Shown here: positions 1-64,000 of the stretch, piece after piece
Position numbering within the stretch: the first letter of the stretch is position 1
Layout of the letters: each line of letters opens with the position of its first letter
Source of the DNA: the human T2T-CHM13v2.0 reference genome, Homo sapiens
Reading direction: 5' to 3' (one strand)
Assembly (NCBI RefSeq): GCF_009914755.1
Contig: NC_060931.1
Length of the DNA: 64,000 nucleotides
Translations under genes and position numbers: made by a program
Notes under the pieces: model-generated
Seen by the model: only the letters and a program-made list of their open reading frames with translations
What the model was told of the DNA's origin: nothing
Database searches by the model: none

Positions 1-44
1 CCCACAGTTCTCCCTCCACCACCTCCCACCAGATGCTCCTACAG

Positions 45-3430
<3,386 letters not shown>

Positions 3431-3650
3431 GTCACCAGTTGGGTTTTTGTCTCCATCCTGAAGGAGTGGGAGATGCCCTTGATCAGGTCTCTGTCCAGCA
3501 GAGCCCTCCTGAGGAAGGCGTGGCTCTCTGCAGGGTGGGTGCCAGTCCTGAGCTAGGGACGGTCCCTTACCTTCCTCTCTGGGAAGCTGACCTCAGCCGG
3601 AGGTCTCTCCTGGTGGTGCCCCTGAGCAGCAACCTGATTTCTGTCCTCAG

Positions 3651-3894
3651 CTATCTGGCCAATGACATGGAGGAGGACGACGAGGCCCCCAAACAAAAGA
3701 TCTTCTACTTCCTGTACGGGAAGACCCACTCTCACATACCCTTGCGCCCTAAGCATTGGTTCCAGTTATGCCGTCCCATGAACCCGAGGGCCAGGAAGAA
3801 CTGCTCTCAGATAGCCTTGTTCCAGAAGCGTCGGTTCCAGTTCTTCTGTTCCATGCGCTGCAGGGCTTGGGTTTCCCCGGAGGAGTTGGAGGAG
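3651..3894 (+). CDS. SPDYE3: SPDYE3 coding exon (YLANDMEED...VSPEELEE)
   Basis: tcctcag| acceptor and |gtgggt donor. Contains the LANDMEED Speedy-box motif. Lies within ORF 3439..4101. Confidence 0.92.
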
Positions 3895-4016
3895 GTGGGT
3901 GGGGCCTGGGGAGGTGGAGGATGTGGGGAGGAATCGGGTGGGCTGGAGGCTGGACGAGGGGAGAGAGGGGTATCCTGGGGAGTCCCCGTCTTCTCAAAGC
4001 GCATTTGTTTTTCCAG

Positions 4017-4076
4017 ATCCAGGCTTATGACCCAGAGCACTGGGTGTGGGCGCGAGATCGCGCCCACCTTTCCTAG
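4017..4076 (+). CDS. SPDYE3: SPDYE3 last coding segment ([19 protein letters not shown]); the exon continues as UTR to a donor after 4121
   Basis: ttttccag| acceptor, TAG at 4074-4076, typical SPDYE C-terminus. Confidence 0.9.
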
Positions 4077-4976
4077 AGCTCCAGGGACCGTGGAGGCCTG
4101 AGGTCATCGGCCTGAGAGAAGGTACATCTGCATCCTCCGGGGTAAAGGCAGAATATTGGGGTCTATTTCGGAAATCCAAGGAACCCAATTGCTTGATCTG
4201 GCTTCAAGCCTCGGCAACGTGGCGAGATATCCCCTCTCCACAAAAATACAAAAATTAGCCAGGCGATGTGGGAGGCATCTCTACTCCCAACTACTCAAGA
4301 GGCTGAGGCAGGAGGATCGCTGGAGCCTGGGAGGTCGGGGCTGCAGGGAGCCCTGATCCTGCCACTGCACTCCAGCCGGGGCGACAGAGTGAGACCCTGC
4401 CTCAAAAATAATCATAAATACTGAGTTCGGGGAGGTTCTTTATGATTGATGCACTTGAGTTACCGATTTGGGTCGAGGGTTCAGTGAAGCTTTGGTTTAC
4501 ATCTTGTGCAGCTAACCATGTTGAGCACAGAGCATGAGACTTCGTCATGAGGAGGTAGGATTATGGATTAGGCTTCTGGACTCGTGGTTTGTGATGTTGT
4601 CACATTAGAAACAGATCTAGCACAGTTACAAGTTTAGATCTGAAGTGACACAAAAGACCCTAGCTGTGATGAAGTCCAAAGCCACATTCTCTGAGGGTGC
4701 CCTACTCCCTGGGAAGACCCACCCAAAGTCCTCGCTATGAAGCAGATCACTGGGGCTGACCTTGGGTGTATTAAGTTTTGGAGTCAGGGTCACCAAAGCG
4801 TGAGTTTCACAGTTGAACACGATGGTTCAGAAGCAGGGTATAGAATGAAAGGCAGGAGATAAAATCGCACTTCTCAATTGCTCTGAACTCTAGCTAGACT
4901 TGACATGGGACGTGAATAACCTTCCTGTCTAGAGAGCTGTCTCCTTGAGGTGTGACATTGTCTCTCTCACTTCCAG

Positions 4977-6285
4977 AACACCGGACCCAGGGGAGATGTG
5001 GATTTTCAGCAGGAACTTTATTCCAGTGCTAATGGCAGACATCAGGAAGGAGGAGAGGAGCCATTTGTGCAGATCATCTAGAAGAACCTGGACCATTCTT
5101 GACAGAGCTGAATACAGTGATCACGTTGTCCTCCAAGGAGCAGGGGTGGGGTGGGGTACTTCTAGGAGTCCTTGGAGAAAAGTAAGAAACCAGGAGTGTT
5201 TCCAGTTCCACCCTTTCCTGCGGCACCACCTCCCTTTTTATATTGCTGAATGCCAACCTCCCTGGGGCGGAACCTGGAGGTCCTGTTTCTTACGGACTTG
5301 GTTGCCACAGTCCAGGAGCATTTGAAGGCACAGTGCAGGGGCTCAGATTGGCACAGAATTCTTTGTGAAATATGAGTGCCACAGACTGTAACAGATAGCT
5401 TCATGCACACTATGCATTTTATTGGTTTGTTTGGAAAATGTTGGCCATTGAATCATTAATAGGTTTATTTCAAATAGTTTGGAAATTGTTGTACTTTTGA
5501 AAACATGCTGTTCCTGTAGAGTTTTTTGATGAGAGTTATAGTTGTTATATATACATAAAGATAATTTTCTTTTCATTTTTAAGTGAGAATTCTTTTTATC
5601 CTAAATCTTTTATTATCTTTAAATTTTTCTCTGTATTATTATATGTGCTCCTGAAGCGAGCACTCTTTTTATCTATGATACTTCCATAATAATCTCTTCT
5701 ATTTATAGCTATTGGTAGTTCCCCCAAATTCTGGTCATAGAAATTTTTATTTGCTGTTTAGGTTTGTGACTGAATTGTGAGAATTCAGTTGTGATTTTTA
5801 ACATGTCTTAGATATATATACTAACATGTCTAATATATACTATCTATTTTATTGATTTATTTCGAAAAAGATGGGCAAAGAATTATTTAAATATTATTTT
5901 ATTTATTTAAATATTTATTAAATATATTTATTTATTTAAATATTTATTAAATATATTTATTTATTTAAATGTTATTACTTTAAATATTATTTTAAATATT
6001 TTGGAAATACTGGTATTTTTGAATAGATGCTGTTTCTATAAAGCTGTGTGATGGGTATTATAACTGTTATATACACATAAATATAATTTTGTTTTCCTTT
6101 TTAAGAGAGGATTCTTTTTATCCTAAATCTTTTACCTTTCAATCTTTGTATCTATTACTACATATGCTGCTGAAGGGAGCAGACTTTTTATCTATGATAC
6201 TTAGTTAATGTATATATTACATTTATAGCTATGTGGTAGTTCCCCTAAATTCTTGTAAAAATAAATTTTTATTTGATATTTAGTG
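4977..6285 (+). other. SPDYE3: SPDYE3 terminal 3'UTR exon, AT-rich
   Basis: cacttccag| acceptor ending at 4976. AATAAA at 6260-6265, with an alternative at 6433-6438. The 3' end is inferred. Confidence 0.65.
5074..5170 (-). pseudogene. PMS2P1: PMS2P1 terminal exon (TPRSTPPH...GPGSSR*), antisense to the SPDYE3 3'UTR
   Basis: Minus-strand ttctccaag| acceptor, in phase with the LTR exon. Minus-strand AATAAA at 5017-5022. Confidence 0.7.
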
Positions 6286-6909
6286 TATGTTTGAAATGTG
6301 AGAATTCAGATGGAATTTTTTATCTTGTTTTGGCATGTTTGTATGTTACTTTAAAGAGGATGTGTGTTCTAAAGGAGGACATGAGCTGTGTGTTTTCAAG
6401 AGAACAGTGCAGTGCATCTCTTGGGGAAACATAATAAAGATGAACTTTTCTCACCTTCACAGTGAGTGTGATCATATTGTGGTCTGGATTGATTATTTGC
6501 TGTCAAGTGACATTTTTCCTTAATGGGGTTGTGGTTATTTGAACATATTTATTAGCTCTGGAAGATAATCCTGTGTTGTTTTTTATGTAGAAAAAAACAT
6601 AAGGCTGGGTGCAGTGCTCACACCTACAATCCCAGCAGTTTTGGAGGTCATGGCGGGAGGATCACTTGAAGCCTATTTTTAATTTTTATTTTTTAAAGAA
6701 AAACAATAGAAGAGAAGGCTGATCCCAAGCTACAGGGTTTTTTTGTTTGTTTGTTTGTTTGTTTTGGAGACAGTCTCGCTCTGTCTCCCAGGCTGGAGTG
6801 CAGTGGCACAACCTCGGCTCCCTGCAACTTTCACCTCCGCGTTCAAGCAAATTCTCCTGCCTCAGCCTCCCAAGTAGCTGGGACTACAGGCACCCGCCTG
6901 TACGTCTGA

Positions 6910-7053
<144 letters not shown>

Positions 7054-7336
7054 TAGAGTTTTAAAGCAGGAAATGAGAGAAAGATATTGAGAGAGGAAAA
7101 CCAGGTGGTAAGAAAACTCTAAAGGTGGCTGGGCGTGGTGGCTCACGCCTGTGATCCCAGCAGGAGTTCGAGACCAGGCAGGAGAATCACCAGCAGAGAA
7201 TATGTCTCCCCAACCCCTCTCAAAAAAAAAAAAAAAAAAAAGGGCCAGGCGCGGTGGCTCAGGACTGTAATCCCAGCACTTTGGGAGGCTGAGGCGGGCG
7301 GATCACAAGGTCAGGAGATCAAGACCATCCTGGCTA

Positions 7337-7679
<343 letters not shown>

Positions 7680-7784
7680 TCACAGCTCACTGCGGGCTCA
7701 GACTGAAGCTCAAGCGATCTTCTTATCTTGCCTTTCTAATTGCTGGGATTATAAGCATGAGCCACTGCACCTGGCCTGTGTGAC

Positions 7785-8000
7785 GTAATTCTGATGTCAA
7801 CTCCCTGATGTTACATCAAATGCTACAGGTTAAGGCCACCAGCCCCCGCTAGGCTGCCCTCGCTTCAGATGCAGCTGCAAGCTTGGGTGTCCACAGACTG
7901 CATGTACTTCTCACCAACTGGCTGCAAATTTGGAGGTTCCCACCACGTCCTCAGGTTTGATAATTCACTATAACAACCCACAGAACTCTGAAAAGCATGA
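7785..8000 (+). mobile_element. MER21-like LTR fragment
   Basis: Resembles the recalled MER21 consensus (cttcagatgc...ggaggttccc...gataattcact...cacagaactc). Similar sequence at 52470-52995. Confidence 0.55.
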
Positions 8001-8987
8001 TACTTTCTCTTTCTTTATTTGAGACAGAGTCTTGCTCTGTCGCCCAGGCTGGAGTGCAGCGGCCACCATGCTTGGCTAATTTTAGTATTTGTATTAGAGA
8101 CAGGGTTTCGCCATGTTGGCCAGGCTGGTCTTGAACTCCTGACCTCAGGTGATCCGCCCACCTTGGCCTCCCAAAGTGCTGGGATTACAGGCATAGCCAC
8201 CGTGCCTGGCTGACTTCTAGAGTTTCAATAACAGAGATGTGGTTCAAGAAGAAAAGGGAGACATGTTTTGTAGACAGCAGGAGCTTCATGAAAAGAAGCC
8301 AATGAAGGGCAGGATGTGTAGCTGTCTACCTACAGGAAACCAGCCAGGAGCCTCCCCGCAGGGAGTTCAGCACAGACGGCCGGGAAAATCTGCATTAACC
8401 TGAGCTCTGGACCTAAGAGAGGACAAGGCCTTGACTGTTTCTACAGACTCACAAGACGCAATCTCTGCGGTCCATGCCCGTGGTGTGATCTGGGAAACAG
8501 GGGGCCTTCTAAATGCCAACAACAAGGAAATCAAATGCGCAACAGACAGAAATACCGGCATTGACGCGGGCCATGGAGAGGCCTAAACAGATGACTGCAG
8601 TCCACTGCCAAGGTCATCAAAGGGGTGACTCTGAAATAAGAAATTTCAGACGCCACGGCCCAAATAGCTGCACGAGGTGGGGAAGTCCTCCACATGCCTC
8701 TGCTTCCTTCAGTACCTCTTCATGAAATAAGCGGAGGTACTTCCCTGGGGAATTTCCTTTCTCTTTCTTTCTTTCGAGACAGAGTCTTGCTCTGTCGCCC
8801 AGGCTAGAGTGCAGTGGCGCGATCTCGGCTCACTGCAACCTCTCCCTCCCGGGTTTTGGCAATTCTTCTGTCTCAGACTTCTGAGTAGCTGAGATTACAG
8901 GTGTGTGCCACCATGCCCAGCTAATAATTGTATTTTTACTCGAGACAGGGTTTCACCATCTAGGCCAGGCTGGTCTTGAACTCCTGA

Positions 8988-9271
<284 letters not shown>

Positions 9272-9695
9272 TGAACCCCTGACCTCTAATGATCTACCCG
9301 AATTGGTCTCCCAAAATGCTGGGATTACAGGCGTGAGCCACTGTGCCCAGCCCCTCCCATACCTCTTTTGGCCAAGGCAGTACAATTCAGAGAATCTTGC
9401 CAGGGAAGACTGGTAAATGGACGTCAACATGATGCCTATGGCTCCTGGTGGATTTAGATACCTCCTGGTGCTTACTGATACCTTTACCAGTTACATGGGG
9501 GCTTTTCCATGCCAGACTGAAAATGCAGGAGATCACTGATCAACCTTCAACTATTTACTAGCAGAACACTGAGGGGACTCTGCAGTCACCAATATCTCCT
9601 ATTGCACTTGGATAAACACCTCCCGGGAAATAGAGATGAATAGAAAGGAAATAGTCAAACAAGCAGAATGGCTACATTCCTTCAACCAGAAGGGT

Positions 9696-10084
9696 CCATT
9701 AGTCTGTTTTCACACTGCTATAAAGAACTACTGGAAACTGGGGAATTTATGAAGAAAACAGGTTTAATTGACTCACAGTTCTGCAGGCTGTACAGGAAGC
9801 ATGGCTGGGGAGGCCTCAGGAAACTGACAATCACGGCAGAAGGCGAAGGGGAAGCAGGCACGTTTCTGGCCATGGTGGAGCAGGAGAGACAGAGAGAGTG
9901 AAGCGGGAGGTGGTGCATGCTTCTAAACAACCAGATCCCATGAGCGCTCACTCACTATCATGAGAACAGCAAGGGGGACGTCAGCCGCCATGAGCCAATC
10001 ACCTCCTACCAGGTCCCTCCCTCAACACTGGGAATTGCAATTTGACATGAGATTTGGGTGGGGATACGGAGCTGAACCATATCA
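9696..10084 (-). mobile_element. MSTA-like (ERVL-MaLR) solo LTR
   Basis: Minus strand begins TGATATGGTT...CCCCACCCAAATCTCATG. 5-bp TSD agggt at 9691-9695 and 10085-10089. Confidence 0.85.
9777..9865 (-). pseudogene. PMS2P1: PMS2P1 LTR-derived exon ([29 protein letters not shown])
   Basis: cag| acceptor and |gtgagt donor inside the MSTA LTR. Phase 0 matches the end of exon 5. Confidence 0.7.
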
Positions 10085-10113
10085 AGGGTAGTACAACCAC
10101 TGAGATTGATTGA

Positions 10114-10331
<218 letters not shown>

Positions 10332-11492
10332 TGATCACCCTGCCTCGGCTCTTCTTTTGCTGGAATTACAGGCGTGAGCCACCGCACCTGGCCAACCACT
10401 GAGATTTAGAAGGCAGTCGAGTCCACTATACCACACCTCACCTGGTTTCTTCCTCTGTTGGGGCGCCTCGTGGCCACTGTTCTGTTACTTTTTGGTCCTA
10501 TTTATTTAAATGGATGGTGAGCTGTTTGTCCTCCAGGATCCAACACTTCCACCTTCAGCTTGTATTACAACAATACCAGCCTTTCAAGCTACTCCAGGTG
10601 ACCCCAGAACTCATTTGAACTCAGAAGCCCAAGAGTTTCATTCCTCTCACTTTAGGGGACTAAGTGCCCCTAGTCAGCATGAAGTCGATACAGAAGCATG
10701 ACCTCCATCCCTAATCCCTCAAGAATGAGGAGTGGAAGGTGTCGGCAGGAGGGTGGGACGCGGTTTGTAAATCTGTAACTGCATCAGACCAAATCTAGTT
10801 CAACTTTTTTTTTTTTTTTTTTTGATGGAGTTTCGCTCTTGTCACCCAGGCTGGAGTGCAATGGCACGATCTCAGCTCACTGCAACCTCCACGTCCTAGG
10901 TTCAAGCATTCTGCTGCCTCAGCCTCTGGGGTAGCTGGGATTACAAGGGTGCGCCACCACGCCTGGCTAATATTTATATTTTTAGTAGAGACGGGGTTTC
11001 ACCATTTTGGCCAGGCTGGTCTTGAACTCCTCGACCTCAGGTGATCCACCTGCCTTGGCCTCCCAAAGTGCTGGGATTACAGGCGTGAGTCACCGCACCC
11101 GAATCAGTTCAACTTTTATGTAATGAAGTTGTCAGTTGTTTTTCAATTGCCATCGACCCGCAGGTTGAAGGTCATGTACCCTGTGCATGCCCAGGTTAAC
11201 CAAGCGTGCCACCGTGGAGTGGAACCTAAGAGCTCAGCCTGAAGAGCTCGGACCGATTTAAGAACCAGACACCCCAAGGCAGGAGCCAGGATCCAATCAG
11301 ATTGAGTTTTGGCGTCACCCCATGGCAGGATCCAGTCAGATCACATCTCCCAGCATTACTTTATTGCAAGATCCAATCAAATCACACCTCATTACCCTAC
11401 GCTTATAAAACCTGACATAGCCCCGAGCTGTGTAAGGGAGATTTGAGTACTTCCTCCTGTGTTCTTGCTGGCTGACTTACAAAAAAGCTTTA

Positions 11493-11795
<303 letters not shown>

Positions 11796-12368
11796 TTAAA
11801 ATTAGCACCGAATGCTTTACAAGTAAAAAAAGTTTTTAGCTGCATATGTTTAAGTAACTTTTTAGATTATAAGAAATATGCATGCAAAATGGAAAGGCAC
11901 AAAGAAGAGAGCAAAAAGTGCATGAGATCTCACATCCAAGGATAACCGCTGAGAACATGGAAGTGCTGACTCTTCCAGTCTTTATACTATACACATTTAG
12001 GCCTGTTGTTTTGTTTTCATAAAACTGTAATCATATAATATAGACAGTTTTATAATCTGCTTTTTAAACACAACAATTATATAACATTTAGCTGTTTCAT
12101 TTGCATTCAAATTCATAAGGGTTCCAGTAACTCATTTATCAGAAAACCAAGAGAAATATTCTCATAAAAATATAAGTACATAAGGTCAGGCATGGTGGCT
12201 CACACCTGTAATCCCAGCACTTTGAGAGGCCGAGGTGGGCGGATCACCTGAGGGCAGGAATTCAAGACCAGCCTGGCCAGCCTGGACAACATGGTGGAAC
12301 CCCGTCTCCACTGAAAATACAAAAATTAGCTGGGCGTGGTGGCGCGTGCCTGTAATGGTAGCTACTCA

Positions 12369-12745
<377 letters not shown>

Positions 12746-12921
12746 TGATAAAAAGAAAAAAGTAAATCATTCTGAAGTTAAGTCTTTAATGAGAAATGCA
12801 AATAAAGCATTTCTCAATAAATTAGGGGAAGGGAATCAACTGAAGAATAAACATCTTTAGTAAATCTTTTGCTCATGTGCATTAACCAATATTCTTGAAA
12901 ACCAGGATTAATTTACTGTAC

Positions 12922-13105
12922 CTTCTTAATATTCCTTTGAAATTCTTTATGGTGCACAGGTAGCGTAGAAAATAACTGCTTCACACTGACTGTCATCCCT
13001 CTGGGGTGGGGGTAGGGGGTTTTCTGGATGATTTTCCCATAGTGATCAAACACCAGTCGAGTCCCAACCTTCGCCGATACATGGCAGGTAGAAATGGTGA
13101 CATCA
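12922..13105 (-). pseudogene. PMS2P1: PMS2P1 exon 5 ([16 protein letters not shown]...QRNIKK)
   Basis: 184 nt, PMS2-like translation, canonical splice sites. Confidence 0.92.
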
Positions 13106-13803
13106 CTGTGAGAGAATACCAGGCATGGTGTGTTCAGTGAGAGATCCGTGATGTTGGGCACTGACTACTCTTTTCTTCACTTGCTTTTCTCTCAAAATTT
13201 TCTTAAAAAGCTGATGATCCCTCTGAGATAACCGAGATCTAAACGGTTGAGGAGTCATCATAAAATCTAAGGTCTGGCATCTAAAAGACAGTGAGACAGA
13301 GAGCACTAAACATGCTTTGTTTTGATAAAAGCTTTGACTTCATTTTTCAGGTTGAATTGCAAAACCATAAATGATCTCAAGATTTATTGATTCTCAAATA
13401 GAGATTTGTTTTGTTATTACTCTTCAAACAAAATTTTTTAAAAGAATTTTTTTAAAGAATTTTTAAAAATTTAAAAAAATTTTTTTAAAGAATCCAAAAG
13501 ATATTATAATTAAAATGTATATGTAGGGCAGGGTGTGGTGGCTCGTGCCTGTAATTCCAGCACTTTGGGAGGCCAAGGAGGGCAGATCACTTGAGGCCTG
13601 GAGTTCCAGGCCAGCCTGGGCAACATGGCAAAACCCCATCTCTACTAAAAATACAAAAATTAGCCAGGAGTGGTGGTGCACGCTATAGTCCCAGCTCTTC
13701 AGGAGGCTGAGGCATGAAAGTCACTTGAACCTGGGAGGCAGAGACTGCAGTGAGCTGAGACTGTGCCACTGCACTCCAGCCTGGGTGACAGAGTGTGACT
13801 CTG

Positions 13804-13832
<29 letters not shown>

Positions 13833-13877
<45 letters not shown>

Positions 13878-13896
13878 GTGTGTGTGTGTGTGTGCA
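13833..13896. repeat. (TA)n(TG)n microsatellite at an Alu tail
   Basis: Direct inspection. Confidence 0.9.
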
Positions 13897-14265
13897 TATA
13901 ATTATTTATAAAAATTTAGTATCTGTGCTATAATTAAATAGTGCTTTGGTGAAATGTTTCCCTAAAAATTGATAATGAAAACCAATGGTAACTATCATTT
14001 ATTATCTATATGTTATGTTCAAATTGAGAAGTTACTGTTTTAATAAGGGTAACCAATTTTTTTAACAATACTATTTGCTTCATTTCATTCATTTATTGCT
14101 CACATTTCAGAAGTACTAGGACTTAGATTGGCAGTGAGACAAAACAGAATTCAGAAGCTGGAAGCTGAGATATTGAGACAGAAAACTGTAAATAATAATG
14201 ATTCCAATTAATTTTCAGAGAGGTTTTTCTAAGGGGTCAAGTGAATGGATAAAAATATTTTATCA

Positions 14266-14403
<138 letters not shown>

Positions 14404-14515
14404 TTAAGTGCTATAACAACAAATATACATGATATCTAGTAACTGGCTTTAAAAAACTGTTTTTGTGTTTCCCAAGACAGTGTTACTCAAAATTCTAAGA
14501 CATGTGGCCCAATTA

Positions 14516-14680
<165 letters not shown>

Positions 14681-14865
14681 CTATCAGTTTTTATATTGAT
14701 ATTATTTATAACGTGCAAATTTAAGTGTCGTAACTAGACCTTTAGTTAAACATACTAGTGTCATTTTGTATATTTCATTTTTATAAAGTTCTTTCTGGCT
14801 ATTTACTAGCCCAGATTAAATAGTTTAGCATTTTCTTTCTTTCCTCTTTTTTTTTTTTTCCTTAT

Positions 14866-15348
<483 letters not shown>

Positions 15349-15799
15349 CTATTTTATTAGCTTTATAATCTCCAAAAAAGGTAATTTACTGTCCCTTAAT
15401 TTCCTCAACTGTAAAATGGAGGTAATAAGTTCTATCTCATAAAGTTATTTGGCAGATTAATAATTTTTTGTCTTTTTATTTTGTCATTTTCTTTTTTTTC
15501 TTTCCTTTTTTTTTTTTTTTAATTTTTTGAGATTGACTTTTGCTCTTGTCACCCAGGCTGGAATGCAGTGGCACAATCGATCTTGGCTCACTGCAACCTC
15601 CACCTCCCAGGTTTAAGCAATTCTCCTCCCTCAGCCTTCTGAGGAGCTGAGATTACAGCCATGCACCATCACATCTGGCTAATTTTTCTATTTTTAGTAG
15701 AGACAGGGTTTTACCACGTTGGTTAGGCTGGTCTTGAACTCCTGACCTCAAAGCATCAGCCCCCCTCAGCCTCCCAAAGTGCTGGGATTACAGATGTGA

Positions 15800-16182
<383 letters not shown>

Positions 16183-16494
16183 TGAACTCTTGGCTTCAAG
16201 CAATCCCCCCACCTCAGCCTCTCAAAGGGCTAGGATTACAGGCGTGAAACACCACGCCCAGCTATTCTGCAAATTAAATGAGATATTTCTGTGCAACTCT
16301 TAGCATAACACCTGCCTGGCGCACCATAAGAACACAATAAAAGCTGTTGTTATTATTATTACTACCTAGCTAAGTACTAGGCACATAATAGGTGCTAACT
16401 TTAACTTAAAAATAATAATTTATTACTACATCAACACTTGATAGTCTTATTTCAATAACAAATGTTTCTTGACTACAACAACATTCACTGATCA

Positions 16495-16701
<207 letters not shown>

Positions 16702-17057
16702 TCAGCTATATATTTTCATCCTGATTTTAACTGTGGGAAATGACTCAACACTGCAAATAGTTTACGGGTCTAATCTATTCATTTATTATATTAACAAATA
16801 CATTTATTATATCCAGAAATGGAAACATTGTTTTACAATCCTTAAACAAGTACCCAAAATACTTCTGGATAGACACTTCAAATTCAACAGATCCTTACTA
16901 CCTAGTATCCACATGGAGAAAACATACATTGTATCTCTCAAATTACCAAAATCTTTGGCAATAATGGTGTCTTCTTTCTTGAAAACTGAAAGCATGGCCG
17001 GTGCGGTGGCTCATGCCTGTAATCCCAGCAATTTGGGACACAGAGGCAGGCGGATCA

Positions 17058-17300
<243 letters not shown>

Positions 17301-17483
17301 TTAGAAAAACCAACAGTATGCTGGGAAATACACAATGTTTTCAGTCAAAATCATCTCAGAAATTGGATACCAGTTATATAACTATTCCTTATACACAGTT
17401 GCCTTTGATACCCTACTCCAGATTGAAGCTGCCAGCTGCTGTCTTAGCAAAGACCCTCAAAGTTCTTGCTGTACTTGCTTTAA

Positions 17484-17689
<206 letters not shown>

Positions 17690-17975
17690 TAGTAGAGACA
17701 GGGTTTCACCGTTTTAGCCAGGATGGTCTCGATCTCCTGACTTCGTGATCCGCCTGCCTCAGCCTCCCAAAGTGCTGGGATTACAGGCGTTAGCCACCAC
17801 GCCCGGCCCGCTTTAAGAGTTTTATAACGGTTTCATTTCCCCTTATTCCCTGCTCCAACCCATCCTCCACTCTATCACCAGAGCTATTTTTGAAATCACG
17901 AATCTGGTCAAATAATTTTTCTGCCTGAAAAATTACTAGTGCCCCACTTCCTACTATATGAAACTTAAAATCTAG

Positions 17976-18272
<297 letters not shown>

Positions 18273-18651
18273 TAACTCCTGACCTCAGGTGATCTGCCCG
18301 CCTTGGCCTTCCAAAGCACTAGGATTACAGGTGTGAGCCACCGCAACTGGCCGTCCCCTATATTGCAGCACAGTGAACAACTGTTTCCTGAACATCACAA
18401 GCTCTTTTAAACACTACAGTGTATAAGCAGGTCTCTGTCTAAACTGCTCTCCTCTTGCTCCTCTGCCCAACCAATGTCTGCTCATCCAAAGAATGTATCC
18501 CGTGTGTTCATTAACTTAGCAAGTTCCAGTAAACAGTTTAATTGATCACTCGTTAAGAGAAGGCAGGAAACCTCCATGAAAAGAGAAATCAGTGGGTATT
18601 TCCTACAGCATTTAACACATTGTAGGCCTTAAATAAACCCTTGTGAAATAA

Positions 18652-19044
<393 letters not shown>

Positions 19045-19699
19045 TGATCCACTTGCCTTGGCCTCCCAAAGTGATGGGATTATAGGTGTGAGCCACCGCA
19101 CCTGGTCCACTTCAGATATTTAGATACAGACGGCAAATTTATTTAAATGTCTCAATACATTTAAATGTAGTTACCTAAATATATCTAATATATTTAAATG
19201 CAGAGAGCAAATTTGCGTTTACAAATCTGACATGGAATTCAACTGTGCTAGCCAAGATTCGGTGTAGCTTACTAGCCAGAAATCACATACCCTAACAGGT
19301 AAAAATGCATTGCATTTTTTAAAACTGCGCAGCTATGCAAATTAGGATGTGTCTGGACGCTCTACTGTCCCCAAAATAACCTCAATTTTTTTTTAAAGGC
19401 CAGGCACAGTGCATTACGCCTGTAATTCCAGCGCTTTGGGGGGCCAAGGCGGGCGGACTGCTTGAGCTCCGGAGTTCCAGACCAGCTTGGGCAACATAGC
19501 TAAATCCCCGTCTCTACAAAAAAATAAAGTAAAAATTAAAAATAAAATAATATAAAAATAAAAATAAAAGGGGAGAGAGAACAGGTAGGAAGGAAATGCA
19601 TTCAGTCTATAGGGATTTCACGTTCCGGCTTCAAGTCCACGGCCCTGTGATGGGATGTGGGCAGGGCCTGAGACAGGCCGAACCCAACTCTTCACAGGG

Positions 19700-20560
19700 C
19701 CGAATTCTTTGCCCGCAGCCCAGCACCCCGAAGGAGCTTGCCTCGGCTTCAAGGCGCACCTAATGGGCACCGGATCGCTGGGGCGCTGAGGATGCCGCTC
19801 CGGGGCCTCCACGAGGCGGCCTCGCCACGCGCCTCGGCCATGTTCCCCCCATTTCCAGGGAGGTTGGACGCCGTGGTTCTTAAAGAGGGCGCGCGAGAGG
19901 GGCGACCGCGAGCCCAGCTCACCTCGAGCTCTCAGCTCGCTCCAAGGATGCAACACCGGATCCGCCTCGGGGACTGGGAAAGTTCCCTCCACGGCTCCCA
20001 CAGGCGCCCCGCCTCCTGGGCTCCCAACGGCTGCTTTCGACGTTGTGCTCCACCCTTTCCGGGCGGGGCGGAAAAAATACTTCCCGTCTCTCCTTTTCGC
20101 CTAGTGGCTCTGTCAAAGGTCGAGTCCGTGACGTCAAAGAGCCTGGACCAATCAGAGCACACCGGACTGCGTTTTTTCCGAACGCCAGCAGCAGGGTCAG
20201 AAGGGAGGTAGTCGCCCTCCGTCGTGGCCTGGCGTGGATTCCGAGCGTTGGTGTCTGGCGGTTTCCGACCGTTGGTGTCTGGCACGCGCCACCCCGATGT
20301 ACCAGGTAAAGCCCTATCACGGGGTCGGCGCCCCTCTCCGTGTGGAGCCCACCTGCATGTACTGGCTCCCCAACATGCACGGCAGGAGCGGCGGCCCAGC
20401 ACTCGGCACTGGCCACTTGCAGGTAGGAGCGCGGGGCCCCCCCGCCCACTGCGCACGCGCGGCGGCCCGTTGCTGGCCCAGGTGCCCCTAGGCCGGATAG
20501 AGTGCGTCCCAACCGATTCGCGGCCCCACCCCGGCATCTGTGCCGGCCGGCCAGGGGGTC
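19700..20560. promoter_or_regulatory. CpG island; duplicated PMS2/AIMP2 bidirectional promoter
   Basis: CpG-dense. GC box 20061-20071, perfect CRE TGACGTCA 20129-20136, CCAAT 20148-20152. PMS2-like and AIMP2-like first exons are head-to-head. Confidence 0.88.
20297..20422 (+). pseudogene. AIMP2 (JTV1) exon 1 remnant, probable first exon of STAG3L5P transcripts
   Basis: [42 protein letters not shown] matches the AIMP2 N-terminus. Donor cag|gtagga is intact. Confidence 0.88.
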
Positions 20561-20593
20561 ACCCAGATTTTTATGTTTTAAAAGATTTATTCA

Positions 20594-25415
<4,822 letters not shown>

Positions 25416-26799
25416 CATTCCCAAGGTGTGGCTTGAGATCGTTAAACTGATGGAGGTCAGGTTCTTGGTCCGCCTTGTCCCATGGCCCAGTGTATAGGTG
25501 TCCCCACACCCCGCAGGTGCTTTGTCTACAGGCTCTCCAGGAAGTATTGCTTAGTAACTGAGAGGCGGGGTGAGGCAGTAGAGATGGGGAGAGTTTGACT
25601 GCCTGTGAGTAGTTTATCTAGTGGCCTCAGCCTCTGCAGTAGTAAAAGTTGTGCTGACAGGTGGCAGAGTGGAGCAGGACCTTGTGAAACTACCTGTCTC
25701 ACCCACGTGAGCCAGGCCAGACCCTGTGTCCTGGCAGCCTTCATCCATGGGTTCTTTCCAAAGGAAATTTTATCCTCTCATCCGAAAGATACCTGTCATA
25801 ATTTGGAATTTGATCAAATCACAGTATCTGAGAGTTAAAAGGAAACTAAGGAGTTACTCTAAATGTCCAACCCTAAAATCCAAGTGACAATGTCACCTTC
25901 ACTCTTGCCTTCTCCAGCTAGTTCTTCACCAAATTCTGTCAAGACTTGGTGAAGAAAATTCTCTGGCCTATGTCCTCCACACATTGTCACCATCGTCTCT
26001 CACCTAGACTGCCACAGTGCAGCCTCAGGGCCAGCCTCTTGAAACTCAGACAGACTTGTTTGCTCTTGTTTTGCCTTGTGGAGCAGCACAGCACCTCTCT
26101 TCTCTCTTGTCCCTCTGACAAGCAGTATTTGAAGACAGATGTTGTCATTTTGTACTTTCACTGTTTTCTTTTGTGGTTTAAGGAATGCTTCAGCCTTTCT
26201 CTTTAGATATAATTTCTAGTTCTTCCCATCATGGGCACCTGCTTTAGTGACAGGTTCTCACTGTGGTCTCCTAGGCCAGACACAGCCATCCAGCTAGTGA
26301 TCTGTGCAGAAGGAGCCGTGACTTCCTGCGATCAGGTCACTCAGCCAAGACCGCCTCGCCCCTTCCATTCTCCCTCCCCTCCCCCACCTGCCCCTCCCAG
26401 ATGAAAGCTAGAAGAAATTGAGTTGTGAGTCTCCTTTTGGAAAGGTAGCCCTGGGGGAGTCCGAGCTGGGGTGTGGGGGAAGGCTAACTCATTCGGCGAT
26501 CTTTAGCCTGTATTCAGGTAGAATAGTTCTGGGGAAAGGAGCCTGTTTTGTGGGATGAGGGAACAGAGTGGGAGAACTGAGGAGAAGATGCGGAGGTCTT
26601 TAAGAATCCAGGAGGGGAACGATTCCTGAGTTATTTAAATACCAACCAAGCTAAGGGTGCTTCACAAGAGGATAAGAGCAGCTTGGGGGCTTTGCATCAA
26701 TATGGACACCTGTGTACAGCCAGGCAGCCCAGTGCACTGGGTTGAGTCACAGCCTTAGAATCTGGGAGCTTGACACCATGCTCTCTAAAGCCTTTGACA

Positions 26800-27290
26800 C
26801 TGTTTATTGAGAGGCTGGGTCTAGGTTGTCTCCTCTTGAATATGGGCTTCGTGATGCTTGACTAATAGAAGATGGTGGAAATGATGCCATGCTAGTTAGT
26901 GGGCCCAGATTTTAAGGAAACTGGCAGTTTCCGTTTCCTGTCTCTTCCTGTACCTGGGTTCACACTGGGAACCCGGTCACCATTCTGTGAGCAAGGCCAG
27001 CAGTCAAAGGAAAAGGCCGTGTGTAGGTGTTCTTGCCAGCAGTCCTCACCGAGGTCCCAGCCAACATCCATGTTGGCTGCCAGACTCAGTCAAGACGGGA
27101 GTCAGATGATTCCAACCTCCCCTGTTTTTCAGTTTTCCCAGCTGAGGTCCAGACATCAGGGAGCAGAGACAGCCCATCTTTTCTGTGCACTTTGCAAATT
27201 CCTGACTGTGGAGTCCATGAGCATAATAAGATGGTGGTTGACAGCACTCAGTCTGGAGGGGTTTGTTACGTAGCCAAAGCAACTGGAACT
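26800..27290 (+). mobile_element. MLT1-type MaLR LTR
   Basis: 3' motif gggtttgttacgtagccaaagcaactggaac and internal MLT1-like motifs. Confidence 0.6.
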
Positions 27291-27450
27291 GGGCCTTAGA
27301 GTCATAAGACTCCCAATGTTAGGACATTTATATCAAGGTTTTTTTAAAAATTGTAAGTTATATAAACATATACTAATTCTTCTATATTATACACATTAAA
27401 AATGTAACACATGAGTTGAAATAAGTGTTTTAAAATATTTCATTGGTTAG

Positions 27451-27721
<271 letters not shown>

Positions 27722-28005
27722 TGATCCGCCCGCCTCGGCCTCCCAAAGTGCTGAGATTATAGGCGTGAGCCACCGCGCCCGGCCACCCTTTACTTTCAAA
27801 AAAGGGTTTAGTGAGAACAAAGTGAGAAACATTTTTTTAAATCATGGTTCAACATTTTCTGAAGTTCAGTTGAAAGTTCAGTTTAGTGCTGGGTGCGGTG
27901 GCTCAGGCCTGTAATCCCAGCACTTTGGGAGGCCAGGGTGGGCAGATCAGGAGGTCAAGAGATTGAGACCATCCTGGCCAACATGGTGAAACCCTGTCTC
28001 TACTA

Positions 28006-28181
<176 letters not shown>

Positions 28182-28513
28182 TTATTCTGATACTTAATTT
28201 TAATGACCTTCATAACTGCCAGGAGTACCTCTCAAAAACAGGCAAATCCAAGTGGATTAGGTGCCTCTTTGCAGTTACCACTTTTTAAATAGATCCAAAC
28301 CTGCTGAAAATCTTCATCTAGAAGACTTGTGAACAGGTCAGAGGATGATTTCCCGGCGCAGACAACAGTGCTCTCATGAGGACAGGCATTGTCTGGGAGC
28401 ACAAAACCTGAAGTGTGTGAGCTGCAGTGTGTGGTGATGGGCTGGGGGTTTGCCTCTCTTCCCTCAGGATACTGATCATTTTCCAGGGGAATCATGACTT
28501 ATCATGTTTTTAT

Positions 28514-28549
28514 CTACACTTGATCTTGGCCAAAAGGCCAAGAAGCGAT
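28514..28549 (-). pseudogene. 3'-truncated U2 snRNA pseudogene (nt 1-36)
   Basis: Reverse complement ATCGCTTCTTGGCCTTTTGGCCAAGATCAAGTGTAG, 2 mismatches to the U2 5' end. Confidence 0.85.
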
Positions 28550-28842
28550 ACTGTCTTTTTGTCTTAAAAGGTTAGAATGTTTCTTTATTTCTACTGCACA
28601 ACATCTGTGGATACTTTTTTGTGCACGCCCTCACCCTGACAGGCTCAGCTGTGAAGGGTTCATGCCAGCAAGCCCCCTGCTGGCCGTCCAGGACAGCCCA
28701 GGGCTCTGGCTTCTCAGCAGCACCTCCCACTGGCCAGGCCCAGGCCAGGCTGGACAAGCTGAGGCCAGCTTAGGTAGCAGGCATGGAGGCCTTTGCCCAG
28801 CCTGGTAAGTGATGCAGAGCAGTGCTTTTCAGGGGCTGGCAC

Positions 28843-29855
28843 TGTAGGGTCCAGCCCTACTGGGTCTGTGGGTTTTTCTCCTCGTGTGCGGAGATGAGAG
28901 ATGGTAGAAATGAAGACACAAGACAAAGAGATAGAAGAAAAGACAGCTGGGCCAGGGGGACCACTACCACCTAGACGCGGAGACCAGTAGTGGCCCTGAA
29001 TGCCTGACAGCGCTGCTATTTATTGTATACAAGGCAAAGGGGGCAGGGTAAGGAGTGTGAGTCATCTCCATTGATAGATAAGGTCACATGAGTCACGTGT
29101 CCACCAGACAGGGGGCCTTTCCCTTTTAGGTAGCTGAGGCGGAGAGAGAGAGGACAGTGTACGTCATTATTTCTTCTATGCTCTTCTCAGAAAGATCAAA
29201 GACTTTAATACTTTCACTAATTCTGCTACTGCCATCTAGAAGGTGGAGCCAGGTGTACAGAGCGGAACGTGAAAGTGAAACAGGAGGGTGACTGCTGAAG
29301 CACAGCATCACAGGGAGACGGTTAGGCCTCCGGATGGCTGTGGGCGGGCCTGACTGATGTCAGGCCTTCCACAAGAGGTGGTGGAGCAGCGTCTTCTCTA
29401 ACTCCCCCAGGGAAAGGGAGTCTCCCTTTCCCGGTCTGCTAAGTAACAGTTATCTTCCCAGGCACTGGCACCACTGCTAGACCAAGGTCTGCTAAGTAAC
29501 GGGTGCCTTCCCAGGCACTGGCATTACCACTAGACCAGGGAGCCCTCTAGTGGCCCTGTCCGGGCGTGACAGAGGGTTCACACTCCTGCCTTCTGGTCAC
29601 TTCTCACCATGTCCCTTCAGCTCCTATCTCTGTATGGCCTGGTTTTTCCTAGGTTATAATTGTAGAACAAAGATTATTATAATATTGGAATAAAGAGTAA
29701 TGCTATAAACTAATGATTAGTAATATTAATATATAATCATATCTATAATCTATTTCTAGTATCACTATTCTTATTCTATGTATTTTCTTTATTATACTGG
29801 AACAGCTTGTGCCCTCGGTCTCTTGCCTTGGCAGCTGGGTGGCTTGCCTCCCACA
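28843..29855 (-). mobile_element. LTR13 (ERVK-class) solo LTR, full length
   Basis: TG...CA termini. Minus strand starts TGTGGGAGGCAAGCCACCCAG. Perfect 6-bp TSD TGGCAC at 28837-28842 and 29856-29861. Confidence 0.85.
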
Positions 29856-32522
29856 TGGCACTGCTGGGCATTGTCTGTTAATATTGAATAATTGTTTTAA
29901 GATTATTTTCAATGATTTTCAATAAGGCTTTACCTTTTTTAACTTGCAGTGTGGCCATGAGGTCTGCCGGAAGTGACTTGTTGGTGTTATCTCCTGAGTT
30001 AAAATGTGAAGGGATTTTTTTTTTTCAGATTACTGAGAGTCTTCAGTTACTAGGTAAGTCGCCCCATCCTTATTACTCCAGGTGACACTGACTGGGGTTT
30101 ATGGGATGAAAGAGGAGTGTGTGCTTGGATGATGGGGTGTGATAGTGAAGGGGTGAAAGGTTTCTTCTCACACATAGACATCGTGAGGTCTTCCTTGAGC
30201 TCTTTAGAGCCTTCCCTCGGGATAGGATGAAATACTGAGATCCTAGAAAGGATTCACAAGACGAGTCACTCATCAGTGCAGATTCACCGATTCACCCCTA
30301 GATGTGTGTGGGATTTGGATGGCAGAGAGAAACAGGCACTGAAGATTTTTGGTCAGGACAGGGCAGAGAAATAAGGAGAAGAGTTGAAAATTCACCAAAG
30401 GATAGATAAACCCGGGGCGTTTAGAGAAAACCTGTAGTGTGCAAAGGAGCCCAGAATCCTGGGGAAACTTGGAGGGAAATATACTTAATTTGATTCACTA
30501 AGTTAGGCCCAGTGAAGGGATTGGGTGGCATAGGTAGAAGCCGAAAAATAAAGCATCTTGTATTGCTGGAATAGCCTCTGTTTCTGAGGTCACATCCAAA
30601 CTTAGCGAGGCAGCTTAACCTGGTGAGAGACACGGGTTCAACTCCTGGCTTCTGCACTGCCAGGGCAAAGGACTGCCGTTTGCTGACACAGTCTTGTAAT
30701 TCAATTTAATTTTTTAACCAAGGTGTGGGAGAAGGCAGCTCCGCATAATGCTGAATATTATGGGTTCTGAAGCGAAAATTTTTGTCAGGGTTTAAATTTT
30801 GGCTTCATTGTGTAAGTAGCCCTTCCACCCCGGGCAAGTTATTTCCCACATAAAGCAATTGCTAAGTATGGAGCTGATGTACGTGCATCACTGAGAATGG
30901 GTTTAGCACATAGTATCCACTGAAGACGCTATCTTGCATTAGCTGTATTACTGTGATAAAGGATAAGCTATAATTAAAGTTACAGAGGAACAAAAGCAGC
31001 CCTTTTCACAACATTTAAAACATGCATGTAAAAATAAATGCAGCAGTGACAAGTCTTATGCTACAAACTCAGAAGAGCAGAAACAACTTTATTTTTCCTC
31101 TATGATTTCAAGCTCTTTTTCTGCCCAGCTGCTGAGAAAATTTAACTCCTGAGTCTTCTTGGCTTCCTTCCTTTTCCCTAAGGTTGTGTCAAGTGCCAAA
31201 GCATTTAGGGGAGGGAGGAGGCCTCTAGTCCTCTGTCAAAAATATTTTGGATTTTTATAGTCATTTCCCTTTCTCTGTGGTGAGACTAGGCCCTCCAGGA
31301 CCCTGTGTTTTGGCCCCAGGAATTGAGGCCATCTGAATCAGCTGCCTGGGTTCCTGTCTGCAGTGGGCCCCATGGGCCTACAGAAGAACAGAGGCTGCTC
31401 AGGGCTGGGCTGTTTGCTGCCCAGAACCAAGGCTAGGATGAGGAGCTCAGACTCTTCCAGTGGAAGCAGTGCTAGGACGGAAGACAGCCGCCCCTGAAGA
31501 GGGGACATTGACATACAGTTGATCTGCCTGGGAAGGTGTAATAGAGATGAACTTGTGTCATCGCATCTTTCACACAAGCCACAAAGAAAGCTAATCCTGA
31601 TTCCTGGTGAGAAGAAACCAAACTCGAGGAATGTTTTATATCACAGGACGGTCACAGCCTGTACTGGGGCACGAGCCAGGGCTGAGTAGAGTGCTGCCCC
31701 TGCACTCACTGACTTGATCCTCTCATTTACTCTGTGGAGCAGTCCCTGTTGGGATCCTGCTGCTTTGGGAAATTGCTCTGTTAAGCTTGCAGAGCTATGA
31801 AATTGTGGCCCTATTTCAAACCCATGAGGGCCTGATTCTACAGACTGACCACTGGGCTCTTTTACTTCAGCAGGACTTGGGCTGGGGCTGCAGGGATTTC
31901 ACCAAGGAATGTCAGGCAGGAGGTGGCCATTGTGAAACCTGTCCCATCTTGCCTGTACCTCCTGGCTGAAAGTGGGATGCAGGACTTAGATTGCCAAGCT
32001 TAGGAATTATTTGTGGCTCTGCTGTTCACAATTTTGGAGAATGTTAAGGAATACTCAAGAAGTTGTGAGAGTAAGGGCCCTCACATATATCAGAACATGA
32101 AAGCATTCCAGTTAGGACCTTGTGATATTGAAACTAGAATAAGCAACCCAGTGGATAGACTGTGAAAGAGAATCCACATATAGACCTATGTGTAAGAATT
32201 TATGATCAAGGTGGCATTTTGAAACAGTAGGGAAGGAGCCCAGCAGCAAATGGTCTGGGGAATCCTGGCCCTCCACCTGAGACGTTACACGGCTCTTTTT
32301 TTGAGACGGAGTTTTGCTCTTGTGCCCAGGCTGGAGTGCAATGGTGGGATCTCGGCTCACCACAACCTCCGCCCCTGGGTTTAAGCGGTTCTCCTGCCTC
32401 AGCCTCCCAAGTAGGTGGCATTACAGGCATGCGCCACCACACCCAGCTAATTTTGTATATTTAGTAGAGATGGGATTTCTCCATGTTGGTCAGGTTGGTC
32501 TCGAACTCCTGACCTCAAGTGA

Positions 32523-32798
<276 letters not shown>

Positions 32799-33454
32799 TA
32801 GCCAGGACAGTCTCGATCTCCTAACCTCATGATCTGCCTGCCTCGGCCTCCCAAAGTGTTGGGATTACAGGCATGAGCCACCATGCCCGGCCTACACAGC
32901 CTTTTTAACACCACCTCCAAAGTAAAGTTCTTCATGGACTAGGAAGAAACTCTTTATAGAGTTATGCATAAAAACAAAGCCATAAAAATATTTTCATAAT
33001 CTTAGCCTTCCTAAGGAATACACAAACAGAAATGATAATGTTAAAGATCAAGCCTCATGAGAATTCAAACAGGGAGGGGAACAGAAGGAGCTGGCCAAAG
33101 GAGAACTTTGTGTTCTATGTTGTTTGAATCTTACACAATGAGAATTTAGGGGATAATGTGACTTAAAAAATTGAAAAAAAAAATGAAAATGGTGGGTAGT
33201 CAACTTTGCACCATGGCTTTTAAATCCCTCAATAAATTCTGGGCTCCCCATATTGGGGTGAATAAAAGACACACTTCCTCCAGGGCTCAGCATCCACCTG
33301 TGAAAATGCCCCCAGGACTGTCGAGAACCCAGCTGGGAGGCCACTTGGATGATTATCCAAGAAGTAAGGGCGCAGTACTTTGGGGCAGCTTCCTGAAGGT
33401 GGTGGGATTTGATCTCCTTCTTACAAAGTGGGATTTCAGCAGGTGGTGTAGGGA

Positions 33455-33995
33455 AGTTTAAATTTTTTCCCTGAAGGTTTGATAATCTGAGTCTATGAAA
33501 CAAACATAAAACATTAACAGGAAAAAAAACCGACTTAAAAATGTTACTACGTGCACACATGTGCACAAGTCATACAAAATATATAAAAAAATAAATGGCC
33601 AGATGGTTGACACTTTTATACCCATCTTGAAATTACAGAAATAACGGGAGGCCTGGAGCGCAGCAAGACAGATTAGGGGAAGGGGAGAGGAGAGACTTGG
33701 CTAGCAAAGGTCTTGTTCTGCAGGTGACATCTCACAGCTGGTACTCTGCGGAGCCTGTGGTAGGCAAGTCCTTCAGACCCTTAAAGGGGTCCGCCTCTCA
33801 GTTTGTCTTTCCTAGATCCAGACACGGGGACTGCAGAGAAAGGCTGTGTGCATCCGCTGTCTACTCCACTGTCTCCTCTGCAGAGGCGGATTTCCCTGAC
33901 TGAAGACCATGTTGCAGGCCCACAGCTGCCTACAGAACCGTCCCAAAATATGGCAAAGAAACCTATTCTGAGGTTAAATATTTTGGTTTCTTTCA
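33455..33995 (-). mobile_element. MER34/MER39-like ERV1 LTR
   Basis: Minus strand starts TGAAAGAAACCAAAATATTT...TTCTTTGCCATATTTTG. Confidence 0.55.
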
Positions 33996-34396
33996 GTGGG
34001 AGGCAAGGGTCTTCCGGACTAGGGAGGTAGATGTGCAGCAGCCTCAGGTGCTCTAGGTGCTTTGTAGCTACGCTGGCCAGGCCACCTGAGGTAGGTCCCC
34101 TTTGCACCAGTCTCACACCCTGCTGGGGGATGGTAGTGGAGACAGCAGTAAAAGCAGGTCTGAGGCAGGTGTGGAGATTAGTACAGGTGGCCTGGGCGAA
34201 GGGCAAAGGGTGAAGAGAATGTTGGGAGCCATGGGTGACTGGCTGCGGGCATAGGCACCATGAAGGCTACTATGGGCTGCAGGGTGTGGATGAGGGGACA
34301 GAGTTTGCCCCAGAGACCAAGTTGGTTTGTGTCAAACACCACAGGATTTTTATTTTGTATTTTTTTTTAATTTTTAATTTTTAAATTTTTTTTTGA

Positions 34397-34685
<289 letters not shown>

Positions 34686-34935
34686 TAAGCAGACATGATG
34701 AGTCTTTGACACAGGGGCAAACCAGGACCCAGAGAGGTGACTTGGGACAGGGCTGTCTCTTCAGTCCTTACCACACCGTGGACGAGATCAACCTTAAGAC
34801 AGCACCCTGGGCTCTCACTGGACCCTGGATTCTGGCTCACAGCACACAAAGCAAACTGATCCCTGGAAAGGGTCACTTGTTGCTGCCTAGCAGCATTCTG
34901 GTAGGTTGGCATCCTCAAAGTGACATAAGCAGTGA

Positions 34936-35076
<141 letters not shown>

Positions 35077-35112
35077 TGAAACTACAGGTGCCCACCACCA
35101 CTCCTGGCTAAT

Positions 35113-35121
35113 TCTTTCTTT

Positions 35122-35184
<63 letters not shown>

Positions 35185-35328
35185 TCTTTCTTTCTTTCTT
35201 TCTTTCTTTCTCTTTCTTTTTCTTTCTTTCTTTCTTCTTTCTTTCTCTCTCTTTTTCTCTGTCTCTCTCTCTCTCCCTCCCTCCCTCTCTCTCTCTTTTT
35301 CTTTCTTTCTTTCTTTTTTTTTTTTTTT
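35113..35328. repeat. Compound microsatellite (CTTG)n(CTTT)n(CT)n expanded in the middle of an antisense Alu
   Basis: Direct inspection, about 215 bp pyrimidine-rich. Confidence 0.92.
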
Positions 35329-36439
35329 GTAGCGATAGGGTCTCACCATGTTGCCCAGGCTGGTCTTGAACTCCTGGACTCATCCTAAAGTGCTGGCCTC
35401 TCATTCCCTGTCTGTGCACACCTCACGGCAAGGGCCAGCCTGTTTCCTCCCGGTCACCTCCAAATCTTGCTGCTTTTAATTCAACTCAGAGGTATGCACT
35501 TGAGGTAGGAGGGCAGGGGAAGTGGGGATGGCAGGACATGGATGGCCCTTGAGGCATTGGCTCTGGGTGTCATGGGCTGTGAGAGTCAAGAAGGGCAGTG
35601 GCCTGCCTGACTTGGGTTCGAAAGGGTCACTCTGGCCACTGCGGTGAGAACTGAAACTAGCCAGGCCAATTCTCCATTGTTCCTGCTCTTCCAGGTAGGA
35701 GAATATTAGATTAGGTCTGGAGTCAGAAGGTAGCAGGGGCTGGGGGTTGCAGGGGGATGTTGAGAAGAAGTGGTCCTTTGGTCAGGGTGGGAAGCCAACA
35801 GGATTTCCTGGTGCATTGGAGGTGAAAGGGAAGAGGCGCTGGTGGTTGTGCTTTGGGCCTGAGCAGCCAGAAGCCGTTGCCATCACCTATGACAAGGGAG
35901 ACAGCGCCTGGGGCAGAGCCCAGTATGGGGTGCATTCAGGGTAGATCAGGAGGTATGAGTGGGCAGTGGGCGAGCCAGGCTGGGGGTTGTGGGGGAGGCC
36001 TGGGTTGCAGGTTTAAGCGTGGGACCCACGTCAGATTGGTGGTGGGTCATGCATGCTGGGGTGGCTCTCAGGTCCTCCCTGCTGGCTTCCCACTCCCAGG
36101 GGCTTTCTCCTCCGATTCCTTAGCTGGGTGAGGGGCAGGACAGAGCCCTTTCCTAGGGAAGCCCGGCACCCCCTGCTGTCCAGGGAAGGGGAGTCCTTCT
36201 AGCCCCTGACAGCTTCTCTGCCCCTCCCCTGGCCTCCCCAGGCCTAGCCAGGGTTGAGTTCTCACCCACCTGTGCCGCCCTGCCTTGTTACCTGGAAGCA
36301 CAGCCTTGGGGACTGAGCAGGCCCTCACTGTCACTTTAAGAAGGGAATCAGCCACTTTGTGCTCACCACCTCTGGGGAAGGTGTGAGAGGAGAGAAGGAA
36401 GTGGCTGTTTGGCTGCTGACAACATGAAGACTTCCTGCG

Positions 36440-37775
36440 ATGAGAACAGAGGCACAGGTGCCGGCCCTGCAGCCCCCAGAACCCGGACTGGAGGGGGCCA
36501 TGGGGCGCCGGACCCTGGCCCTGCCCTGGGTGCTGCTGACCCTGCGTGTCACTGCAGGTGAGTGCCGGCACCAGAGAGGGGCAGGGGCTGCAGGGAGGGT
36601 GATGTAGGACGACAGCCCACCCACCTTGCTGCTGTTCCACAGGGACCCCGGAGGTGTGAGTACAAGTTCGGATGGAGGCCACCGAGCTCTCGTCCTTCAC
36701 CATCCGTTGTGGGTTCCTGGAGTCTGGCTCCATCTCCCTGGTGACTGTGAGCAGGGGGGGCCCCGATGGTGCTGGGGGGACCACGCTGGCTGTGTTGCAC
36801 CCGGAACTTGGCATCCAGCAATGGGCCCCTGCTCGCCAGGCCCGCTGGGAAACCCAGAGCAGCATCTCTCTCATCCTGGAAGGCTCTGGGGCCAGCAGCC
36901 CCTGCGCCAACACCACCTTCTGCTGCAAGTTTGCGTCCTTCCCTGAGGGCTCCTGGGAGGCCTGTGGGAGCCTCCCGCCCAGCTCAGACCCAGGTGGGGC
37001 CGGGGTGAGGGGTCCAGGAGGGCAGGGAGGGGCTCGGGAACTGGCCATCCATCTGATTCTTGCCTCTGTGCCCAGGGCTCTCTGTCCCGCCGACTCCTGC
37101 CCCCATTCTGCGGGCAGACCTGGCCGGGATCTTGGGGGTCTCAGGAGTCCTTCTCTTTGACTGTGGCTACCTCCTTCATCTGCTGTGCCGACAGAAGCAC
37201 CGGTGAGACCTGGGCCCTGTCCACGTCCCCCTGACACTGGGCTGGCCACATGCCGTGCAGAGCTCTGACCATCCTTGCTCTCTCCCAGCCCTGCCCCTAG
37301 GCTCCAGCCATCCCACACCAGCTCCTAGGCACTGAGAGCACGAGCATGGGTGAGGAGGGGGGCTGCTTTGGGGATGAGGTGGCAGGGGTAGGGGGGGCCA
37401 GGGCTGGGCCCAAGCTGTACAGACTCACTTGATCCTCCTTCCCCCGCGCAGGCACCCAGCCAGGCCTCCCAGGCTGCTCTCCACGTCCCTTATGCCACTA
37501 TCAACACCAGCTGCTGCCCAGCTACTTTGGACACAGCTCACCCCCGACAGGGGGCCGTCCTGGTGGGCATCACTCCCCACCCACACCGCACACTGGCCCC
37601 AGGGCCCTGCTGCCTGGGCCTCCACATCCATCCCTGCACATGGCAGCTTTGTCTCTGTTGAGAATGGACTCTACGCTTAGGCTGGGCAGAGGCCTCCCTG
37701 CACTGGTCCTGGCCTCACTCTTTTCCCTGACCCTTGGGGCCCAGGGCCATGGAGGGACCCTTAGGAGTTCAATGA
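36440..37775 (+). pseudogene. PVRIG2P: PVRIG2P, unprocessed PVRIG (CD112R) pseudogene; exons 36440-36557, 36643-36993, 37076-37202, 37289-37349, 37452-37775
   Basis: PVRIG-like translation (MRTEAQVPALQPPEPG..., VPYATI). Stops TGA 36657-36659, TAG 37326-37328 and TAG 37678-37680. Frameshift near 37545. Confidence 0.93.
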
Positions 37776-38456
37776 GAGAGACCATGAGGCCACTGGGCTT
37801 TCCCCTTCCCAGGCCTCCTGGGTGCCACCCCCTTACGTTATTCTTGGGCCTCTAATAAGTGTCCCACAGGTGCCTGGCCAGGCCCACCTGCTGCAGATGT
37901 GGTCTGTGTGTGTGCATGTGTGGGTGTGTGTGGGCACAGGTGTGAGTGTGTGAGCAACAGTACCCCATTCCAGTCGTTTCCTGCTGTGACTAAGTCAGCA
38001 ACACAGTTCCTCTGACATGGGCCTTGGCTGTGCTTCTTTGGGGGTGAAGAGATTGGGGAGGAAGTCTCCACCCCTGGGAGGCAGAAGCCAGGTGAGAACC
38101 AGAGTGGGTTGGGGCCTCCTTGCAGGGCTGGGTTTGGCCCAGGGAGAGGGCAGTGTCCCAGTCTTAGAGATCTGTCCTGGCTTCTTGGGGTGGCGGGGGG
38201 TTGGGGGAGCTTCCTGAGGGACACCTGTGGCTTCCTAGACAGAATTGGGGGATCCCAGCGGGATGGTCCCTGCTGCAATCCCACCATGTCCTAGGACAGC
38301 AGCAAGGGTTCCTGGGGCTTCAGCCTGAGAAAAGTCCCTGTGATTTGACCTGGCGTCCCTCTGCCGGGCTCCCTGCTGTGGCCTGGGCTAGAGTCCTGAT
38401 GCCCTCCTTCCACAGCTGGCATCAGGCAGGGCTGGAAAGTAGGAGGACTTGCCTGA

Positions 38457-38612
<156 letters not shown>

Positions 38613-40729
38613 TAATTTTTGTATTTTTTTTTTTTTTTTCAGTAGAGACGGGTTTCACCATGTTTGGCTGGGCTGGTCTCGAACTCCTGACCTCAGGTGA
38701 TCCACCCACCTTGGCCTCCCAAAGTGCTGAGATTACAGACTTGAGCCACGGTGCCCCGCCTGAATAGGAGCTTCTTAATCAAAATTTCAGCATGGCTCTG
38801 GGTCAAAATTGACCAGCTGATTTAATAAGTTGATGTAAAAATTTTACAGTCAGCTACCCCTGGGAGGGGGAGTCTCTCCCTAGTCAGTGAGGCACCAGAT
38901 GCCAGAGCATTGGCAATGTACAAGGGGCTCAGCCCTGTGGCTCATATGTGTAATCCCAGCACACTGAGAGGATGCCTTGAGCCTGGGAGATTGAGGCCAG
39001 CCTGGGTAACAGTGACACCACGTCTCTGCAAAAAAGAAAATTAGGGGAGAACTGTGGTGCGTGCCTATAGTCCCACCTACAGGCAGAGCGAGACCATGTC
39101 CCCCACTAAAAAGAGGCCAAGAATGCAGGAAATATAGATAATATGGGCCCTGTGATGGGTGGAGGCCAAATAGATCAATACAGAATTGAAGAAGACACAG
39201 AGCACTTGTATTTCCCTTCAGGCATAGCGCGCTGGCTAGGACTCCAGTACCGTGAAGGGAGGCAGTGAGAGCAGACATCTGTGCCTCATTCCTGATCTCA
39301 AGGGGAAAGCAAGAACAAGGTGGGTGCCAAGGAGGGGCAAGGGGCTGGGGCAGGCATAGACGTGGCTGGTGAGGAAAGGAGGATAGTTGTTGGGGGAAGG
39401 TGGGGACATACAAGCAGCAGTTCTCAAAATGGGCAGGGTCCTGGCCCCCTCCCTGCCTCTGCTGAACACTGCATCCCATGCCTCTCCCATGGCCACCTGC
39501 TGGGCTAACGGGCTGGATTTAGACTCTGCCCATGTTGGAATCATGCCCTCCTCCAGGGCCGGTGCCTCCCAAAACCCCCCTCTGAGAGAGAGCCACAGCC
39601 CCAGGCTTAGCCCCAGGCCCTGTCACTGCTGTTGGGGGAGGGAGGATGAACCATCCGGGAGGCCTCACACCATTCCAGAGCAGAAATCCTGACACAAAAG
39701 GAATCTCCCATGGGGGTTCAGCTGGGTCCAGAGCCCGGAAAGTGACATAAACACGCACCTTGCATCTAAGGAGAATGCACGTGGCGGTACCGGGCCTGAG
39801 GCCCCTGGGGAGTATGTACCCTCCAGAGCTACCCAGAGGCTGTTGGCTAAAAGTTCTATGTGGCCCCCTCCTTGGGCAGCCTGGTAAGCAGGTGACCTTC
39901 TAGCTGGGTCCCATGGGCCACGGGCAAGGCAGGAATGGAACGAAGAGTCAGTCCTCAGTGGCTGGGTGTTGTATCCCATGCCTATAATCCCAGCACTTTG
40001 GGAGGCTGAGGTGGGCAGATCACTTGAGGCCAGGAGTTTGAGACCAGCCTGGCCAACATGGTGAAACCCTGTCTCTACTAAAAATATAAAAATTAGCTGG
40101 GTGTGGTGGCACACACCTGTAATTCCCAGCTACTTGGAAGGCTGAGGCAGGAGAATTACTTGAACCCAGGAAGCAGAGGTTACCGTGAGCCAAGATCACA
40201 CCATTGCACTCCAGCCTGGGCAACACAGCGAGAATCCATCTCAAAAAAAAAAAACAAAAAGTCCTCAGGCAGGGTGGGCCACCCTCTTGAGGCCTTGCCC
40301 AAACAGCCAGGGGGTCCCTTGTCCTCTTTTCGGCCCACCTTTGCAGGTGGGACCAGTTCAGTCCAAAGCCCCGGTGCCTCAGTTTCCCTGTGGGTTGAAC
40401 AAGGAGAATGAGGTGTATAGGGCCTGGCTCAGACGGAGGGGTTTCCTGAGCATGGGGAGCCTGTTTCCTCAGACCTGTGAAGGGAAGGAGGGTGGATCGG
40501 CCTGACTGGCCCTGGGAAGCACAGAGGAGCCTACTGGGACCAGGGAAGAGACTGACAAGAGAAGGGAGGCCTGTCCCTGCCTGCTTCTGTCTCAAGAAGA
40601 TTGTTATCACTTCCTCTGGTGAAATCCTGCCTTCCTGTCCCCACGGCCCCTCAGCTGATGCCACCTTACTCTGGAGAGGATGGGCAGAGCCTCCTATGGA
40701 GGGAGCCCTGTGGGTCACCAAAGCTCCAG

Positions 40730-40963
<234 letters not shown>

Positions 40964-42191
40964 TGAGTCCAGCTGCCCTGGCACCAAGGAACCTTCCTGG
41001 TTCAGCCATAGGCTCAGGTGTGTGGAGGGAATGACCTGAGGGGCTGTATGAGGGAACAACCTCCTGGGGCTCCCCTATGCCTGAGTTCCTGCAACTCAGA
41101 AGTTGAGGCCCAGAGATCCAGGTAGAGGGGGCTCCAGTCCTGGGACTGCCCTGCAAGTCATGTGGCCTGGGACAGGGCTTCTCCAAGCTCTGTCCCCTCC
41201 TGTGTAGGGCAGGGAGGTCAGAGGGGACCCTGCAGATCCAGTCTCATGTCTGGGGGTCAAGGGGTGGCCTCGAGAGGGACCAGTCTCTGTGTAGGGGACC
41301 GTCAGCCCCCTCACCCCTTGAGCAAGACTGTGGTCCCTGCACCAAGGGAGCAGGCCTGGGGTGGGAAGAGGCCAGCTGGGCTGTGGTGGTGCCTGGGGAC
41401 TGCATGGGAGCCCCTGCCAGGGAGGGAGAGGGACAGAGGACAAGCTGGGGGCTCTGGTGCTTGGGCTGGGGGCTGAGCGCCTGTGACCTCCACTGGCTTC
41501 CTCCTTCTCCTCTCTGAGGACTGAATCTGGGGTGCAGCAGAGCACAGACTCAGGCCCGCCTTTCCTCTCCCTGAAAGAGCCTGCGCTGGCCTTGGACAGA
41601 GAAAGGGATGAGAAGTGAGGCTGAGTGCGGTGGGGTCTGCAGGGATCCAGGTGGGAGGGGCCCAGCCAGCCAAGGTGAGGCCCAGCCCCTCAGCAGGAAG
41701 ATGGGCACTGGGGCCCTTGGGCAGGGCTGACTTGACACTTTTGTGTGACTTGAGCCACTGTGCCCAGCCTGAACACCCTTTCCTGGTAAAACACTCCACA
41801 AACCAGGAAGAGAAGGAATGTACTGCAACAAAATAAAGGCCAGTCATGCAAGGCCCATGGCTGAAAGTCTTTCAGTCATTTTAGATGAAAGACTGAAATC
41901 TTTGCCTCCAAGATCAGGAACAAGAGAAGGATGCCCGCTCTCACTACTTCTATTCAACACAGGATTTGAAGTCAGGCCGGGCACAGTGGCTCACGCCTGT
42001 AATCCCAGCACTTTTGGAGGCTGAGGCGGGCAGATTACTTGAGCCTATGAGTGTGAGACCACCCTGGCCAACATGGCAAAACCCCATCTCTACTAAAAAA
42101 AAAAAAAAAAAAAGGATTTGAAGTCCTGGCCGGAGCAATTAGGCAAGGGATAAAAAGGCACCTAAGGCCCTTTTGCAATAAGAAGCCAGAT

Positions 42192-42205
42192 GGATAAAGG
42201 AAGTG
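42192..42205 (+). promoter_or_regulatory. PILRB proximal ETS/PU.1-like site with adjacent GATA core (GGATAAAGGAAGTG)
   Basis: About 180 bp upstream of the ATG and identical in PILRA (57545-57558). Binding is inferred. Confidence 0.5.
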
Positions 42206-42381
42206 CTGGTCACCCTGGAGGTGTACTGGTTTGGGGAAGGTCCCCGGCCCCCACAGCCCTCTGGGGAGCCTCACCCTGGCTCTCCCCACTCACCTCAGCC
42301 CTCAGGCAGCCCCTCCACAGGGCCCCTCTCCTGCCTGGACAGCTCTGCTGGTCTCCCCGTCCCCTGGAGAAGAACAAGGCC

Positions 42382-42445
42382 ATGGGTCGGCCCCTGCTGC
42401 TGCCCCTGCTGCTCCTGCTGCAGCCGCCAGCATTTCTGCAGCCTG
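42382..42445 (+). CDS. PILRB: PILRB coding exon 1, signal peptide
   Basis: MGRPLLLPLLLLLQPPAFLQP, Kozak gccATGG, donor gtgagt. Confidence 0.96.
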
Positions 42446-42683
42446 GTGAGTACCCAGGACCGCCCAGGTATGGTCTCTGCCCAAACCACAGGAGGGGCCA
42501 ACCCAAGACAAAGGCAGAACATCTGGGGCAGGGGCCAGGCTCCCACCTCCAGCAAACAAGGGCGGGTCCCATAGGGGTGGGTGCCGCCATCTCTTCCCCC
42601 TCCACCCTCCCCCATGCCTGAAGAGTGGGAGACCCAGGCCAGAGGTCAGTCCAGCCACCTGTCACACGACTGCCTGTGGGTGA

Positions 42684-43217
<534 letters not shown>

Positions 43218-43415
43218 TGATGTCTTCACATTTAAACCCAGTGGTCTGGATTGAGAGCTGTTAGCATTTCACCTTGCTACCCCTTCCATGTCTGGGCTTC
43301 TGAGAGCAGCTTGCTCATCCTGAATGTCCCCAATCTAGAAAGCAGCACACCATGCCTTTCATCCAGACGCCCCACACCCCCAGAAGAGGGTCTGCTCATT
43401 CCTCATCTCTTCCAG

Positions 43416-43616
43416 CTGTCACAACCACCACCACCTGGAGGCCCAGCAGCACAACCACCATAGCCGGCCTCAGGGTCACAGAAAGCAAAGGGCACTCAGA
43501 ATCATGGCACCTAAGTCTGGACACTGCCATCAGGGTTGCATTGGCTGTCGCTGTGCTCAAAACTGTCATTTTGGGACTGCTGTGCCTCCTCCTCCTGTGG
43601 TGGAGGAGAAGGAAAG
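43416..43616 (+). CDS. PILRB: PILRB coding exon 3, Thr-rich stalk and transmembrane helix with Lys (DAP12 pairing)
   Basis: AVTTTTTWRPSS...VALAVAVLKTVILGLLCLLLLWWRRRK. Lys codon at 43559-43561. Confidence 0.96.
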
Positions 43617-43686
43617 GTAAGTGCCCAGAACGCACTGTCTCCTCAAGCTTCCCAGCTGGGGGTTTCTCTGAGCCCACCTGCAGCTA

Positions 43687-43881
<195 letters not shown>

Positions 43882-43900
43882 TCACAAGGCCAAGAGATCA

Positions 43901-44175
<275 letters not shown>

Positions 44176-44858
44176 TCATCAATCATCCACGCTCCCCTGA
44201 AGGTTCCTGGGGAGGGGAGGGCCTGCCCTGGGAAAAGAACAGAGAGAGGAGAAGGGACCAGAATTGGGCTGAGCTCAGCAGGCACTGGCTGACTGCCCTC
44301 CTGCCACGGCCTGGCTTGAAACTGGAGAAGCAAAGTATATAAAGCATAGGCTCTGCTCTCAGGGAACTGGGGGTGTGGAGTTGTCAGTTGCCTCAAGGAC
44401 TAATTGCTTCATTGAGAAAGAACTATGGTATTGCTAAACAAGGGTGGGAGGAGAGAGAGGTAATCAGGGAGGACTTCCCACAGGAGGTGGCATCTGCAGA
44501 TGTCTCAAAAAAGAAAAGAATTAGCCTGGCAAGAGGTGAGGATTGTGTAGAGGTCACTCACTTTCCTTGTGGGTGGAGGAAACCATTCCAGGAGCTGTAG
44601 GAAGCTTGGTGCTGGTGAAGGAGGCAGGAGAGGAGAGAAGAGGAGATGACCTTAGAAATCACATCCAAGAGCCTCTGATCCCAGAGGCAGCGTGAGGCAG
44701 CAAAGGGTGACCTCAGTTCCCCATGAGAGACCTCAGTCTATGGAGGAATGGCCAGAGGTGGGCCAGGCTGGGTCAGTGCAGTGCAGGAGTGAGGTGGAGA
44801 GAGGGAAAGGGCCAGATCCTAGAAAAGATTAAGTAATAAAAACCAATGAGATTGTTAG

Positions 44859-45188
<330 letters not shown>

Positions 45189-46229
45189 TAGTTTTAGTAG
45201 AGACGGGGTTTCACTCTGTTAGCCAGGATGGTCTCGATCTCCTGACCTCGTGATCCGCCTGCCTCGGCCTTCCAAAGTGCTGGGATTACAGGCTTGAGCC
45301 ACCGCACCCGGCCAGTTTGGAATCTGTTATACGGGAGATCCATGTGTGGCATCTCAGCAGAGTTGTCCATTGGAAACTTGGATGTACACATTTCCAGTTC
45401 AAAAGAGAGGACAAGGCTCCAGGCAGCAATGAGTTCTACCTCAATATCCTCCAAACCTGACAGTAAGTTACCATCAAGAAAGTCTTCAGGCCAGGCACGG
45501 TGGCTAATGCCTATAATCCCAGCACCTTGGGAGGCCAAGGCGGCTGGATCACCTGAGGTCAGGCGTTCAAGACCAGCCTGGCCAAAATGGTGAAACCCCA
45601 TCTCAATTAAAAACACAAAAAATTAGCCAGGCATGGTGGCCGACACCTGTAGTCCAAGCTACTCAGGAAGCTGAGGCAGGAGAATTGCTTGAACCCAGGA
45701 GGTGGAGGCTGCAGTGAGCCGAGATGGTGACACTGCACTCCAGCCTGGCTGATAGAGCGAGACTCCATCTATAAAAAGTAAAAAAGAAAGTCTTCAGTGA
45801 AAGGAGATTCGCCCTATCAGCTATGAAAGCACAGAGGGGAGGAACATGGAGTAGGGGCTGCCTGCAGTCAGATCCTGCCCTCACAACCTTGCCAGGGAAA
45901 CAGGCTCGTGGGTACAAAGGTTGTGTGCCTCAACTTCCTCATGGAAGCACGTGAGATTATTTTATAACCATAGAGTGGAGACAGTCAGTATGACCACCAA
46001 ACCCAGGAGCCATATATTAAAATACTGATAAATTTAACTATATAAAAAAATTTTTGCCGGGTGCGGTGGCTCACACCTGTGATTCTAGCAGAAAATCAGA
46101 TCAGGAGATCACAGAAGGTCAAGGAACTACTGAGAGAGCAGGAATGGAGAGCAGGGGGGTCAGCAGGAAGCTTGGAGAATCTGCAAAATAGTAGATTACA
46201 AAGGATCAAAAGTCAGTGAGGTTCAACAA

Positions 46230-50025
<3,796 letters not shown>

Positions 50026-50053
50026 TGGTTTTTTTTTTTTTTTTTTTTTTTAG

Positions 50054-50245
<192 letters not shown>

Positions 50246-51171
50246 TGATCTCGAACTCCTGACCTCAGGTGATCTGCCCACCTTGGCCTCCCAATCCTGG
50301 GATTATCACCGCGTGAGCCACCGCACCCACCTTAGGTGTTAGGCTGGAAGGAGTGAAAGTTGCAATATGAAAATGATACTAGCAGTTAATATTTCAGAGT
50401 TCCCAGTCCCAACATTAAAAAACAAAAAACCTGTAGAAGTGGAAGGGGAGGTCCCTGGAGTTGAGGGGTGCCGTGAGGCCTGGGTTCAGAGGGTGTCTCT
50501 GTGGACGTGGAGCCCTCCCAGGAGGGGGCTGGATGGTGGAGGGGATGTCTGTGGACCAGGAGCCCAGTGCTTGGGAAACACTGCAAGGATGCCAGGGGGA
50601 CAAGAGGGGCAGGGCACAGTGGGAGAGGCAGCAGAGGATTCAGGGTGAGACCAGCCAGAGGGGAGGGGAGGCCTAGAGGTGGCAACAGAACTTGAACAGC
50701 CACAAACATGAGTCCCAAGCATGAGGCTCCCAAGGCTGGAGGGCAGACACAGCCGCCACCCAGAAGGAAACCACAGGCGCGGTCTCCCTGAGGACCTGGA
50801 GGGAGAGGTGGGGGTGCCTATGTCAAGGGAAGGGGAGGGAAGGAAGAGATGGGTGGGCGAGGGCTCAGCGATAGAGGGAGCCAGGTTGGGGCTGAGCAGA
50901 GAGCTCAAGAGCGAAGGAAGCCAACAGAGGGTAGCAAGGTTTTGCGGGGGCGGTTTCAGGAGATGACGTGGTGGACAACAGGGAGAACAGGTCGGGGGGG
51001 AGCCTCAGGGTGCCAGCTGAGTCCCAGGCCCTTCCTGATGGGTTTGGGCAGAGCTGATCTGCTGCTCTGGTCCCTCTAAGGAGGGCCTCAGCCTAGGGCG
51101 CAGCAGAGAAGGTGGGATGGAGACTGCTATCACCTGGATGCCACCCTGACTCACTGTTGGTCCCCCTACAC

Positions 51172-51205
51172 GTCAGCAGCGGACTAAAGCCACAACCCCA
51201 GCCAG
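51172..51205 (+). pseudogene. Fossil PILRA-type cytoplasmic exon (GQQRTKATTPAR) in PILRB intron 3
   Basis: Matches the recalled PILRA juxtamembrane sequence in the correct phase. Flanks are ctacAC| and |CTgagt. Confidence 0.85.
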
Positions 51206-51399
51206 CTGAGTGCTGGGCCTCCCCAAGGGAGTGGGGAGTACAGGTGCGGGCAGGGGACGGGTTTGGAAATCAGGGACTGTGCTGCTAAGAACCCCACAAG
51301 CCCAGCCTGCCACAAATTCTCCTGAGTTTTTGCCACCTCCCACTTAAATCTGATCTCTGAAGCAACTGCCTCGCCTGCCTCACTAATAATCCTGGCCCT

Positions 51400-51755
51400 G
51401 CATCTAAAAACACTTCCCCTCCTGCAGGTAGCAGGGCGCCAAGCAGTGACTTCTGACCAACAGAGTGTGGGGAGAAGGGATGTGTATTAGCCCCGGAGGA
51501 CGTGATGTGAGACCCGCTTGTGAGTCCTCCACACTCGTTCCCCATTGGCAAGATACATGGAGAGCACCCTGAGGACCTTTAAAAGGCAAAGCCGCAAGGC
51601 AGAAGGAGGCTGGGTCCCTGAATCACCGACTGGAGGAGAGTTACCTACAAGAGCCTTCATCCAGGAGCATCCACACTGCAATGATATAGGAATGAGGTCT
51701 GAACTCCACTGAATTAAACCACTGGCATTTGGGGGCTGTTTATTATAGCAGTGCA
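51400..51755 (+). mobile_element. MLT1-type MaLR LTR overlapping the PILRB last exon
   Basis: Motifs gtgacttctgaccaacagagtgt...gaagggatgtg, ctgggtccctgaatcacc..tggag and aaaccactggcatttgggggctgtttattatagca. Confidence 0.65.
51428..51456 (+). CDS. PILRB: PILRB last coding exon (GSRAPSSDF*); 3'UTR to about 51910
   Basis: cctgcag| acceptor. 64+390+201+29 = 684 nt = 227 aa plus stop. AATAAA at 51884-51889. Confidence 0.93.
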
Positions 51756-52048
51756 AAGAGTTCCTTTATCCTCCCCAAGGATGGAAAAATACAATTTATT
51801 TTGCTTACCATACACCCCTTTTCTCCTCGTCCACATTTTCCAATCTGTATGGTGGCTGTCTTCTATGGCAGAAGGTTTTGGGGAATAAATAGCGTGAAAT
51901 GCTGCTGACACTTCCCTGTGCATCTCCCACATGGCTGCCAAGTGCCCCTTCCTGCTCTGCAGTACCTGAGTCCAGTCATGATGCAGGGAGCCTCCCCACT
52001 AGAAACAGATGGCACTCACAGATTTAAAGCAGTTGGAAGCAAGTTTAA

Positions 52049-52995
<947 letters not shown>

Positions 52996-54011
52996 GGGCC
53001 AGGCACAGTGGCTCATGACTGTAATCCCAGCACATTTTGAGGCTGAGGTGGGAGAATCAATTGAGCCCTCAGGTGGCAACTGAGGCTGCAGTGAGTTGTG
53101 ATTGCACCACTGTACTCCAGCCTGGGTGACAGAGAGAGAGCCTGTCTCAAAAAAAAAAGACAAAACAAAAAACCTGGCCAATACGGTGAAACCCCATCTC
53201 TACTGAAAATGATCGTCACCTGATCCCCACCCCTTGAAGATGCCTCCACCCTCTCCATACGCATTTGGTCAGCACTAACTGCCCTGGGTGACAGGCACAC
53301 TGCACTGGGTGACAAGGACCCAAAGCTACACCAGCCAGTGCCCCAGCCCTCAAGCACCTCCCTGTGCAGAAGGAAGACAACACAGAAAAGGGAAGCATGG
53401 TTGTCACAGAGGCCCAGAGGACTGCTGGCTGATGTCACTGAATGGGGAAGTGGTTGGCCGCACAGGCCCCAAGCTCAGACCTGATGCCACAGTGGACGTT
53501 CCTGGGCCATGTGACCTCAGGCTAGGCTCAGAACCACCCTCAGGGCCTCCGTTTCTTTCTGTATAAATTGAGGACCATACAGAGATGCTGCCTACCTCCT
53601 GGGATTGTCCAGAGAGTTAAAAGCTCTTTTAAAATGCGCCTGCTGGGCCAGGCACAGTGTCTCACACCTGTAATCCCAGCACTTTGGGAGGCTGAGGCAG
53701 GCAGATCACAAGGTCAGGAGGTCGAGACCAGCCTGAACAACATAGCAAAGCTCCATCTCTACTAAAAATACAAAAAGTAGCCGGGCGGGCATGGTGGCAC
53801 GTGCCTGTAATCCCAGCTACTCAGGAGGCTGAGGCAGGAGAATCACTTGAACTCAGGAAGTGGAAGTTGCAGTGAGCCGAGATTGTACCATTGCACTCCA
53901 GCCTGGGTGACAGAGCGAGACTCCGTCTCAAAAAATAAAAATAAATCAAATGCACCTGCTGGCAGGGCGCGGTGGTTCATGCCTGTAATCTCAGCAACTT
54001 TGGGAGGCCTA

Positions 54012-55075
<1,064 letters not shown>

Positions 55076-57734
55076 GGGGCTTGGTGAGGTGGCTCACACC
55101 TGTCATCCCAGCACTGAGGGAGGCCGAGGCAGGAGGATTGCTTAAGCCCAGGAACTTGAGACCAGCCTAGACAACATAGTGAGACCCCATCTCTCAAAAA
55201 AAAAAAAAAATTAGCCGTGTGTGGTGGTGTGTGCCTGTGGTCTTCACTACTTGGGAGGCTGAGGTCAGCAAATTGCTTCAGCCCAGGAGTGATGGTGATC
55301 GCGTCCCTACACTCCAGTCTGTGGACACTCTAGTACCTTGAGGACAGTACAGCCTGATTACAGAAGCTTTACAGCAAGTCTTGAAGTCAGGTATTATAAA
55401 TCTTCCACCTTCATTCTTCATTTGTAAAGGCCTTTTGGCTATTCTAGGTCCTTTGAATTACTGTGAGAATATTACAGTTGGCTTGTGAACTCCACAAAGC
55501 CTATGGGATGTCGATTGGGATCAGAGGAAAGCAGGAACGGTGGGTGCCAAGGAGAGGTGAGGGGCTGGGGGCAGGGACGGATGTGGCCAGTGAGGACAGT
55601 AGGATACTTGTTGGGGGAATGTGGGGACATCCAAGCAGTGGTTCTCATAATGCGGTGCAGGGTACTTACCCCCTCCCTGCCCCTGCTCCCCACACACGAC
55701 TTCCCACGCCTCTCCCATGAGCACCTGCACTAAGGGGCTGCATTTAGGCTCTGCCCACATTGGAATCATGCCCTCCTCCAGGCCCTCCTCCTCCTCTCAG
55801 AAGCCCTGTCTGTGAGAGAGCCACAGCCCCAGGCTCAGTCCCAGGTTCTGTCACTGCTGTTGGGGGAGGGAGGATGAACAAATCCAGGAGACCTCACACC
55901 ATCCCAGAGCAGAAATCCTGACACAGAAGGAATCTCCCATGGGGGTTCAGCTGGATCCAGGGCCTGAAAGTGACATAAACATGCATGTTGCATCTAAGGA
56001 GACTGCACGTGGCAGCATTGGGCAGCATGTGCCCTCCAGAGCTACCCAGAGGCTGTTGGCTATAAGTTCTATGTGGCCCCCACATTGGACAGCCTGGTAA
56101 GCAGGTGACCTTTCAGCCAGGTCCTCAGGTGGGGCGGGCCACCCTCTCGAGGCCCTGCCCAGACAGCCAGGGGGTCCCTTGTCCTCTCTGCAGCCCATCT
56201 TTCCAGCTGTGACCAGTTCAGCCCAAAGCCCCCGTCCCTCAGTTTCCCTGTGGGTTGAATGGAGATAATGTGTCACCTCAGAATGTTGTGAAGCAGAGAA
56301 TGAGGTGTTTAGGGCCTGGCTCAGACGGAGGGGTTTCCTGAGCATGGGGAACCTGTTTCCTCAGGCCTGTAAAGGGAGGGAGGGCGGGCCGGCCTGGCTG
56401 GCCCTGGGAAGCACAGAGGAGCCTACTAGGACCAGGGAAGAGACTAAGAGAAGGGAGGCCCGTCCCTGCCTGCTTCTGTCTCAAGAAGGCTGATGTCACT
56501 TCCTCTGATGAAATCCTGTCTTCCCCCACGGCCCCTCAACTGATGCCACCTCACCCTGGAGAGGGTGGGCAGAGCCTCCTACGGAGGGAGCCCTGTGCAC
56601 CACCAAAGCTCCCTGCTCCAGTGACCACCCCCGGGCAAAGGCCGGCAGATCCCCGTTAGAGATGGGCCCAGGACTGTGTGTGGGGTGGGTGTTGCTCTGA
56701 GCCTTCACTTTCTTCTGTGTCCAAGGAAGCTTCTGGATCAGCCAAGGGCTCAGGTGTGTGGAGGGAATGACCTGAGGGGCTGTATGAAGGGACAGCCTCC
56801 TGTCCTGCACTCAGAAGTTGAGGCCCAGAGATTCCACCCTTCAGCCAGGCCCAGACATCTGGGTTGAGGGGGCTCCAGTCCTGTACCCACTACTGCAAGT
56901 CACGTGGCCTGGGGCAGGGCTTCTCAGAGCCCTGTCCCCTCCTGTGTAGGGCGGGACGTCAGAGGGGAGCCTGCAGACCCAGTCTCATGTCTTGGGGGTC
57001 AAGGGGTGGCTTCCAGAAGGACCAGTCTCTGTGTAGGGGACCATTAGCCCCCTCACCCCTTGAGCAAGGTCGTGGTGCCTGCACCGAGAGAGGGCCTGGG
57101 GCAGGAAGAGGCCAGCTGGGTCGTGGTGGTGCCTGGGGACTGCATGGGAGCCCCTGCCAGGGAGGGAGAGGGACAGAGGACAAGCTGGGGGCTCTTCTGC
57201 TTGGGCTGGGGGCTGAGCACCTGTGACCTCCACCGGCTTCCTTCTCCTCCTCTCTGAGGACTGAATCTGGGGCGCAGAAGGACAGAGATTCAGGCCTGCC
57301 TTTCCTCTCCCTGAAAGAGCCTGCGCTGGCCCTGGGCAGAGAGAAGGATGAGAAGTGAGGCTGAGTGAGGTGGGGTCTGCAGGGATCCAGGTGGGAGGGG
57401 CCCAGCCAGCCAAGGTCAGGCCCAGCCCCCCAAGGTCAGGCCCAGCCCCTCGGCAGGAGGACGGGGACCGCGGCCTTTGGGCAGGGCTGACTTGGCACTG
57501 ACCACAAGGGAGGCCCTTTTGCAATAGGGGAAAATAAGCCAGATGGATAAAGGAAGTGCTGGTCACCCTGGAGGTGCACTGGTTTGGGGAAGGCTCCTGG
57601 CCCCCACAGCCCTCTTCGGAGCCTGAGCCCGGCTCTCCTCACTCACCTCAACCCCCAGGCGGCCCCTCCACAGGGCCCCTCTCCTGCCTGGACGGCTCTG
57701 CTGGTCTCCCCGTCCCCTGGAGAAGAACAAGGCC

Positions 57735-57798
57735 ATGGGTCGGCCCCTGCTGCTGCCCCTACTGCCCCTGCTGCTGCCGCCAGCATTTCTGCAGCCTA
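57735..57798 (+). CDS. PILRA: PILRA coding exon 1, signal peptide
   Basis: MGRPLLLPLLPLLLPPAFLQP, donor gtgagt. Confidence 0.96.
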
Positions 57799-58036
57799 GT
57801 GAGTACCCAGGACCACCCAGATGTGGGCTCTGCCCAAACCACAGGAGGGGCCAACCCGAGACAAAGGTGGGACATCTTGGGGAGGGCCCAGGCTCCCACC
57901 ACCAGGAAACAAGGGCGGGTCCCACAGGGGCGGGTGACCCCATCCTCTCCCCCTCCTCCCTCCCCCATGCCTGAAGAGTGGGAGACCCAGGCCAGAGGTC
58001 AGTCCAGCCACCTGTCACACGACTGCCTGTGGGTGA

Positions 58037-58618
<582 letters not shown>

Positions 58619-59469
58619 TAAGTTCTCTCTTTGGCCCCTAACACTTCCTCAGGCCTTTGCCACCTCTCCCCTTTTCTCTTCCCCTTGTCTCCACAACTGA
58701 TCTGCTTTCCCCAACCATCCCCCTCACTGTCCCCTCCAGATCCAGCCCCGCCCCCACTCCTCAGGCCTCAGCAGCTGCTGGACCCTCTAATTATCCTTCA
58801 TTCTTTCTCCAAAATGAGGCTCCAGCCTGGCCTCTCCCCATAACCTCCAGGCCGATTCGATCTCTCCAGGATGTGGCTCACCCGCTCTTTGTCATGTGTC
58901 TCTGTGTGGAGTCCCCGTTAGTGCCTCAGGGTGGGCCCCATACCTTGCATCTCTCACAGTCAGGAGCTCATTCAGGAACCCCCAGCAGGTGCCCAGTGGC
59001 TGGCCCTGGGAGCCCTGCAGTCCCTGGGTCAAGCCCTATCACCTGGGTTCCCATCTGCCCACTTCCTTCTCCCCCTCTGCTTCCCAGAAGTGTCCTTCAG
59101 CTCCTCCCTGACCTGTCTCGCCTCTTCTCTCGTGTATCATATCCCTCTCTTCCTGCATCCATCCTTTACCCTCCTCACTTCTCCCTGGCCCCTGCAGCCC
59201 CCACTTTCCCTGACAAGCCCCTGGGTTCTTCCAGCCGTGCTCTCCCTGTCCTCCACTCTGGTCTTGCTACTCTGTCCTTCCCAACACTAAGGGATGTGTC
59301 TCCAGAAGCAAGAGCAGCAGCCCCCATTCATTGAGGCACCATGGCATGGCCCTGGCAAATCGCTTCGTGTGCATTGCCCTAGTGAACCCTCACCAAGACT
59401 CCACAATAACAAGAGGAACTGCTATTCTCTTCAGTTTACAGACAGGGAAATTGAGGCTAACAGAGCCTA

Positions 59470-63834
<4,365 letters not shown>

Positions 63835-64000
63835 CTACTAAAATGATAGCAAAGGGAATTTTTTAAGAAAGAAATCCTCAAGAACAAGAAATATATGAAC
63901 TGGATGTACAAAAGCAAAATTTGACAAGCTGGAAACAGACTAATGGAATTGGTTTAGGAGCCCAGATGAGCTAAACCCTAAGCCAGTGTTGGGAAACCCA

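What the first reader, a model, noticed from the sequence alone, without database searches (positions are those of the whole stretch)
51160..51212. Fossil inhibitory-tail exon in PILRB with both splice sites inactivated
Seen: 34 bp reading (G)QQRTKATTPA(R) in the phase that would follow PILRB exon 3. It is flanked by ccccctacAC| in place of AG| and |CTgagt in place of GTgagt, two G>C changes, while the exon body is intact. Known: RRRKGQQRTKATTPAR begins the ITIM-bearing PILRA tail. Inference: PILRB came from a PILRA-like inhibitory gene and lost the tail by splice-site loss. An intact body with both ends hit suggests selection against inclusion, or recent gene conversion that spared those two bases.
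Basis: partly seen in the sequence, partly recalled or inferred. Interest (0 to 1): 0.85.

Follow-up and report, generated by a model that had tools for sequence, protein, structure and literature searches.

The report
Dead juxtamembrane exon in human PILRB
Human PILRB still carries a letter-perfect copy of the small exon 4 of its neighbour PILRA, but both splice signals are broken, so the exon is skipped; it never carried the inhibitory motif, so this is a tidy recent exon loss and not the way PILRB lost its inhibitory tail.

Summary
Window 51172-51205 is 34/34 identical to PILRA exon 4 (GQQRTKATTPAR), has the same length and phase, and sits in collinear intron homology. PILRA has AG|..|GT where PILRB has AC|..|CT.

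- Exon 4 has no tyrosine. The ITIM lies in PILRA exon 7.
- PILRA exons 5-7 have no counterpart at the PILRB locus. Paralogy stops 108 bp after the fossil exon, and the PILRB terminal exon is unique DNA.
- Gene models of PILRB in gibbon, macaques, snub-nosed monkey, horse, camel and alpaca include this exon and still lack an ITIM.

So splice-site loss did not remove the inhibitory tail. It silenced an ordinary PILRB exon, probably after the gibbon split. The human tail changed from ...KGQQRTKATTPAR to ...KGSRAPSSDF.

The intact body fits recency plus the gene conversion that pervades this locus. Two of the four differences in a 157-bp near-identical patch fall on splice bases (post hoc p about 0.004). 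That is unexplained and leaves selection or conversion escape open. No ape DNA was available to date the changes.

The parts
51172..51205 (+). Fossil exon body (34 bp), paralogue of PILRA exon 4. In phase 1 it reads (G)QQRTKATTPA(R).
   Evidence: 34/34 identity to chr7:101637956-101637989. Translation. PILRA exon 4 peptide.
51170..51171 (+). Former 3' splice site, now AC (PILRA has AG). The difference is C in PILRB against G in PILRA at 51171, and the C creates a CpG.
   Evidence: Of 360 annotated chr7 acceptors sampled, 358 are AG.
51206..51207 (+). Former 5' splice site, now CT (PILRA has GT inside CAG|GTGAGT, 97th percentile). The difference is C in PILRB against G in PILRA at 51206. An in-frame TGA follows at 51207-51209.
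   Evidence: Of 346 donors sampled, none is CT.
51069..51225 (+). 157-bp near-identical patch around the exon, with 4 differences from PILRA: 51128, 51135, 51171 and 51206. Inside 51136-51225 the two splice bases are the only differences.
   Evidence: P(4 or fewer of 157 at the block rate) = 3e-5, or about 0.026 after allowing for 812 window starts.
50355..51313 (+). Block paralogous to the end of PILRA intron 3, exon 4 and the first ~110 bp of intron 4. Detectable paralogy ends at 51313.
   Evidence: blastn 88.8% over 970 columns. Alignment A1.
43416..43616 (+). PILRB exon 3 (stalk, transmembrane helix with Lys, RRRKG). Its donor AAG|GTAAGT now pairs directly with the terminal exon.
   Evidence: RefSeq exons. 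Translation. Donor at the 97th percentile.
51428..51910 (+). PILRB terminal exon in unique DNA. After exon 3 it reads (G)SRAPSSDF*. After the fossil exon it would read (R)*. A second, weak acceptor lies at 51463|51464. After exon 4, that acceptor gives the tail seen in Old World monkey models.
   Evidence: Acceptor scores (12.1 bits at 51428, 4.3 bits at 51464).
51243..51245 (+). PILRB-specific cryptic donor CAG|GTGCGG (64th percentile), 38 nt past the dead donor. PILRA has T at the position of 51243.

Best explanation
This is a recently silenced cassette exon.

PILRB and PILRA share exons 1-4. After exon 4, PILRB has its own terminal exon and PILRA has exons 5-7, with the ITIM in exon 7. In PILRB gene models of other catarrhines and several other mammals, exon 4 is spliced between the transmembrane exon and the terminal exon.

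On the lineage to humans, inferred to be after the split from gibbons, G>C changes destroyed both the acceptor (AG>AC) and the donor (GT>CT). The spliceosome can no longer define the 34-nt exon. Exon 3 is joined directly to the terminal exon, the reading frame there shifts, and the cytoplasmic tail becomes ...RRRKG-SRAPSSDF instead of ...RRRKG-QQRTKATTPAR.

The exon body is intact for two reasons. Little time has passed. The locus is also repeatedly homogenised with PILRA by gene conversion, and a 157-bp patch around the exon differs at only 4 sites.

Shown: the homology, the two changes, the absence of ITIM exons, the frame consequences, and the outgroup protein models. Inferred: the timing, that the exon is fully skipped in cells, and that the second hit followed the first either neutrally or because it removed leaky cryptic splicing.
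For: - Identity and flanks.
- Only two copies in the genome.
- Phase and predicted products.
- Strong ancestral-type sites in PILRA (donor 12.8 bits, 97th percentile; acceptor 11.0 bits, 68th) against non-canonical AC/CT in PILRB.
- 0 of 4 RefSeq transcripts spanning the site have an exon within 51100-51320.
- Outgroups: of 33 protein clusters with a Lys-bearing transmembrane helix, 12 carry an exon-4-like segment. Eight of the 12 have no ITIM: Nomascus P0009 ends ...RRRKGQQRTKATTPAR; Macaca P0019 and P0020 and Rhinopithecus P0013 continue ...TTPARVW(R/G)(D/E)GMCISP...; the others are Przewalski horse P0055, Bactrian camel P0072 and alpaca P0079 and P0080.
- The monkey tails are encoded in the human PILRB terminal exon in the +1 frame. 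Those models must therefore use the PILRB-locus copy of exon 4, not the downstream PILRA copy.
- Gene conversion at the locus: the Ig-domain tree of 20 primate sequences groups PILRA and PILRB by lineage, not by gene (6 label changes; shuffled mean 6.0). Within-species A/B identity is 91.5-98.5%, against 86.2% for human versus gibbon PILRB.
- Patch statistics.
Against: - The outgroup evidence is predicted proteins (mostly Gnomon or Ensembl models). It is not DNA or RNA that I could inspect.
- No chimpanzee, gorilla or orangutan DNA was reachable, so the changes are not dated within the great apes. The only chimpanzee PILRB cluster seen (P0002) is an intron-3-retention form.
- Squirrel monkey PILRB P0045 skips exon 4 (...RRKDRRAPSSDFGPTQ...). 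Skipping may therefore be an old alternative form and not a human novelty.
- 21 of the 33 Lys-transmembrane clusters lack the segment (intron retention, other exons, or ending right after exon 3).
- Two hits on 4 essential bases, with only 2 other differences in 157 bp (p about 0.004), are not explained by recency alone.
- No RNA data were available to show that inclusion in human cells is zero.
Confidence: 0.75

Rival explanations
1. One reading: PILRB lost its ITIM-bearing inhibitory tail because this exon's splice sites were lost.
For: The exon is the first cytoplasmic exon of the PILRA tail and is disabled in PILRB.
Against: The exon has no tyrosine or ITIM. There are no homologues of exons 5-7 at the PILRB locus. 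Paralogy ends at 51313. Inclusion would give a stop after one more codon. PILRB models that include exon 4 in 8 clusters are still ITIM-less.
Confidence: 0.04
2. Adaptive silencing. Inclusion, or leaky cryptic inclusion after the first hit, was selected against, so the second G>C was fixed by selection. This produced a great-ape-specific short PILRB tail.
For: Two of 4 differences in the 157-bp patch are on the 4 canonical bases (p=0.0038). Inside 51136-51225 they are the only differences. A single hit could be leaky. With only the acceptor lost, an AG 5 nt downstream scores 4.4 bits (6th percentile) next to a 97th-percentile donor. With only the donor lost, a 64th-percentile cryptic donor lies 38 nt downstream.
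Against: The statistic is post hoc on a hand-picked site. The gibbon model carries the included form without apparent harm. No function is known for the 11 residues. Both alternative tails are short and motif-less.
Confidence: 0.13
3. A recent PILRA-to-PILRB conversion tract re-copied the patch, but the two older G/C sites escaped. For example, C·C/G·G heteroduplex mismatches are poorly repaired (recalled knowledge). Alternatively, tracts that restored the sites were not fixed.
For: Conversion is rampant at the locus. The patch has a sharp right edge: 17 differences in the next 52 bp, p=5e-5. Both spared sites are the same rare class, C/G, which makes up 11 of 92 substitutions in the block.
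Against: It needs two separate escapes in one tract. The patch is only marginally significant after multiple testing (0.026), and other 100-bp windows of the block have only 5 differences. There is no outgroup DNA to show that AC/CT predate the patch.
Confidence: 0.07
4. The exon is still used through non-canonical (for example AT-AC type) splicing, or AC/CT are errors or private variants of this assembly.
For: AC is the 3' end of U12 AT-AC introns; one such pair appeared in the chr7 sample.
Against: The upstream intron begins GTAAGT, not AT. The downstream intron would begin CT, seen in 0 of 346 donors. RefSeq mRNAs derived from other sources skip the exon and encode the 227-aa protein that this assembly encodes.
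Confidence: 0.01

Closest known systems
PILRA exon 4 (NM_013439.3; chr7:101637956-101637989)
   Same: Identical 34-nt body, same phase, homologous flanking introns, same position after the transmembrane exon.
   Different: PILRA has AG/GT and uses the exon. The PILRB copy has AC/CT and is in no RefSeq transcript. Downstream of it PILRA has exons 5-7 and PILRB has unrelated DNA.
PILRB exon 4 as modelled in gibbon, macaque, Rhinopithecus, horse and camelids
   Same: Same segment after a Lys-bearing transmembrane helix, followed by a PILRB-specific ending. The gibbon end ...TTPAR equals the product predicted if the human fossil were spliced.
   Different: Those are predicted proteins with the exon included. 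The human copy cannot be spliced canonically.
[quoted passage not shown]
   Same: An activating member of a pair keeps untranslated sequence homologous to its inhibitory partner's cytoplasmic part. Passage read in the Introduction of PMC2211832.
   Different: Here the relic holds no ITIM and lies in an intron as a pseudoexon, not in a 3'UTR behind a premature stop.
Concerted evolution of the PILR locus (Wilson et al. 2006, Physiol Genomics 27:201)
   Same: Duplication and gene conversion between PILRA and PILRB in mammals. I saw only the title in reference lists and one sentence about it in the Discussion of PMC2077338. My Ig-domain tree agrees.
   Different: The paper is not held, so I could not check whether it already describes this pseudoexon.

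Membership tests
Paralogue of PILRA exon 4 | Sequence identity of the exon body | tested here: met
   34/34
Paralogue of PILRA exon 4 | Collinear homology of the introns on both sides | tested here: met
   Window 50355-51313 matches PILRA 101637142-101638099 at 88.8%. Further collinear blocks lie upstream in intron 3.
Paralogue of PILRA exon 4 | Same length and reading phase after the transmembrane exon | tested here: met
   34 nt; both genes are in phase 1 after exon 3 (655 and 673 nt).
Functional exon | Canonical AG acceptor and GT (or GC) donor | tested here: not met
   AC and CT. 358 of 360 acceptors are AG and 344 of 346 donors are GT in the chr7 sample.
Functional exon | Present in annotated transcripts | tested here: not met
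   0 of 4 RefSeq transcripts spanning it. GENCODE and RNA-seq were not available.
ITIM-bearing inhibitory tail | Contains (I/V/L/S)xYxx(L/V/I) | tested here: not met
   GQQRTKATTPAR has no Tyr. IVYASL (aa 267) and TLYSVL are in PILRA exon 7.
ITIM-bearing inhibitory tail | Homologues of the ITIM exons (PILRA exons 5-7) present at the locus | tested here: not met
   Sensitive blastn (word size 7) of exons 5-7 with 30-nt flanks against window 43600-55400 gave only chance-level short hits and Alu matches to the exon 7 UTR.
Lineage-specific exon loss by splice-site mutation | Exon used by orthologues in outgroups | tested here: inconclusive
   Met at the level of predicted proteins: 8 ITIM-less Lys-transmembrane clusters with the segment. 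No outgroup DNA or RNA could be inspected. Saimiri P0045 skips it.
Lineage-specific exon loss by splice-site mutation | The mutations are derived on the focal lineage and can be dated | not testable with these tools
   No primate genomes in any collection offered.
Gene-conversion tract | Local identity well above the flanks, with sharp edges | tested here: met
   4 of 157 differences against 113 of 969 overall. 17 of the next 52 bp differ. After correction p is about 0.026.
Gene-conversion tract | Paralogues within a species closer than orthologues between species | tested here: inconclusive
   Met for the Ig exon. Not testable for this patch without outgroup DNA.
U12 AT-AC intron | 5' AT paired with 3' AC | tested here: not met
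   The upstream intron starts GTAAGT.

The most novel reading that the evidence does not exclude
The double G>C knockout is not drift. Either it was selected in great apes to enforce a new, shorter cytoplasmic tail on the activating receptor PILRB, with clean skipping instead of leaky cryptic exons. Or it marks two sites that repeatedly escaped PILRA-to-PILRB conversion because restoring them was disfavoured. Either way this would be a small, datable, functionally motivated change in a human innate immune receptor that sits in a disease-associated locus.
Probability: 0.15. Interest if true: 0.5.

Novelty: new member of a known kind. Interest (0 to 1): 0.3.

Why it matters
It corrects an attractive but wrong story: the inhibitory tail was not lost here. 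It shows that the human PILRB cytoplasmic tail (SRAPSSDF) probably differs from that modelled for gibbons and Old World monkeys because of a recent exon loss. That matters when macaque or other models are used for PILRB biology. It also gives a clean case for measuring how gene conversion and splice-site decay interact in paired immune receptors. In itself it is an ordinary kind of event, a pseudoexon in a duplicated, conversion-prone gene.

Tried and rejected
- Origin of the PILRB terminal exon. Window 51314-52050 has no other copy in the genome beyond three short weak hits. It has none in the window or in PILRA 101611001-101641500.
- Hidden ITIM exons. None found.
- RNA families. 0 Rfam matches on either strand of 50300-52000 at E up to 1.
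- Age of the terminal exon. The alpaca tail against the monkey tail gave a local score of 30, reached by 47 of 2000 shuffles. This is only suggestive, and I do not rely on it.
- Literature. Six full-text searches found nothing on a PILRB pseudoexon or exon-4 loss. Wilson 2006 and Mousseau 2000 are not held, so I cannot say it is unpublished. Supplements were not consulted (closed) and none seemed relevant.
- Further protein searches. At 90% clustering, great-ape PILRB isoforms fall into the clusters already seen, so the dating question would not be answered.
- Regex limitation. The regex classification missed two Lys-transmembrane proteins that also carry an exon-4-like segment (P0059 and P0107, visible). 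They are not in the 12 of 33 count.
- Limits of the position matrix. The matrix is home-made from 344 donors and 358 acceptors. It is not MaxEntScan, so its percentiles are rough.

Full report
**What is in the sequence**

Window 51172-51205 reads GTCAGCAGCGGACTAAAGCCACAACCCCAGCCAG. It is preceded by ...ccccctacAC and followed by CTgagtgc. RefSeq places PILRA exon 4 at chr7:101637956-101637989, also 34 nt. I fetched that region from the same genome. Printed side by side, the two exon bodies are identical, and PILRA has ...ccccctacAG| and |GTgagtgc. The two differences are C in PILRB against G in PILRA at window 51171 and 51206.

PILRB coding exons 1-3 total 655 nt and those of PILRA total 673 nt, so both leave phase 1. 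A scripted splice of PILRB exon 3, the fossil and the terminal exon reads ...RRRKGQQRTKATTPAR followed at once by a stop. PILRA translated from its RefSeq coordinates has GQQRTKATTPAR as exon 4, residues 225-236.

**Homology context**

- PILRB and PILRA are collinear through intron 3. The last block, window 50355-51313 against PILRA 101637142-101638099, is 88.8% identical over 970 columns.
- Homology stops abruptly at 51313, which is 108 bp past the fossil exon.
- The PILRB terminal exon (51428-51910) lies in DNA with no other copy in the genome apart from three short weak hits. It has no counterpart in the window or in PILRA.
- PILRA exons 5, 6 and the coding part of exon 7 have no homologue in window 43600-55400. 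Only Alu matches to the exon 7 UTR appear.
- The exon-4 block itself occurs exactly twice in the genome.
- Rfam finds nothing on either strand of 50300-52000.
- None of the 4 RefSeq transcripts spanning the site has an exon within 51100-51320.

**What the exon is not**

It is not an ITIM exon. It has no tyrosine. IVYASL (aa 267) and TLYSVL sit in PILRA exon 7. Because exons 5-7 are absent from the PILRB locus, restoring the splice sites would not give an inhibitory tail. It would give twelve residues and a stop. The claim that PILRB 'lost the tail by splice-site loss' is therefore not supported.

**What other species do**

A protein search with the Ig exon returned 111 clusters. I read their C-termini. 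Of 33 clusters with a Lys-bearing (activating-type) transmembrane helix, 12 carry an exon-4-like segment right after the stop-transfer motif.

Eight of the 12 have no ITIM:
- Nomascus PILRB P0009 ends ...RRRKGQQRTKATTPAR, exactly the product predicted for the human fossil.
- Macaca mulatta P0019 and M. fascicularis P0020 read ...KGQQQTKATTPARVWRDGMCISP...
- Rhinopithecus P0013 reads ...TTPARVWGEGMCISPGG...
- The others are Przewalski horse P0055, Bactrian camel P0072 and alpaca P0079 and P0080.

The human terminal exon still encodes VWGEGMCISPGGRDVRPACESSTLVPHWQDTWRAP* in its +1 frame. The monkey models therefore splice exon 4 to the PILRB terminal exon and must use the PILRB-locus copy of exon 4, since the PILRA copy lies downstream of that exon.

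Four of the 12 (Microcebus, Kogia, Sturnira, Desmodus) continue into an ITIM tail and may be read-through models.

Against a simple picture:
- Squirrel monkey P0045 skips exon 4 (...RRKDRRAPSSDFGPTQCGDKGYVLTLEDVM, the human +2 frame with the stop replaced).
- 21 of the 33 clusters lack the segment (intron-3 retention, other exons, or ending after exon 3).
- All of these are predicted proteins. I could not inspect their DNA or RNA.

**Why the body is intact**

Two things explain it. First, if gibbon and Old World monkeys use the exon, it was silenced only on the great-ape or human lineage. From recalled divergence times that is under roughly 20 million years, which gives well under one expected substitution in 34 bp.

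Second, the locus undergoes concerted evolution. In a maximum-likelihood tree of the Ig domain of 20 primate PILRA and PILRB sequences, the two genes group by lineage and not by gene. The tree needs 6 label changes, and the shuffled mean is 6.0. Within-species A/B identity is 91.5% in human, 97.7% in macaque and 98.5% in squirrel monkey, against 86.2% for human versus gibbon PILRB. This agrees with the title and the one cited sentence I saw about Wilson et al. 2006; the paper itself is not held.

Around the fossil exon, a 157-bp patch (51069-51225) has only 4 differences from PILRA, against 113 of 969 columns for the whole block. This has p=3e-5, or about 0.026 after allowing for all 812 window starts. 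The next 52 bp hold 17 differences. That looks like a recent conversion tract. However, other 100-bp windows of the block have as few as 5 differences, so I treat the tract as likely, not proven.

**The unexplained residue**

Two of the four differences in the patch fall on the four canonical splice bases (p=0.0038). Within 51136-51225 they are the only differences. Both are C/G transversions, a class that makes up 11 of 92 substitutions in the block. This is post hoc, but it is not what recency alone predicts.

I trained a home-made position matrix on 344 GT donors and 358 AG acceptors from 20 exon-dense chr7 stretches. It gives the following scores:
- The PILRA-type donor is very strong (12.8 bits, 97th percentile) and the acceptor is good (11.0 bits, 68th percentile).
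- With only the acceptor lost, an AG 5 nt downstream (exon start 51177, 4.4 bits, 6th percentile) would face that strong donor.
- With only the donor lost, a PILRB-specific cryptic donor CAG|GTGCGG at 51243|51244 (9.1 bits, 64th percentile) lies 38 nt downstream.

A single hit might therefore have produced leaky aberrant exons, with the second hit cleaning this up. That is an inference, not a result. The alternative is that a conversion tract re-copied the patch while the two C/G sites escaped. From recalled knowledge, C·C mismatches are poorly repaired. This also cannot be excluded.

**Mechanism, as best supported**

Exon definition fails at 51172-51205 because neither end has a usable dinucleotide. 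The strong exon 3 donor (AAG|GTAAGT, 97th percentile) pairs with the strong terminal acceptor at 51428 (12.1 bits, 79th percentile). The terminal exon is then read as (G)SRAPSSDF*, giving the 227-aa human PILRB. Signalling by the activating receptor depends on the transmembrane lysine and DAP12 (passages read in PMC2211832, and PMC13358205). No functional consequence of the tail swap can be claimed.

**Novelty and score**

[quoted passage not shown] Splice-site loss of cassette exons and conversion in PILR are also known kinds of event. My six literature searches found no description of this pseudoexon. The two most relevant papers could not be read.

I rate it a new member of a known kind, with interest 0.3. 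The finding is real and neat.

**What would settle it**

Ape and monkey DNA for this 500-bp stretch would date and order the two changes and test the conversion tract. Also needed are population data for the two sites, junction reads in myeloid RNA, and a four-construct minigene.

Noticed in passing
window 51464-51572: The human PILRB 3'UTR keeps, without a stop, the 35-codon frame VWGEGMCISPGGRDVRPACESSTLVPHWQDTWRAP*. This is the cytoplasmic tail of macaque and Rhinopithecus PILRB models after exon 4. The acceptor those models imply (caacag|A at 51463|51464) is weak in human (4.3 bits, 6th percentile).
   Followed up: partly
window 45292-45462: The alternative in-frame 171-nt PILRB exon (isoform 1, 284 aa, P0001) starts at an Alu-derived acceptor (GGGATTACAG|G, 2.3 bits). 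It lies between two masked repeats. A similar segment appears in a Hylobates 'PILRA isoform X2' model (P0010), and the stretch from 45316 on aligns to PILRA intron 3 (101631923-101632371, 80%).
   Followed up: partly
window 43159-43415 versus chr7:101614512-101629964: Intron 2 is 257 bp in PILRB but 15.4 kb in PILRA, although the flanking exons and intron ends are homologous. This is a large insertion or deletion between the paralogues.
   Followed up: no
proteins P0054, P0064, P0083, P0087: Predicted proteins of mouse lemur, pygmy sperm whale and two bats combine a Lys-bearing (activating-type) transmembrane helix with exon 4 and a full ITIM tail. They are either PILRB-PILRA read-through models or unusual dual-type receptors.
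   Followed up: no
window 42769-43158 (Ig exon) and proteins: The Ig domain of PILRA and PILRB is homogenised within primate lineages (macaque 97.7%, squirrel monkey 98.5% A versus B). Human and chimpanzee PILRB and human and bonobo PILRA form separate pairs, so the last Ig-exon conversion predates the human-chimpanzee split.
   Followed up: yes
window 51226-51277: Immediately after the near-identical patch, 17 of 52 positions differ from PILRA (p=5e-5 at the block rate) in a G-run-rich stretch. One of these differences (G at 51243) creates a good cryptic donor in PILRB.
   Followed up: partly
window 51207-51209: An in-frame TGA directly follows the fossil exon (in PILRA too, as AG|GTGA). Any read-through of the dead donor would therefore end the protein at ...TTPAS*.
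   Followed up: no

What the first reader, a model, noticed from the sequence alone, without database searches (positions are those of the whole stretch)
51400..51910. PILRB cytoplasmic tail, stop codon and part of the 3'UTR appear exapted from an MLT1 LTR
Seen: the acceptor, GSRAPSSDF* and the next ~300 bp contain MLT1-like motifs in consensus order, 220 bp after the fossil exon. Inference: an LTR supplied the terminal exon that replaced the ITIM tail, completing the switch to a DAP12-type activating receptor.
Basis: partly seen in the sequence, partly recalled or inferred. Interest (0 to 1): 0.75.

Follow-up and report, generated by a model that had tools for sequence, protein, structure and literature searches.

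The report
Old LTR forms PILRB's last exon
The last exon of the human immune-receptor gene PILRB (its splice site, its nine final codons, its stop and most of its 3' untranslated region) lies inside a very old solitary retrotransposon LTR, an ordinary kind of gene remodelling that had not been pointed out for this gene in the papers searched.

Summary
Window 51390-51770 (+ strand) is one collinear copy of an ancient dispersed repeat of about 435 bp with sharp ends. It scores 196 bits against a column-count profile of 79 other genomic copies; the noise ceiling is 35-37 bits.

- The copy contains the polypyrimidine tract and acceptor AG (51426-51427), the coding tail and stop (51428-51456) and 314 nt of 3'UTR.
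- The last 140 nt of the exon, with the AATAAA at 51884-51889, are not part of it.
- The 67 bp holding acceptor and tail match on their own: 25.8 bits, reached by 0 of 1000 shuffles, 0 of 1000 random pieces and 0 of 46 real acceptors.

The name MLT1 (ERVL-MaLR) is only indirectly supported, because no repeat library was on hand. A copy named MLT1D in print is hit at 55 bits.

PILRB stops being paralogous to PILRA at 51313, so the ITIM exons are simply absent. PILRA's matching intron has no such LTR. LTR-coded tails occur in 5 of 46 anthropoid and 0 of 51 other mammalian PILR proteins, yet non-primate PILRB-like proteins still have the membrane lysine and a short tail. The LTR therefore supplied a terminator in anthropoids, not the activating switch. 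This is a new member of a known kind, of moderate interest.

The parts
50355..51313 (+). Last block of PILRB that is paralogous to PILRA intron and exon sequence. It is 88.5% identical over 969 bp, and the paralogy stops at 51313.
   Evidence: Local blastn; alignment.
51172..51205 (+). PILRA-type 34-nt exon kept as a 'fossil' in human PILRB. The exon body is 34 of 34 identical to PILRA. The acceptor AG reads AC and the donor GT reads CT. No human PILRB transcript in the table given uses it.
   Evidence: alignment; QQRTKATTPA, 100% to PILRA proteins; annotation.
51314..51389 (.). 76 bp of unassigned sequence between the end of the paralogy and the recognisable LTR. It has no PILRA partner and no significant match to the LTR family.
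   Evidence: no partner; 17.0 bits off the diagonal, reached by 29 of 150 shuffles. (55 bp, 51335-51389): 6.7 bits, below the null mean.
51390..51770 (+). Solitary LTR of an ancient dispersed family, probably the MLT1 group of ERVL-MaLR, in sense orientation. It covers about 84% of the family unit. The first ~50 and last ~20 unit positions are not recognisable. It carries no genes.
   Evidence: 196.1 bits, 364 matched positions; by far the top hit in 90 kb, both strands; noise 35-37 bits; same-base share 0.528 against 0.25 when permuted.
51413..51427 (+). Polypyrimidine tract and acceptor AG (51426-51427) of the terminal exon, inside the LTR. The family is itself pyrimidine-rich at these columns.
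   Evidence: pyrimidine share 0.82 in the family columns aligned to 51411-51425, and AG at both acceptor columns in 16 of 56 copies; 51390-51427 scores 18.4 bits, reached by 4 of 1000 shuffles and 0 of 1000 random pieces.
51428..51456 (+). Coding part of the terminal exon: the last two bases of the Gly codon, then SRAPSSDF and TGA. It lies inside the LTR by continuity.
   Evidence: translation of the joined annotated exons; same-base share 0.54 in 51430-51469. TGA at the stop columns in only 4 of 60 copies, so the stop is specific to this copy.
51462..51463 (+). Second AG inside the LTR. It is inferred to be the acceptor used by macaque and snub-nosed monkey PILRB models after the 34-nt exon. 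It opens a 35-codon frame (51464-51566 and onward) that is also open in human.
   Evidence: P0017, P0022 and P0023 match 51462-51566 at 80-91% identity. The acceptor position is inferred from codon phase and was not tested.
51771..51910 (+). Rest of the 3'UTR, with AATAAA at 51884-51889 and the annotated end at 51910. It is not recognisably LTR.
   Evidence: sequence; 20.4 bits off the diagonal, reached by 47 of 150 random pieces; 51771-51800 scores 4.1 bits.

Best explanation
PILRB is a 3'-truncated paralogue of PILRA. Collinear homology ends in the intron after PILRA's 34-nt fourth exon, at window 51313, so the ITIM-coding exons are absent.

Seventy-six bases further on lies a solitary, sense-oriented, very old LTR (51390-51770). 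It is most likely of the MLT1 group of ERVL-MaLR. Its family carries a pyrimidine-rich stretch followed in many copies by AG.

In anthropoid primates that latent site became the 3' splice site of a new terminal exon. In human and squirrel monkey the transmembrane exon splices straight to it. That gives a tail read from LTR sequence: 9 residues in human, where this copy has a TGA, and 25 in squirrel monkey, where it has not. Transcription runs through the LTR to a non-LTR AATAAA 114 nt beyond its recognisable end.

In human the PILRA-type 34-nt exon is silenced by changes at both splice sites. Old World monkey models still use that exon and join it to a second AG inside the same LTR, in another frame.

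Shown: the LTR, its extent, the end of the paralogy, the splice-site changes and the protein tails.
Inferred: the order of events, use of the second acceptor, and the family name.
For: LTR and its extent:
- 196.1 bits for 51390-51770, against a noise ceiling of 35-37 bits.
- On-diagonal pairwise hits on the 5' segment: 17 of 29 HSPs, from 16 of 89 copies. Shuffles gave a mean of 0.6 and a maximum of 3.
- 51390-51456 alone scores 25.8 bits, reached by 0 of 1000 shuffles and 0 of 1000 random pieces and by 0 of 46 real acceptors.
- Same-base share is 0.54 in both 40-bp bins covering the acceptor and tail. It is 0.528 overall and 0.25 when the window bases are permuted.

Family features:
- Motif counts of 120 against 4 and 619 against 110.
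- A unit of about 435 bp with sharp ends.
- A TG-type start in 12 of 25 copies against 0 of 25 in a control zone.
- Homology beyond the ends is Alu-like in 25 of 28 HSPs, so the copies are solitary.
- A latent acceptor: pyrimidine share 0.82, and AG in 16 of 56 copies.

Truncation.

No LTR in PILRA's matching intron: nothing above 31 bits in the PILRA-side stretch 81990-83367.

Tails: 5 of 46 anthropoid proteins and 0 of 51 other proteins carry LTR-coded residues.

Name: a 55.4-bit hit on the + strand, in the interval expected for the MLT1D copy named in Table 1 of PMC11007075.
Against: - The public soft-mask does not mark the region. That mask covers only 5% of 3285 bp in 10 chr7 copies of this family, so it is blind to it.
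- A BLAST-level search of the genome found only 3 short matches, all on 51535-51646.
- The 29 coding bases alone are not significant.
- The first ~50 and last ~20 unit positions are not recognisable, and no target-site duplication was established.
- The core bins (51600-51639) are inflated, because copies were picked by that motif.
- The named MSTB2 MaLR LTR in IL22RA2 is not hit (37 bits, which is noise level).
- The named MLT1D copy is hit only over its 3' third.
- Pairwise divergence is saturated (raw 0.47), so no date could be computed.
- No non-human genome could be read, so the age of this particular insertion is bounded only by proteins.
Confidence: 0.82

Rival explanations
1. The element is a real old LTR, but of another class-III family (for example an MLT2 or other ERVL-type LTR) and not MLT1.
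For: - No repeat library was available.
- The profile matches the MLT1D copy named in print only over profile positions +16..+137.
- It does not detect MSTB2.
- Amit et al. 2007 (PMC2231382, Table 1, passage seen) list an 'LTR49' exon for PILRB transcript NM_013440.
Against: - The method of Amit et al. counts internal exons only, so their LTR49 exon is not this terminal exon.
- The hit on the named MLT1D copy is on the right strand, in the expected interval, and collinear with the 3' end of the unit.
- From recall only: the core word and the ...AATACA end are typical of MaLR LTRs.
Confidence: 0.15
2. Only the 3'UTR (from about 51457) is LTR. The acceptor and the nine codons are unrelated sequence that matches by pyrimidine-tract composition.
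For: - The 29 coding bases alone score 10.1 bits, reached by 134 of 1000 shuffles and 203 of 1000 random pieces.
- Any real acceptor resembles a pyrimidine-rich family segment to some degree.
Against: - 51390-51427 alone scores 18.4 bits on the expected diagonal, reached by 4 of 1000 shuffles and 0 of 1000 random pieces.
- The 46 other real acceptors reach at most 18.9 bits, against 25.8 for the whole 67-bp piece.
- Unanchored, the piece lands at diagonal offset +2.
- Its same-base share of 0.54 equals that of the rest of the element.
Confidence: 0.05
3. The match is chance or low-complexity similarity, and there is no transposable element here.
For: The stretch is unmasked in the assembly's soft-mask, and genome BLAST gave only three short hits.
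Against: - 196 bits against a noise ceiling of 35-37.
- Motif excess of 120 against 4.
- The mask is shown to be blind to this family.
Confidence: 0.01

Closest known systems
LTR-derived last coding exons of human genes (Piriyapongsa et al. 2007, PMC2008291; passages seen)
   Same: That survey counts 571 LTR associations with last CDS exons, of which 71 span both CDS and 3'UTR. MaLR is the commonest family (575 of 1395 associations). PILRB's terminal exon is of exactly this kind: a sense LTR spanning acceptor, CDS end and 3'UTR.
   Different: PILRB does not occur in the main text of that paper (0 occurrences). Its gene list is in a supplement that I could not open. Here the exon is the constitutive terminal exon of the MANE transcript, whereas most LTR-derived coding exons there are alternative.
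IL22RA2 exon 3/4 from an MSTB2 (MaLR) LTR (PMC2008291)
   Same: A sense-oriented MaLR LTR inside an immune-receptor gene is recruited as coding sequence in primates.
   Different: That exon is internal, in-frame, of 96 nt and from a young primate-specific LTR (82.8% to its consensus). Here an ancient LTR ends the protein. My family profile does not detect that MSTB2 copy.
SAMMSON exons from MLT1D and MLT1H1 solo LTRs (PMC11007075)
   Same: Old MaLR solo LTRs form whole exons or parts of exons. The MLT1D copy is the one named comparator that my profile hit, at 55.4 bits.
   Different: That is a non-coding RNA. The similarity to the PILRB element's family covers only the 3' third of the unit.
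Splice-acceptor-driven capture of sense-oriented LTRs (van de Lagemaat et al. 2006, PMC1794541; passages seen)
   Same: That paper argues that acceptor sites in sense-oriented ERVs/LTRs, followed by a polyadenylation signal, are what make them disruptive, or usable, inside genes. PILRB shows that route.
   Different: Here the poly(A) signal used lies outside the LTR.
Leptin receptor short isoform with an LTR-coded C-terminus (recalled: Kapitonov and Jurka 1999; not looked up, and not fetched because that LTR is of the young family barred here)
   Same: An LTR provides an alternative terminal exon and the C-terminal residues of a receptor.
   Different: That case involves a young LTR family and an alternative isoform. 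This comparison rests on recall alone.

Membership tests
ERVL-MaLR LTR, MLT1 group | Dispersed and multi-copy in the genome | tested here: met
   The 18-mer with up to 1 mismatch occurs 120 times against 4 for the control. With up to 2 mismatches the counts are 619 against 110.
ERVL-MaLR LTR, MLT1 group | Discrete unit of LTR size with sharp ends | tested here: met
   The number of copies (of 89) supported by at least 2 others falls from 21 to 5 to 1 between -260 and -300, and from 38 to 14 to 4 between +140 and +180. The unit is about 435 bp.
ERVL-MaLR LTR, MLT1 group | TG...CA termini | tested here: inconclusive
   A TG[GA]C[AT][GA] word is found at the left end in 12 of 25 copies against 0 of 25 in a control zone. 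AATACA is found at the right end in 8 of 34 against 3 of 34. In the window copy itself neither end is recognisable.
ERVL-MaLR LTR, MLT1 group | Target-site duplication of the length typical of class III elements (5 bp, from recall) | not tested
   I only inspected the ends printed by eye. The ends are too imprecise and the copies too old to count duplications.
ERVL-MaLR LTR, MLT1 group | Significant alignment to a library consensus or profile named MLT1x (Dfam, Repbase) | not testable with these tools
   No repeat library is on hand. Rfam gives 0 matches at E<=1 for 51000-52100.
ERVL-MaLR LTR, MLT1 group | Similarity to copies named MLT1 in print | tested here: inconclusive
   MLT1D of SAMMSON: 55.4 bits on the + strand in the expected interval, but only over profile +16..+137. 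ANRIL locus, where print names an MLT1I: 7 hits of 45-60 bits, none of which could be assigned to the named fragment.
ERVL-MaLR LTR, MLT1 group | Great age (print: non-primate-specific MaLRs are shared by eutherians and absent from opossum; PMC10735291) | tested here: inconclusive
   The window copy differs from other copies as much as they differ from each other (raw 0.469 against 0.474). That is consistent with great age, but it is saturated and probably mixes subfamilies. Orthologous presence outside primates could not be read.
MST/THE1 branch of MaLR (primate-specific) | Similarity to a named MSTB2 LTR | tested here: not met
   The best score in the 30-kb IL22RA2 locus is 37.1 bits, equal to the reversed control at 37.3.
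TE-derived terminal coding exon | The element overlaps the 3' splice site, the end of the CDS and the stop of an annotated principal transcript | tested here: met
   The LTR at 51390-51770 contains 51426-51456. The exon belongs to NM_178238.4, flagged 'select'.
TE-derived terminal coding exon | The element supplies the polyadenylation signal | tested here: not met
   The AATAAA at 51884-51889 lies 114 nt beyond the recognisable LTR, and 51771-51910 does not match the family. The ATTAAA at 51713-51718 inside the LTR is not a family feature (0 of 67 copies) and is not the annotated end.
DAP12-type activating paired receptor | Basic residue in the membrane span, and a short tail without ITIM | tested here: met
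   Translation of the joined annotated exons gives ...AVLKTVILGLLCLLLLWWRRRKGSRAPSSDF*. DAP12 association comes from print only (PMC2211832, start of the abstract in the listing).

The most novel reading that the evidence does not exclude
One ancient LTR acts as a tail generator for anthropoid PILRB. It offers two acceptors and two open frames that give lineage-specific cytoplasmic ends:
- 9 residues in human;
- 25 in squirrel monkey, which lacks the stop;
- 35 in macaque-type isoforms that keep the PILRA-type exon.

In the human lineage both splice sites of that 34-nt exon were lost, while its body stayed 34 of 34 identical to PILRA. That fixed the shortest tail.

The near-coincidence of the paralogy break (51313) with the LTR (51390) may mean that the element, or a partner copy, took part in the rearrangement that removed the ITIM exons.
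Probability: 0.35. Interest if true: 0.55.

Novelty: new member of a known kind. Interest (0 to 1): 0.4.

Why it matters
PILRB is half of a paired inhibitory/activating receptor pair that is studied in innate immunity and sits at an Alzheimer's-risk locus. Knowing that its whole cytoplasmic end and most of its 3'UTR are LTR sequence has three consequences.

- It explains why the tail is unrelated to PILRA's.
- It explains why primate tails differ in length and frame.
- It warns against treating the human tail as conserved receptor sequence, for example when transferring results from mouse.

It is also a clean example of a sense-oriented old LTR fixed as a constitutive terminal coding exon. The general phenomenon has been well documented since 2007, so the gain is annotation-level and not conceptual.

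Tried and rejected
1. Assembly soft-mask as a test. There is no masked stretch of 100 bp or more between 50298 and 52049. I rejected this as evidence. The mask covers 23% of chr7 and only 5% of 3285 bp in 10 chr7 copies of this family.

2. Whole-genome DNA search with 51300-51950. It returned only 3 foreign hits, all on 51535-51646. The tool skips common words, so it is nearly blind here.

3. Plain pairwise blastn against 29 copies. Core-only hits came from 24 of the 29, and only L025, L009 and L032 reached upstream of 51535. Sensitivity was too low, so I replaced it with the diagonal-consistency count and the count profile.

4. A MAFFT --add summed-share test. It had no power: z was about 1 even for segments with pairwise support. 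Dropped.

5. Dating by pairwise K80 distances. Raw difference is 0.47 and K80 about 0.8, which would give 170-340 Myr. I rejected this as saturated and probably mixing subfamilies, and give no date from it.

6. A by-eye guess that the LTR starts at a TG near 51358. It is not supported: 51335-51389 scores 6.7 bits, below the null mean.

7. Naming by named copies.
   - The MSTB2 LTR of IL22RA2 was not detected.
   - The ANRIL locus gave 7 hits of 45-60 bits. I could not tell which, if any, is the MLT1I of exon 8, because no exon table for chr9 is held and a cross-check against IL22RA2 found only Alu-like matches.
   - The MLT1D of SAMMSON gave the only usable result. Its place was derived from hg38 coordinates shifted by the gene-start offset, with an uncertainty of about 250 bp.

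8. Shared internal sequence next to copies. There was none: 25 of the 28 on-diagonal HSPs beyond the ends were Alu-like. Four copies in the profile (L047, L065, L069, L087) carry Alu inserts. I left them in, and they only add noise.

9. Papers.
   - 'PILRB' plus 'MLT1' found 0 papers.
   - 'PILRB', 'LTR' and 'exon' found 5 papers, 3 of them listed. The one relevant paper concerns internal exons.
   - Motif words found 1 unrelated paper.
   - Wilson et al. 2006 on the PILR locus (cited in PMC2077338) and Smit 1993 are not held.
   - I did not open any supplements. Supplementary table 2 of PMC2008291 may list PILRB.

10. My slip: one search used the wrong reading frame (42770 instead of 42771). 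It returned only a junk out-of-frame model (P0001) and wasted one of the three protein searches. The third protein search was not used.
Full report
**Question.** The claim covers the acceptor, the tail GSRAPSSDF*, the stop and about 300 bp of 3'UTR.

**Anatomy of the host gene.**
- Joining the annotated exons gives a 227-residue protein ending ...AVLKTVILGLLCLLLLWWRRRKGSRAPSSDF*. The terminal exon contributes the last two bases of the Gly codon, eight codons and TGA (51428-51456).
- The acceptor AG is at 51426-51427, behind a pyrimidine tract. AATAAA is at 51884-51889, and the annotated end is at 51910.
- A paralogy map of PILRB against PILRA shows collinear blocks from 39301 to 51313 on the PILRB side and from 55523 to 82099 on the PILRA side. 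PILRA-side coordinates are the window's coordinates continued along chr7. Block identity ranges from 69% to 93%.
- The last block, 50355-51313, is 88.5% identical over 969 bp. It contains PILRA's 34-nt fourth exon.
- In PILRB that exon (51172-51205) is 34 of 34 identical to PILRA's. Its acceptor reads AC instead of AG, and its donor reads CT instead of GT.
- The paralogy stops at 51313. Nothing from 51314 to 55522 finds a partner in the PILRA locus apart from Alu-like repeats. The ITIM-coding exons are therefore simply not present in PILRB.

**Is there a repeat?**
- The assembly's soft-mask shows nothing between 50298 and 52049. A whole-genome DNA search with 51300-51950 returned only three short foreign hits, all on 51535-51646. 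Neither result is informative. The mask covers 23% of chr7 and only 5% of the 3285 bp belonging to ten chr7 copies of the family defined below.
- The three hits share a core with each other. The 18-mer at 51610-51627 occurs 120 times in the genome with up to 1 mismatch, against 4 for the reversed control. With up to 2 mismatches the counts are 619 against 110.
- I collected 89 copies with 500 bp of flank on each side. Among them, homology anchored on the motif ends sharply at about -270/-260 and +140/+165, a unit of about 435 bp.
- The left end begins with a TG-type word in 12 of 25 copies, against 0 of 25 in a control zone. The right end carries AATACA in 8 of 34, against 3 of 34.
- Homology beyond the ends is Alu-like in 25 of 28 HSPs, so the sampled copies are solitary.

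**Extent in the window.**
- Weak pairwise hits of 51250-51585 against the copies fall on the motif-anchored diagonal in 17 of 29 HSPs, from 16 of 89 copies. The reversed query gave 1 of 14, and twenty shuffles gave a mean of 0.6 and a maximum of 3. The hits cluster at 51444-51487 and 51526-51573.
- I then turned an alignment of 79 copies, each trimmed to the span supported by at least two others, into per-column counts over 451 positions. No majority sequence was made. The window itself was not in the alignment.
- The best local alignment of window 51200-51950 to this profile scores 196.1 bits. It covers window 51390-51770 and profile positions -228..+150, with 364 matched positions, and every 20-bp bin is positive.
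- The two core bins are inflated, because the copies were chosen by the core motif. The other bins are not.
- In 90 kb around PILRB and PILRA, on both strands, this is by far the best hit; the next are 54.6 and 49.4 bits. Reversed-sequence controls of 30 to 134 kb peak at 35-37 bits.
- Across the 364 positions, family copies carry the window's base in 52.8% of cells, against 25% when the window bases are permuted (maximum 29.4%). The two bins that hold the acceptor and tail both give 54%.

**Does the LTR reach the acceptor and the codons?**

| Window piece | Score in a +/-15 band around the anchored diagonal | Shuffles reaching it | Random unmasked pieces reaching it |
|---|---|---|---|
| 51390-51456 | 25.8 bits | 0 of 1000 | 0 of 1000 |
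| 51390-51427 | 18.4 bits | 4 of 1000 | 0 of 1000 |
| 51457-51530 | 30.1 bits | 0 of 1000 | 0 of 1000 |
| 51428-51456 (the 29 coding bases) | 10.1 bits | 134 of 1000 | 203 of 1000 |

- The coding bases alone are too short to be significant. They are inside the element by continuity between two significant flanks.
- When unanchored, 51390-51456 still lands at diagonal offset +2.
- Any acceptor resembles a pyrimidine-rich segment, so I scored the 46 other annotated acceptors in the 90 kb held in the same way. Their mean is 11.9 bits and their maximum 18.9.
- The stretches 51314-51389 and 51771-51910 do not match. The first ~50 and last ~20 unit positions are therefore unrecognisable, and the poly(A) signal is not LTR sequence.

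**How the exon works.**
- Family columns under the pyrimidine tract are 82% pyrimidine. Both acceptor columns read AG in 16 of 56 copies. The family thus carries a latent 3' splice site.
- TGA at the stop columns is found in only 4 of 60 copies, so the stop is a feature of this copy.

**Relatives.** A search with the open frame around the Ig exon returned 97 PILR proteins. By my count of the species names, 46 are from anthropoid primates and 51 from other mammals.
- Residues coded by the LTR occur in 5 of the 46 and 0 of the 51.
- Human: SRAPSSDF.
- Squirrel monkey (P0047): RRAPSSDFG..., with no stop at the human TGA. It runs on in the same frame to ...LEDVM, where the human frame also stops.
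- Two macaque models and one snub-nosed monkey model (P0022, P0023, P0017) keep the PILRA-type exon (GQQQTKATTPAR). They then read 35 residues from window 51464 onward in another frame, 80-91% identical to the human translation of that frame. From codon phase, that requires an acceptor at the AG of 51462-51463, also inside the LTR. This is inferred and was not tested.
- At least nine non-primate PILRB-like proteins have the membrane lysine and short tails ending otherwise, for example straight after ...KRSKG in cats and panda.
- PILRA's matching intron (PILRA-side 81990-83367) holds nothing above 31 bits.

**Family and age.**
- No repeat library was available. Rfam gives nothing for 51000-52100.
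- The MSTB2 MaLR LTR described in IL22RA2 (PMC2008291, passages) is not detected: 37.1 bits, which is noise level.
- In the ANRIL locus, where print names an MLT1I fragment (PMC3831594, Table 1 passage), seven hits of 45-60 bits appear. I could not assign any of them to the named fragment.
- The MLT1D solo LTR of SAMMSON is given at hg38 chr3:70012208-70012665, + strand (PMC11007075, Table 1 passage). It is expected at about T2T chr3:70048754-70049710. The profile hits the + strand there at 55.4 bits (70049500-70049614), but only over profile +16..+137.
- My reading is therefore an old MaLR-type LTR related to MLT1, with the subfamily undetermined. That the core word and the ...AATACA end are typical of MaLR LTRs is recall.
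- The window copy differs from other copies as much as they differ from each other (raw 0.469 against 0.474). That is too saturated to give a date.
- Print states that MaLR members other than the primate-specific ones, MLT1A1 and MLT1C2, are widespread in eutherians and absent from opossum (PMC10735291, passages).
- Direct evidence for this copy reaches only to the common ancestor of New World and Old World anthropoids. From recall, that is roughly 40 million years ago.

**Known or new.**
- LTR sequence in last coding exons is a documented class: 571 associations, of which 71 span CDS and 3'UTR, with MaLR the commonest family (PMC2008291).
- Acceptor-led capture of sense LTRs is described in PMC1794541.
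- I found no paper that links PILRB's terminal exon to an LTR. Amit et al. 2007 list 'AluSx LTR49' exons for a PILRB transcript (PMC2231382), but their method counts internal exons only.
- Supplements were not opened, and Wilson et al. 2006 on the PILR locus is not held. Either may already record this.

**Verdict.** It did not create the activating architecture, which other mammals have without it. This is a new member of a known kind, with interest 0.4.

Noticed in passing
window 51172-51205 against chr7:101637956-101637989 (L003 7956-7989): The PILRA-type 34-nt exon in PILRB is 34 of 34 identical to PILRA's, while both flanking splice dinucleotides are changed (AC for AG, CT for GT). The surrounding block is 88.5% identical, which suggests gene conversion followed by splice-site loss.
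   Followed up: partly
window 51464-51569: The human 3'UTR keeps an open frame of 35 codons (VWGEGMCISPGG...WRAP) that is 80-91% identical to the tails of macaque and snub-nosed monkey PILRB models. A human isoform that included the 34-nt exon would read this frame.
   Followed up: partly
window 45292-45462: The extra 171-nt exon of PILRB isoform 1 (NM_001371931.2) starts inside a masked Alu-sized repeat (44994-45319). Amit et al. 2007 list an 'AluSx' and an 'LTR49' internal exon for a PILRB transcript. I did not locate the LTR49 exon.
   Followed up: no
PILRA intron, about chr7:101634030 (- strand); window about 27018 (+ strand): These are further hits of the same LTR-family profile, at 54.6 and 49.4 bits, above the 35-37 bit noise ceiling. 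They are probably other old fragments of related LTRs.
   Followed up: no
window 51314-55522: This 4.2-kb spacer between the end of PILRB's paralogy and the start of the PILRA-side copy has no partner on either side apart from Alu-like repeats. Its origin, and the 76 bp between the paralogy break and the LTR, remain unexplained.
   Followed up: partly
chr7 soft-mask table (/data/chr7.tsv.gz): The listed masked stretches cover only 23% of chr7 and miss this old LTR family almost entirely (5% of 3285 bp). 'Unmasked' in this table says nothing about ancient repeats.
   Followed up: yes
protein P0001 (Aotus, UniRef): This public 'uncharacterized protein' matches out-of-frame translations of PILRB exons. 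It looks like a mis-framed gene model.
   Followed up: no
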